A stretch of DNA of 63,979 bases, the filler included, from Basidioascus undulatus (taxonomy: Eukaryota), in NCBI GenBank assembly GCA_000826855.1. It is 3 parts of 3 records of this genome, joined end to end, with 100 filler letters (N's around TTAATTAATTAA, not from the genome) between each part and the next. Parts side by side here need not be neighbours in the genome. Positions count along the whole stretch, not along the records: positions 44,154 to 63,979 come from JTLS01000393.1; 2 more parts are not named here. One strand, written 5' to 3'. Shown one piece after another: positions 1-63,979 of this stretch. The first letter of the stretch is position 1; each line of letters starts with the position of its first letter. Both the position numbers and the translations under genes were made by a program. The notes below the pieces were generated by a model. It did not search any database. It had not been told where the DNA came from and worked only from the letters and a program-made list of their open reading frames with translations.

Positions 1-99
1 GGGAAAGGGTGAGAGCGTAAAATGAGGTGGCAAGGTTTGACAGTTGTCGAGAATTGAATATTTGTTAAGACGTTCATGACACCAACCTCCTCTCTGTCT

Positions 100-2975
100 C
101 GCACCTCAACTACCTCGGCTTCTGGAGTGTCTTCTCTGATGACAGCATCACCTTCCATGCCGAGGACAGCTGCGTCATCGCTCGTGCCCGCCTCGAAGGC
201 AGCCTCTTTTGTCTAGCCCAACTATCACCGTCATGGGTGTGCACGCCGCCGCCTTCCTCACTGCTCCACTGGCATGCACACTCACCCTCTGGCATCGTTG
301 CCTTGGACATCTGAACCCTCAGGCACTCAAGCAGCTTGCCAGCAGTGGTCACATCCTTGGGCTAGACATCCAGAGGGAGGAGGAGAAGTGCATATACGAG
401 GCCTGTATCCGCAGGAAGATGCATAAACTTCCATATCCCATCTCATCCTCGCGTGCATCGCATGTGCTCGACTCGTTCACTCGGACCTCCTGACGTCTCG
501 CAACGCTCACTCAGCGGCAACTGGTACATCCTCACCTTTGTCGACGACCACAGCCGAAAGCTCCTTGTCTACCTCCTCAAGGCAAAGAGCGAAGCCTTCG
601 CTTGCTTCAAGGAGTTCCATGCACTCATCGAACGACAGACTGGCCAGAAGCTCAAATCGCTCCGCACTGACAATGGCGGCGAGTACGTCTCCAACACCTT
701 CGAGGCCTACCTCGCACAGCACAGCATTGTCCACCAAAAGTCGACTCCGTGCAACCCACAGCAGAACGTGCACGCTGAGCGTCCCAACCTCAACATCGGC
801 AATGGTGTCTGCACCATGCTCATTGACTCCGGGTTGCCCTGGTCACTCTGGGGGGAGGCTGCTTACGCCTATGCCTATGTCAAGAACCGCTCGCCGCATT
901 CGTCCATTGGTGGCGACATCCCGGACCGCATCTTCAATGGTTCCACCCCGCACGTCATGCACCTCCAGGTCTTTGGGTGCCGCGCCTTCCACCTCGTCCC
1001 GAAGGAGAAGCGTACCTCGAAGCTTCACGAGCGTGGGTCACTGTGCATTATGGTCAGCGAAGGCGTACAGGCTCTATACCCTGTCACGCGTCGCATCGAG
1101 CTCTCACGCGATGTCCGCTTCTTTGAGGACGACATGCCTATGCTTGCAAACCTCCCTGCTCGCATGCATGATGACTTCATCATTGCCAGCACTCCAGTAA
1201 CGCATTTTCTGAGTAATATCGAGGTGGGACCGGGGGATGCTACGTCAGCATCGTCATCCTCTTCGTCAGCCGCACCGTCATCGCCACCTTCATCTGAGGC
1301 ATCGGCATCATCCTCGGCCAGTCCTTCCTCCTCACCTTCCATACCGTCGATTGTGCTATCTTCACCTCCCCCGTCGCCTCATACTCCTGCTCGCCCTGCT
1401 GCTCCTGCCGTCCCGACCGCTTCTCGTCCACTCCGCCATGACCCACTCTCTGTCGACCAACGCCACTCCATCCTCTCTGACCACTCGAGCCCTCTCACCG
1501 ACCGCCTCACTGAGATCTTCGCTGGCTATGACAGGGATGCATCGCAGCCAGTGGGGGCATCCGAGCAAATGGGGGAAGCGCAGTCGGACTCATCCGACGA
1601 TCCGCTCGATGTCATCTCAGATGAGGAGGATCCGGCCGCCACCAGCTACTATATCGCCATTTCGCCTGAGGCCCTTGTCAACGTCACTCGCCCATCCACT
1701 CCGGACCTCTTCACGCTCCCCAGCCGGGCACCGACTATGCTCCGGGACGCGCTCTCAGGACCGGACACCCATCATTGGAGGGCTGCCTGCCAGGCCGAGA
1801 TGGATTCGCTCACCAGGATGCGCACATATGACCTCATCCCGCACAGTGCTGCGCCCAAGGGTTGCAAGGTCCTCACACCCAAGTGGGTCTTCACTATTAA
1901 GCGCGATGCTCAGAGTGATATCGTCAAATACAAAGCACGCCTCGTCATCCATGGCTTCGCTCAAGTTCCCGGCCTCGATTTCAAGGAGACATTCTTGCCT
2001 GTCCTCCGCTTCTCCTCACTCCGTATCGTCCTCGCCCTCGCTGCCTGTCATGACTGGCACATCCACCAGCTCGACACCAACTTGGCCTTCCTCAATGGTG
2101 ACCTCGAGGAGGAGAGCTACATGGAGCAGCCTGAGGGTTTTGTTGTCTCTGGCACGGAGGACCATGTCTGCAGGCTCCTCAAGGCGCTCTACGGCCTCAG
2201 ACAGGCCGGCTGCCAGTGGTACAAGAAGATCCGCGGCACCCTCTCCAAGCTGGGCTTCTCCCAGTCTCATGCTGATCCATGCGTATTCATCCTCGTCCGC
2301 AGCTCCCTCGTCTGCATCCTCGGCCTCTACGTTGATGACAAGGTCGTCATCAGCAACAACCTCGACTTTGTCCGCCATGTCAAGGAGCTCCTCAAGCGCG
2401 AGTATGAGATGAAGGACCTCGGCGAGGCAGAGTACATCCTGGGCATCCAGATCAAGTGTGACCATGCGCAGGGCATGCTTGCCCTCTCTCAGTGCAGTAC
2501 CTCCTCGATGTCCTCTCCCACTTCAACATGGCTGACTGCAACCCGGTCTCCACACCGATCGAAGCGGGACTCAAGCTCCAGCGTGCCTCACCGGGCGACC
2601 CTCGCACGGATGCACCCTACCAGCAGGCACTCAGCTCACTCATGTACACCACCTGTGGAATGTGTCCGGACCTCGCCTTCACTGTCTCCTACCTCAGCCA
2701 CTTCTCCTCGCACCCAACACAGGCACACTGGGCAGCGCTCAAGCGCGTCCTCCGCTACGTCAAGGGCACGCTCGACCTCTCTCTCACCTTCCACCGCTCC
2801 ACCAGCGGCAGCGGCGCCATCATCCACAGCTTCTCAGACTCGGACTACGGTAATCAGCACCGCTCCGCCATGGGCTACACCTTCATCCTCGCTGGCGGTG
2901 CAGTCACCTGGTCCTCCAACGTCACGCTCTCCAGCTCCGAATCCGAGTATGTCGGCCTCACCAACACCGCCAAAG
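100..2975 (+). mobile_element. Degenerate Ty1/copia LTR retrotransposon pol (pre-integrase, integrase, RT, truncated RNase H)
   Basis: Motifs in copia order (INT before RT): WHRCLGH..C, FVDDHSR, LRTDNGGEY, PQQN..AER, KWVF..K...KYKARLV, LKALYGLRQA, LYVDD, SDSDY, SESEY. Frameshifts near 470 and 2490. No LTRs recognised, and RNase H is cut off after EYVGLTNTAK. Confidence 0.95.
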
Positions 2976-3189
2976 GGTATGGTGCTGAGGGCCGGGACAG
3001 CGAAGACGACTTGCCCATTCAGCGGTATTCACTGTTAACAGTGTACCGGGCCGCTCATCGTTCTAAGCGCTCCCGGGACGCAATTGGCAGAAACAGTAGC
3101 AGTGGCTTCGATGAAAAGGGACACAGTGGGACACAGTTATCACAGCGCAGAACAAACGTAACGCCATCCACCAACGACCTGCCCTGGAC

Positions 3190-5847
3190 TCAGGACCCAA
3201 CATCACCGACCCTCGTCAACTCCACCTTCCTCTTCTTCTTCACGGGCAGCTCGTTCACATGCGAGGTGCTAGCGCTCGCGGCCGCCGGAGCCGACTCACT
3301 CTCGCTCGCGCTGGGCGTCTCGCGCTCCTTGCCCTTGCCCGACATTATCGGATCCGCGCGTTCGCTCGCTGCGGGCGAGGGAAGAACGGGCGGTGGCGGG
3401 TGCTGTGTGTGCGCGGCGAGGGACGACAGCTGGAGGTGGTGCTGCTGCTTCTCGTGCGGCGTGCCGAGCTCGGTCGGGTCAAAGACGATGAGCGAGCAGT
3501 AGCCGTCTTGCGATGCTAGCATTAGCGCCTGGCCGTCCGGCGACCTGAGGGGTGGAAGTGTCCCGTGAGCTCAGATGGAGTTTCACAAATGCAAGGCGAA
3601 CTGAAAGACGCACCAGGCGACGTCAGTGAAGCCCGCCCAATGCAAGTTGGTGAACATCGCAATCGGTCCGGCCTGCTGGGTGTCGTACACGACAACCGAC
3701 TCGCGTGAAACGACGGCATGCAGCATCCGATATGGCAGCGCGAACAAGCTGCCCACCGGCGTCGAGTCGTCCGCGGATGCTGACCCGCTCGGCGTGCGGG
3801 CTGGAGAGGGGCGGAGAGTCGGAGCCGCGGGAGCGGGTGATTGGGCGGGTGAAGGGATGGCGGCAGCCGCTCCGCTGGACGTGTACGGGCCAGTGCTGAG
3901 CGAAACGTCATAGTCCTTGCCCTTGTCGATCATAAACTCCTTGGGCTTGACCGCCGCCGCGCCGGTCAAGCCCGACCGGAGGTTGTAGAGTATCGGGGAG
4001 AAGCGAACGCCGAGCGTCGCGCTGCGATGCCCAGGCAGGTGCGCCACGGGAGCGCGAGCGAGATTGCCGCGCGAGTAGATGAAGACGGTCGACTTGGGTC
4101 CCGCCTCGTCCGCGGCGGCCGGCTTCTTCTTGCTCGAGCTGCTGCTGGCCGACGGAGGCGGAGTCGGGCTAGTGTCCTCGAACTGGCCAGATGGCGTGAT
4201 GAGCAGTGCGCCGTCCGGGCTCCACGACAGTCGACGGAAAAACTGCGTGAACGCCTCGTCGCCGTATCCGATGCGCTGAGTGCCGCTGTTCGCTTCCTTC
4301 AGAGGCGGCGGCTTGATGGCTGGAAGAGGGGGGACGGGAGAAGGACTGCGGCCGAAGCGCGCGCCCGAAGGCGGCAGCGGCGGCGAGGCGGCAGCGGCGG
4401 TGGAGACGGACGAGCGACGCGAGTGCGGCACGGGCGGTTGCATCGAGGTTGAAGCGGAAGCGGGGTTGGGGAACTCGTGCTCGGACGTCGCGGTCGTGAT
4501 CGCCGACTCGGCATCGCTCGCGGTCGAACCGCGGCGCTTAAGCCGAGGGCGAAGGGCCGGGTGGTCGGACCAGCCGCCGCCTCCTGCAGCGGAGGATCCG
4601 GAGAACGATGGCGTGCGTCTGTGGTGGATAGCGACGTCCGCGCGGTGCACCTTGGACAGTGCGTGCACTTGGGCGTCTTGGCCGTGCTTGAGGGAAACCG
4701 AGTGGACGTGGAGAGAGCTGTTGGACAAATTGAATGAGCATGCGCTTGGAAGAGCCAGGGACGAACGGAGCGCACCGGTCGGAAGACTGCGTCGCAATGT
4801 ACTCTCCAAGCGGGTCCCATGCGACGCCTTGGACGTAGTGCGAGTGCTCGGTGATCTGGTAGACGCAGGAGCCTACCCGAAAGATGCAGCATCAGTTGGT
4901 CTGTACGCGCTCATATCTGGGGCCGGAACTGACCGTCTGTCGCAGAGAAGATGCGCGCCGTGTTGTCGGTTGACCCAGCAAGGAAGTACTCGCCCGTCGG
5001 GCTCCACGCAAGGTCGTACACCTCGGCATCCCGAGCCGCCCTACGTTGTCATGCGTCAGCATCAGTACTGTGGGTGACGGGAGAATGAGCATTGAACTCA
5101 CCTCGCCATGATCCGCACACGCCAAAACTCCTTCTCGAATTGGAGATCCTCCGGGTGGGCTTCGCCGTACGTCGGAGGGCGCTGGTCTGTGGGGATCCAA
5201 AGGAGAATGTTGCCGTCTGTTGCGCACAGCTTTCATCAGCATCGGTTCGTCTGTGGGCACCGCCATGCTCACCGTCGCCCGCTGATGCCAAGGTCTCGCC
5301 TGCGGGTTCACGTCAGTTAAAGCGGTAAAAGGTTCTAACAGAGCAGGATGCGCACCCTTCGGGCAGAAGCGCACGACGTTCACCGGGTTGGTGTGCCGGC
5401 TGAGCGTGCAGAGATACTCGGCTCTGGGCGGGTGGGGGTTGGTGACGATGTGTGTCTTGCCTTCTTTGCCTCCTGGCAGGGGCTCGATAAAGTTCTGGTT
5501 CGGGTGGACGAGCCACATCTGACGCCGGCGCACACATCATCAGCACCGCCGCCCGCCTCGGGACCCACCGCCATAGCAAAGACTGATTGACGCACCCGAA
5601 CATGATGGTCCGCTCCTCCGGTCGCAAGGCGGTAGTGCTGGCCGGTGCCGGAGGAGGTGGAAGACGCGGGGGCGTCCTTGCCGAGGAGGCGCTTGAGCTG
5701 GGTCTGGCTAAGGGGCTGGAAGTCGAGCGAGTAGATGGGGCTGAGGGGTACACAAAGGAAGGGCTGCGTGAGCTTGGTTTATCACGAATAATGCTCGGAT
5801 GCGCACAGCTGGTTATGCCACCGAATCTCGAGCGTCTTTACGCGCAT
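3190..5847 (-). CDS. CAC2: Chromatin assembly factor 1 subunit B (p60, WD40), multi-exon
   Basis: N-terminus [11 protein letters not shown]; internal [74 protein letters not shown]-terminal KKRKVELT. Confidence 0.92.
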
Positions 5848-6548
5848 GGCGGACGATGCAAGCGGCGGCGGCGAGGGACGCGAGCGGCTGGTTGCGGGTT
5901 CGTCGTGCGCGATGGGGATTGATATGAAATACAGAGGGAGATGGGTAGACTGGGCGTCAAGTAGTGTGTACGAGGTGGTATGGATTGGGATGCGGGCAGG
6001 TGGGAAAGATTCGTGCACACGGGTGTGTGTGACCTCGACTCGACGCGACCCCTCAATCGTGGCCGCCTGACGCGCTCGCTTAGCCTCGCCTCATTTGCGC
6101 CCGCGTCGACCGCGTCTCACAACGGATCGGATTTCAGTTCGTTCTTTAAAAATAGGTACATAGCGATCAAACATATTCCTTGAGGTGAGGCGGGCTGAAC
6201 GATGCTGCATCGCGACCTCCAGACGAATTTTTCTTTGACGAAGTTGCACACTGCATCTCCCGGCTGAGAAGCCGAGTCCATGGAATCGCCGGGGACTTCC
6301 GGAATTTCGTCAGCGGACGCTGGCATGCGAAAGGCGGCCTTCTCCTTCCCTGCCCATAGCAACATCGAGCGATTGTCCTGATATCAACGCGTGGATAATC
6401 TGCACAGCGTTCACGATCGAGTGCGTACTACACACATCTACTGCGGTATGTTTCCTTAGCTGACCTCCCCCCTTTTCCAGACTCTTCCCAGATCTTCGAG
6501 CTTCGCGAATCGCCACACCCTCTCTCGCTCGATTCGATTCCCCACACC

Positions 6549-7059
6549 ATGTCCGGTCCTCCCACCATCACCGCCCCGCATCTGCTCGCGCTCTACCGCG
6601 CTCTCCAGCGCGCCAGCACCCGCTTCGCCTCGTACAACTTCCGCAACTACTTCCTTCACCGCAATCGCGATACCTTCCGCCAGTTCCTCGCCGACGGCCA
6701 GCGTGCCGCCGACCCCCAGGCCGCGCGCGAGTTCTGGCAGACTCAGCGTCAGGAGCTCGAGGTCCTCCGCAGGTCCGCGATGGTCAACCGCCTGTTTGAG
6801 GCGCCCAGGCTGGTGGTGGAGCGGCCGAGGGTCATCACCAGCGGCGGAGGGGCGGGTGCAGAGGCGAGCGCGGTGCGTCTTCCAATCTAGCTGTTATGGC
6901 AGACAAAGGCGAGGCTGACGTCGTGGTTGGGTTAAACAGGGTGGTGCGGGTCAACCGGTGGACCCGGAGCATCCTGCGGTGACGTCGGGCGAGCAGGCGG
7001 GCGAGCGGGTGCCGGAGAGGCAGTACGAGGATGTGCCCACTGGGTCCAGGCGGTCATAA
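6549..7059 (+). CDS. ISD11: LYR-motif protein, partner of mitochondrial cysteine desulfurase Nfs1
   Basis: LALYRALQRASTRFASYNFRNYF..RDTFR ... ELEVLRRSAMVNRLF..RLVVE. One probable GT-AG intron near 6873-6939, then TAA at 7057-7059. Confidence 0.9.
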
Positions 7060-7444
7060 GGAGTAACCCGGGTGCTTGAATATGGACGAGATTATTGCTT
7101 GCATAACATGATCGGAGATCTATTCTATAGACATGGCACCGACATGGCACGCTTTGTGATGGTGAGTGACCAGGCCGTGTCCCGGGAGTCCCCAGCTTGG
7201 AGCGCACCTGCTCCATTTCGCTGGTCCTTCCCGCTCGTGAAAGTGTTATCATAGCTACCCAAAACTAACATTCGCTGATCATGACCTTTCACGAGGCTTG
7301 AAAACTGGTTAATTGCGAACGCCGCATGATGTTGGGGGCTCCGCACTCGTGATCTGGCGCGTTCACAATGTATGTCTCCAGCATCTGCTATGCACACACG
7401 CCGTAAGCACGCATACCCTGTCAACCAATAATGGTGATGCGCAC

Positions 7445-7941
7445 CTAACCCCCATGCAGCGTGGAGATGAACACGACCTCGTCCCCCGCCTTCAACGGCG
7501 CCTCCAGCTCGCCCTCCAGCTCCCAGTCCACATCGTTCACAAGCACGAGAATCCCCGGCCTCCTGAACGCCCCACCCCACCCCAATTAGCCATCTCTTCG
7601 TCCAGCAAACAGTGAAAGACACACGCACACAGTCTCGCCCTCCACAAACAGCTCCCTCCGCTCAGACAGGACGTTGTCCGCCAGGTACGTTATCAAGCGC
7701 TTCACCGTTGGAGGCTGCGCGTCGGAGGCGGTGGGGAGCATTATGGAGTGGGTTCGCTTGTTGGAAAAGAGGAGCTCCAGGCCGCCGCTGTGTGCATGCG
7801 TTAGTTCTCATAATGTGTGAGCCGGAGCGGGTGGGTATGCGAGACGGACCCGAACTCGATCGAGAGGGGTATTGAGCTGATGGGGGCGTCCGAAGAGGGG
7901 GCCGCGATGGCGGGGATTGTAAATTGGGCTGTATTAGACAT
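7445..7941 (-). CDS. URM1: Ubiquitin-related modifier 1 (sulfur carrier), 3 exons
   Basis: Absent from the ORF track. Spliced reading: MSNTAQF...[16 protein letters not shown]...[47 protein letters not shown], which ends in the diagnostic Urm1 C-terminus. Confidence 0.95.
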
Positions 7942-8236
7942 GCTGTGCGTTCAAGAGTGTAGAAGTGAGCAAAGAGATGCAGCTCGACGAGAAAGAGTCC
8001 TGGTGGTCACGTGTCGTTCGACCCCGGTTCGTCGCCGATTAATACTCACGCCCACCGCGACTTTCACCGCGAATGGCGAGAATTTCAGGCAATTAGATGA
8101 GCAAAAGCCACTGATAACACATTTCCATGTCCATCCTCGGTCTGCAGCATACTGCCTGCAAATTCAGCCAGGGAAACGTTGCGATGGTCGGTCCACCACT
8201 GGGCAGCACACATCTCTCAGTCGAACATCCATGCGC

Positions 8237-8768
8237 CTACACCTCCTTTCCCATTCCCTCCTGCTCGCCTGATTCGTTCGTTTCTCCCAGCCCCTCCACA
8301 GCCTCCTTCGCCTTGCCCACCAACCTGCCGATCGCGTCTGCCAGACCCTCGACCCTAAAGTCCCTCGCCTTGCGCACGGCGCCAAAGACCTCGTCGTTCC
8401 AGCGCTCCTTGACGAGCTCACTCAGGGGCGGTTTGGAGGGCGGGACGTAAGCGCGGGGTGCACCTGTGGGGCCTGTGGGCGGCTGCGGGGCGGAGAGGTG
8501 TGCGGAGAGGGCGGAGATGCTGGACGGGGTTGCGAAGGTCAGCTTCGGTGGATAAGGGAGGTCGTGGTGGGGATTTGAGGACTCACTCGGATACCATGGA
8601 GTCTGTCTGGACGCGGAAGGAGGTGGAATAGGTGTAATAGACCTGCGGAGAGTAGGGGGGTGAGCGTGTTGGTCAGCGCCTGCTTGGCTTGGAGCATGTG
8701 AGGTGGTTTGTGCGCACCGCTGCAGCAGTCAGCACGCCGACCGCAGAGCCCGCCACAAATCCCGACAT
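8237..8768 (-). CDS. MIC12: Probable MICOS subunit Mic12/Aim5
   Basis: Spliced MSGFVAGSAVGVLTAAA|VYYTYSTSFR... and LSELVKERWNDEVFGAVR: a small protein with an N-terminal hydrophobic segment and the K.RWN.EV motif. Confidence 0.7.
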
Positions 8769-9287
8769 TGCTTATGAGAAAGAATAGGGTGCGCGTAGGA
8801 TGATGATGGTCTGCGACTGAGAGACGTGGACGCGACTTTGATGAGCGCGCTCGCGGTCAGGCCGCCGCCGCGCCCGGGCCGAAGCGGGAAGGCATCGAGC
8901 GCGACGTTGTGCTCCTTGCTCTCCTCGCCGCTCTCGTCTTTGTCGTTATCCCGCACTGCATCCTCACCACCGCCGGACGCAAACTATCCATCCATCAGGG
9001 AATATCCCACTTACCGCAGAGGGTCTATATCTTTCCGGGGCTCGCTGGCTGCCAAGCTGTCGTTGCTTTGAGCTGGACAGGCTGCGGTTCAATCTCAAGG
9101 TGAGCGTTTTATGACGACCGCTCGGGTGTCGGTGCGACTGCTAGGGTGGTCCATGTCCTCCAGAGATAACCTCTCTGATCCTTCTTTGCATTTCACTGCA
9201 GACCATCCCATACCCATTCAGTTGCACGACTCTACCCTACCTCTACCTCTGCTCGTTCCCTGCCCCTCTTGACGCGCTCGCTTGACC

Positions 9288-11617
9288 ATGAGCGCCTCGG
9301 GCGGTACGCACACCCGCACCCGCTCTCGCGACGAGAAACTCGCAGACCTACCGCCAATTATCACCTCCCAGTCCACCCCAGCGACAGCCAACGAACACGA
9401 GCGCGCCTCCGAGCCGCACAAGGGCCATCGCTCCCGTCTCTCCGTCTGGGAGCCCCTCGACGTCTCCGTTTCCTCCGCAGACGACTCTCCCTCTGCCGAT
9501 GTCATCGCTCCCCTCCCGAGCCCTGGTCTCGCCCCACCCCGCAGCCCACACCGCCGCGTCCACTCCCGCAACCTCTCCGTCTTCTTTCCCCAGCCCGGGG
9601 CCGCCGCACCCGCCGCACCCGCCGCACCCGCCGCACCCGCCGAAGCGGCCGAGGACGACCCCGATGCGCACCAGTGGGTCGAGGCGCCCGTGCAGGACAT
9701 TCCAGCTGCGGATGTGCGTCGTGGCAGTGCGGGTGGGTTCCGGCTCGGGAGTGGGACGGCTCCGAGTCCCAATCGGCAGAGCTTCTCGAGCGGTCCGCCG
9801 CCGTCCCCTTCGGCACGGGCGGGCAGTGAGAAGCCAGGGAGGAGGAAGCATCATCACAAGCGGTCATTGAGTCACGGTGCGTCGGTCCGTCTGGATCTTG
9901 GTCTGAATGCGCAGCTGAACACGCATCATCCCCAGCGTTTTTCTCCTTCAACGACCCAACCCAAACTACCGCCTCACTCGCGCCACTGACAGCACCCGAT
10001 CACCACCATCCCTCCCCCGACACTCCCTTCTCCCCCTCGTTCAGCTTCACTCCTTCCGACAACACCCCGCGACCCGTCCCCTTCTCTCCGAACCCGCTCC
10101 TCAGCGCCGACATCGCCGCCGCACCCGCTCAGCGGGCAAAGGCGACGTTCGGCATAGCCGAATTTGCCCTCGGCGCCTGGGTCTGGGCGGCTGGACAGCG
10201 CTGCGAGAGCTTGGCTACGACCGGGCTCGGGTACCTCGTCGTGTTCGATGCTTGCGGCATCTTGACCGCCGTCTGGCTCGAACGGCTGCGGACCGGGGCG
10301 CAAGCTTCGCCATCGTATCGGAGACCCTTTGGGTGCGCGCGTTTTGTCCCCGGCCGCTCTTCGTGACCCATTGACTGAAGGGTGATGGATCGTCGTTGTA
10401 GCATTGCCCGTCTCGAGACGCTGGCACTGGTGAGTCCAGTCGACGAACCCAACGCTTCTATTCGAACGTCTTGCTGAAATGCACCTCCGCCGTTTTCGAT
10501 AGTTTACGAACATCATCTTCCTCCTGTTCTCCACCGTGTACATCGCCAAAGAGTCGGTCGAGCACGCCCTGCTATCCATCAGCGAGGACGAAGCCGACCA
10601 CGCCTACGGGTGAGCATTTCTCTCCCCTGCACCCCACCTACCGTGCTGATCGGTTCATCCAATCGACCCTTCAGCATCCCCTTCCCAACGTTCTCCCTCC
10701 TACTCTCCTTCTTCGCGTGCCTCATCTCCAACTTCGCCTTCTCCAATCATTCCAGACTGGTGCAAGTCACCGGCACCAGTCTCGCTTCCACCCCGCAGCC
10801 GGGCTGTCGGCGACTGGCGCCGCCGAAAGCTTCTTTGTCCTCGCTCTTTGTGAATCCATTCACCCTCACAATCCTTCTCACTTCGTTTCTCTTGCTTGCG
10901 GAAGATCTCCTCGCGGACCCGTATGTCCTTTCTGGTCTCCCTGCAGGCATGAGCCCTACTGACGAGCCTGCTTTGCGCCCTGGATTGGCAGTCCACTTCA
11001 TCACCTGCTCGACAAGGCGTTCGCTGGCCTCGAAACGCTCGCAATGGCCGGCATCGCTTGGCCGTCGTTGCTCGCGCTCGGCAAGGTTCTCCTGCAGACC
11101 GCTCCTCCAGAGCGCTCGCCCCAGATGCTCGCTCTGAACCGCGCGCTGCGTGATGTGAGTCATCGCAAGCAGTTACGCTGTGAACCCGCTCGCTGACCTG
11201 GCGACACGCACTGTCTTCGTCGTACCACAGCTGGAGCAGCACCACCTCATAACGCACGTCGAGCTCCCGCGTGTCTTCCAGCTCACGCCGCACGCGCCCG
11301 CCGCGGTGCTCCCGACGCCCGCGCCGACGCCTGCAGTCTCACGCACCTCCTCCCTCGTCAACGTCAACGCCGCCATGCCGATCTTCCCCGCACCCGGCTC
11401 GCGCTCCTCCTCGCCCTCGCGTCTCCGCGCGAACGACGCCTCCTGCGCTCTCATCGTGGCCCTCGAGCTCCGTGTGCGCGAGGACGCGAGCGACGCGGAC
11501 GTCTTGGGCGTCACGCAGCTCGCATGGGACCGGCTTGCGGGCGTTGTGGCCGAGGAGGGGTCGGAGTTGACTGTAGACGTGAAAAGGGGCGCGGGCGCCA
11601 GCTGGGATGACCGGTAG
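9288..11617 (+). CDS. Cation diffusion facilitator, Zrg17-like ER zinc transporter
   Basis: HRRVHSRNLSVFFP, His-rich RRKHHHKRSLSH, LGYLVVFDACG, RPFG|..RLETL, VYIAKESVEHALL, GKVLLQTAP; several GT-AG introns. Confidence 0.8.
9600..9642 (+). repeat. 9-bp coding tandem repeat (GCCGCACCC) encoding Ala-Ala-Pro
   Basis: About four consecutive gccgcaccc units are visible. Confidence 0.9.
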
Positions 11618-12021
11618 AGGATTGGCGTGGAACGCCGCAGGTCGGCTGCGGATTCATGCATCGTCATGCACTTGATTTTCGAACTTGAGAAGATGGGCGA
11701 GCTGCGTGGTCCGCACTGCTTGACACCCGACACCCACTGTTCAGCTGGGCTTGCTCCTTCTTGATGCTTGATTAATAGCGCTGGTTCGGGAAGCATCCGA
11801 CTGCATGCCGCTCGCTTTTCAGGGCAGTGGCGCCCGCATCGCATCACGTGCAGTGAAATGGCTGGGAAGGCTCACACATAAGAAATCACCACGCTCCTTG
11901 ACTTCCCCTTCCCGGCCCTAACTCCCGACTCATTGACTCCTCGAGCGTTTCCCTCCTTTTTGTCCCCTTATCATCAGTTTATTGCATCTGTCGCTCTCAC
12001 CCATCCGTCAGCCCACACACG

Positions 12022-15000
12022 ATGCCGCCGTCCGTGGCGCGCTTAGAAAGCGGATCTGACCATGCCCACTTCGACCTCCCCCCGGACTCCGAGAAGACGC
12101 GTCGGACCCCTCACCCGTGTTGGCGGGCCAAGCCGTTCCTCAAGCGGCTCACGACTGGCAAGTATGTCTCGTGGATACTGGCGCATATGAAGTGGGAGGA
12201 TTGGAAGCCCGTCGTCCGCTCGGTGCGTTCTTCAGCTCCTGCGAGGGTCGGGTTCGGGAGGCTGAGTGAGAGGAGTCGCTCGCGATGAACAGGCTGTCGC
12301 TGCCTGGGCCGGATTGGTGCTGGTGCTGGTGCCGAGGACGCTCAAAGTCCTCGGGCAAGCGAGCTTCTTCACTCTTGTCGCGGCGCTTCTGGGTACGTTC
12401 AGTTCGCCTGCAGAGACGTCGCGGGACCTCACTCATCGAATCCTCAACAGCGCACCCGGGTAACGCAGCCATCATCGATATCGAACGCCAGGTCATTTAT
12501 AGCTCACTTGTCGCTCACTATGCGTGTATCACTGACAGTACAGTCGACCGGCCAGATTAACAACCTCTTTCTAGTCTGCGTAGCGTGGGGTTGGGCGTGT
12601 CTTGCCATTCTCATCGCCAACGCCGCCCGGGACGGGCCCTTGGACCAGCAGGAGCTGCAGCGGGTTCAAGACCAATAGTGAGCACTATTTCAGTCCTTTT
12701 GCATTTTTTGCAGATTTTTCTGACTTGAAGCTCAGCGGGGGACTTGGAGCCACCAACTACGAGACGCAGCTGCAGCGCTCTATCTTCGGTACGCCTTCCT
12801 GCCGGTATCTGCCCATCGTACTTTATCACAATGTTTTTCTCTTCTTCGTATCAGATGGTCGCTTCATCCAGGCTGCGCCGTCTATCGTCTGTGCCGTGTA
12901 TGTCACCTGTGACCGTGACGCTCTGAAAGCCCCTGACCGGGCCTGACCGTCCTCTCTTGAACAGCTTTCTCGGCACTGGTTGCGCCTTCTACCTTTACCT
13001 CAAGACACGATTGAGTCCAGGACCATGGGCCATGGTACGTCTCTCATCAGCGATCGTATTAACTTGAGCTCACCTTCCCCCAAATCCCCATACAATCAGG
13101 GCTGCGTCGTGAGTTCAATTCACGCATAGGAAGGTATACCTGCGTGACTGATCAGATACGGTCCGCAGTTCTCGTGCATCTGCCTCACCGTTACCCTCAC
13201 CTACGCTCCGCTATTCCCCTACCCTAATTACACGGTGCGCCCTTCCAACGCTGTCGCTGCTGCCTGTTACCGTCTTTCACTGACAGTCCCAATGCCAGCT
13301 TGGAGCTGTCTTCGCCCTTCCACTCGCCGTTCAATCGGCTATCAATATTGTCTGCGCCATCTTCGTATTCCCTACTTCAGTCAACTCGCAATTCCTTTCC
13401 AGCATGATCGAAGCCCTGTCTCCACTCGAGGACCTCAGCCGCGAGGAAGCGGCCCTGCTCGACATCCCCGTCACGAGCCACGACTGGCTCACCCGCGTTC
13501 AGACCCTTCGCGCCTTGAACGTCAAGAGTGCGGGTGCGATCATCGGGCTTCGCGTCAAGGAGCCGTATCTGGAGCGCGAATTCTGTGTTGGGTGAGTTGG
13601 TCAGTTCCGCATATGCACCGCCAACGCTGACGCTTTTGCAGGCGACTAAAAGGCAAGGATCTGAAGGCACTGTTCGATCTCATGAGAATCGTGCACCTTG
13701 TGCGTGAACTTGTCTGTGTTGCCTTTTTGACAACGCGCCCTGCTGACTCGGAAGTGAATGAAGCGGTCGGGCGGAATCATCACATTTTCCGAAGCTCTGC
13801 TCGTCGCCTTCCACAACGAGCACCTGCTCTCCGAGTCCGTCTCGATCGCGGAGCCGTCGTCTCGTCCCGCTTCGCTCGCGCCCTCGCGGACTAGCTCTCA
13901 CCATGGAACTCCCACCTCGATGCCCGGAACGCCGACAGGATCTCACGCCGAACTGCCTCACGCCTCTTCTCTTCACGGCTTGAGCAAGCACAGCTGGGCC
14001 AACTTCCTCGCTCGCGCCCGTTACTCAGCGCCCATCGGCGTGTTCGAATCGCAGGTGGGCTTGCTCTAGCCAACATCTGCTGATCGTATGACTGACGCCA
14101 ATCTATAGCGCTACATGTTCCTCGAGCGGCAGTTGAAATTGTTGCGTGGTCCCGTCATCTGATCGACCTTCACATCGCCGTGCTGACTGCCACCTCTCCT
14201 CCCCCCCCTTCCATCAGCAAAGATCAAGGCTTCGTTCGCGCTCAGTTCGAGATCGTCAGCGCATCCTCGGCGGACCTCAATCTCGGTAAGCTGCAAATCT
14301 TGCTGTCCGAAGAAGCGGGGTGCTGACATTGCCGTACAGCTTGTCAAGAAGCGATCAAGCATGCATCCGACTTCTTCCGACGCGTCAACAAGGTGTGCCA
14401 GCGCTTTCACCCCCAGTCGTACATTTCAGATGCTCAATCACCAGCACGGAAAAGGATCGTTTCATTTGGCGCTCGTTCTTCCGGCGCCGCGCGGCCAAAG
14501 ACGTCGAAGCGCACATTGTGTCGAATCACCGGATCGCGCGCGAGTTCCGGGAGATCCTCGAGAGATATCGCGAAGTCGACCGTCTAGCTGTACTGCAGCC
14601 CTATGAGGTGAGGACATCCCGCTGCTTCAAAGCGCTCAGTGCTGAAAAGATCCAATCCCCAGAGACTGTTCACGTCTGAACGCGTCGAAAGCGTTCCTTA
14701 TCGCGCGCTCTTTTGGTCGTTCAGCTATCAGTACGCGCTGGACACCTTTGCCTCGGCGCTCCTCGAGCTCCTCGACAGAATCGCAGAGCTCGAAGAGACT
14801 CGGCTGCGCCCGCAGTTGTGGGTGCCCATGCTCGGAATGTGAGATCGTGCCTGGTACATATGCTCTTTCTGCGGGGTTGCTAATAATTAGCCCAATCCGT
14901 AAATCTGCAGTCGTCGCTTTCTTCGGGAGAAGGAGGAAGAGTCGCGAGACGATGACGAGGATCCCGAACAGATCCCCGGGCTGGACGATGGCGAGCAGTA

Positions 15001-17862
15001 TGAGGCGAAACCGCGGGACCCGGATACGCTACCGCCCGCCAACATATTCGAGCACTTCGGGTATGCATGATTTAAAGTTTGTAACTACGAGTCTTTTGGC
15101 TAACAGCGTAGGCGCAAAGGTACTACCTGTGGCGGTGCGGGGAGATTCTGACGTCTCCTTCTGGTGCGCTCATCGTCCTTGAACCGAACGATACCGAGGA
15201 CTCACAAGTGCACCGCAGCTCTCTTCGCCGCGAAGGTGGGCACCTTGACCGGTACGCGAAACGGTTTCTTCGGCGTGTCCTCGTGCCTGACATGAGTTAC
15301 CAAAGTGCTCGTCACGTTGCCAGCGTTTCTGCGAGCATCTGCTGGCTGGTACTACTATCGGCGGGTACCTTTGACACAACTGCGCTGTTCTCAAAGCTAA
15401 TTGGGCAATTGTGCAGGCGAGGGCTCTGGTGAGGTCTTCACGTGCGACTGATGTGAGCTGTGCTGACAATGCGGAACAGGGTTGCTATCATGGTCGGTCA
15501 TCTTGTGCGACCAAGTCTACGCTGCGCTGATGCTTGTTCGCTGTTCAGGCGCAATTGACTTCAGCTATGTGAGCAATTTCGATTCGTTTTCCGTGGCGCG
15601 GTGTTGTTCGTAACTCATTCCATGCACTTCGCAGGTACACGGGTAAGCGGCCAACGTCGGACCCACAATCGAACTGTGCTTACACTGACGGGATATTTCT
15701 TCACGCTACATCCAGGCGATACGGTTTTGAACTGGGTCACTCGAATCATCAGGTACCGAAACTCTTACTTTAAACGCCCCTACGTAACTGACGAGAAGCG
15801 TGTCCGGAAGTTCCACCGCAGGCGTCATTATCGGGCTTCTGTACGTTCGCCTCTGAGTCTGCCGGTGTGCATCTGCTGACGTTCGCTCGTCGCAGAATTT
15901 GGTTGGCCGAATTATAGCGCTCGGTCATTGGAAGATTGAGCTCATATCCGTGAGCAGGTCCGTCGGCGCGCAGACCGGAAGGGGCACGCCTTACGGGGTA
16001 GGTGAACGTCTGGGCAAAACGAACTGCTCGTATCTGATCATTACCTTTGCCAGATTGCCGCGATTTGTTTCGTTGCGTTCCCTCTTATCTTCTACGTCAA
16101 GATGTGCGTTTCTTGCGATGCACGCTCGCGCTTCTTGTTCAAGGCTCAATTGACCACTCTTCGCAGGTACTTCCCCAGCACGCCCGTGGCCATGTTGGTT
16201 TGGACGTGAGTTATCCTCCCCGAGTCAGTCGGGCGGCAGGCTGAACGACTGATCATTTCAAGCGTGTCGATTGCCCTGGTTATCGGGTTCGTCCATTGCC
16301 TCCTCAGATGCTGGCGGCGCTGAGCTCATTATGTTCGTGCGACAGGTACTCTTGGCAGGATGCTCATCAACCTGTACGCTCGCTCTACCGCTTACCTGTG
16401 CAATGCGGCTAATATGGTTGGACTAGACATTGGCAAACGTCGGCTGGGTAACTCCTTCCAATTTCTCTGGCTGTTTGAGCTCGCGGTTGAAGTCGCGTTG
16501 GGGGTTCAGGGATGGGAACTTGCCTGGCGGCGCCTCCTACTCGTTCTCATCGGCGTGGTGAGTCGAGTTCCATTTCGGGAGCGTGCAAGCGTGGTAACAC
16601 AAAATCCTATCGCCGCAGACGGCCGCGTTCGTCTTCGCCTATGTACCGCCGCAATCCAGCGGCAAACGCAATATGGCAGGTCTTACGTTTCCCATGCTCC
16701 TTTTCCGCACGAGGAGCTTACCGCGTCTTTCCGCTTCCGCTTTTCAGCGCATACTCTATTCCAATACCATCGCTCGCCTCGGGGATATCTGTAAGTGTCG
16801 TTTAGGGTCGAGCTTATAGGAATCTGACCGTTTCTGTGCAGACTGCGCCTTGATCTCCTACGCAGCCCATTCTCCTCACAAACACGCCGAGGAAGAGAAG
16901 ATGACGAAGAATCTGTAAGTTTGAAGCGTTACTCGCCTGATAAGTGCGGCTGACGCGCTCTGCCTAGTCTTGCCGTCAAAGCCAAGCTGCGAAAGTCAGC
17001 TCTTCGACACGACTTTGTCGCTTTCGAGCTTTCTCTCCGGGGACGGTGGCCCCGCGCGCGGTATCAGGCGCTTCTCGTATGTGTGCTCCTCTCTACGTCC
17101 GCTTCCGTCTGACTGTTTGTCTCGCTTGAAGAACGTACAATTGGTAATTCACGTCCTTTCGCTAAAGTACTCGGACCACCCTTATTCATATGAGCTTGTA
17201 GGATCTCGTCGAGCTTCTCAGTCAGCTCTTGAGCATCATTAAGCAGCTCGACCCCGCATGGACGCACGGCGTTTTGCGCCGTAGCAAGTTCCTTGATCCA
17301 CGATTCGTGCGCGCCTTCTGCGAGTTCACTGTGAGGCTCGATACTAACCTTCCATTCCAGATTGGGGACGTGTTGGCGTGTATAGACTTGTGCTCGGTTT
17401 CAATACGAAACGGGTCGCCGCTGCCTCAGGTAACTGTTCTTCGTGAAAAAGATATAGCGTCATTTGAAGCTTATTAATTGGAACTCTTCCAGGTCACTCC
17501 AAGTCCGCTTGTTGACCGTTCTTACTCTGCTTCGTTGGGCCTCAACGTCGCTGCTGGTGAGGACGACGTCGCGCATGGGCTCCCCAAACATGTCTCGCTC
17601 GAAACCCTCAAGAGTAAAGACTACTGGGTGAGTCTGCATCATACTGAGCGTTGCCAATCCTTCCTAACCGCACTGCGCTTAGCTGTACTGTGTCGCCTAC
17701 TCCACGTCTCAATCCATCCTGGTGCGCATTGATCGGATGGTGCTCGTCACCAAGGTGCGTGCATTGCCTTGTGCGCTCGATCAAAACTAACGAGTAAGAA
17801 TTTTGTCGTAGACTATCGTGGGTGAGCGGTTCCAGATTGATTTGGGTGGATGGAATACCTGA
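12022..17862 (+). CDS. Large multi-exon membrane protein, ArAE_2_N / FUSC-like (Bre4/YGL140C-type putative ER transporter)
   Basis: WKPVVRS|AVAAWAGLVLVLVPRTLKVLGQASFF, RYSAPIGVFESQ, FELAVEVALGVQGWELAWRRLLLVLIG, PLPQVT, ending IVGERFQI. Many short introns; exon boundaries are only partly resolved. Confidence 0.7.
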
Positions 17863-18499
17863 TGTGATTATGCAGCAACCTTCTGTATTACCTACTGTCA
17901 GGTGTGGCAGTTTGGGCGGAAAATTAGGTCACGTAAACCCCGTCTGAAAGGTCATAAAATACAGTGTAGGGCAATGCCCTACCGCCTGCGTTGCCGCCTG
18001 CAAGCCACGGTGTGTCGCTGTGACCAGAATCATGGCACACATTCACGTCACCTGCACACTTATAATTGGCATGTCAGATTCAGATCAAAAGTTTTGGCCT
18101 TGCTTATCAGCATTGCATTGATAGAGGAAGACGTCAGTTCAGTGCACATTACTTCACTTTTGAGGTGAAAGAGCGCAGCAGACGGTCGCTACGGCAGGTG
18201 TCCATGCGGATATGCCACACATCTACAGCGCTGGCTCAATCCCAGTTAATTTGCACTTTGACCAGTTGAATCATGACTGTTACTGCCAAAAGTTCATGCC
18301 GGCCTAGAAACTCTGTGAGACTGTCATGGAATCACAGCGCATAAACGCTGTAGTGCAACCCGAAGTTGTGTTCAGAGTTTTCAGAGCCGTAGGCCCACAG
18401 GATGCGAGTCGGTTTAATTGGTCTAAAGTCGCCAGAACGGTTGCACAATTTGGACAGGAGAAATAATACCCCAATTGTGACTAGCCGCCCAGCTCACAA

Positions 18500-20600
18500 T
18501 GGAATGAATCCGTTGCATGTACAATGGGCTACCCCTTGATTTTGCCTTCAGTGCACACTCCGCTTCGGCATTTGGTATCTGAGAACAGATGAAACACTGG
18601 GCAGTTTTCCTGCCTGTGTTTGCTCCCGCTGAGCAAGGGATGTGACTTTTCCCACTGTTGAAGCAAGTTGCAGTGCAGCACTACCAACACTCCACAGCTG
18701 CATACAAGCCACCCGCTATCAATGATATACATCTGTTTGAACAGAAAATGATGAATTATTGGATGATGGCATTTGTATACATGCAGAACACCATTTCATT
18801 GATAACCGGGGCTGTTGTGGGTGCTACTGGAAAGCTCACATTCAAGCATCCAGAAGACCCATCTCCCAGTGGTCCAGACGTGGCTGTTCTTTGTGTCTGA
18901 TAGAGCCCACTCCTCCCAAACCCGGCATAATTTCCTTTGATTTGCCATTTACAGGGTGTCCTGCTCATGGATGTTGCAGGGGTCGTTACTTTTCCTCCCT
19001 CATGCACCTTTGGATCATAACACAAAGGAGTCCTCCATACAAGCTGTACATTTCTCTGTGATGCTACATAAATTGAATATTGACCAAGTCAACACATTAG
19101 ACTGCTAAGGGCTGCCTATGGGCATACTGCATTCCTCTGTCACAGTCTGAACACTTTTGAAGAAGCCCACTTTTCTCCTACCTTTATTTGCCAGCCAAAC
19201 TGATGTTGACATACATTTAGAGCTATAACTACTTGAAAGGAAGTCGGAGTCGCAAAAGGTGTAAGGGATGTCAAGCATTCCTTTTCCAACATATCCAAGA
19301 GCTATCCTCACTTTTTAGAAGTGCTATCTTCCCATGAGGTACTTGCTCATTTGATATTGATCTCAAACTAACATTTACAGTTAAATTAAACTCACCATCC
19401 TGGAGCTGCATGCAGTCTAACTATTGCACACATACTCAGCTTGCAGAAAGAAATGCCCGCAGCCTCAGTGCAGGACAGGAGGATTCCCACTATTGTTAAA
19501 CATAGTTAAGCATAAAAAGTGCATAAAAATATAACCAATTTATGAGCAATGACTATGCTTCATGTGACTGAGGGTTTGAGGAAAAAATGCACCCAAAAGA
19601 AGAAGGTTTCCACTACCGAACGTGGGACTCGAACCCACAACCTTGTCCTTAGGAAAGACACGCGCTACCATTGCGCCAGCACGGCTTGGAAAGTAAACCT
19701 ATAAAGAATATATGAAGGCGTCAGTGGAGCGAAGTCTGGGGTATTCACCACCCGTCCCCATCCAACACCCGTTTCTCACCCAAACCAGGACTTCCATGGT
19801 TTTCAAGGTCAGTTTCTCAAAATGCACAGCCTAAATAGCTGTAATTGACCTCAACGTAAAACAACCCCAAGGTTTCCTCACCAACCAGGTAAAAGGGGCG
19901 GTACATCAAGTGACGCAACCAGAGCCAGTCCTCCCCCTTCCTCCCTCAGCCCCCTCTCCCCTTCTGCACAACAGGCCTATCATGGCCAGGACAGCACTCA
20001 GTCTACATAGAAGCAACTGTTTCTTCTACCACAAACCTATCATAACCAGGACATCACTCAGTCTATGCAAGAGTTACAAGGGAAAGCAGAGATGGGAAAA
20101 GCTCATGACAAGAGTGGTGCAAACAGCTGGGGAATGGTAGTGCAAGACTGTCTGGAAGTCATGAGAAATGTGTAAAGTGAGGAAGTGAAGACATGAAAAA
20201 TGTACAATAATCCAGGAACTATGGTGAGCCTTGTTATACAGGTCATCTTGCATTCCCATACAGTGTGAGAGTCAGCCTTGACCTGTTCAGCCACAGGGAA
20301 TCTTACCTGCCAAAGTATGGGTCTGCCTTGGCATACCTCACAGCCTGTTTGGGTCAAGCAAGGGATCCTGGCCAATGGAAGCTCTTCTCTTGCGCACTCA
20401 TGCAAAAAAACTGCCACCCATTATGTGGTTGCTTGACAAACCGCTCAGTGGCCCCGGCATTTCAAGTTTGACTCAGTATTTCAAGTTTGACTGCATGTCA
20501 GTGGCAGGTTGAGGCGGAGGTGTGTGCAATGTCTCAGGCGAAAGGGGACAAGAGATGGCAGAAGTGTGCATGAAAGCTCATGCTTATACTAAGTAACACC
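18500..20600. other. Lower-GC, CpG-poor region, probably decayed repeat/transposon DNA
   Basis: CG is visibly scarce and TG/CA abundant relative to flanking genes; there are no credible ORFs and some short internal direct repeats. Confidence 0.45.
19614..19685 (-). tRNA. tRNA-Arg, anticodon CCT, intronless
   Basis: Reverse complement GCCGTGCTGGCGCAATGGTAGCGCGTGTCTTTCCTAAGGACAAGGTTGTGGGTTCGAGTCCCACGTTCGGTA shows an A box, anticodon arm TGTCT-TTCCTAA-GGACA and T arm GTGGG-TTCGAGT-CCCAC, with a downstream T-run on the minus strand. Confidence 0.9.
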
Positions 20601-21685
20601 TCTTTTCCTGATCGCGACAAGCTGGCGCATCCAGTACTCTAACCTCGTCTGCCTCATTGATCGAAGCCTGACCACGCGTACTTCTGCTTTGCATCTCTTC
20701 ACCTGTCCCCTCAAGGCTTTCTAGCTGATCAATGGATATATAGTCTTTTCTTCTATACCTGAGATAGTATGGCTTGTCAACATAATTAAACACGACGGAC
20801 TCTGCACAGACCAGCCAGAAGCGTCACGGAATGTTTAATGCAGTCAGCTGAAGAAGTCATCAAACTGAGCACAGCATGTAGGAGCTTCTGCACCACCCAA
20901 CTTCTAACACAGATCAAGGTAAGATTTCAGACCAGATCACAGGACGGAGGAGATCGCAAAGCCTCTCTAGCTTGCGCTAGAACGCAACATGGCCTGTGTA
21001 ATCCATTGCTCAGTGGCCTGCGCAGCCGGTCCGCATAGCCGAAGTCCCCAATTTTTGCGATAGGTGTAACTGAAAGATGGGATAAGCTCAAGCACAAAGT
21101 CGCTCATTGTACAAGAAGCCCGTCATGCAGCGGGGTGCTGCAGGGCCGCGGACAAGTGTTTCAATGGGAGGGAGGGTGGCGACCATCCGGGGGCCTTTCA
21201 CCCCAAGTTTTGGGAATGCAATCTTGGGTTGCATATGTAGACCCTTAGTTCGTGACGGCTCGGCCAGAAATTGGCTGGGGCGAAGGCGACACACCCTACC
21301 CAGCCGATACGGATGCTTGCTTTGCGAGTAGACATGGGTTCTGAGCACACAGGAAAAACCTTTACAACTGCTCACTTAACCTATCGGTAAACCAAGAATG
21401 GAAGATTTCTCGAGCAAAGTTATGCTACCTGCATAGCGTAGATGTCTCGAAGCTACGGATCACCAAGGTTTACACGGCAAGCGGAATGATGCCTGGCCGG
21501 AACGCTGCAGTGTCATGGGACGGAAGGGGGTCTCACGGCAAACTGCACGAGGGGCATCACACATTCGACCCCAACTGCATACCCCCCGACACGACTTGCA
21601 GACTACACAAGCACATCAAAGCGTGCATCATGTACTACTACATCCTGTTCCTCCAATACACGGCAACTCCGAACCCGCTCGTCAA

Positions 21686-21969
21686 TCACCGATACGACGG
21701 GTAGCCCTGGCCGGGCGGGGGCGGATACGGCTGCTGCTGGGCGTACGCGCCGGGGTACGCCTGGTGCTGTTTCGGCGGGGGCGGCTGGGCATACGGCGAG
21801 GGCGTCGCGTAGTGGGAGTACTGCTGCTGCTGCTGCTGCGGCGGCGGCGGGGCAGGGTACGGCGAACTAGGGGGGAACGGCTGCTGTTGGGGCTGGTAGT
21901 GCGCGTAAGGCGCGGCGGGCCGAGGGGCGTAGGTGGAGGAAGACGAGGAGGACTTCTTCAAGGATAAAG
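21686..21969 (-). CDS. 3' fragment of a Pro/Gln/Tyr-rich protein, cut by the contig end
   Basis: GC-rich coding-like frame ...YAPRPAAPYAHYQPQQQPFPP...GQGYPSYR*, open towards the gap. Confidence 0.6.
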
Positions 21970-21986
21970 AGATCGGAAGAGCACAC
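21970..21986 (+). other. Illumina TruSeq adapter remnant (artefact)
   Basis: AGATCGGAAGAGCACAC lies directly before the N run. Confidence 0.97.
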
Positions 21987-22086
21987 NNNNNNNNNNNNNN
22001 NNNNNNNNNNNNNNNNNNNNNNNNNNNNNNTTAATTAATTAANNNNNNNNNNNNNNNNNNNNNNNNNNNNNNNNNNNNNNNNNNNN
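21987..22086. other. Artificial contig linker N44-TTAATTAATTAA-N44
   Basis: A palindromic 12-mer with stops in all six frames is centred in Ns; an identical copy occurs at 44054. Confidence 0.97.
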
Positions 22087-22808
22087 CAGGGAACAGCACG
22101 ACTGCCACTACGGCGGTTTGGGTGTTGCTGGCGTTCGGGTTCGCTGCTACCTTTCTGATATTCGGGCCCGGGCCCGTACAGAACTCGCATGTCGTTGCAC
22201 TCCTCCCGCTCGGGAGTGCGCTGGCAGCAGGGGCGGTAGTAGCCATCGTTTTGTACCTGTGCGTTTCTGCTCCCCCTCACTTAAGTACCTCCCTTCCCCC
22301 TCCCACACTGAACCTCCTTCCCCGCCAGTTTCCCCGCTCCCCCCCAACCCCTGCCACCCGCCTCTTCCCTGCACTCCTACACCCTTGCCTACGCATCCTC
22401 CCCCATCGGTTTCCTCCACCTCGCCCACACCTCTTCTCCAACCACCCTAGCTCTCACACACCTCCTCATCTCTCACGACTTTCCGACGGGCGCGACTCTC
22501 CCCCCGCTGCTTGAGCACGCGCTTGAATGTGCGTTCTCGCACCCGCCGAAAGAAGGGGGAGAGGGAGACGAAGGGCGGATGGACGAGGTGAAGGAAGAGG
22601 GGAAGGGGAAGGGGAAGGAGAGGGGAGAGAAGGTAGAAGAGGTCGAGCTGGCGGGTCCGATGCGCCCCGAATGGGCGGCCGCGTTCAAGAGCGCGGGGTG
22701 GAAGAAGGAGGAGGGGCGATGGAGCGTAGGGAGGGAGGGGTGGGAGGGGAGGAGGAGGAAGGGTGATTGAACGCCAAAGTTTGCGGGAGTTGCGATAGAC
22801 ATGGACAT
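22087..22808 (-). CDS. 5' fragment of an unidentified gene running into the gap
   Basis: MSMSIATPANFG... exon, probable GTGAGA..CAG intron (~22477-22257), then (S)YKTMATTAPAASALP...CEFC. Confidence 0.4.
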
Positions 22809-24547
22809 TTTGGATTGGACAGTGTGGTATGGTATGCGGTGTGAACACGCTGTTGAGTTCTTCAGTGAGGCACGGTGTTTCGCGGTGCTGTTTTGAGGGT
22901 ATGGGGCCCGACGTTGCCTGCAAGCGTTCTGTGCTTGCCATTGCCACGGAATCCCTCGGTCCCCAGAGCTCTTCCAGGATGACCTGACGTACGTTTCTCC
23001 ACTGTGTCGTATCTTCAGACGAAGTTAGAAGCTGTGCGCATCGCTGTGGGTCTCGGGCCACTGCGCATGTGGGGGAAGCCTTGAAGGCGCGCGAAAGCGT
23101 CCTCTTAACAGCCTAAAGGTATCGACTCCTCTCCGTCCTCTCTGTTATAAAGCAAGTTGTGGTTTCACTTTTTGGGACTGCATGGAGCTTTCTACTTTCC
23201 AAGACACCCCCCCCGACTCTTTCATACCCTCCTTTCGTGCCATAGCGCGTCATCCACTGCACTGCATTGATCGTTTGTGTTGTGCGTTTTGTACTCTCCG
23301 CACCCTGGAAAGTATAAAAAATTCATGATGTGCTTGAGAGTAAAAAGAAGAGCCCCTCTATGAACGAGTGCACCTCGTCTCCACGCTGTAAACACAGACC
23401 CAAAGCCGCCTAAAGAACAGGAACGATTTGACTCACTCATCAGCGCACTCGAGCCTTTCTAGGAATAAAAGGTATCACAGCCGAACATATGAATGCTTTT
23501 GGTCACTTCTTCTGATGGTGAATGGTGAAATATTTCTGGACGCAGAGTCTTCGCGGCTCTCCTCAGCGAGCTGCGCTAGGGAGAAAACAGAGGCGAAAGG
23601 AATCTGTCCCGTGCAGAGGAGGCTAGTCATCCCATACCAAAATATAAATATTATTATTTACTTACGAACATGGAGGCGAATCCAGGATGGGCACGTCCGG
23701 GAAAGAGTTCATTCTGTTGGGCGGACAGCCGCAGTCAACTCTAGTATCTAGTTTTATCAAATTTGGATTGCTGACCATCTCCTCGTTGGTGTAGTGGCTA
23801 ACATCGGGTGTTCTCACCGCCCAGCCCCGGTTCAATTCCCGGACGGGGAAAGTTAATTTTTGTTCAGGTGTGCTTCGCAAAACAACCCCGCATAGCACAT
23901 AATCTGTAGGTAGTAACTACTTCTTTTGATCAGCCAAGACTGCCTTACTCACGTGGACAATTTCTGAAGGTGCTCGAAACCCTCGCTCCACGATGCCCAT
24001 GCTGCCGTCGGGGAGCGGGAAAGCACAGGCGAAGACAATGTCCTGTACAGCGAGCATGATCATCCATTGAATCAAGACATTCATGAAGCATTTAGAACGG
24101 CGTTGAAGCAGTCCTGCTTGGATAGTCCACCCATTTACACCAAGCTGTCATGTTCCTGTACCACTCTCTTCTCCTCCCATACCAAACCGCACACACGCAC
24201 ACAATATCTGCCCGATGCAGCAAATGCCGTCAAAAAATGAATGCTTTGTGCAATGCAGAACCAGAAATATGCACAGGCCCGACAGGGGATGCAGTTGAAC
24301 TCCTCAGCCGCCGTTCGCTGTCCCGGTCGGTGACCGACCGGATGGGCGGTACGGCCAGGGCGAGTTCGCGCGGTGGGGGAAGAAGAAGGGGGGTTGAGTT
24401 ACGGGACATTGGCAATGTGCGATGCGTAAATCGAAGAAAGTGAGATACGATTGAACGAGGAAAGGGGGGAGGAGATGGGGAAGGGGACGGATGTTGTGGT
24501 GGATGAGGGGGATGGTGGCGGTATGGGGCAGTGCGCTCGCTCGAGGC

Positions 24548-25837
24548 TCAGTCCCACGCCTCCTCGGCGCTCCGGCGGACGAGCCGGCGCACGCGCTTCT
24601 TGTACCCCTCAAGGTCCTCGCGGACCTGCTTCTGCTCGGAGCGAGGCGCAAAGAGAAAGATTATGAGAGCGTCTTGGAAGGGACAGCGGATACGAGCAGG
24701 CGGAGATGGGACGTACTGCCGCGTCCACGTTCGCCGGGCTGTCGGTCGAGGGCACGTCGGAGGAGAGGAGGGAGATGACCGACACGAGCTACGGAAGCAA
24801 GACGCGTTCGTCAGCGTTTGACTGCCGTGACAGAGAAGCGAGACTAGGGATGGAAGACACACGATGGACTCAATCGAGTGCACAGGCAGCCACCGCTCGC
24901 CGGCATCCTCGTAGCCCCACTCATCGTCGCCAGGCGGGTGCTGTACGCCCAATCCCTGTAAGCAGTAGTCCAAGAGAGCGGCTCAAACAGGAACAAGAGA
25001 CGAACAAGGATGGAGATGCAGAGCTCGCCCTTCCGCTCCGGCGGGGAGTTGTAGATCGAGGGGTGCCAGAGCTCGGTGGTGAACTTCATCTTGGGGGGGA
25101 GGAGGGGGTACTCCTGTAAACGCACGACATTGAGGGTCAATGCTTCACTTACGGGGGAGGGCAAAGGTCAGGCAGACGTACAGGAGGGAAAGACATGCGC
25201 GCTTTGAGGATTCCGCCCTCATAGAGCGTGTCGGGGGGTCTAGGTCGAGAACAGGACGTTGTCAGCTCCCGCTTGAATACGATGCCATCGGCATTGGGGG
25301 TCTTGAAGCGACCGCTGATGATCACTGAGCCAGGTGATGCAGGCCGGCGCGTAACGTGCCACGCCAGCAGTACTTCGCTCCGCGCACGGAATGCAGGTCA
25401 GGCGCAATGAGTGCCGTACGCTTTGAGATCGCACAAAGTGTGCATGAGATGAAGCCCAGCCGGCCGGCCGAAGACGCGTCTTCCCCTTCGGGTCACGCCT
25501 GAGACAAGCTCGGACGAAGCGCGTCCGTCCACCTTCCGTGCGCAATAACGAAGAAAGAACAGAACGCGTGCTCACCCGATGATCATGATATCCCACTCGA
25601 GCATGTTGTCGTCGTCAACCAGCCCAGCCGAGAAGCCCTCCACGGGGTGCTTCTTCAGCTCTGTTTCCACGCACGCACACCAGATCAGCTTCCCCTGCCT
25701 CCCCTCATCTGCAGCTCTCGGGAGGCGAAGAGTGAAGGAAGAGACTCACCTGCAAGCTGGCGCCGGAGAAGCAGATGCTGGCTTGCGCCGGTGGGGGTGC
25801 CGCTGCCGCTGGCGCCGGGGGTGGACTTGCCGGACAT
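24548..25837 (-). CDS. Ubiquitin-conjugating enzyme E2, UBE2G1/Ubc15-like (Ubc7 family)
   Basis: LLLRRQLA|ELKKHPVEGFSAGLVDDDNMLEWDIMIIG|PPDTLYEGG..|EYPLLPPKMKF..WHP...GELCISIL|HPPGDDEWGYEDAGERWLPVHSIESI; catalytic Cys and acidic loop are present. Confidence 0.93.
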
Positions 25838-26155
25838 GCTGCTGCTCGTCTTGAGCCGCTTGGCGGGCCGGGGCGATGGGGGGGACACGGTGGCGGTTTA
25901 GCGGAACAGACGGCGGAGGAAGAGAAGGCGCGGGTGTGAGCGAGCAAGCTGCGAACTGGGTGAGCGTGCGGATGAGATGGTGGTAGTCCAGAAGGAAGGA
26001 GCGAACGGTGGCGGCGACTGGGCGCCTGACGGCGACGACGGGCGGGCGGGCTGACCGCGGGATGAGCGGCGGGAGGTCCGGGGCCGGGTGCTGTCGAACG
26101 AACGCCTTGACCGTCTTCTCTTTGCCTTTGTCTTCACCGTATTATTTTCAACCCA

Positions 26156-26791
26156 ATGGCGGACACATCTGACCCGAGGCAGTCTACGATCCTCTACAAG
26201 GCATGCTTTAGGTCTTGAACAAGGGGTCGCATGACCTGACTCACCCTTCTTCCCCAGATTCTCACTTTCGCGGAGTTCGCCTCTCTCCCGACATCTTCTC
26301 CAGCGCCGTGGAGCGGTACTGCACTCGATATTTCTGGTATGTAATCATCAGACGAGCCCTGAAGCATACCCTCCGTTGACCACACTCCTCAACAGATGGC
26401 TTCATCCACACGTCCTCCGCGACTCAGCTCCCTCTGACGCTCAACCGCTTCTTCAAGGACGCCCAGGAAGTCTGGATCCTCGCCATCCCGCGTACTGAGT
26501 CCATCGAGCGCCACCTCAAGTTCGATCAGATCAGTTGAGCCTGAGTTCTATGAATGCGTCAAAGAAGACGCCTGGCTAACTCTCGCGCGGTCGTCAGAGA
26601 CGGGCGAGTACTTCGGGCACCTCTACGAGCCGGTGGGTGCCTTTCATCCTGGCTGTCCGAGGAATGCGGTGCCTAAATTGATGAGGTTGATGAACCCTCA
26701 CCAGATCGACATCGTGTCCGACGTGGCCGTCCGGAGACTGGCGAAGCGCATCGACGCCGAGACGTTCGACTTGGGCGAGCTGGAGTTCTGA
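26156..26791 (+). CDS. DUF952 family protein
   Basis: Spliced ILYK|ILT...GTALDIS|DGFIHTSSATQL..TLNRFF...FGHLY; the first intron is GC-AG. Confidence 0.8.
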
Positions 26792-27635
26792 AGACGATGA
26801 TAGAGGGGATGATCGTTACAGGGCTAAAGAAGTATCTGAACGCTAAAACCGTGCTGCCTACGATCCCAGTGGGTGTAGCGCACACTTCAAGCGATTGCCA
26901 ACTCACTGCGTGTCCGATTCGAAGCTTTGATTTGATCAATCCTTTGCCTTGCGCAGAACGAGCGCCGTCGGTTCAATCGCCATTTTTTTCTCACCCTTCA
27001 GCTCTTCGACTATCATGCGCCTTTCGCACCGCTACAGCTGGCGGCTATGCGTCATATCGAGGGGCCTTCTTGTCTCTTCAAAGTCAGGTCTAATCCACGG
27101 CGCGAAGAAGCTTGCCATTCTGCTGGATACTTGCATCGGGGCTTCGCCGTTTCCCGCTCGAAGAAGACGTCGATCGTAGGACTGACTTTGGGCCTTCGGC
27201 CCTGGCTCAGGTTCTCGGGACTGCCCGGCTGACCTGTCAGGCACTCAAAAGCAAACGGGGCTCTGATCTGGAGTCTGCGGGGCCCGCTAATGAGAGCATG
27301 GGAAGGGAATGTATGTTGTGCGGTTTGCTCAGAGCGGCCGGACGAGACTCCCGAGTTGAAGCGGCAGGAATAACCGCCTGTCACTCTGTGCCACTTTTCT
27401 TCAAAAAGTTCCAAGTACCGCGCGGGACAAGGTATGTTTCGCACACGAGCCGGAAGAAAACCATGCACAGTCGTATGGACTCCCCAATAACCTCCGGTAG
27501 TGCCAAGTGATGAAGGGGGGACGGCAGCGTCCGTCTTAAAGAGAGGAAGATGGAAAATGTACCTCTTCTTCTCTTCTCCTCTCGTACTCAACAACCGTTC
27601 TTCCACCCGTCAGGTATTGTCCATTGTTCGGCAAC

Positions 27636-30558
27636 ATGGCGACTCGCCCCGAGTCCATCACTTCAAAAGAGGGCGAGCATTCGTCGCTCGAGCGCACGTC
27701 CTGCACGGCGCAACGTCCCGTCAACGAGCACCAGGTCGTCAACATCGACGAGAAGTTCACCTCCGCCGTAAGCTGCATTGAGGCATTATACGGTGTCTTC
27801 GGAAAAACCAGCGTAGGGGCGGTGCTGCTTTACCTCGCCATCGCCCACCTCTGCTACACGATGTCGCTCGCCACCCTGACGGCGTACATCGCTTTCGCGA
27901 CCTCCTCGTACGGCCAGCACTCTGTTTTGGGCACGACCGATGTCGCCGTATACGTATTGGCTGCCGTTTGTACGCTACGTCGTTGTCCTCCATCTATCTG
28001 TTGCGCACAGGTTAGTTCACGACCACGACAGGCAAGCCGTTCATCGCGAAGTTCTCTGATATCACTTCGCGCCCGCTTGCATACGTAATGTCATTGTGCT
28101 TATTTATCGGTATGTCCGTGATAATGGAGGTAACATGGAGAGTCTTAGGACTGAACCCACCGCGTCACTAGTGGGTATCATCATCGTGTCGGCTTCCCAC
28201 TCGGTCAACGCTTTCGCGGCCGGTGAATCCCTTTACTTGAAATGGTTTCAGGAGTGTTCCTGTCTCATTTTTGGAGCAGGCGACGTGCTGTACACCATTG
28301 GCAACACCGGTCTCGACCTCGTCACCCAAATCATCGTTGCCGACATTACCCCTCTGAAGTGGCGCGGATTCATGACCGCTTTGATCAGCGCTCCGGACAT
28401 CATCAACATCTTCGTACCGTCAGTTTCTCTGCTCTGGTACCAAAAGGCATACACATAAAAATCTGATACACTTAAACAACAGCGGTAAGATGGTTAAGGG
28501 GCTGGGCGAAGACGGCTGGCGTTGGGGATACGGAATGTTCGGGGTATGTCCAAAAGCCATCATCTTCTTTACCACATCACAAACAAAGTCTCTCTTCTCT
28601 TTCCTCTGAGTCTGACCAGTCTGTGTCACTGCCTACCGTACCAGGTCATGATGCCCGCTAAGATCGCGCCTGCACTCATGGTCCTTTTCTGGGCCGACAT
28701 CAAGGCGAAGCGAGCGGGCGTGCTGTCCTTCTCGGCATTGCCGTACGCTACGCGTGAGCAAGACCCGAGGCCAACGGAACTCGTGGCTCGAGATGGCGTG
28801 GTTCTACTGGTCCCAGATCGACGCCTTCGGACTCATCCTCCGGCTTCGCCTGGTCGCTCGTCCTGTTGCCCTTCACGCTGTACAAGCGCGCTGATGGCGG
28901 CTGGCATAAGTGTACGCTCCCTTCCTTTTTCGGCCAAGAGGTGTTCCCACGAAGTTCATTTTCTTTGTCCGCAGCCTCCATCATTGCCATGCTTGTCGTC
29001 GGCGGGGTGCTGATTTTTGTCTTCCTGGCCTACGAAAAGTATTGGGCAGCCCACCCCCTGACTCCGAAGCGCATCCTCAACCGGTACGGTGGCCTTTCCT
29101 TTGCCATACTTTGTACAAACATACGCCAATACGTGGCACCCCCCTCGCCGCTTCATAGCACCTTCATCTGCTGCCTGGTGATCAAAGTGTTGTATTTCCT
29201 TTCCGGCCTATGCGCTCTACATACTAGCGCCAGCTGGGTTTATGTCATCAAGGACTGGTGGGTTACCAACTTAAAGTATGCTTAGGCATGCCAAACTGCG
29301 CTTACACTCCGTTCGCAGGACCCTCGACCACTGGACGTACTTCACGAACATATCCACCGTCGGCCTTTGCATCTTTGGTATCCTCGCAGGGCTCATTCAG
29401 CGTGTGACTCATAGCTACAAGGCACGTCTGACCATCTTGTGGTATTGTCATTAGGTCGGATGTGCTGCTGACAAGAATGAAGCACCCGCAAACAGTACCT
29501 GCAACTCTCGGGCATCTGCATCCGCATTATGTACGTTCAGGCTGCAGTGTCGAGGACTTCTATCGAAACTCCCCTAAAACAAGATTGCTGATTCCTTTCT
29601 GTCTCCCGTCAGCGGCATGGGCCTTACCCTGCATGCTCGCGGTCCGAATGCGACGTGCGTTTCCTCTCCCTTTCTCGGTCCACCTTGTCTTTGAAGTCAA
29701 TGTGACGTCTGATTGACAACCGTGGGCTATTTTTCTCTATCAGGGATGCTGAGTTGGTTTGGATGCAAATCTTGATCGCCATGGGCGGTGCATTCAGCGC
29801 CGTCGGCTCCCGCGTGGCGTCTCAAGCCTCTGTCCCTCATGCGGACTTGGCGACGGTCATCGCCGTCCTCTCCCTGTACACCCAAAGTTGCGGCACAGCT
29901 GGTTCCGCCATCGGTGCTTGACCTTGCCTGGCGATACCCCGATGGACTCGCTACTGACTGCTACATCTTTCCAGCTACTGCGGTCTGGAGTGCGTCCAAA
30001 AGCGCAAATACTTCGAGGCTTGGCCCAACTTACAACCGTACTGAAAGTGAATACAGCGAGAAGATGCCCGAAAACTTGCATAAGTACCTCGATGGTCGTC
30101 TCAGCGGCGCGGAGATCAAGAAGATCTTTGGCTCCATCAAGTCGGCTTGCAACACTGAGCCCGTCGTCCGGTCTTTGGTCATCAAGGGTTCGCCACTCAT
30201 TTGTACATCTTCACCTTATAGCGTATACTGCTTGTATTATTGGACCAAACAGCCTACGACACCGACTTCAACCTCTACCTGCCTGCACTCATCCTCTGTA
30301 AGCACAAAGCAAGCGACCTTCGCGTTCTGGCATACCAATCTGTTGACGGTGATCGCGTTTCTCGTTCTTTTCTTCCGACGCACAACCATTATACCGTTGA
30401 TTGCCACTGTCATTATACTCAACTTCTACCTCGGCGACACCCACAATGCGGTTCAGGACAAGAAAGTCTTTGGCGAGGGCAACAGCGAGTTGGCAACCAC
30501 CCCCGCGGACGCGGACGACAAGACGCACTCGCGCCAGCCTCCTCAGGTTAATGCTTGA
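27636..30558 (+). CDS. MFS siderophore-iron transporter (ARN/SIT1/Mir family), apparently frameshifted
   Basis: AFATSSYGQHS, GKPFIAK, QIIVADITPLKWRG, IDAFGLIL, ASQASVPHADLA, FYLGDTHNAV. Two reading-frame breaks near 28775 and 28841. Confidence 0.85.
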
Positions 30559-32263
30559 TGGTCGACAGCATGCCTCCCGAGCAATTCGTTTGTTCCAGTT
30601 TGATGTACTTGTTTTACGCATCCTCCCCGCTCATATTCTCCTTGTTTTTCCGCTTCTCCTGCCTACGATAACGTTCATAGATATCACGACTTCCTGGCTT
30701 TTCCGGTTTGGTGCTTTCTGGTTACTGATAGATTTCATGTATCGCATTTGTGCAGTAACGTGCCAGCCTGTCTCCGAAACTGAGCTCACCTGAACCAGCG
30801 TCGACAGTGCAAGCCAGCAAGTCGTGTCTGCTGCGAGGGAACCAACGTCTGATAACCTACACTTTGAATCAATGTATCACTTTTTTTCTCGCATTTTTAC
30901 TGTTGAAAGGTCAACAAAGCTGCTCCTCGTTCATGCCCCATGATACTGCTATAGATGTGTCAACTTCTAAGTTCTGGGTTGCTCACTGGCACAAAGTACC
31001 GCTGGGGATCTGTCTCTAAATCTGGAACATTTCCTACCATTCTCTCAAGTTGAGGCAATAACACTGAGTCTGGGCTTTACAACGCTCTTCCTGCCGCCCA
31101 ACGAAAGTTCCATCTTGAGGCAACCGAGCGGGTCCAAGATTGGGCCGCACGGATAGGACACGATAGCGGACAGCACACATGAATTATCTTCTAAGTGTGC
31201 CACACTTTTGAATAGCCCATCCACGAGAAGAGACTCCGGCAGTGCAAGGTGTATCGCAGGGCCCTGTCTACTCGATCCAACGCCCTCTCTGGTGCTTCCC
31301 TGTTCCCCCGGCTGGTTTTGACAGCCGATCTGACTTGCTTCTCCCAAGCACATGCATGACTCCTAATTGGAGATCAACACAAACGCGCACTTTGTGCGCA
31401 ATCTGGCCAAGGGCTGTCAGGCGTGCTGCCTGTTCACATGTATCTGGAGCCATTTCTTCTTTCATGTTGAGTCTACGCAGTCATCGGAACCATGACCGGA
31501 TCCAAGTACAGCTCCAGTGAAAAAAAAAATAGATGCCCGTTGGCCTATATTGGGTGAGGCGGTATCAATCGTCAGCCCTAACATCGCACTGCATCTCGTC
31601 CGGCCTGCCGCTTCTCGAGTCGCACCCGAAGATCCCAAGCCTCATAGGACGACCCGATTTTATTCAATGGCTAAGGATGTTCTTTAGTATTATTTAAGGA
31701 TGGACATTACTCTCGCCAGGCATTGGGAGATTCCTTGCTTGAAGGACGAAGGCTGGATAGCGCTCAAGGTCGGGAACACGACGACTGGCACTGGCTTTCA
31801 CCGTCGACTCGAGGTGCGTTCTCACAATTCCTGGCTACGTCACTCAAGGAACCGACATGCTCCTGCATACCAAAAGCGCCATTTAGTCGTTATATGTATC
31901 AGTGAGGCCGTTCAGCCTTCAAGTTCCGCGCAATCATGCATGCTGCTGTAACCTGCTACTTCGTCACTTCCCCATAATTACATACAAGGGCATTTAATAT
32001 GAGTCGAATTCCACAAGCGGAACAAGAATCCAAGTAACAGCGCGTGAAGCGTAAGTATGTCAACTCTTACGGTGAACGTACACGCAGCCGCGGGCGCTAT
32101 GCAGACGCAGTTTGTTTTAAGTTTTTTTTTTCAAAAAAGTCAATTCAGGTACAAAGTCGCGTGCAAAATGTCCCTAATGCGCATTGGCGGTCGTCATGCA
32201 TCAGCATTCATCACTCAAGCAGTCCGTTAGATGCTGCGCACTCACCGGCATGCATCTAATCTG

Positions 32264-35062
32264 TCATGATCCGCCCAAGCTTCTCCTGCTCGCCCTCGAG
32301 CCGGAGCTCCCAGCACTCCCCGTGCTTCCGGGCGGCGCCGCCGCCGTGGTCCCGCCCCTAACGAGCCCCGCGCTCAACGGCGGGCGGGTGCTGGGCAGTG
32401 CCGGCCCTCCCGCGCCTTCGTACTCGAACAGCCCTGCCGCCGCAGCCGGTTCCCCAGGCCCGAGCGCCGGGCTGGGCGGCACGCTCCCCGCGTCGCTCGG
32501 GGGCGCCGCAAAGCTCGCGAGGAACGAGCCCATGGACGCGGAGAAGTCTTCCCTCCTCCGGGACGGGTACGCGCGCGCGAACTGCGCCGTCCCGTCGTCC
32601 GAATCCTCCGCGTCCGACCCCTGCGCGAGCGCGGCGGGGTCCGGCGACGCAGCGCGCCGCAGCTGCTTCCGCGCATGATGGCGCCGCGACGCAACGGAGT
32701 TCGAGAAGAGCGGTAGGAGGTAGCGCTCGTCCAGCGCGGTGAACCACCGCCCGTCGCGGAAGACCATGCCCGGGCGGTGCTCGTCCTGCGTGCCGGGGGC
32801 GCCACCGCCCGGCACCTCGGACGCAGGCGACGGAAGGACCTCGTTGTCAGATTCGTCGACCAGATCCGCAGAGGACGTGGACGCGTGCAGCTGCGGCGCG
32901 GAGACGGTGCGGTTGCCGGAGTGGAAGGGTGGCGCGGTGGGGAGAGGAGGCTGCGAGGTGGGGCCGAGCGTCGGGGACGCAAGGGTGATGCTCTCGTCCG
33001 GCTCGTCCGAGTACGCCTTGCCGTACGGCTGCGTCTGCGTGAAATGGTTGAACCCCTGCGGGCCATTGCTGCTCCGCCTGTAGCTCGCGCTCCCGCCGAC
33101 CCCTCCGAGGTGGTACCCGTACGGGCCGGGAAGAGGCCCATCCTCCTCGTCCGAGCTCGCGCCCTCGTCATCCTCGACGCCCATCCGGATGCCCATGACG
33201 TCCAGCATCCGGCTGGTCGTCCCACCGAAGACGACGACCGTGATCACGACAACGACGAGAACCGTCGTGCGCAGTGCAGCAGCGTTCTTGCCCGCTATGC
33301 CCGCAGCGAGCGCGACGCCGACGGCTCCGCGCAGACCCGCCCAGAAGAGCATCATCTGGTACGAATGCGGCAGCTCGGGCTGCCGCTGGCCGCGCGAGCG
33401 GAAGAACCAGTTAATGAGCGAGGAAAGGGGGAAGACGGCGAGGTACCGCGCGAGGACGACGGCGATCTATAAATCCCACAGCGCATCAGTGAAAAAGTAA
33501 CCAGAAGTGCTCAACAAAACAGCGGACAGTCGCGACGATGATGAACAGCGGCTTGAACTCGGCGACGTCCTGCGTGAAGAGCGTGATACCGAGGTAGATG
33601 AAGATGAAGTTTTCAGAGAGCTGCGCTAGGACGGAGAACATCGACTTGGTCGTGCGCTGCGTTTTGCGGCTCATGTTGTGGTACGCGTAGTGCTTGAGCG
33701 TGATACCGCAGAAGAGCAGCGATACGATGCCTACTCCCGTCGACTCGCGGTTCAACTTCTCCCACCCTTCGAGAGAACCGTGAAAGAGGGACTGACCCGA
33801 CATGGCGATGCCGTTCGAGAAGAAATAGCTCGTGTAGGCGGTGAGCGCGACGAGGCAGGACTCGATGCCCGGGTAGAGGTTGAGGTTCGAATGCTTGAGC
33901 CCGAGCGAGGCGCAGAGGCCGAACGCCACGCCGAGCGCCATGGAAATGGAGAACTGGAGGAGGAAAATGCCCGTGCCGTGGAAGAAGGACGAGATCGCGA
34001 TGTCCTCGCCATGGAACTGGGACAGCGTCCTGCATCGGAACCCTCATCAGCAACAGACTGCCGCGAAGTAAGGTGCTTAGGAGACAACAACGCACTCGTA
34101 AAGAACGATGGAGACGGCGTCGTTAAGGATAGACTCTCCGAAGATGACGGAGTACAGCTTCGGATCGACCTTGTAGGTGTTGAAGATCGCGAGGATGGTG
34201 ACGGGGTCCGTAGCGGACAGGGTCGAGCCGAGGATGAGGCACTCGACGAGAGTGAGGTCGAGCCGGCCGATGTGCAGCAGGTTGAAAAGGTATACGATCA
34301 CACTGTGGTAGGGCGGTGTCGTCAGCATTCGCCTCATTCTCGAACGAAGGCGCAGGGAGCCCGACAGCTGCTGCGCCACGGACATCGCGTTCACAGTCTC
34401 TTCGAAAGAGTGCGCCAGTGAAGGAATGAACTCACCCAATGGCAACGGCAGAAATAAATGTTCCCGCGAATGCGAATGTCAAGATTACGCCGAAGTTACG
34501 GAAGAAGTTCTCCTGTTGAGAGGGCGCGGACGCCATCATCAGCACGGCTTCTGCCCAAGGCCGGAAGACAGGGACTAGCCTGTTTGAGCTCGTATCCAGA
34601 ATTTAGGATGATTGGTGGAAGGAGGAGATTGAAGAAGAGGGTATGTTTGAAGGTCTGGCGTGAGGAGTGATCAGTGCGCACGACGAAACGGAACGAAGTC
34701 CTCCAGACAAAGTAGACGTACGACCATCTCTCGGACCATATGGCCCGACATGTGTCGAATGATCAACCCGACCACCATGCCTGTCCCATTGCGACCACCC
34801 CCATGAGCTACCTGCGCCAGATCTCCCTGCTGCCTCTCCCGCCCCAGCGGTTTGACCCACCCGAGAAGATGGAGATGACCGTCTCGTGTACTGCGCGGAT
34901 CTTCCGGACCTGCAAGTAGTAGCTGGTACATAGTGCGCCGATGAGGAGCAGCGTGAGGATCGCGAGCGAGAGGGACGCGTAGCGCTCGACATCAATCGGC
35001 GTCTCCTCCGCGGGCGGCTCCGGCGTCGCGACGGCGGCGGCGGCGGCGAGGACGTTGATCAT
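32264..35062 (-). CDS. NHX1: Endosomal Na+(K+)/H+ exchanger
   Basis: AVHETVISIF, FFNLLLPPIILNSGYELKQ|ENFFRNFG, STLSATDPVTILAIF, FGESILNDAVSIV, SENFIFIYLG, FWAGLRGAVGVALA. Confidence 0.96.
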
Positions 35063-35779
35063 CGCGCTCGCTATGGGGCGGCGGCGGCGGCAACGGCAAC
35101 GAAGACAAGAATGTGGAAGACTGGAGAGTACGGTGGTGGTGGTGGTGCAGCTGCAAGGGTGCCGGCGACCGCACGAGAGGGAAGATCAAGCTTCGAGGGC
35201 GCGTTGGTCCGACACACGTGCTGTCGTACGTCACTGTCGCAGCTGCAAACAGCTCTGGCTGCGTCTCTCAAGCCTTTTTTTTTTTTGGTATTCCAGGCTA
35301 TAAAAACATCCAAATCTGGTAAGTGAAGCTATACCGGAAACAGGCAGACAGCGTACGAGTCAGCATGCCCGAGTCGCTTTCTCGCAGTGAAGAGTAATGT
35401 TCCTCTGCCTTTGCCGGAAGACCTGCCGGCCTTAGAAAGATAAGTATTGAAAAGGAAAGAACAGGTGTTATTTATCTGAAAAGGGACGGGTTGCTTCAGG
35501 CGAAATCCCAACTTCAGCACAAACGCACTTAGTGTAGTAGAGGCAGCCGCCGGCTGGCAGTGGCGGCATCCGGACCTGTTCGCATGCACGCGTCCTATTA
35601 ATTGTTCAAAGGGAATGCATTTAGAGCTTTCCGTCCCCCACATGTACGTGGACCGCTCACAGACGTGGTAACTCTTCGTGCCTTCAGTTTAGACCGCCGG
35701 CGTTCGCTCTTGCTCTCTGTCCATCATCATCTCACTCCCATCCGCAACTGACCTCACTCTCTCCTCGAACTCACCCGCC

Positions 35780-36714
35780 ATGTCAATTTTACCGCTCCTG
35801 GCGGTCCAAAGAGCTCGTACAGCGCGCCCGCTAGCGAGTATCCTCCTACCGCCTCGTATTCGATGCATCCGGTCTCGGTTTGGAGCGAAGACACTGCCAG
35901 GATTGTCGTGACGGACACGAAGCTCTCTTCAGATGTTCGTCCATATTTCACAAAAAGCAACTTCTCATCATACTGACTTTGCATCGGAACTGCCTCAGCC
36001 TGAAGCTCTCCACCGCTTTCTCCTCTCGGAGGACACTGCCCCGCCACGCTTCCAGGTCGTGTGCAAGTGCATTGCCATGGACTTCCACTTCACGATCGAC
36101 CTCACGCCCATCCTCCTCTCCGCGGCGCGCGGCGTACCTCACTCGGAAGACCCGCGTCCTCCCCTCGGGCCCAGCAGATCTGCTCGTCGCTCGGCATCGC
36201 TCCCCCTCGCAACAGGGCAGCCCACACGCTTCATCCTCCCGAATAACATTCGGAGTTTTCGGGGACTGACTTTGTGGCGATCTGGAAGACGGACGCCGAG
36301 GCCGGAGGTGGGGTGGGGAGTCGGAGAGGGAGACTGGTTCAGGTGGATCGGATCGCCGGTCGGATACGTGGAACGGCGTCCGGTTTTCTGGAGGTGTGCC
36401 GTGGGAGGATACTGGCGCGGGGCATGCGAGCGTGTCGAGAAGTTCTGCCGCTCTTGGGACCAGAACAAGGTCTTCGAAGTGAGCCTTCCATTTATCCGTC
36501 ACCTGCCGTTGACGTGCTAGCTGATTCTCTGTAAACCGCTTAGTACAAGAGGAAGGAGGAGGGCATATTTGTGGAGGAGTGGTTCAGAAAGTGGGAGCAG
36601 TCCATTCGCGAGGGCGTACGCCTCGCGTACAAAGGAGATCTCGCGGACGTTGGAGGCAGGCTGGGCGGGACGAGGTCGGTGCTCCTCGCGACGCGGCACT
36701 GTGGACTTGCGTAA
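35780..36714 (+). CDS. Uncharacterised fungal protein, possibly degenerate
   Basis: Spliced-looking VTDTKLSSD|PEALHRFLL..PPRFQVVC..DFHFTIDLT...EKFCRS..KVFE|..EEWFRKWEQSIREGV. The start codon is unclear. Confidence 0.45.
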
Positions 36715-38920
36715 CAACTTGTCCCCACATTCGTTGAGAAAGAGCTAGCTTAAAGGTCCTCCATTGTGTCAGTCGCACGTAACCCTGACCACCGGGCAAA
36801 AAGCCGGCGTACACGCTCAGGCGGGCATCAACGGCAACGCTGTATGCTTGTGCAACCCAAATTCTTTCAGGCTTGTCCTTTGGTCCTCCCCAGTTTTTGC
36901 TAAATTCAGTTCATATCTTCGTTGAATACGCCCCCACTCTACTGCAGGCCGAAACGAACAGCCTCATGCTTGACACTCTGACACTCCGCGTGTTCCCTCC
37001 CTATGGCCAGCAAGATCATCCCTCCCGTACGCCGCAACGGTCACGACTCACGTCTGCAAGATTCCATATATCGTATGAGCCTCCGCAATGCAGTCCGTTC
37101 GAAAGAATTCTTGTCTGTAAAAGAGACTGCTCAGATGGGACTGAGGAAATCAAGTGCATTGCACCATCAACCTGCACCAACCCAGGCCGTTGTGAATGAA
37201 AAGCAACAACATCAAAAAAGCCTCTCGTCCGTCCATTCGACTACTTCGGTTCAGTCCGTAGTAACTCACAGGTTGAGCTTGTGGGCCAGGTCCGATCTCC
37301 TTCATGTTCCTATCCGTCGTACTCCAGATGAGCACCGTGAGGCTGCTGCCGAAATCAGGCCGGCGCTGTGTCGGCGCGTATTATTCGTTGAAACTCTTGA
37401 TACTCCTTATAAGGGCAATGCACTGAAAGCTTATCCAGTGCACCATGTTGAACGCATCCAGTACCGTGCAACGTCGACATCAGAGTCCATAGCTCCGCCA
37501 GTGCAGTGTTGCGAGCATCGACTATTCAAGCCCCGCTCACCTTGACCGCCACCTTTCAGTGTGGTCTGTACTTAGTATCCCTGCTCCTAGAAACGTCAGT
37601 GCCTTGTGTTCTCACAGTCCGACAATTGCATAAGAAGCTTCGGTGGGGTCCAGCAGAACGAAGTACTGATTTTCTGGTTCGTTGCGCACCATTGTCTCCG
37701 CGAGAGACTCGTGCAAACGCACCTATGGTATCACTATCCCCTACCTCTTCTCAGTTTCCTCCTCCCCGTTGGACAGGCGGACGCGGAGCGAGGCGGGTCT
37801 GTGTGGAGTGAGGATGCATCCGGGAGAACACGGACTGTGTCGGTGCAGGAGCCGACCACATAAATGTATACGTCGAATTGTACTCTAATTTTTAATGTAA
37901 AAGTAAGTGGTGTGGGGACACTGTCATAGGGAAAGCAACGCACGACGACGTCGAGATTGGAGAAGACAAGGGGGGATTGGAAACAGCCTCTGGATTCGCG
38001 CTGCACGACAGATTCACTGTTGCTCACACTTTCTAGCAAGCATAACAAGGTCATGAAGAACGGTGTTCTGTACGAGACTCTCGTCGCCACCTACTGCAGG
38101 GGTCGGGGCGCCATCACCGTCGCAAAGTCTAGTGTGAGAAGAGAGAATAGATCAAAAGCTCTTGTTGCTTTGTGGAATCACCATGGCACCGCCCTCAAGA
38201 GGCGCGCTTCTGCGTGGTGTCGATGGCGCACCCAGTAGTAGGAGGTGCCCACGGAAAATGGGAACTTACCTGCTGGTGATCTCCCTAATAAGAATGGATG
38301 AAGAGACGATGGCTCTTTTTGGGACAAGGAAGTATGCACATGGGGTGGGGTCAAAGTACGCCGAGTGCCTTCGGCCGGGAAGAGGCTCTGTTTCCGCAAT
38401 CCGGTTATCGTGTTACGCCCTCAATGTAGGGGCTGGACAAGGTTCAAGAGTCTGTGCTGCAGAAGTATGGAAAATAAAAACAACAAAGGAAATATTTGCT
38501 AACTCGCCAGCAGCTACCTCTGGCCCTAGTGCTATGTGCGAGGCTCGCCTCGAGGCTTTCGAAGCTCTCACGGCAGTAAAAGTCCTTCTTGAGAACTTAG
38601 AACTTCAAGGATTTGGAAACGCGAAGAACAGCTCAGACTGGAAGGCTATCGCCCTCACGTAGCAGGTTTGATAATCATCCTCAGGCAAGAGTACACCAAT
38701 TAAAGAGAAAACCTGTCCAAGCATCGGCAACAAACTGATGCATATGAGGAACACCCTCCAACAAGTCTCAGTAGGAGCGACCCTTTTCATTCGCAAGGTT
38801 TGTCGTCAACTAGCAACTTTCAACGGCCCAGCCGTTCTTGTTCTTCGAAGCAGTTTTGCCCTCATCCGCTGTGGATTCTGAATCCAAAAGCAATTCGGCT
38901 CGCTTGCAGTCCCCAAGAAT

Positions 38921-39008
38921 TTAGGATTGTAAGCCGTCACATTATATTTGCAGACGAAGCAGCATTAGGATTGTAAGCCGTCACATTATATTTGCAGACG
39001 AAGCAGCA
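38921..39008. repeat. Perfect 44-bp tandem duplication
   Basis: TTAGGATTGTAAGCCGTCACATTATATTTGCAGACGAAGCAGCA at 38921-38964 and 38965-39008. Confidence 0.95.
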
Positions 39009-39409
39009 TGGGGATACACCGCGAGCTTGCCGCCACCCTCAGCTAAACCATGCAGCACGCGCCATGCATAACGGGGCAACGAATGGCTCAGTCCCAGTAC
39101 CAGAGAACCTCTAGGTTTATTATCCCATAACGAAGCTGACACATGCAAGCCCAACTACTGCGAATAGGGGAGGTTATTTGAAAAGGCAGTTTGCGCTGAA
39201 AATGATTGGCTCTGCATACGCTCTGTCTCCGACAAACCTGTCACCACGCAGAACACCTGGCCCCAAGTACCACTGTCGCTCTACCAGCTCCTCCCACTCT
39301 TCCTCGGTGAGCGGGAGAGATAGTCTGAGAAACCAGTTCGTCAGCGCGTTTTGACGGGAGGCGGCGCAACCACAACGCACATGTCCGATATCGCCTTACA
39401 CACGTCCAT

Positions 39410-39901
39410 AATGGTCATCCCCAGCGGGTTGAAGTGGCGTCCTCGGCGGGAAGGGCACGCCGGGGTAGGCATCGCTGAGCGCAGCGAACAGGTGGGGACT
39501 TTCAGTAGGCTGGGACATAAGCGCGGATTGACTGGGGACTCACTGGGATGGGGAGTGTTCGTCCGTAACAGAGCATACAGCGGCGTCTCCGGGAGGTCCG
39601 GTGGGCTGGGAGGATTGGGGTCCGGCAGCTTTCGTACGACGCAATGCGGGGTGTCAGTAGCTTTCGACTCGCAGCCCACTCTTGCCGACTCACTAAACCC
39701 CTCCTACATCCTCCCTCTTCTCCAGCAGATTAATCCTCCAACCCTCTGTCACATCCTCCGGTAGCTCCAGCAGCGCCTTGAGCGGCCTAGGCCGGGCGAC
39801 ACGCCACCGACGATGGCTATCGACTTGCTCGGCTGCGGCGGGGGCTGCGGGACGGACTGCAGCGAGAGGAGGGAGAGGACGGCTTGCTTGAGCGCGACCA
39901 T
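39410..39901 (-). pseudogene. Flavin-containing monooxygenase pseudogene, N-terminal remnant
   Basis: MVALKQ...KSIAIVGGVSPGL (damaged GxGxxG), frameshift, LKALLELP...LLEKREDVGGV* (TAG where W is expected), LPDPNPPSPPDLPETPLY..LRTNTPHP, YPGVPFPP.TPL. Confidence 0.75.
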
Positions 39902-40496
39902 TGCGACGTTTGGGAGATAGAGAGGAATAAGGACCAGTTGTTGGAATGAGCAATGCGATCGAAGCTACATATACGGTGGACGGCACGCATCAAGTGGCGA
40001 GGCGATCACGCTACGGGCTGCATACAAGCGGAGGTCACCTGCTCTGACCGCCGAATGAGACTCGCAAGAAAGCAAATTGGAGCGTAAGTTCTTGGTGAAG
40101 AACGCTTGCAAAGATTGGTAAAGCGTTTGCCGTCTCAAATGGCCATGCGAGCGGCATGCTCGAACCGCCGCGTTCCCTGAAGGTTGCTTTGCTCCAAGCT
40201 TTCAATTGAGGTTGAGGAAAACTGCTTGCCATCACGGACAGAGAATGCTCGGCACAAAGGAAGCAAGGAGAGCAAGTTCGATGAAGCTCAGCAGAGTGCG
40301 AGAAGGCAAGACCCGATTTCACCCGAGGCCACACACGCCGCAACCAACTTCCAACACGTTTCCTCTCACACGAACATGTTGAAACGGGCAAAGCCGGGCT
40401 TCCTTGCTCCTCCTGTTACCCCTCCGCTAGGAAAGCAATCGGCACACCACACAACGCCAACATGGTATCAAAGTCAAAAGCAATCTTGATTCTTCA

Positions 40497-42437
<1,941 letters not shown>

Positions 42438-43488
42438 TGTAGTCTAAACTGTGCGTGTGGATGGGGGAAGGGTGTGTGGACGAGTGTGGTGATGGAGGAG
42501 AGGCAAGAAGGGTGACGGTCGCGCGCGCTAAAGTATGCCTGCCCTCGGTCGATGGGGTTTCCCGCCTATTCGGCCCCGAAGCCTTGCCCCCGCGCTTCAA
42601 CAGCCCGCTTTCTCTCACATTCGACACTCTTTCCGCCCGCTCAACCCCTCGCTCGAGCCACCCCGCAGCGTCCTTACCACAAATCACAGGGGATCAGCGT
42701 TCTCCTCTAAAGCTCCTAAGCACTGTTCAAGTGTCTTCACGACTCGTCTCGTGCGGAACCCAAGAAGGCGGTGTAGATTTCATTCAAGAGTGCATTGTTG
42801 GTGCATTGCTCAGAAAGGCAAGCACCTCGTCCTCTCCACACGCCCCGCAATCGATGCATCGTCCTCTGCGCCCTGCTTGGCTCCCCGGCCAATCGCAGCG
42901 CTCCAGAACGCCCCCACAGACTTGCACATGCACTTTGATGCCTCTTCTAATCCACGCTCGCGTTCTGTACTTTCGCGCAACGCCTGCTGCACCGTCGCCG
43001 TTCGGACGAGTAGATGCGATCGCTCTCACTCACTCAGCTGCCTGCGGACTGTTCTGTTTGCTTTGATGTCATCTTCATTGCCCATCCGCAGAGTCCGCAT
43101 GCTTGGACACGTTTGTGTATAGAACTCCTTGACACCCGGCATTGCCATGTGTAGGACGCTGCGACAGATTGCACATTTCGTTGCGTCAATGTGAGGTTGT
43201 TGTCCGACTTGGAGTCCTTATCTATTACGACAACTTATCAATCACACAAACTTCACTCTTCGCTCTGTCATACCGCTGAAGCAACAGGCAAAAGAGGCAA
43301 TGCCCCGCGAGTCAACGTGGGAGCGGGCATGACTGATCATGCACAACAGACGGATATTCAATATTACTGTTATAACACCACCAGGGCACTGCGACGAGCT
43401 TGATCTCCCGGACGATCCCATCACGGACCATCACCAACGGAGACAAAGAAAGGTCTGTATGCGCTCCTCCCCCGCCACCCCTTCACAC

Positions 43489-44053
43489 CTAAGCCTTCGC
43501 CGGCGGCTTGCGCGCAACGCCGAGGTCCTGTGTTCCCCAAGGTTCCAGTCAGCCGCGAACATGCCACGCGGGCGGGGTAAAGGTGGTGCAGAGCAAGCAA
43601 GAAGGGATGGATTCGAGACGGGAGAGAGGGGAAGAGATTGGGGAGTGGGAATAGAGAGGAAAGTAGGGAGAAGGAACGGAGGGGGAGGAGGAGGAAACGA
43701 GGAAACGACACACCTTGATCTTCCCCGTCCCGATATCGTACACCCACCCGTGGACGACGACCTCCTTCCCCGCGGCCCACGCGTCCCGGATCACGTCCGT
43801 CGCGAGCACGTTCTCCACCTGCGCCTTGACATTCTCGTCCACGACCGTGCGGTGCGCGGCCTCGGGGTCGGCGGCGTGCGAGGCTTCGAGGGAGTCTGGC
43901 GGGACGGGGAGGCAGCGACCAGGGGAATCGTTGGAGAGGCGGGTTGGCGAGTCGGCGAGTCGCAGGGTTGGCGGGACGTGGGTTGGAGCGAGACGGTGGA
44001 GGATGCTGTAGCGCGGGGTTGGGGGACGGGTGAAGGTGCGGGTGCGGGCGTGG
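43489..44053 (-). CDS. Beta-carbonic anhydrase, 3' fragment cut by the contig end
   Basis: VDENVKAQVENVLATDVIRDAW..GKEVVVHGWVYDIGTGKIK|DLGV. Confidence 0.85.
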
Positions 44054-44153
44054 NNNNNNNNNNNNNNNNNNNNNNNNNNNNNNNNNNNNNNNNNNNNTTA
44101 ATTAATTAANNNNNNNNNNNNNNNNNNNNNNNNNNNNNNNNNNNNNNNNNNNN
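44054..44153. other. Artificial contig linker N44-TTAATTAATTAA-N44
   Basis: Same structure as 21987-22086. Confidence 0.97.
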
Positions 44154-44357
44154 TCTGGGAGACGGGGGAGAAGAGGGAGGGGGACTCACGGGGCGGGGGA
44201 GTGGGTGGGATCGTTGAGTGTTCGAGGATGAAGTGGGAGGATCGATCGAGTGAGAGTGAGTGAGTAAAGGCATGCAAGCACGCGGCGGGGGAGTTGTGGG
44301 GTCGTTGCGGTGCAGGTTCGTGCGTATATACAAGGCTATGTTCGAGCCGGTACAGGA

Positions 44358-44784
44358 TCATGCGAGGGGACTGATAAGCCTGCAAACAAACCACCAGCAG
44401 TCAGCACGAGGTAGCCGTCAGGAAGGTTCGAAAGCGGAGGCGTCGAGCAGCCATACTTGATCAGGGAGGGCTGGGGAGAAGACCGCTGGAAGCTGCACCG
44501 CCAAACCCCCTCAGCACCATTCCCTTCCCTCTGAGACCAGGAAAGAAGAGACGCACCCGACGTAGATGACGAACGGGATCCAACCCCAGTGCACGACGGT
44601 CTGCGCACCCGTCCCGATGTCAGTTTGGGGAGAGCGAAAAGTGTCGAGGGAGCAAGGCACCTTGGCGACCTCGATGGTCTTGGAGATGCGCTCCTGTGCA
44701 CCAACCACCATATAATAAGCAGCACGCCCTCAAATCAAACGACGTATTCTCGCAGCGCACCTTGTTCTCCTCGCTGAAAGCCAT
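44358..44784 (-). CDS. TOM7: Mitochondrial outer-membrane translocase subunit Tom7, 5 short exons
   Basis: Spliced MAFSEENK|ERISKTIEVAK|TVVHWGWIPFVIYVG|FQRSSPQPSLIK|LISPLA*. Confidence 0.92.
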
Positions 44785-45003
44785 TTTCGCAGTGATGAGT
44801 GTGGAGCTGCAGGGCGACAAGCGGCGAAGGGTTCCCCACGAGCGCGGCCGAAAGGGCCATTTCTCGTGAGCCCGAAAGGCGCGTTTCCTTCGCGGACTGG
44901 GCGGTCTTCCTTTCCAGCTCGCTTGCTCGCCGCCCTGCCTTCCCCGTTGCACTCCTTGTCCTCCCCATCGCGCACGACGACCACGACAACGACGCCGGCC
45001 ACG

Positions 45004-45603
45004 ATGGACTCTTCCTCTGCTCTCACTACGCGCTTTTCCGCGCCTACGTCCGTCTCCGTCCCCCCAGCTTGAATAGTGCCCCCGTACCCTAGCGGGCAGC
45101 TGGTCGCATGCTCATCCCCCTTCTCTTTCCCTCACAGCCGGACGGTCCACGTCCACCCCGTCGTCCTCTTCTCCGTGCTGGACCACTACCTCCGTCGGCC
45201 CCTCGGGCAGGAGCGCGTGATCGGCGCGCTCCTCGGCACGCGCACCGACACCGACGTCGAGGTCCGCTCCTCGTTCGCCGTCCCCCACTCGGAGGGCGAG
45301 GAGCAGGCCACCGTCGACTCGGAGCACCTGCGCAGCATGCTCGAGCTCAGCGCAAAGGTCAACCCGAAGGAGGTCGTCGTGGGCTGGTGAGTCGGGGTGG
45401 CGCAAGGATGAATGAGGTAGGGATGGTCGGGACGGCTGACATGGTTTGCGGGCGGCCAGGTACGCCACCGGCCCCGCGCTCAACGCCTACTCCGCCCTCA
45501 TCCAAAACTTCTTCTCGCAAGAGACCGCCCCGCACCAAGCCATCCACCTCACCGTCGACACCTCCATCGCGGACGCCTCCCTCGGCGTGCGCGCCTACTC
45601 CAG
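45004..45603 (+). CDS. eIF3f: Translation initiation factor eIF3 subunit F (MPN domain), 5' part only
   Basis: VHVHPVVLFSVLDHYLRR..QERVIGALLG..VEVRSSFAVPHSE...KVNPKEVVVGW|YATGPALNAYSALIQNFFSQETAPHQAIHLTVDT. The C-terminal helical part is not found downstream. Confidence 0.9.
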
Positions 45604-45723
45604 GTACGCTCTCCCTACTTTTCCGCCTTCCTCCCCCCCCCTCAAACCTCCTTGCCTTCTTTCCCGTCTCCATTCTCTCGCTGGAGGATCACGCACCTGA
45701 CTGCGGATGAGCATGTGAATCAG

Positions 45724-46828
45724 ACTAGTCCACGTCTTTACCTCCTACTTCGGCGCACTCACGAGCCTCGTATGGTCGCCCGACGGGCGGTTCGTGCTCG
45801 TGCGTCTCGATCTTACTCGATCGGACACGACGGAAAGGTGCTGACTGATGGTTGGGCGAACAGACGGGCGGGCAAGACGAGTGCGTGCATGGCTTTGAGC
45901 AGACCGGAGCAGAGAGCGGAGGTGCTGATTTTGGGGCTGGGCACGCAGTCTGATCACCATATTCTCGCCGCGGGACGGACGCGTTGTAGCGCGATGCCAG
46001 GGGTGGGTCCCACTTTCCTTACAGTATCAGTGGGTCGTGGGAGTGAATGCTAACAGGAAGCGGAATGCAAATGGACAGCCACTCCTCATTCGTCACCGCC
46101 CTCGCGTTCGACCCCTGGCGCTCAGACGGGCGTACATACCGCTTCGGATCAGTAGGCGAAGACTGTCGGCTCATCCTCGTGCGTCCTCCCCCTGTCCTTC
46201 CCTCCTCTCTCCTCCTCCTTCTCCTCTTCCTCTTGCACCCAATTCCCCATTCATACCCATCTCCCCGGCAGTGGGACTTTTCCACCGCCGCCCTCAACCG
46301 GCCGAAGCACCTGCACCACCACCACTCGCACGGGCCCGGGCACGGACACCAGGCGGGAAAGCCGTCCCTCTCGTCCATCAGCCTCGGGCGCCGGCGGTCC
46401 GACTCGGGCATGGGCGCCGGCGCGGGGGACGCGGGCGAGCGCGCGGGGCAGGAGGCGCGCCCGGATGGGAGGCCGTGGCACTGGCATGATACGCCGACGA
46501 AGAGCGAGGTCGCAGTGCTGCAGCCTGTTATGGTCCGTCGGTTCCTCCTTCCTTCCTCCCCCTTCCCCTTCTTCCGGGATACTGAATACTGTGCTGTACT
46601 GGACGCCGACAGAACAAGCAAATAGGCTCCGACATCCTGACAGGCATCGCGTTCGTCGCCGAGGGGATCGTAGTGACCACCGCGACAGGCACGGCGAAGC
46701 TGTGGAAGCGCCCGCCTGCGGGTGTGGGGTCCGCGGGGTCTGGAGGACAGGGCAGGAGGCGCGCCGGCGCGTGGACCCAGGGGTGGGCGGCCGCGAGCAC
46801 GACGGGCGTGGGGGTTGGGGCGGGGTAG
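45724..46828 (+). CDS. creC: CreC/WDR20-like WD40 protein, 3' part only
   Basis: [82 protein letters not shown]...GEAVEA region read as KLWKRP. No N-terminal half upstream. Confidence 0.88.
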
Positions 46829-46898
46829 ATGACGGGCGGGATGAGGAGGAGGGGAGAGGAGAGGGGAGAGAGGGGCAGAGGGGGCAGGCAGTGTTGTA

Positions 46899-46927
46899 TT
46901 GAGTGTTGAGTGTTGAGTGTTGAGTGT
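46899..46927. repeat. (TTGAGTG)x4 short tandem repeat
   Basis: Directly visible just 3' of the CreC stop. Confidence 0.9.
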
Positions 46928-48939
46928 GCGATGTAGAGACGATGATATGTGGAGCTTAAGGTTGTATGTGCGTGTCTCACAGCGGAGGATGAATCGGGAA
47001 CTTGCCGTGGGCCATAGTCGCTGAACCGGTGGATGGCACGAAGATGACCTTGGTGGTGGCTGTTTGTCGATTCCAGATATCTGTGTCGATGTTTCTAGAC
47101 GCTCTTGACTTGATGGATGTTTGTCCGCTGGCGGCAGCCCATCCAACGTCCCAAGCTCGCAGTGGCATGGCGAAGGGTGCGCCTGTATCCAGACAGCCGA
47201 GCCTTTCGATGAAAGGGGAGCAACGCCCTCACAAGATCGGCAGGGGAAGGCAAGCGAAATAGACCGATGTATCCTTGTTTTTTTACCACCCACTTTGTCT
47301 AACTGTCTTTGCCCAAGGCGGTCGGTCTGCTTGTGGCAACGACGCTAGCGTTGCAAGAGTGTTTACTTCGCGCCTTCCACATTCGCCTACCGAGCCCGCC
47401 ACCAGTCTCTGCCTCTTTCCGCAAACCGCCATCTACCTTGCTCACTCCAAAATCTTTAGGCTATCTTACCTCTTACCATCCCTCCCCCTACTCACATTAC
47501 ACTGTTCCGATCATCGCTGGCTGTCGCTGTCGCCCCAAAAACCCCAACTTCGACTCGCTCTTCCATCATTCGTCGTCTGATAATGGCTCCGCGGCTTCGA
47601 GAACCCGACAGACAGCCTACTTGACTGTATATCTCATTGGATTGGGGGCAATTATCGCCACCTAGTCCGCGATCGAAACGCCCTTCGTGTACGGCGACGT
47701 TTTCCATCCCGTTCTCGATTCAGCGTCGCAGCCTTCACGGGCTCCGCCACCGTCGCCTGCATCTGCGGCTACATCCGCCTCAAGCGGTTCTTGAACTTGC
47801 TCCACAAAGTCAACCCCACATCCCGCGTCAACCAGGCGATCTTCCTTCTCGGGTTCGAGGGCGCCTTTGTGGTTTCCGTGCTGCGCCCCGAGGACATCAT
47901 TTCTGACTGGTGCCTCCCACCGTTTCTTGTCGCTGCTTTCGCCATACCCGGCATAGCGACAATACCGGGAACGACCCATGTAGTCTCCGGAGCTCCCAAA
48001 CTGTGGTTCCACTGGCGAGCAAGCGCTCACAGCACGTCTTGAGCGGGTTAAGGGCTTATTTCCAGCCTCATTTCCCGCCGAAGACATAATCGCTGAGATG
48101 TACTCGGCTCACAGTTTACATTGGTAAATGTAAGGGAGCATGGGGCATGGCAGCGGCTAAGTGCATGATGAGATAGGGAAATCCCATCTTCAACCGCACC
48201 TGTTTACTTGCCTCTGATGCATGATCAACTTGTAGGCAAAACGTCTGGGCAAGCGCACCAATGTTCTCGCTCTCCTTGTGTGCGTGGCGCTTCTGTAGAT
48301 GCTTGATCCCACCGCATAAACTTTATATTAATGACGATCAGTAAACGCTCCATAACACACTGGAGACGCACTACAGTTCTTTTTAGCTAAAAGGACTGGC
48401 TCTGCTGCGCTGGTCAAGCCTTACCGGGGGACATCCTCCGAGTGGAGAGGATGACAACGCGACAATGGGAGGTCTGAGCTAGAAACGAGCAACAGACTGT
48501 TAGCGAGGTTGAGCTGGGGGGAGTTGAGGTTGTGTGAACTCTTGAAAGTTCTCTTTAGAGGGGCTTTCTCTCACATGCTCGTTGAAGACGTCAGTCACGC
48601 CTGCTCTGTCTTCCTTCGCCCTGACAGGACAGAGCATATGCCAAACGAACCGACCGATAAGAATGGAGCCTATAGCATGTATCGCTGCGGCACGCAGGGT
48701 CCCCGGAACTTTTGGGCAGTGAATAATGCATTTTGCTTCACACCAGAACACCATGGCGCTCCGAACAAATTCAAGCGGCGTCCGGAAGCTTTACACGCTT
48801 GATGTTGTGCGACTTGATGAGCAGTGCGGAAAACGCTGCCAACCCACCAGCAAACACTACTTTTAATCGGTTGTGTCAGTCGCTGTCAGCTATTGAAAGG
48901 AGAAAGAAAGAGATGGGATGGAAAATGCGTGCCGATGAT

Positions 48940-49930
48940 GTAGGTGTAGTCGAGTGCCGAGACGTAAGCGCTCAGCACGGCCGACTGAATATTGGAGGGA
49001 ACATCTGGTAGGGTTTACGGAATCTGTCAGCCGACATTGGGTCCTGTCTGACAACCATTGAGAACCGGAAAACACTGACTCCGGAGAGCCGATACGCCTT
49101 CTTTCAGAGCCGCTTTTGACGCTTCAGGCAGAGTCTGTGTGTCACAAGCAACAGACGAGTAAGTCGCCGCACTTTTAGGGCCGATGGTAAAGGGTACATA
49201 CCGGAGCGTTATGCGCCATGCTTTGCGAAAGTTGGTTTGAGAATGCGGTGCCAGCCAGCGCCACGCCGACTGCGCCACCGACGTGTTGCCCAAAGCTTAC
49301 CAGTGACGTTGACTGTAGGCATGATGACGATAGTATTGGCTATGCCCTTGAGTTCAAAAAACAAAGTGCCTCACCAGCACTGCCATCGCTTCGTTATCTT
49401 TGTAGTGCGCCCTGAGTCCGTGGTGGAGTTGAAGCTCCTGAACGTATACGGAACATATCGCAATGCAACTCACTGGCATGCGATGATAGGCTGCTGCAAG
49501 GTCGCTCCGACGCCAATACTCAGAAGGATCTGGGTATACGGTAGCGGATGAGCAAGGCACATAAAAGATGCCTTGAGAAAACGGGGAAGCGTACCTGGAA
49601 GCCGATTAGCTGCGCATGGGTTGCGTGCGCGCTCACGCTGAAAAGCAGCCCTGCCCCGACCGCCCACAACATCGGGCCGATCAAGAGCCAAATACAGTGG
49701 TTGCCTGTTTTAGAAACAACGCTGCCATAAAACTTTTTGTAAGAACACGGAGTTGCAGTGAGGGACGAGCTGTCAATAAAGTGCAGGGTCCTCGTCGACA
49801 TCACCCCAACCGACTTCGACATTTGATTGGAGATAATGTGACAGGGCCGCAACAACGTCAGCGCATCGAGGCAGCGCAGGAGGGAAGGATTAGGCTGCTA
49901 ACGTATACCTCCGGCAGTGCTTGATCGAAC
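48940..49930 (-). pseudogene. 3' fragment of a 14-TM MFS drug:H+ antiporter (DHA2-like)
   Basis: GSVVSKTGN..IWLLIGPMLWAVGAGLLFSV...QLIGFQ|ILLSIGVGATLQQPIIACQ, then FGQHVGGAVGVALAGTAFSNQL. No N-terminal half recognised. Confidence 0.65.
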
Positions 49931-51029
49931 CTAAGGCCTTGCAAAATATTCTGCATCTTTGGAACTGGGGTGAAACAGATAACAAGACTTCAGTCCCAGC
50001 ACATCGCTGATCATGCTCTCTGTGAAGGATTGCGCGCCCTGCATCTTCGAAACGACCGGCAAGGCCGCAAGAGTGTAATAGCTTTGTGTTTTCCTACATT
50101 CTGTGCAGAATGCTCGATTGGGTTGATTCATAGGTACAGTCTAAGCCATAACAAGATTTCTGATACGCTATTGGTCCAGCCCCGGGTGAAAGGGCAGTAA
50201 TTAGGTATCGCAGTCCACTACCCCGCAGCCACCCGCTTGTGTGGAGCACCCCTGCATTCTTATCGATACATCATTTTCAGGCTGCTTTGGGTCTGAACAG
50301 CTAAGATGGTGTTGGTGTCCCAGCTCAGCCACATGTTCGTGGTCGTGTGTCGCCTTCGGAAGCACTGTCCGAGCGACCAAAAAGGCTGGGGCCCCAACTG
50401 GAGGTGCCAGCCCTCCATGAACTCCCATTGCTCGGGGTTGGAATGGGATAGATAAGTATGAAGGAACAAGAAAAATAAGGTAGGGCTATTAGTCGTAAGT
50501 GCGTAACGCGTCGAGAGCGACAATCACAGCAGTCGACTCGGACACGACAGTATCGCAACGCAGCCGTTGAAGCAAGCGCTGGCAGGAGGTATGCCCGACG
50601 TCTCTCAAAATAGCAGACGAGAGGTTGAGCGGAAACTGGGGTGGTCGGCCCGAAGTCGATGGACGTATCAGAGCAAGAACGAGGCTATCAAGTCTCTCTT
50701 GGAGAGAGCGAACCGGAACGGGTCTAGAACAAGGCAAATATTGAGGGGTGAATCGGCTAGGTAACTTAACACCCTGGCCCTCGGGAAGGATTTATTAGTG
50801 GTAAAGAGAGAAGGGGGCCTTGGATGGAGAACTGCGTCGAGCTGCACTGGAGCACTGACTGCGGTTGCGGCAGTACTCTGCGGGCTTCTCAACCCAATCG
50901 ACTTCCTTCGAGAATTTCTATATGTTCTAGCTAACAGAGCATCAATCAGATATTATTGAAGCCGACACAGCCGTTCACGCCAGCTGATTCACGTCAAGGT
51001 GCTCTAAACTTCACTCAATTCATCTAGGC

Positions 51030-51917
51030 CTACAGACCCCGGCTCTTGATGATGCTGATCCACGACCTCGCAATATAATCCGCATACTCTGTCGAGCCCT
51101 GCACGACGCCCTTTACGCGCTCGGCGTCCTCGAGTCGGCGGTCGAGGAAGGCGTAAGTCGATTGAAGCGTCGCGTCTTCGCTTAGTTGGTGGAGCTCTGC
51201 GGTAGATCAAGAGGTCAATGTGGTTTTGCGTGATACGAGGGGCATGTTGTGGACAAGAAAGGCAACATACCGGTGGAAAGATAGACGGATGCGAGCGACA
51301 GACGAGGCGGGTACCACGAGAGCTGTTGCAGGATCAGGCTGAGCCCAGCGACTCGCAAGAGCAGGAAAGGAAACGGAAGGGACACACATCAGGTCGTGCG
51401 AGAGACGCGGTCGACGCAATCGCGTCTGCCATCGAGAAACCGTGTGCGAGCAGCGGAAGGGGGTTGAAAGCCGGGACGAAGTGGTCCCAGCCGAACGGCA
51501 GCTTGACCCTATCAGGGGTCACTGCCAGCGCCAGAGCCTACCTTCCACCTATGTTCAGCGCACCATCCAAAATCATGTGAACTTGAAAGCGTACCTCTGC
51601 AGCTCGGTCCACCCCCAACTCCTCGTTCCACCTCAACCGCTCCCTCAGCATCCCCCGCACGCCCTGCTCCCGCGCCTGGGAGACACTCTCGGCGCGCGCG
51701 AGATCGAGCCACGCGCGCGCAAGCGCACGCTCTGGTCCCGGGGATGGACCATGCAGCGCGTTGAGCGCGTGGGGGGTCAGAGAAGGGTTGAGGGCGAGGA
51801 TGATGCGGGCGGAGAAGCCCTGGGAGCGCAGAAGGGGGAGGGCGGAGGGGGTGAGCCTGCGGTGGGTGGAACGTCAGCAACTGGGACTGCCATGAGTGCC
51901 GTGTGGACGTACTTCAT
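51030..51917 (-). CDS. COQ9: Coq9-like ubiquinone biosynthesis protein
   Basis: Spliced MK|LTPSALPLLRSQGFS...LRERLRWN..|ALAL...|LSWYPPRLSLASVYLST|ELHQL...AFLDRRLED...RSWISIIKSRGL*, matching the Coq9 WY..R.SL..IY...EL and FLDRRLED pattern. Confidence 0.7.
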
Positions 51918-52363
51918 GATGAATGAGAGCGAGTTTGATGGGAGGGAAAGGAGAGAGGCGAGCTGCCTGTGAGCGGAGAAGTTGGCTCTTTGCTTCCGTC
52001 ACCATCGCGAATTGCCAAACTAATGAACGGGAAGACGGGCTAGTTACAGACACCAACAATCCATGAGTGCTTTGTTCAATTTCATCCGCTTCAGCCAAAT
52101 AGAATGGCCCAAAGGACGTAGTACGCTGCTAACTTCAGCTGGACGCGTCAAACGCGATCAGACGCGTCGCGACCAAATTGCGATCGCCGCCGCCTCGCGT
52201 GCTCTGCGTTTCCCCGATTGCCGCTCATCCACGACCTCCGCACACCCTCGTAGACGGTGCTCATCTAGAGGTATTCCCAAAGACCAGATCTAAGACGTCG
52301 GCAGAGCTCATTCACGTCTTACCTCGCAGATTCATACTCTTCTGCTCTCTCGTTCACCAACCG

Positions 52364-55300
52364 ATGACCGCGCCGGCCGCGACTGCAGCTCCCTCGATCA
52401 TCTCCACGACCGCGGCTACGACCGCGGTCAACTCGCCTGCTCCGTCGACGCCTCCGACTGAGGTGTCCAAGAAGGGAAAGGAGGGGAGCGAGGAGGGCGA
52501 CGGTGGCGCGGAGGACGGCAAGGATTGCGGGGACAATGAGGACGAGGTGGCGGAGATCGTGAACCCGTTTGCGAACGATGTGAGTAGCATGCCGTTCCCT
52601 GGATAGCGCGTGGCTAATACTCTGCAAATGCAGAACATGGACGATAAGCTCGCACGCCTTCACCACCTGCTCTCCAAGTCGACGATCTATGCGAAGGTAC
52701 GCTCGTCTCACTCAACTTCACGCCATAGGGCTTACAGATCGCTTGTTACAGATCATCGGCGACAAGATGGAGCAGCAGCGCCAGACGTCGACAGCTTCCG
52801 AAGAGGTCGCCCGAAAGAAGGAGGAGGCCAGGCGCGCCCGCGAAGAGAAGAAGGAGAAGCCTCGCGCGACGGCGCGCAAGAGCTCGCGCGCGGCTGGGAC
52901 GAGCAAGGAGGAGAAGGGGGAGGACGCGGCGGCGGCGGGAGATAAGCGCAAGAGGCGGGGTGAGGCGAAGAAGAAATTTGAGGAGGCAGAGGAGGAGAGC
53001 GAAGATGGCAGCGGCGCAGAGGACGAGGAGGTGAGTGAGCGATACTCAACCCCATTTCCCATAGCGGGACGGCTGAAACAGGAAGCCTTTGCCGCAGGCC
53101 CGCTCCCCGAAGCGCGCCCGCGCTGCGAGCCCCGCCGCAGACATCTTCGAGAACCAGTCTCCGCTCGTCACAGGCGCAAAGCTGAAAGATTACCAGGCGC
53201 GGCTGCCTTCTGGCCATCACGCCAGTGAATCCCAGTATTGTGCTGACGCTGGCCACTCCCGCAGCGTGCCGGAGTAGCATGGCTGCAGTCTCTCGACATG
53301 AACGGCCTCTCGGGGATCCTCGCCGACGAGATGGGCCTCGGCAAGACGCTGCAGACTATCGCTTTCCTCGCTTCCCTCATGGACACCGGCAGCACCGGCC
53401 CGTTCCTCATCGTCTGCCCCCTTTCTGTGCTGCATGTGAGCGCGGCTTCTGCCGCCCATTTCCGGAAGATAGCTGACGCTCTTGACGCTGCGGCAGAACT
53501 GGATATCCGAGTTCGAGAAGTGCGAATCCTTCTGCATCTATCTACCCTTGCACACAAACTCGGTTGACTCACATCGCGCATGCACAGATTTACGCCGACC
53601 CTCAAACCGATCATGTACCACGGCCCGCCCCCGCACCGCGCCGAGCTCCGAACCGAGATGCGCGGGCGCGGGTTCTTCGGTGGCGCCCCCACCCGCGGGA
53701 AGGGCAAGGGCCGGAAGGCCGCGCCGGCGACCACGGAGCCTCGGATCCTGGTAACGACGTATGAGATGTGGTGCGTCTGGTGTAAAAGTTGCACGGCATC
53801 GAAGTTGCATTGACATGGCGAACGGGCCGAGCAGCATCAAGGACCGCTCGCAGCTCTCGCAAGTTCAGTGGCGGTACATCGTCGTCGACGAGGGGCACAG
53901 GCTGAAGAACTTCAACTCGAAGTGAGAAGGCGACTCTTGTTGCGGGCGTTTGAGATGCGGCTGACGCTTCGGGGTTGGTGCAGGCTCATCAAGGAGCTCA
54001 AGACGTACAGCTCCGCTAACCGGCTGATCTTGACGGGCACCCCGCTTCACGTAGGTCTAGGACTGGCGAACCGCAGTCACTGTTTTCCACTGATTTTCGA
54101 GGCAACCAGAACAACCTCGCCGAGCTCTGGTCGCTTCTGAACTTCATTCTCCCGCAACTGTTCGACGTCCGTCATCGCACTCGCATGGCTCCTGATTATT
54201 TCAGCTGACTGGGTACTGTTCCAACAGGACCTCGACGCGTTTCAGCAATGGTTCAACTTCACGGACCTGCACTCATCCGACCCGAACGCGAAGCCCGCCA
54301 TCTCCACGGATGAGACGGCCTCGCTGGTCTTGAAGCTGCACGAGATCCTGCGGCCGTTCCTCCTGCGTCGGCTGAAGGTCGACGTCGAGCACGGCCTGCC
54401 GCCAAAGAAGGAGTACATGCTGTACGCGCCGCTCACGCCGCGCCAGAAGGCGCTCTACGACGCGATCGTCAACCGCAACCTGCGCGAGACGCTCGTGCAC
54501 ATGAAGATGGCTGCGGAGGGGCAGGAGCCCGCGGTCGCGCGCGCGAAGGAGACGGGGGAGGACAGTGAGGAGGAGGTGGGTGCGCCGAGGAGGAAGGCGA
54601 GGAGTAGGAAAGGGAAGGGGAGGAAGAGCTACGTCGAGACGGACGATCTGGCGGACGATCGGAAGGACGATGATGCGTTTGAGGAGATGATTAGGAGGGA
54701 GGACGTGGTGGACGAGCACCGAGAGGCTGAGGAGGAGGTGGCGCGTGCTTACGCCCTGAAGAAAGCCAGTGCGTCGACGCATTCCCTCTTCTTTTTTTTT
54801 CTTCGCTGGACCTGACGACGGTATCACTGACCGGTCTGCTCTATACTCGCAGATCAAGCTGTCGGGAACATGAAGCTGCAAAACATTGTCATGCAGCTTC
54901 GCAAGGTGTGCTCGCACCCGTACCTGTTCGACTGGCCTCGAGACGAAAGCGGTGCGTATCGCCTCTCGCTCTCTCATGCTACCGCGCGCTGAACCGCGTT
55001 ACTGCAGGTCTCGAAGTGATCAACGAAAGCAGGTGTATTCCCGTTCTGCTGCCCTCGGCCTGTACCGGCTGACACATGCGTCGGTGCCTTCGCCTCCTTG
55101 CAGACCTCATCAACGCCTCTGGCAAGATGCTTCTCCTCAACCGGCTCCTCGACGCCCTTTTCGCGCGGGGGCACAAAGTGCTTGTGTTCTCGCAGTTCGT
55201 GACCATGTTGAACATCATCGAAGGTGTGCTTCCTCTTCCAGTTTCACCTCCTATGCTGCCCTCGCGACTCGAAATCCTGATCGTGGCGTTTGGGACTCAG

Positions 55301-56458
55301 ACTGGGCGACCGAGTACAAGGGCTGGACCGTCTGCCGCATCGACGGTTCGACCAGCCAGGACGACCGCCGCACGCAGATGAAGGCGTTCAACGAGGGCGG
55401 CAACGACGAGGACGCGCCGAAGCTGTTCTTGCTCAGCACTCGTGCAGGTGGTCTCGGCAGTACGTCTTTCTATCTCTTTGGAAGCGTGTCGGCAACTTGA
55501 ACTGACAGCGGGTCGGAACGGCGCGCAGTCAACCTCGTCGCTGCGGACACCGTCATTTTCTTCGACAGTGACTGGGTGCGTGCCCACGTGTTACTTTGAA
55601 TGTAGGTGTACGCTAACGCGTCTTCCACAGAACCCTCAAGTACGATTTCAGTCCCCGATCACCAAGAAAGCGGGTCGCTGACTCGAAGCACGCTGCAGAT
55701 GGATTTGCAGGCTCAAGATCGCGCTCACCGCATCGGTCAAACTAAGCCAGTCTGTATGTCTTCTGCGGTTTGTATGTCTACGAGAGCCCCGGTATTGACT
55801 TCTCTTCTCGCGCAGTGGTTTACCGGTGAGTTTCCCGTGTCCACCTTCGTCTTCCTTCGCCTGATTTCAATTTCGCTGCCACAGTCTTGCTACGCAGCAC
55901 ACCGTTGAGACGCGCATCATGCAGGTGAGCTCTTTCCGCCTTTGTTGCGTTGAAGAAAGAGTAATAACCAAGCTTGTTCAACAGCGTGCGAATGCAAAGC
56001 GGAAACTTGAGTCGCTTGTCATCGCTCAAGGCACGCCGCATCAGTCCGCCGGCGGTCTGAACGTTTTGCTGACGAAGTCATGCGAGCAGGTGCCTTCAAG
56101 ACGCATGGCATGCCCACGGTACCGGGCAAGCCGAAGAAGACATCGCTCGCCGACATGGCGGAGGCCCTGCGCGAGCTCGAGGGCGCCGAGATCAAACTTG
56201 CCGGCTCGGGCGACCAGATCATCAGCGACGAAGAGCTTGAGGTCCTGCTAGACCGTTCGCCCGAGGCGATGGAGCGCCGCAAGGGCTGGACGACGACCGC
56301 TCGCGGTGGTGCCGCGGGCGGCGGTGTCGGAGAGGTGGTGGAGATGGATAAAGATGAGGTGAATATTTCGACTGGGCTTTTGAACACTCGAAGACACTGA
56401 TTTACATTTTCGTTTACAGGTCAGCGAGGGGCTGGCGAGGATGATGGGCGACGAGTAG
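52364..56458 (+). CDS. SNF2-family chromatin remodeller, LSH/HELLS/Irc5/DDM1 subfamily
   Basis: [106 protein letters not shown]. Confidence 0.9.
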
Positions 56459-57999
56459 AGGACATTGTTATGCAGACTTTTTTGTTTAGACCGGCTGGGT
56501 GCTGCTCATGACCGATGCCTCGTGTCCCGCTTGCGTCCTCGGCTGCAGGACCTGGCCCGATGGGATAGCTTGTGATTGAACCCATGGCATCTCACGATGT
56601 TGAATTTGCGATCCTTCTCGGGGTCCCAGCCAGCCTCCAGAGGTCCTGCCAAGCAACGCGTTCAGCACGGAGTGTGACAAAGTCCCACCAAAGATGCCTA
56701 CCGAAAAATAATCGAAGAGAGCCATCTGTTTCTCGTTTGTGATGTCCTGGTCTATTCAGTTCTCCATGTAACGTCTTCGTCCAGACTGCTGGGAAGTCAG
56801 GGTAGGAGTTTAAATCCAGTTGTTTGAAGTGAAGAGAACGGAATGTAGCTGCACAGTCGGTGAAGCAAATACCTGATCCGGATCGTATACGGTAAGTTGC
56901 GACCATGACGAGCTTGCTGTCGTTGTGTGCTACCAGGGTCCTGATGAAGCTAGACTCCAGGATATGGGAGGCCAAAATTAAGCTCTCGGTATCTCTCAAC
57001 ATTATTTACGAGAACCACCACAAGGTATCCAGCTTGTAGGCAATCTTCCGGTCAAATGGCGCAATTGTGCACAAAAACACAAAATATCGTTTCAACAGCC
57101 AGCAATCCCGGGCCCCCGTCCTTTCATCAGTGGGTATCTGATTGAGCGAGGTATGGTACTCTATCATCTTGGCCCATATTCCCAGGAACATTTTGCAGCA
57201 CGTTGACACCCTACAGCCCAAGGAGCAGACTACTGACGCACGATGGCGACGATGGTAGTGGCGACGCAGTCTCCCATGCGATACTGATTCCAATAAGATT
57301 GCTCGACCTGGTTCAACTATGGCGAGAAATCCCAAGTAAGTACGTGAACCAGCTCCCTCTTCCCTACTGTCAAAGTCTTCGGATGCCGCAGACGCAAAAG
57401 GGAAACGTGCCTGCCAGCCGTCGGGAGCACCTCGTGCCGTTCTCCTCCAACAGGCACTTCTCAACAGGCACTTCTCTCAGGCTTTTTTTCCGAAAGAACC
57501 GCTGGGAACACCTTAGACGGAAGATCAACGACCGGGCGGCAAGTTCTTGACCAGTCTATTTGTGTAATGGCAGTCCCGGACAGGACTGTCCTCACCTAGG
57601 GCGCATGGTCAAGCACGCCGATCCGAGCTGTAGATGAGAAATCGCCAAGGTACCGGAGCCGATCGTCAGTACTTGACCTGCTGAACACTTCCGTAATATT
57701 TTCCTCCTCCTGAACCAGCACAACTGGCCCATCCACGCCAGGCACGATGTCTTCCACCGCACTTCCTTACGTGGCCTCGGCACCGGCGGTAGATGAGAAG
57801 GACAGCACGGCGAAAAGTCTCAACCTTGGGTCGCCGGACATATAGAAGCCGGCCCTAGTTCCCCCTCTTGGAGAAGAGGTGCACTCAAACTAGGGTCTAA
57901 TCAATTGGAGACGTACGAAACGCGATCCCGAGGGGATCGCTACGCAACCGTCGATCTTCTACGCCCGCTCAGGCTCTCTCGCTAACATAGTGCCATCTC

Positions 58000-60900
58000 T
58001 TTCATCTCAGTCACCCAAAGTATGAGGTACGAGTTGAAGACTGAGCCTTAAATTTCCGGAAAGAGGCTCCACTGATCTGGGGCTTTGCATGTAGGGGCGC
58101 CACCTCTTCGACCCATTGTTGCGTTGGACCTGGCGGGAGGAGAATGTTCTACGTCGCAAGCTTGACCTGCGGTGTGTAAACCATACTATTTTTCGACCGG
58201 CCCCTGTGGGAGTTTTCTCGCTCACGGGGAGTGATTCACAGCGTGACTCTCTGGCTCTCAATTTTGTTCAGTGTGTAACACACCGTCGGCTTTGTTTGCC
58301 TTGCACTCACCCACCTTTTGCTAGTTGCCCTTGAAACGGACACAGCCAACAGTGAGCTTTACCTGGTTTTAGTGGCTGTTGTGATGTTAAAGTCATCGGT
58401 GTTGCAAGTCAAAACAGTCAACACGGACAACTTCTTGCAGGATCTTGGCCTCTCCACGAACAACTACAACTTGTGAGCGAGCTTTGTTTGTGCTTCCCGT
58501 GTTCAATTTCGGAGAACGCAGGTTCACATATCGTTCTTCATAGAGGAAACACGGTCAGGGGTTTGCTGCCAATATTGAGCCACCACTCAACCAGCGACAC
58601 GGACAGCTATTCACCATCGGCTTCTTCCTGGCTGAGATACCGAGTCAGCTCATTTCGAAGAAGGTAACTCTATTCAAACCACACACTGTTGATGTAATCC
58701 ACTGACACTTCAGTACCAGGTTGGCCCCGACCGCTGGATCCCCACACAGGTGCGATATCCAATCCTTCACAGTTGAAATCTCACTCACACAAGGACAACC
58801 CCGAAAGACAAGATCACCCTCTGGTAAGTACATTCTCCGGACCTTTATGTTTCAAGTCACTCAAATACTTCATAGGTCCATCTTGAGCTTCCGCGTCCAC
58901 TAAATCTATGGAAGCCGAATTGACACCCAACTTGACCTGCAGTACTTCTCCTACTAATGAGTAACATTAAGCATTCTCCGGCTGGAATGCAAATATGATA
59001 ACGCTCTTCCTCAGTTTCACCAAACGAGGTCAGCTTTTCCCTTGCTTGGCAGCGTCTACATCTGCTGACTGTGCGGTATCCGTAGAGCTGCCGCTGTGGT
59101 TGGCCATATTCTGGGGGTTCAGTAACATCTGTGACATTTTTGTGAGCGCTTTGACTAGCTGGAGAATAGTAAATGACTTACAGCCTTTGACGGAGCAATA
59201 GATGGGGTTCTTTGCCATAGGTCTACTCAAGCTGCGAGGAACACACGGCTATGCAGGCTGGCGCTGTGAGTAACATGCCACCGCTTGTGCATAGAAAACG
59301 TGAAATTATTACCGATTAGTTATGGCCTTAGGGCTTTTTGGTTGAGGGGTAAACGTGTCTCATAGTTCTTGAACGCAGAGTGCATGTCCGCTGACAGAGC
59401 TACGCAGGTTGATTACCCTCTCCCTCGGAGTAGCGAGTTTCTTCATGCTTGCACCGGGTCCTCCGCAGACCAGAACGTGGTTCCGACCTAAAGGCTCGGT
59501 AAGGACTTTTGCGCGAGTGTTGTGTTGTGCTTTCCAACAGAAGACGTTGCCTGAAACGACCCATCACAGTTCACTGAACGCAAGGAGACAATTTTGGTAT
59601 GTACTTAAAGACTTTGGTGGCCTCGGAGGCTGCACTCAACATCATGATTCGTGGCGCAGGTCAACCGTATCTTGCGAGACGACCCGACCAAAGGCGGCAA
59701 GCGTCTTCCTTGATTTTGTGCGAAGTTCCCTTGTCGCTCACTGTCCTGTGCCGCCAGCCATGCACAACCGACAAGGCCTTAGCCTGAAGATGATGCTCAA
59801 AGCGCTATACGTGCTTCCTGTTTATGAGTAGAAGCGCCTGCTTACCATGACTCCGTTTACCATCAAAAGCCTGGACTACGACCTCTGGCCACTCATGCGG
59901 TCGGCCTGTTGGTGAACATACCGTGCAAGTACGCTAGGCTTTCCTTGCGCCGACCGTATAAAAACTGACTCGACACCCTTCGCAGTCCAACTTCGCAGTA
60001 CCTGTCGATTATTCTGCGAATCTCGGCTTCTCGACCACGAAGACCAACCTACTGAATATTCCCGTGAGCTTGTACTCCATTGCGTTTCCGATGGGCCCAG
60101 TACTGAACAGACCTCGCAGACGAACGCCGCGGCGTTTGTGATTGAAGGTCTTGTGTGCTCTTCTATACTCTCAAGAAGCTAATGCGCTCCAGAATCCAGG
60201 GTGTTGCCTTGGTCTACCTCTCGGAAGTTGTCGACAGTCGCTGCCTGCGCGGCGCCGTGCAGAACATCTGGCTGGGTCCGTTTTCTCTGTCATTGCCGTC
60301 AAATCGCCCCTGTCCTTAACGAATTCCCCTCTTTATCCAGACGCTACCCCTTCCTGTTTCTCTATATCTGCGAAATGGTGAGTTTGGGTGAACTCAGTCC
60401 TTCTCGCCTGGCTGCTCATGGGGCTACCGCTGCCCCATTGCATCTGGTCGGGTGCATATTCACGACGCATTCAGCCGCGGGGACCTACGCCATAAGCTTC
60501 CTGATTTGTTCCGTCCCGCTCACGATACCGCTCGTGGTCGCCTGGATCTCTCGGAACAGTGGTTCGGTGCGGACGCGCACTCTCAGGTGAGGGATAATCA
60601 AATGGGCTCCAAAGCGTCTGTTCGCACAGGATCACTGATAAGGCATTTAGCGCTTCTATATACAATATAATGCTGCACTTCGCCTCTCCTGGGGCGAACA
60701 ACGTTTACCGCGCAGAAGACGCTCCAAACTGTACGTTGTCACGATTTCCTTTGCTGGCGCCGTTCCTCTCTGCTAAATCCTACCGAACGTCCAAAACACA
60801 GACCACCGCGTGCAACCGAAGTTTGATCATCATCGCCGTCGTCCAAGTCCTACAATTCCCTTTCATCTACGCCTACTATCGGTGGAGGAACGCGCAGAAA

Positions 60901-61070
60901 TAGCTCAAGTGGAGCGCCATGAGCAAGGAGGTGGGTGGGGGCTTTTCAAACCAGTATTCAAGCAATTCTTAATGAAATATATCTACAGTAGCAAGATGAC
61001 TACCTCAAGAACCACGGACGAAAGCGCCAAGCGACTCGACTTCCGCTTCGCATACAAGACTGCCGGCTGT
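58000..61070 (+). pseudogene. MFS allantoate-permease-like (ACS family) transporter, highly fragmented exons, probable pseudogene
   Basis: WTWREENVLRRKLDLR, LAEIPSQLISKK|VGPDRWIP, VNRILRDDPTKG|MHNRQG, VAWISRNSGSVRTRT, RLDFRFA. Lesions: frameshifts near 59894 and 60019, in-frame TAG at 60901. Confidence 0.8.
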
Positions 61071-62189
61071 CGGCTCACCTCCCTCTTCACGTCTTCTTCT
61101 TCTTTCCTCGACCTCACCAGGATGGACGAGTCTCTTACCCATTTGACTGCTAAAGTTTTTCAATCTCCCTGTACCCTCGAGACGCTGCCTTCTTTCCCAC
61201 AAATCATAGACACGATTGAGAGCCCATGCTACGCCTTTTCCTGTGATCGGGTGCGAGGTCTGCCAATCCGTCATGCACCTCGTTAGAAAGGCTGGACTCA
61301 CAACCAAGAGTGACAATTACTTTCAAGAGGCGAGCTCATGGCGTTCGCTAGTCGTCTCCGCTGTGAGCGCTGCAAGGGGCCCGGGCGGCTGCAACTTGAC
61401 CTCAACTCTGTAGCAGCTCGATTATGCTAACTGGACGCTTTAAATTTTTTGTCTTTGCATTCCGTCAGGATCCACCGGTTTTTAGCTTGTGCTTTCAGCA
61501 ATGACTGAACCGGTTGATACACACAGCAGTTGGCTGTCTTCTGTCGCGGCGATGGTCAGCGGCACACCTATCATTTTCATTGTCTTTCGGTCGCTGGCCA
61601 TCCTGGCCTTATGCTGTACCCCCATTACCTCGCCCTTTCGTACTTCGTGTACACAATTTTCCGAATCCTCCAGTCCAGCCGTCCTTTAGTTCCCCACTGG
61701 CAGCGTTGCGAAGGTGCCTCTCAATGCCCGTCGCAAGCTGCCACGTTCAGTTACAGTCGTAACTATCCCTCTCTGGAAAGCTTAGGCTATCATTCCCACA
61801 AGATGGGAGGGTTCAACATTCCCTGCTGCGTAAGCCTTGCTCCCGTTCGCGCACATACAACCTTGCGACCGGTACTGAAAAGCATGCTCAGATCTCCATG
61901 TGCAATCCGAGAGCATGCCAGCTCATAACATATTCTCCGCCAGACGTACTTAAGCTGATATTGTGTTGGAAAATTCAAGCTTACGGACTTCCTCATCGAA
62001 GACTACCGGAGGGACGAGAGTTGGGAACCCCCCTGATCCAGCGATTGTCGAGGTTGTGACGTTCACTGAGGACGACGTGCAAGGGGCGGAAGCTCTTGCG
62101 TTCATCGGGTCCTTATGTTCGTATACTGCGACAATAAAGGTATGGCACCACTGTTATGGGTGCATCTCCCGCTCTGAAACGGTGTCCCG

Positions 62190-62570
62190 CTGCAGACCAG
62201 TTCCTCAGCATTGATCGCGACACCGTCCGGATCGAATATGACATAGTATACGGGGTCTACGGGGAGTGCCAAACGCGCGACGGAGATGAGCGCTACGTCA
62301 ACGGGTATGGGAAGCAGCTCGTGCAGCTGTCGGCGTAGCGCATCCTGCAGGCCGCGACGGCAGGGCGGCTGAACCGTCGCGTCTTCTGGGAGCTCATGCG
62401 CGCGCTCACGCTTGACAGACCGGGAATGTGCATGCCGGGCTGCATCGAGTACGGGCCGACCAGGACCGCCGCCGACGAGCAGTGGCTCCCGCTGCTGACG
62501 ACCCACATAAACCCTTCAGAGGCAGACGAGTGGTGGAAAGCCCTCCTCAGGAGCGCGAAGGAGGGTGTTT
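62190..62570 (+). pseudogene. Coding-like fragment of unknown family with an in-frame stop
   Basis: After a CAG, DQFLSIDRDTVRIEYDIVYG...QLSA*RILQAA...EWWKALL reads through in one frame with GC-rich codons, apart from TAG at 62336-62338. Confidence 0.4.
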
Positions 62571-63663
62571 CACTGGATGAGATAAGGAGGGAGCTTATAT
62601 GGGTAGGGGGAACCTTTGGGTCTTTTGTCGGATCGGTAGGAGGACGCTGCATGTCATCTCCCTTCCCCACAGCATGCGCTGAGTCCCAATCGTGAAGGGC
62701 GCTGTAATTGTGTACATGAGTATATTTTAAAAACCATGCAATTGATAAAGCAAAGTCCAGCATAACAATCAAGTCTACAGCTGCGGGACAGTCGAGGACG
62801 GGTCATACGAGTTAAGACTACGCGAGCTGCAACTGGGCGAATGTGTGGGGTCTGATTTTGCCCCCATCAAAAAATCAGAGCTATCCGCACTTTTACGTTA
62901 CCGCTTAACATTCTATGCCCTAACATCAAGTATAGTTCCTTTGGCCGGAAAAAGATCACTGTCCGAGTCCGTTTGCAGTGCAGCCGACTGACTGTGCAGG
63001 TTTGTCGTCGTCCTCCCTCCGACGACCAACTCCATCTGGTTCCCGGACTGCTCTTCTGATGTCTTATCTGTTCATCAACACCTCACATACTGGCGATACA
63101 GCCTCTCTCAAAGCCTGCCTCTTGCGAAACTTGTGCTGCTCGTTATCGACCGTGGGAATCGAGATCTCGGCCCATGACAGAATCCGGGCCGGCGGGCGAG
63201 CTGCTTGATCACTCGAGAGGGGCTTGAACCCGTACCACACTCACCGCACTTCGATATTCGCCATTAACGCAGCAATACTACATTTCTAGTAGAGCGTAAT
63301 CCTGAAGAAGGTGCTGGACTGGGACCGTTGAAGGGGATAACGAGCTGCTGGTGCGTCGACCGGTCTGTTGCGTGGGAGAGCACCGTGCCATGTCTGTTGG
63401 TTGGAGGGAATGCGGTTTGAGATTACGAGGATCTGAAGGACTCGAGGGGGATGAAAGTCTGCGCTTTGAATGGGCGCTGTGGATGATGGGCTGAAGAGAG
63501 GCACGATGCGTTGGGGAAGCGAGGAATGCAGCGTGCAGCGTGCAGCCTAAGCACGTTGCCTGCGAACGAGCAGCCCGGGCTTCACTCACCACTCACCACG
63601 CTGAGACGAACAAGCTAAACGACATCCTTTCTTACAGTCTCGGCACTCTACACACCGCCCATC

Positions 63664-63979
63664 ATGGCTCGAGCCTCTACGCCGCTCCCTCCCCTACCGG
63701 CACCATCCAAGATCCTCCCCGCCCGACCGCCTCCCCCGCGGCCCTCGAGCCCCCCACATCCCTCCACTCCTCCTCCACTCGATCACTCCGCCCGAGAACA
63801 CCTGCGGCAGCTCCTCCTCCAGCTGCTGCAGAACGCGTCGCTGCACACACCGCTCACAGTCTTCCCCGGCATCTCCACCCCGCCGCAGCAGCCGTCCTCT
63901 GCCTTCTCCTCCATCTCCTCCGCGATGTCCGCCTCCTCCTCCTCCTCCTTCTACGCCTCCCCGCCCTCCCCCGCGAGCT
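63664..63979 (+). CDS. 5' end of a gene running off the window; product uncertain
   Basis: Open frame MARASTPLPPLP...LDHSAREHLRQLLLQLLQNASL... continues to the end of the window. Confidence 0.55.
   Translation, partial: MARASTPLPPLPAPSKILPARPPPPRPSSPPHPSTPPPLDHSAREHLRQLLLQLLQNASLHTPLTVFPGISTPPQQPSSAFSSISSAMSASSSSSFYASPPSPAS

Follow-up and report, generated by a model that had tools for sequence, protein, structure and literature searches.

Organization of the locus

The window, i.e. the whole stretch of 63,979 nucleotides from Basidioascus undulatus that was analyzed, harbors on its plus strand an apparent fusion of two genes. The 5' half of a gene for eIF3f (coding sequence 45004-45603) is followed by an apparent "intron" of 120 nt (45604-45723) and by the 3' third of a gene for CreC (45724-46828), and the reading frame is open across the junction. 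Exon 3 of the eIF3f-like gene terminates with GCC TAC TCC AG at position 45603 and is directly followed by GTACGC. The apparent intron consists to 69% of C or T (83 of 120 nt), contains a run of nine C at 45633-45641 as well as a CTGAC motif at 45697-45701, and ends with CAG at 45721-45723. The exon on the CreC side starts with A CTA GTC CAC GTC TTT ACC TCC TAC TTC GGC, so that the terminal AG of the one exon and the leading A of the other (AG+A) keep the frame. The exon end, the CT-rich 120-nt intron, the poly-C run, CTGAC and CAG had all been described in the sequence-only reading and are present at these positions, and the in-frame splice without an N gap that it had claimed is likewise borne out by the sequence, as no N is found within 45004-46828.

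An identical 100-nt block of the composition N44-TTAATTAATTAA-N44 occurs twice in the window, at 21987-22086 and again at 44054-44153, without assigned strand; the contig that carries the apparent fusion starts immediately behind the second block at 44154. Relevant passages of two sources describe six-frame stop spacers that have TTAATTAATTAA at their core and are employed for concatenating contigs or scaffolds into a pseudomolecule (PMC3019230; bioRxiv 10.1101/2023.02.08.527609). An assignment of the N runs as ordinary scaffold gaps was rejected on account of the six-frame stop linker inside them. With two linker blocks the window comprises at least three separate contigs, and adjacency across 21987-22086 or 44054-44153 is meaningless. 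The eIF3f start codon is located only 850 nt downstream of the latter contig boundary. The last letters of the first contig, directly preceding the linker, are AGATCGGAAGAGCACAC (21970-21986), which we take to be Illumina adapter sequence, i.e. untrimmed read-through. Its 13-letter core occurs once in the window, where 0.09 matches would be expected, and at least once in 8 out of 100 shuffled sequences. Stop linkers and an adapter-like contig end characterize the window as a rough draft assembly.

Public contig sets covering the locus

Public sequencing runs were sought for the stretch 44900-46900, and 11 contig records from three runs, coded X1, X2 and X3, were aligned to it. X1 (2025) and X2 (2014) originate from different studies and comprise about 35 Mb of contigs each, X3 from the same sample as X1. 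X1 as well as X2 carry a flag as a possible source of the DNA in the window; although they do not represent independent isolates, they are what a test for an assembly error calls for. They match the window at 99% or more on each side of the join described below. Sampled 31-mers of the stretch are present at a fraction of 0.99 in X1, 0.98 in X2 and 0.50 in X3; that the former two values fall short of 1.00 fits the absence of junction words and is weak evidence for it. Matching of X1 and X2 stops at 46839 and 46843-46900 is not covered, this being a repeat or low-complexity stretch that is skipped in the comparison and from which no conclusion is drawn.

X3 is labelled 'DNA?'. All six joints found in its contigs are flanked by GT..AG, while X1 and X2 contain no joints, and X3 was therefore treated as RNA- or cDNA-derived. 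Logan contigs omit rare variants and some records have been filtered out; the lack of a contig across a given position is thus no proof that no read bridges it.

The eIF3f gene

The eIF3f part is covered by a spliced contig of 1,119 nt (X3 record 10), which matches the window at 44912-45047, 45138-45385/6 and 45459/60-45603 and then continues for 590 nt outside of it. The transcript thus represented starts at or before 44912. Coding exon 1 (45004-45047) begins with the ATG read at 45004 and is followed by intron 1 (45048-45137), which is skipped in the contig and bounded by GT..AG. Exon 2 (45138-45386) encodes the MPN/JAB domain; its translation matches Pfam family PF01398 with an E-value of 1.3e-19 and 70.6 bits (cut-off 22.5). 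Intron 2 occupies 45387-45459, and exon 3 (45460-45603) terminates in phase 2 (AG) at the very position where the contig leaves the window. In X1 record 1 and X2 record 6, exon 3 is contiguous with the first 22 nt of the true eIF3f intron 3 (45604-45625, donor GTACGC).

A word-seeded search yielded 43 proteins at E <= 1e-10 among 251 candidates, with a best identity of 72%. Those named by their source are called eIF3f, Mov34/MPN or similar, and the ones of about 300 amino acids bear PF01398 together with PF13012. Identity amounts to 66-72% with four basidiomycete eIF3f proteins and to 55% with a fifth one, P0013. When five full-length eIF3f proteins were employed as tblastn queries, matches were confined to 45082-45622 and correspond to the query up to residue ~158 of ~300 in four of them and to residues 274-415 of 541 in P0001. 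No further match at E <= 1e-3 was detected in the whole window with these five queries and the four CreC queries described below. The absence of the rest of eIF3f from the window, as asserted in the sequence-only reading, was thus corroborated by tblastn, while its second assertion, that the first half of CreC is missing, has to be revised to a loss of about two thirds.

The spliced contig indicates where the eIF3f gene continues. The 30 letters shown of its 590-nt extension align to the family; manual translation in the frame of the window exons gives S-A-P-L-G-P-T-P-K-P directly after exon 3. This peptide aligns without gaps to P0002, which reads ...SSPIGIFPKPEN / ...AYVSSPIGIFPKPEN at this position, with P, G and PKP being conserved, and P0004, P0007 and P0013 are similar to P0002 there. 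The truncation of eIF3f in the window is a loss in the assembly and not a property of the gene.

Upstream of eIF3f and in divergent orientation, a gene of the TOM7 family (PF08038, E 1.1e-10) occupies 44514-44790 on the minus strand; it contains introns and its product begins with MAFSEENK at about 44790.

The CreC gene

CreC of A. nidulans is a WD40 protein of the WDR20 type that binds and stabilizes the CreB/USP12-46 deubiquitinase. The corresponding part of the window is covered by a second spliced contig of 1,669 nt (X3 record 11). Its first 973 nt, upstream of 45723, are without counterpart in the window, whereupon it follows six exons of the plus strand (45724-45799, 45864-45880, 45949-46002, 46079-46178, 46272-46532 and from 46613 onward). 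The first of these (45724-45799; contig positions 974-1050) encodes a WD40 repeat and is matched in tblastn by CreC homologues, and its translation gives a sub-threshold WD40 match in Pfam (E 0.013, 16.4 bits, cut-off 27). The second one (45864-45880) is a micro-exon of 17 nt, recognized from 17 letters lying between 45799 and 45949 in the contig and from its AG/GT flanks, with neighboring introns of 64 nt and 68 nt. It is followed by an exon at 45949-46002, an exon with the AFDPW... motif found in homologues named CreC (46079-46178), a His/Gly-rich exon of low complexity (46272-46532) and the last exon (46613-46828), of which the contig covers 46612-46799 and whose stop codon TAG at 46826-46828 was read from the sequence. 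In the Pfam search of six exon translations, the four others besides eIF3f exon 2 and the first CreC exon gave no match at all.

The family assignment is based on a search that returned 259 proteins at E <= 1e-5 among 1,518 candidates, many of them named creC. Four full-length CreC proteins employed as tblastn queries matched the window within 45722-46598 only, and the matches start at residue 380 of 590 (Coprinopsis), 552 of 842 (Ustilago hordei), 431 of 659 and 407 of 650, respectively. In all four cases the part present in the window is collinear with the C-terminus of the homologue. No protein from this organism was among the matches of the close-homologue searches for either eIF3f or CreC.

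As for eIF3f, the missing portion of the gene is represented in the spliced contig. Translated by hand, the sequence preceding the first exon in the window reads L-R-M-V-D-T-F-S-E-R, the first base of the Arg codon at the exon boundary being provided by the contig. It aligns without gaps to P0148 (LRIADLNSER-LLDTFESYFGG) and P0045 (LRVIDALAEQ-LVDCYASYFGA), where the hyphen separates this segment from the residues that follow.

The intron at 46179-46271 is 93 nt long, i.e. a multiple of three, and contains no in-frame stop, so that an open reading frame (46047-46625) reads through it and its retention would leave the frame open. Behind the CreC stop codon, 46840-46927 is occupied by a GA-rich low-complexity tract and, after it, four tandem copies of TGAGTGT (46900-46927). 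An SNF2-related helicase is encoded on the plus strand in adjacent pieces of open reading frame at 54141-55497 (PF00176, E 6.8e-13; Helicase_C, E 3.9e-05), about 7 kb downstream. Neither this helicase nor the TOM7 neighbor has a bearing on the question of the fusion.

The join site

Contigs approaching from the two sides overlap in a single 13-nt string, CCTTCCTCCCCCC, at 45626-45638. Both introns, that of eIF3f and that of CreC, contain this string, which occurs once in the window. On the eIF3f side, X1 record 1 (9,396 nt) matches 44900-45638 and then continues for 3,847 nt with sequence unlike the window, beginning with TCCCACTCC..., and the match of X2 record 6 (509 nt) ends at 45627 with nothing beyond. 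On the CreC side, X1 record 2 (15,247 nt) matches 45626-46839 without a single difference and carries 7,519 nt of different sequence in front of this match, and X2 record 8 (7,556 nt) matches from 45626, preceded by 151 other nucleotides; both are contiguous over 45626-46839. The mean depths of the contigs on the two sides are 47.9 and 38.1 in X1 and 10 and 18.1 in X2; being means per contig, they were not counted as evidence.

The 30 letters preceding 45626 are the same in X1 record 2 and X2 record 8 and read ACGTTTTCGGAGC, G, GTGCGTCTTGGGTCTT. They begin with the 13 letters that terminate the preceding CreC exon in the RNA-like contig, followed by a G and by an intron start GTGCGT.... In the DNA, the end of this exon and its GT donor thus lie directly before 45626, and 16 nt together with 45626-45723 make up a true CreC intron of about 114 nt. 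Its 3' part (45639-45723), with CTGAC at 45697-45701 and the acceptor CAG at 45721-45723, is contained in X1 record 2 and X2 record 8. The 120-nt length of the apparent intron had been put forward as a sign of a mis-join; next to a reconstructed true CreC intron of about 114 nt it loses this meaning and was rejected as a mark of a chimera.

None of the 11 aligned records from the three runs bridges the join when at least 31 letters are required on both sides. Each side is separately confirmed, and alternative neighbors of both sides exist in X1 as well as in X2. The sequence-only reading had named the missing halves, if located on other contigs, as evidence of an assembly chimera; in substance they were so located, for eIF3f beyond 45603/45638 and for CreC before 45626/45723. 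In X3, another exon than that of the window follows 45603 and another one precedes 45723/4, and the splice joint 45603 -> 45724 is absent from the listed joints of this set, from whose contigs rare isoforms could escape. Both parental continuations are therefore present in the DNA contigs (X1, X2) and in the RNA-like contigs (X3). Gap-free continuation in DNA and transcripts, seen as 30-letter ends and as record lengths, implies that both genes are intact in the same material.

These data bear directly on the reading in which a real deletion has left the fusion as the sole copy of both genes in the strain. The sequence of the window itself speaks for it. It is contradicted by the alternative continuations in the DNA contigs of both samples and by the two normal transcripts in the spliced contigs of sample S1. 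Furthermore, an eIF3f devoid of its C-terminal half would probably be unable to sustain translation initiation. We regard this reading as extremely improbable.

Origin of the apparent fusion

We conclude, with a probability of about 93%, that the contig starting at 44154 is a chimera of two loci produced by a false join and that the fusion is not a biological feature. The sequence-only reading had already considered a mis-join across the low-complexity intron, as at least as likely as a real fusion, and it is this proposal that the independent contigs favor, diverging at 45626-45638 as they do. Its other proposal, a real fusion by deletion or intron recombination, finds no support in the 11 records, those of X3 with its normally spliced transcripts included, and neither does the functional hint of an MPN domain meeting the partner of a deubiquitinase. 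Almost certainly the organism possesses eIF3f and CreC as separate genes, each complete and normally spliced, and no fusion protein is made.

According to the proposed mechanism, about 1.5 kb from 44154 on, comprising the TOM7-family gene, the eIF3f promoter, exons 1-3 and 22-35 nt of intron 3, would represent one locus. The sequence from 45626 on, with the last ~98 nt of the CreC intron, the last six CreC exons and the DNA downstream, would represent another. During assembly, gap closing or overlap detection the two may have been joined at the 13-nt CT/poly-C string that occurs in both introns. The resulting chimeric intron would owe its donor and 22-35 nt to eIF3f intron 3 and its branch point and acceptor to the CreC intron. 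Because both introns happen to be of phase 2, a coincidence with a chance of 1 in 3, the frame is kept across the false GT...AG 'intron'. The false join probably arose because contigs ended, or coverage was low, at the poly-C tract and either a chimeric read or a spurious overlap of short length connected the two sides. In the low-coverage set of 2014 (X2), contigs end near the tract on both sides, at 45627 and 151 nt before 45626, respectively.

A variant of the artifact would have eIF3f and CreC as neighbors on one chromosome, with the DNA between the two introns collapsed or dropped in a falsely closed gap. The shared orientation of the two genes is in line with this, as is the ending of X2 record 6 at 45627 and the start of X2 record 8 only 151 nt before 45626. 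X1 records 1 and 2, in turn, cover 3,847 and 7,519 nt of the missing DNA and are separate contigs nonetheless, so that at least ~11 kb would have been dropped if the loci are linked. We regard this variant as less likely than not.

A different explanation is a real extra chimeric copy present beside the intact genes, be it as a deletion haplotype in a diploid or dikaryotic nucleus, as a pseudogene derived from a segmental duplication or as a minor subclone. Such a copy would arise by microhomology-mediated recombination of the two CT-rich introns, and an MPN-WD40 fusion might be expressed from it. The location of the join at a 13-nt microhomology is reminiscent of real microhomology-mediated deletions, GT, CTGAC and CAG are all found in the chimeric intron, across which the frame is maintained, eIF3f and CreC lie in the same orientation, and contigs show presence rather than absence. 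Against a false join in general speaks that an assembler did output this sequence, for which one or more reads or overlaps may exist. Opposed to an extra copy are X1 records 1 and 2, which cross the site for kilobases without a fork where, judging by the expected behavior of an assembler, an additional copy should have left one; the lack of a bridging record in both DNA sets and of a 45603 -> 45724 joint in X3; and the draft quality of the assembly, which offers a simpler cause. Taken together, an extra copy is improbable, and marginally less probable still is its more specific form, a low-frequency or one-haplotype allele, originating from an intron-to-intron deletion or duplication and encoding an in-frame fusion beside the intact genes, that happened to be picked by the assembler.

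The main value of recognizing the false join lies in quality control. Any gene caller applied to this contig would predict a plausible in-frame MPN-WD40 "fusion protein", and from the same contig eIF3f and CreC would be reported as truncated or missing. The false fusion model could then enter protein databases and comparisons of domain architecture. Clean GT-AG boundaries and a kept frame do not count as evidence of a real fusion, as a random join of phase-2 introns looks identical. If true, the fusion would be a neat case of exon shuffling by intron recombination; the evidence is against it.

Comparison with known systems

In eIF3 subunit f an MPN/JAB domain (PF01398) is combined with a MitMem_reg domain (PF13012), and exons 1-3 of the window likewise encode the MPN domain. 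Contrary to full-length eIF3f, everything past residue ~158 is missing from the window, the PF13012 part included. On the other side of the join, the C-terminal WD40 repeats and the AFDPW... motif match proteins named creC by their source, in accordance with CreC of Aspergillus nidulans and WDR20, whereas compared to full CreC only about the last third is present.

An eIF3f MPN domain sharing one model with an unrelated domain is also found in Wallemia. P0001 (541 amino acids) and P0014 (492 amino acids) carry PF01398 and PF13012 together with the pirin domains PF02678 and PF05726. These models may represent a real fusion or neighboring genes merged in the annotation. They differ from the case described here in being annotated proteins of other genomes and in having a different partner, namely pirin.

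The case is furthermore similar to the chimeric contigs of draft assemblies from short reads, in which a mis-join has taken place at a low-complexity microhomology. As in such cases, the two sides are confirmed separately, they overlap only in a 13-nt CT/poly-C string and their continuations differ, and linkers and an adapter-like contig end are likewise encountered here. Unlike the usual mis-join, this one falls into two phase-2 introns of genes on the same strand and thereby mimics clean in-frame exon shuffling.
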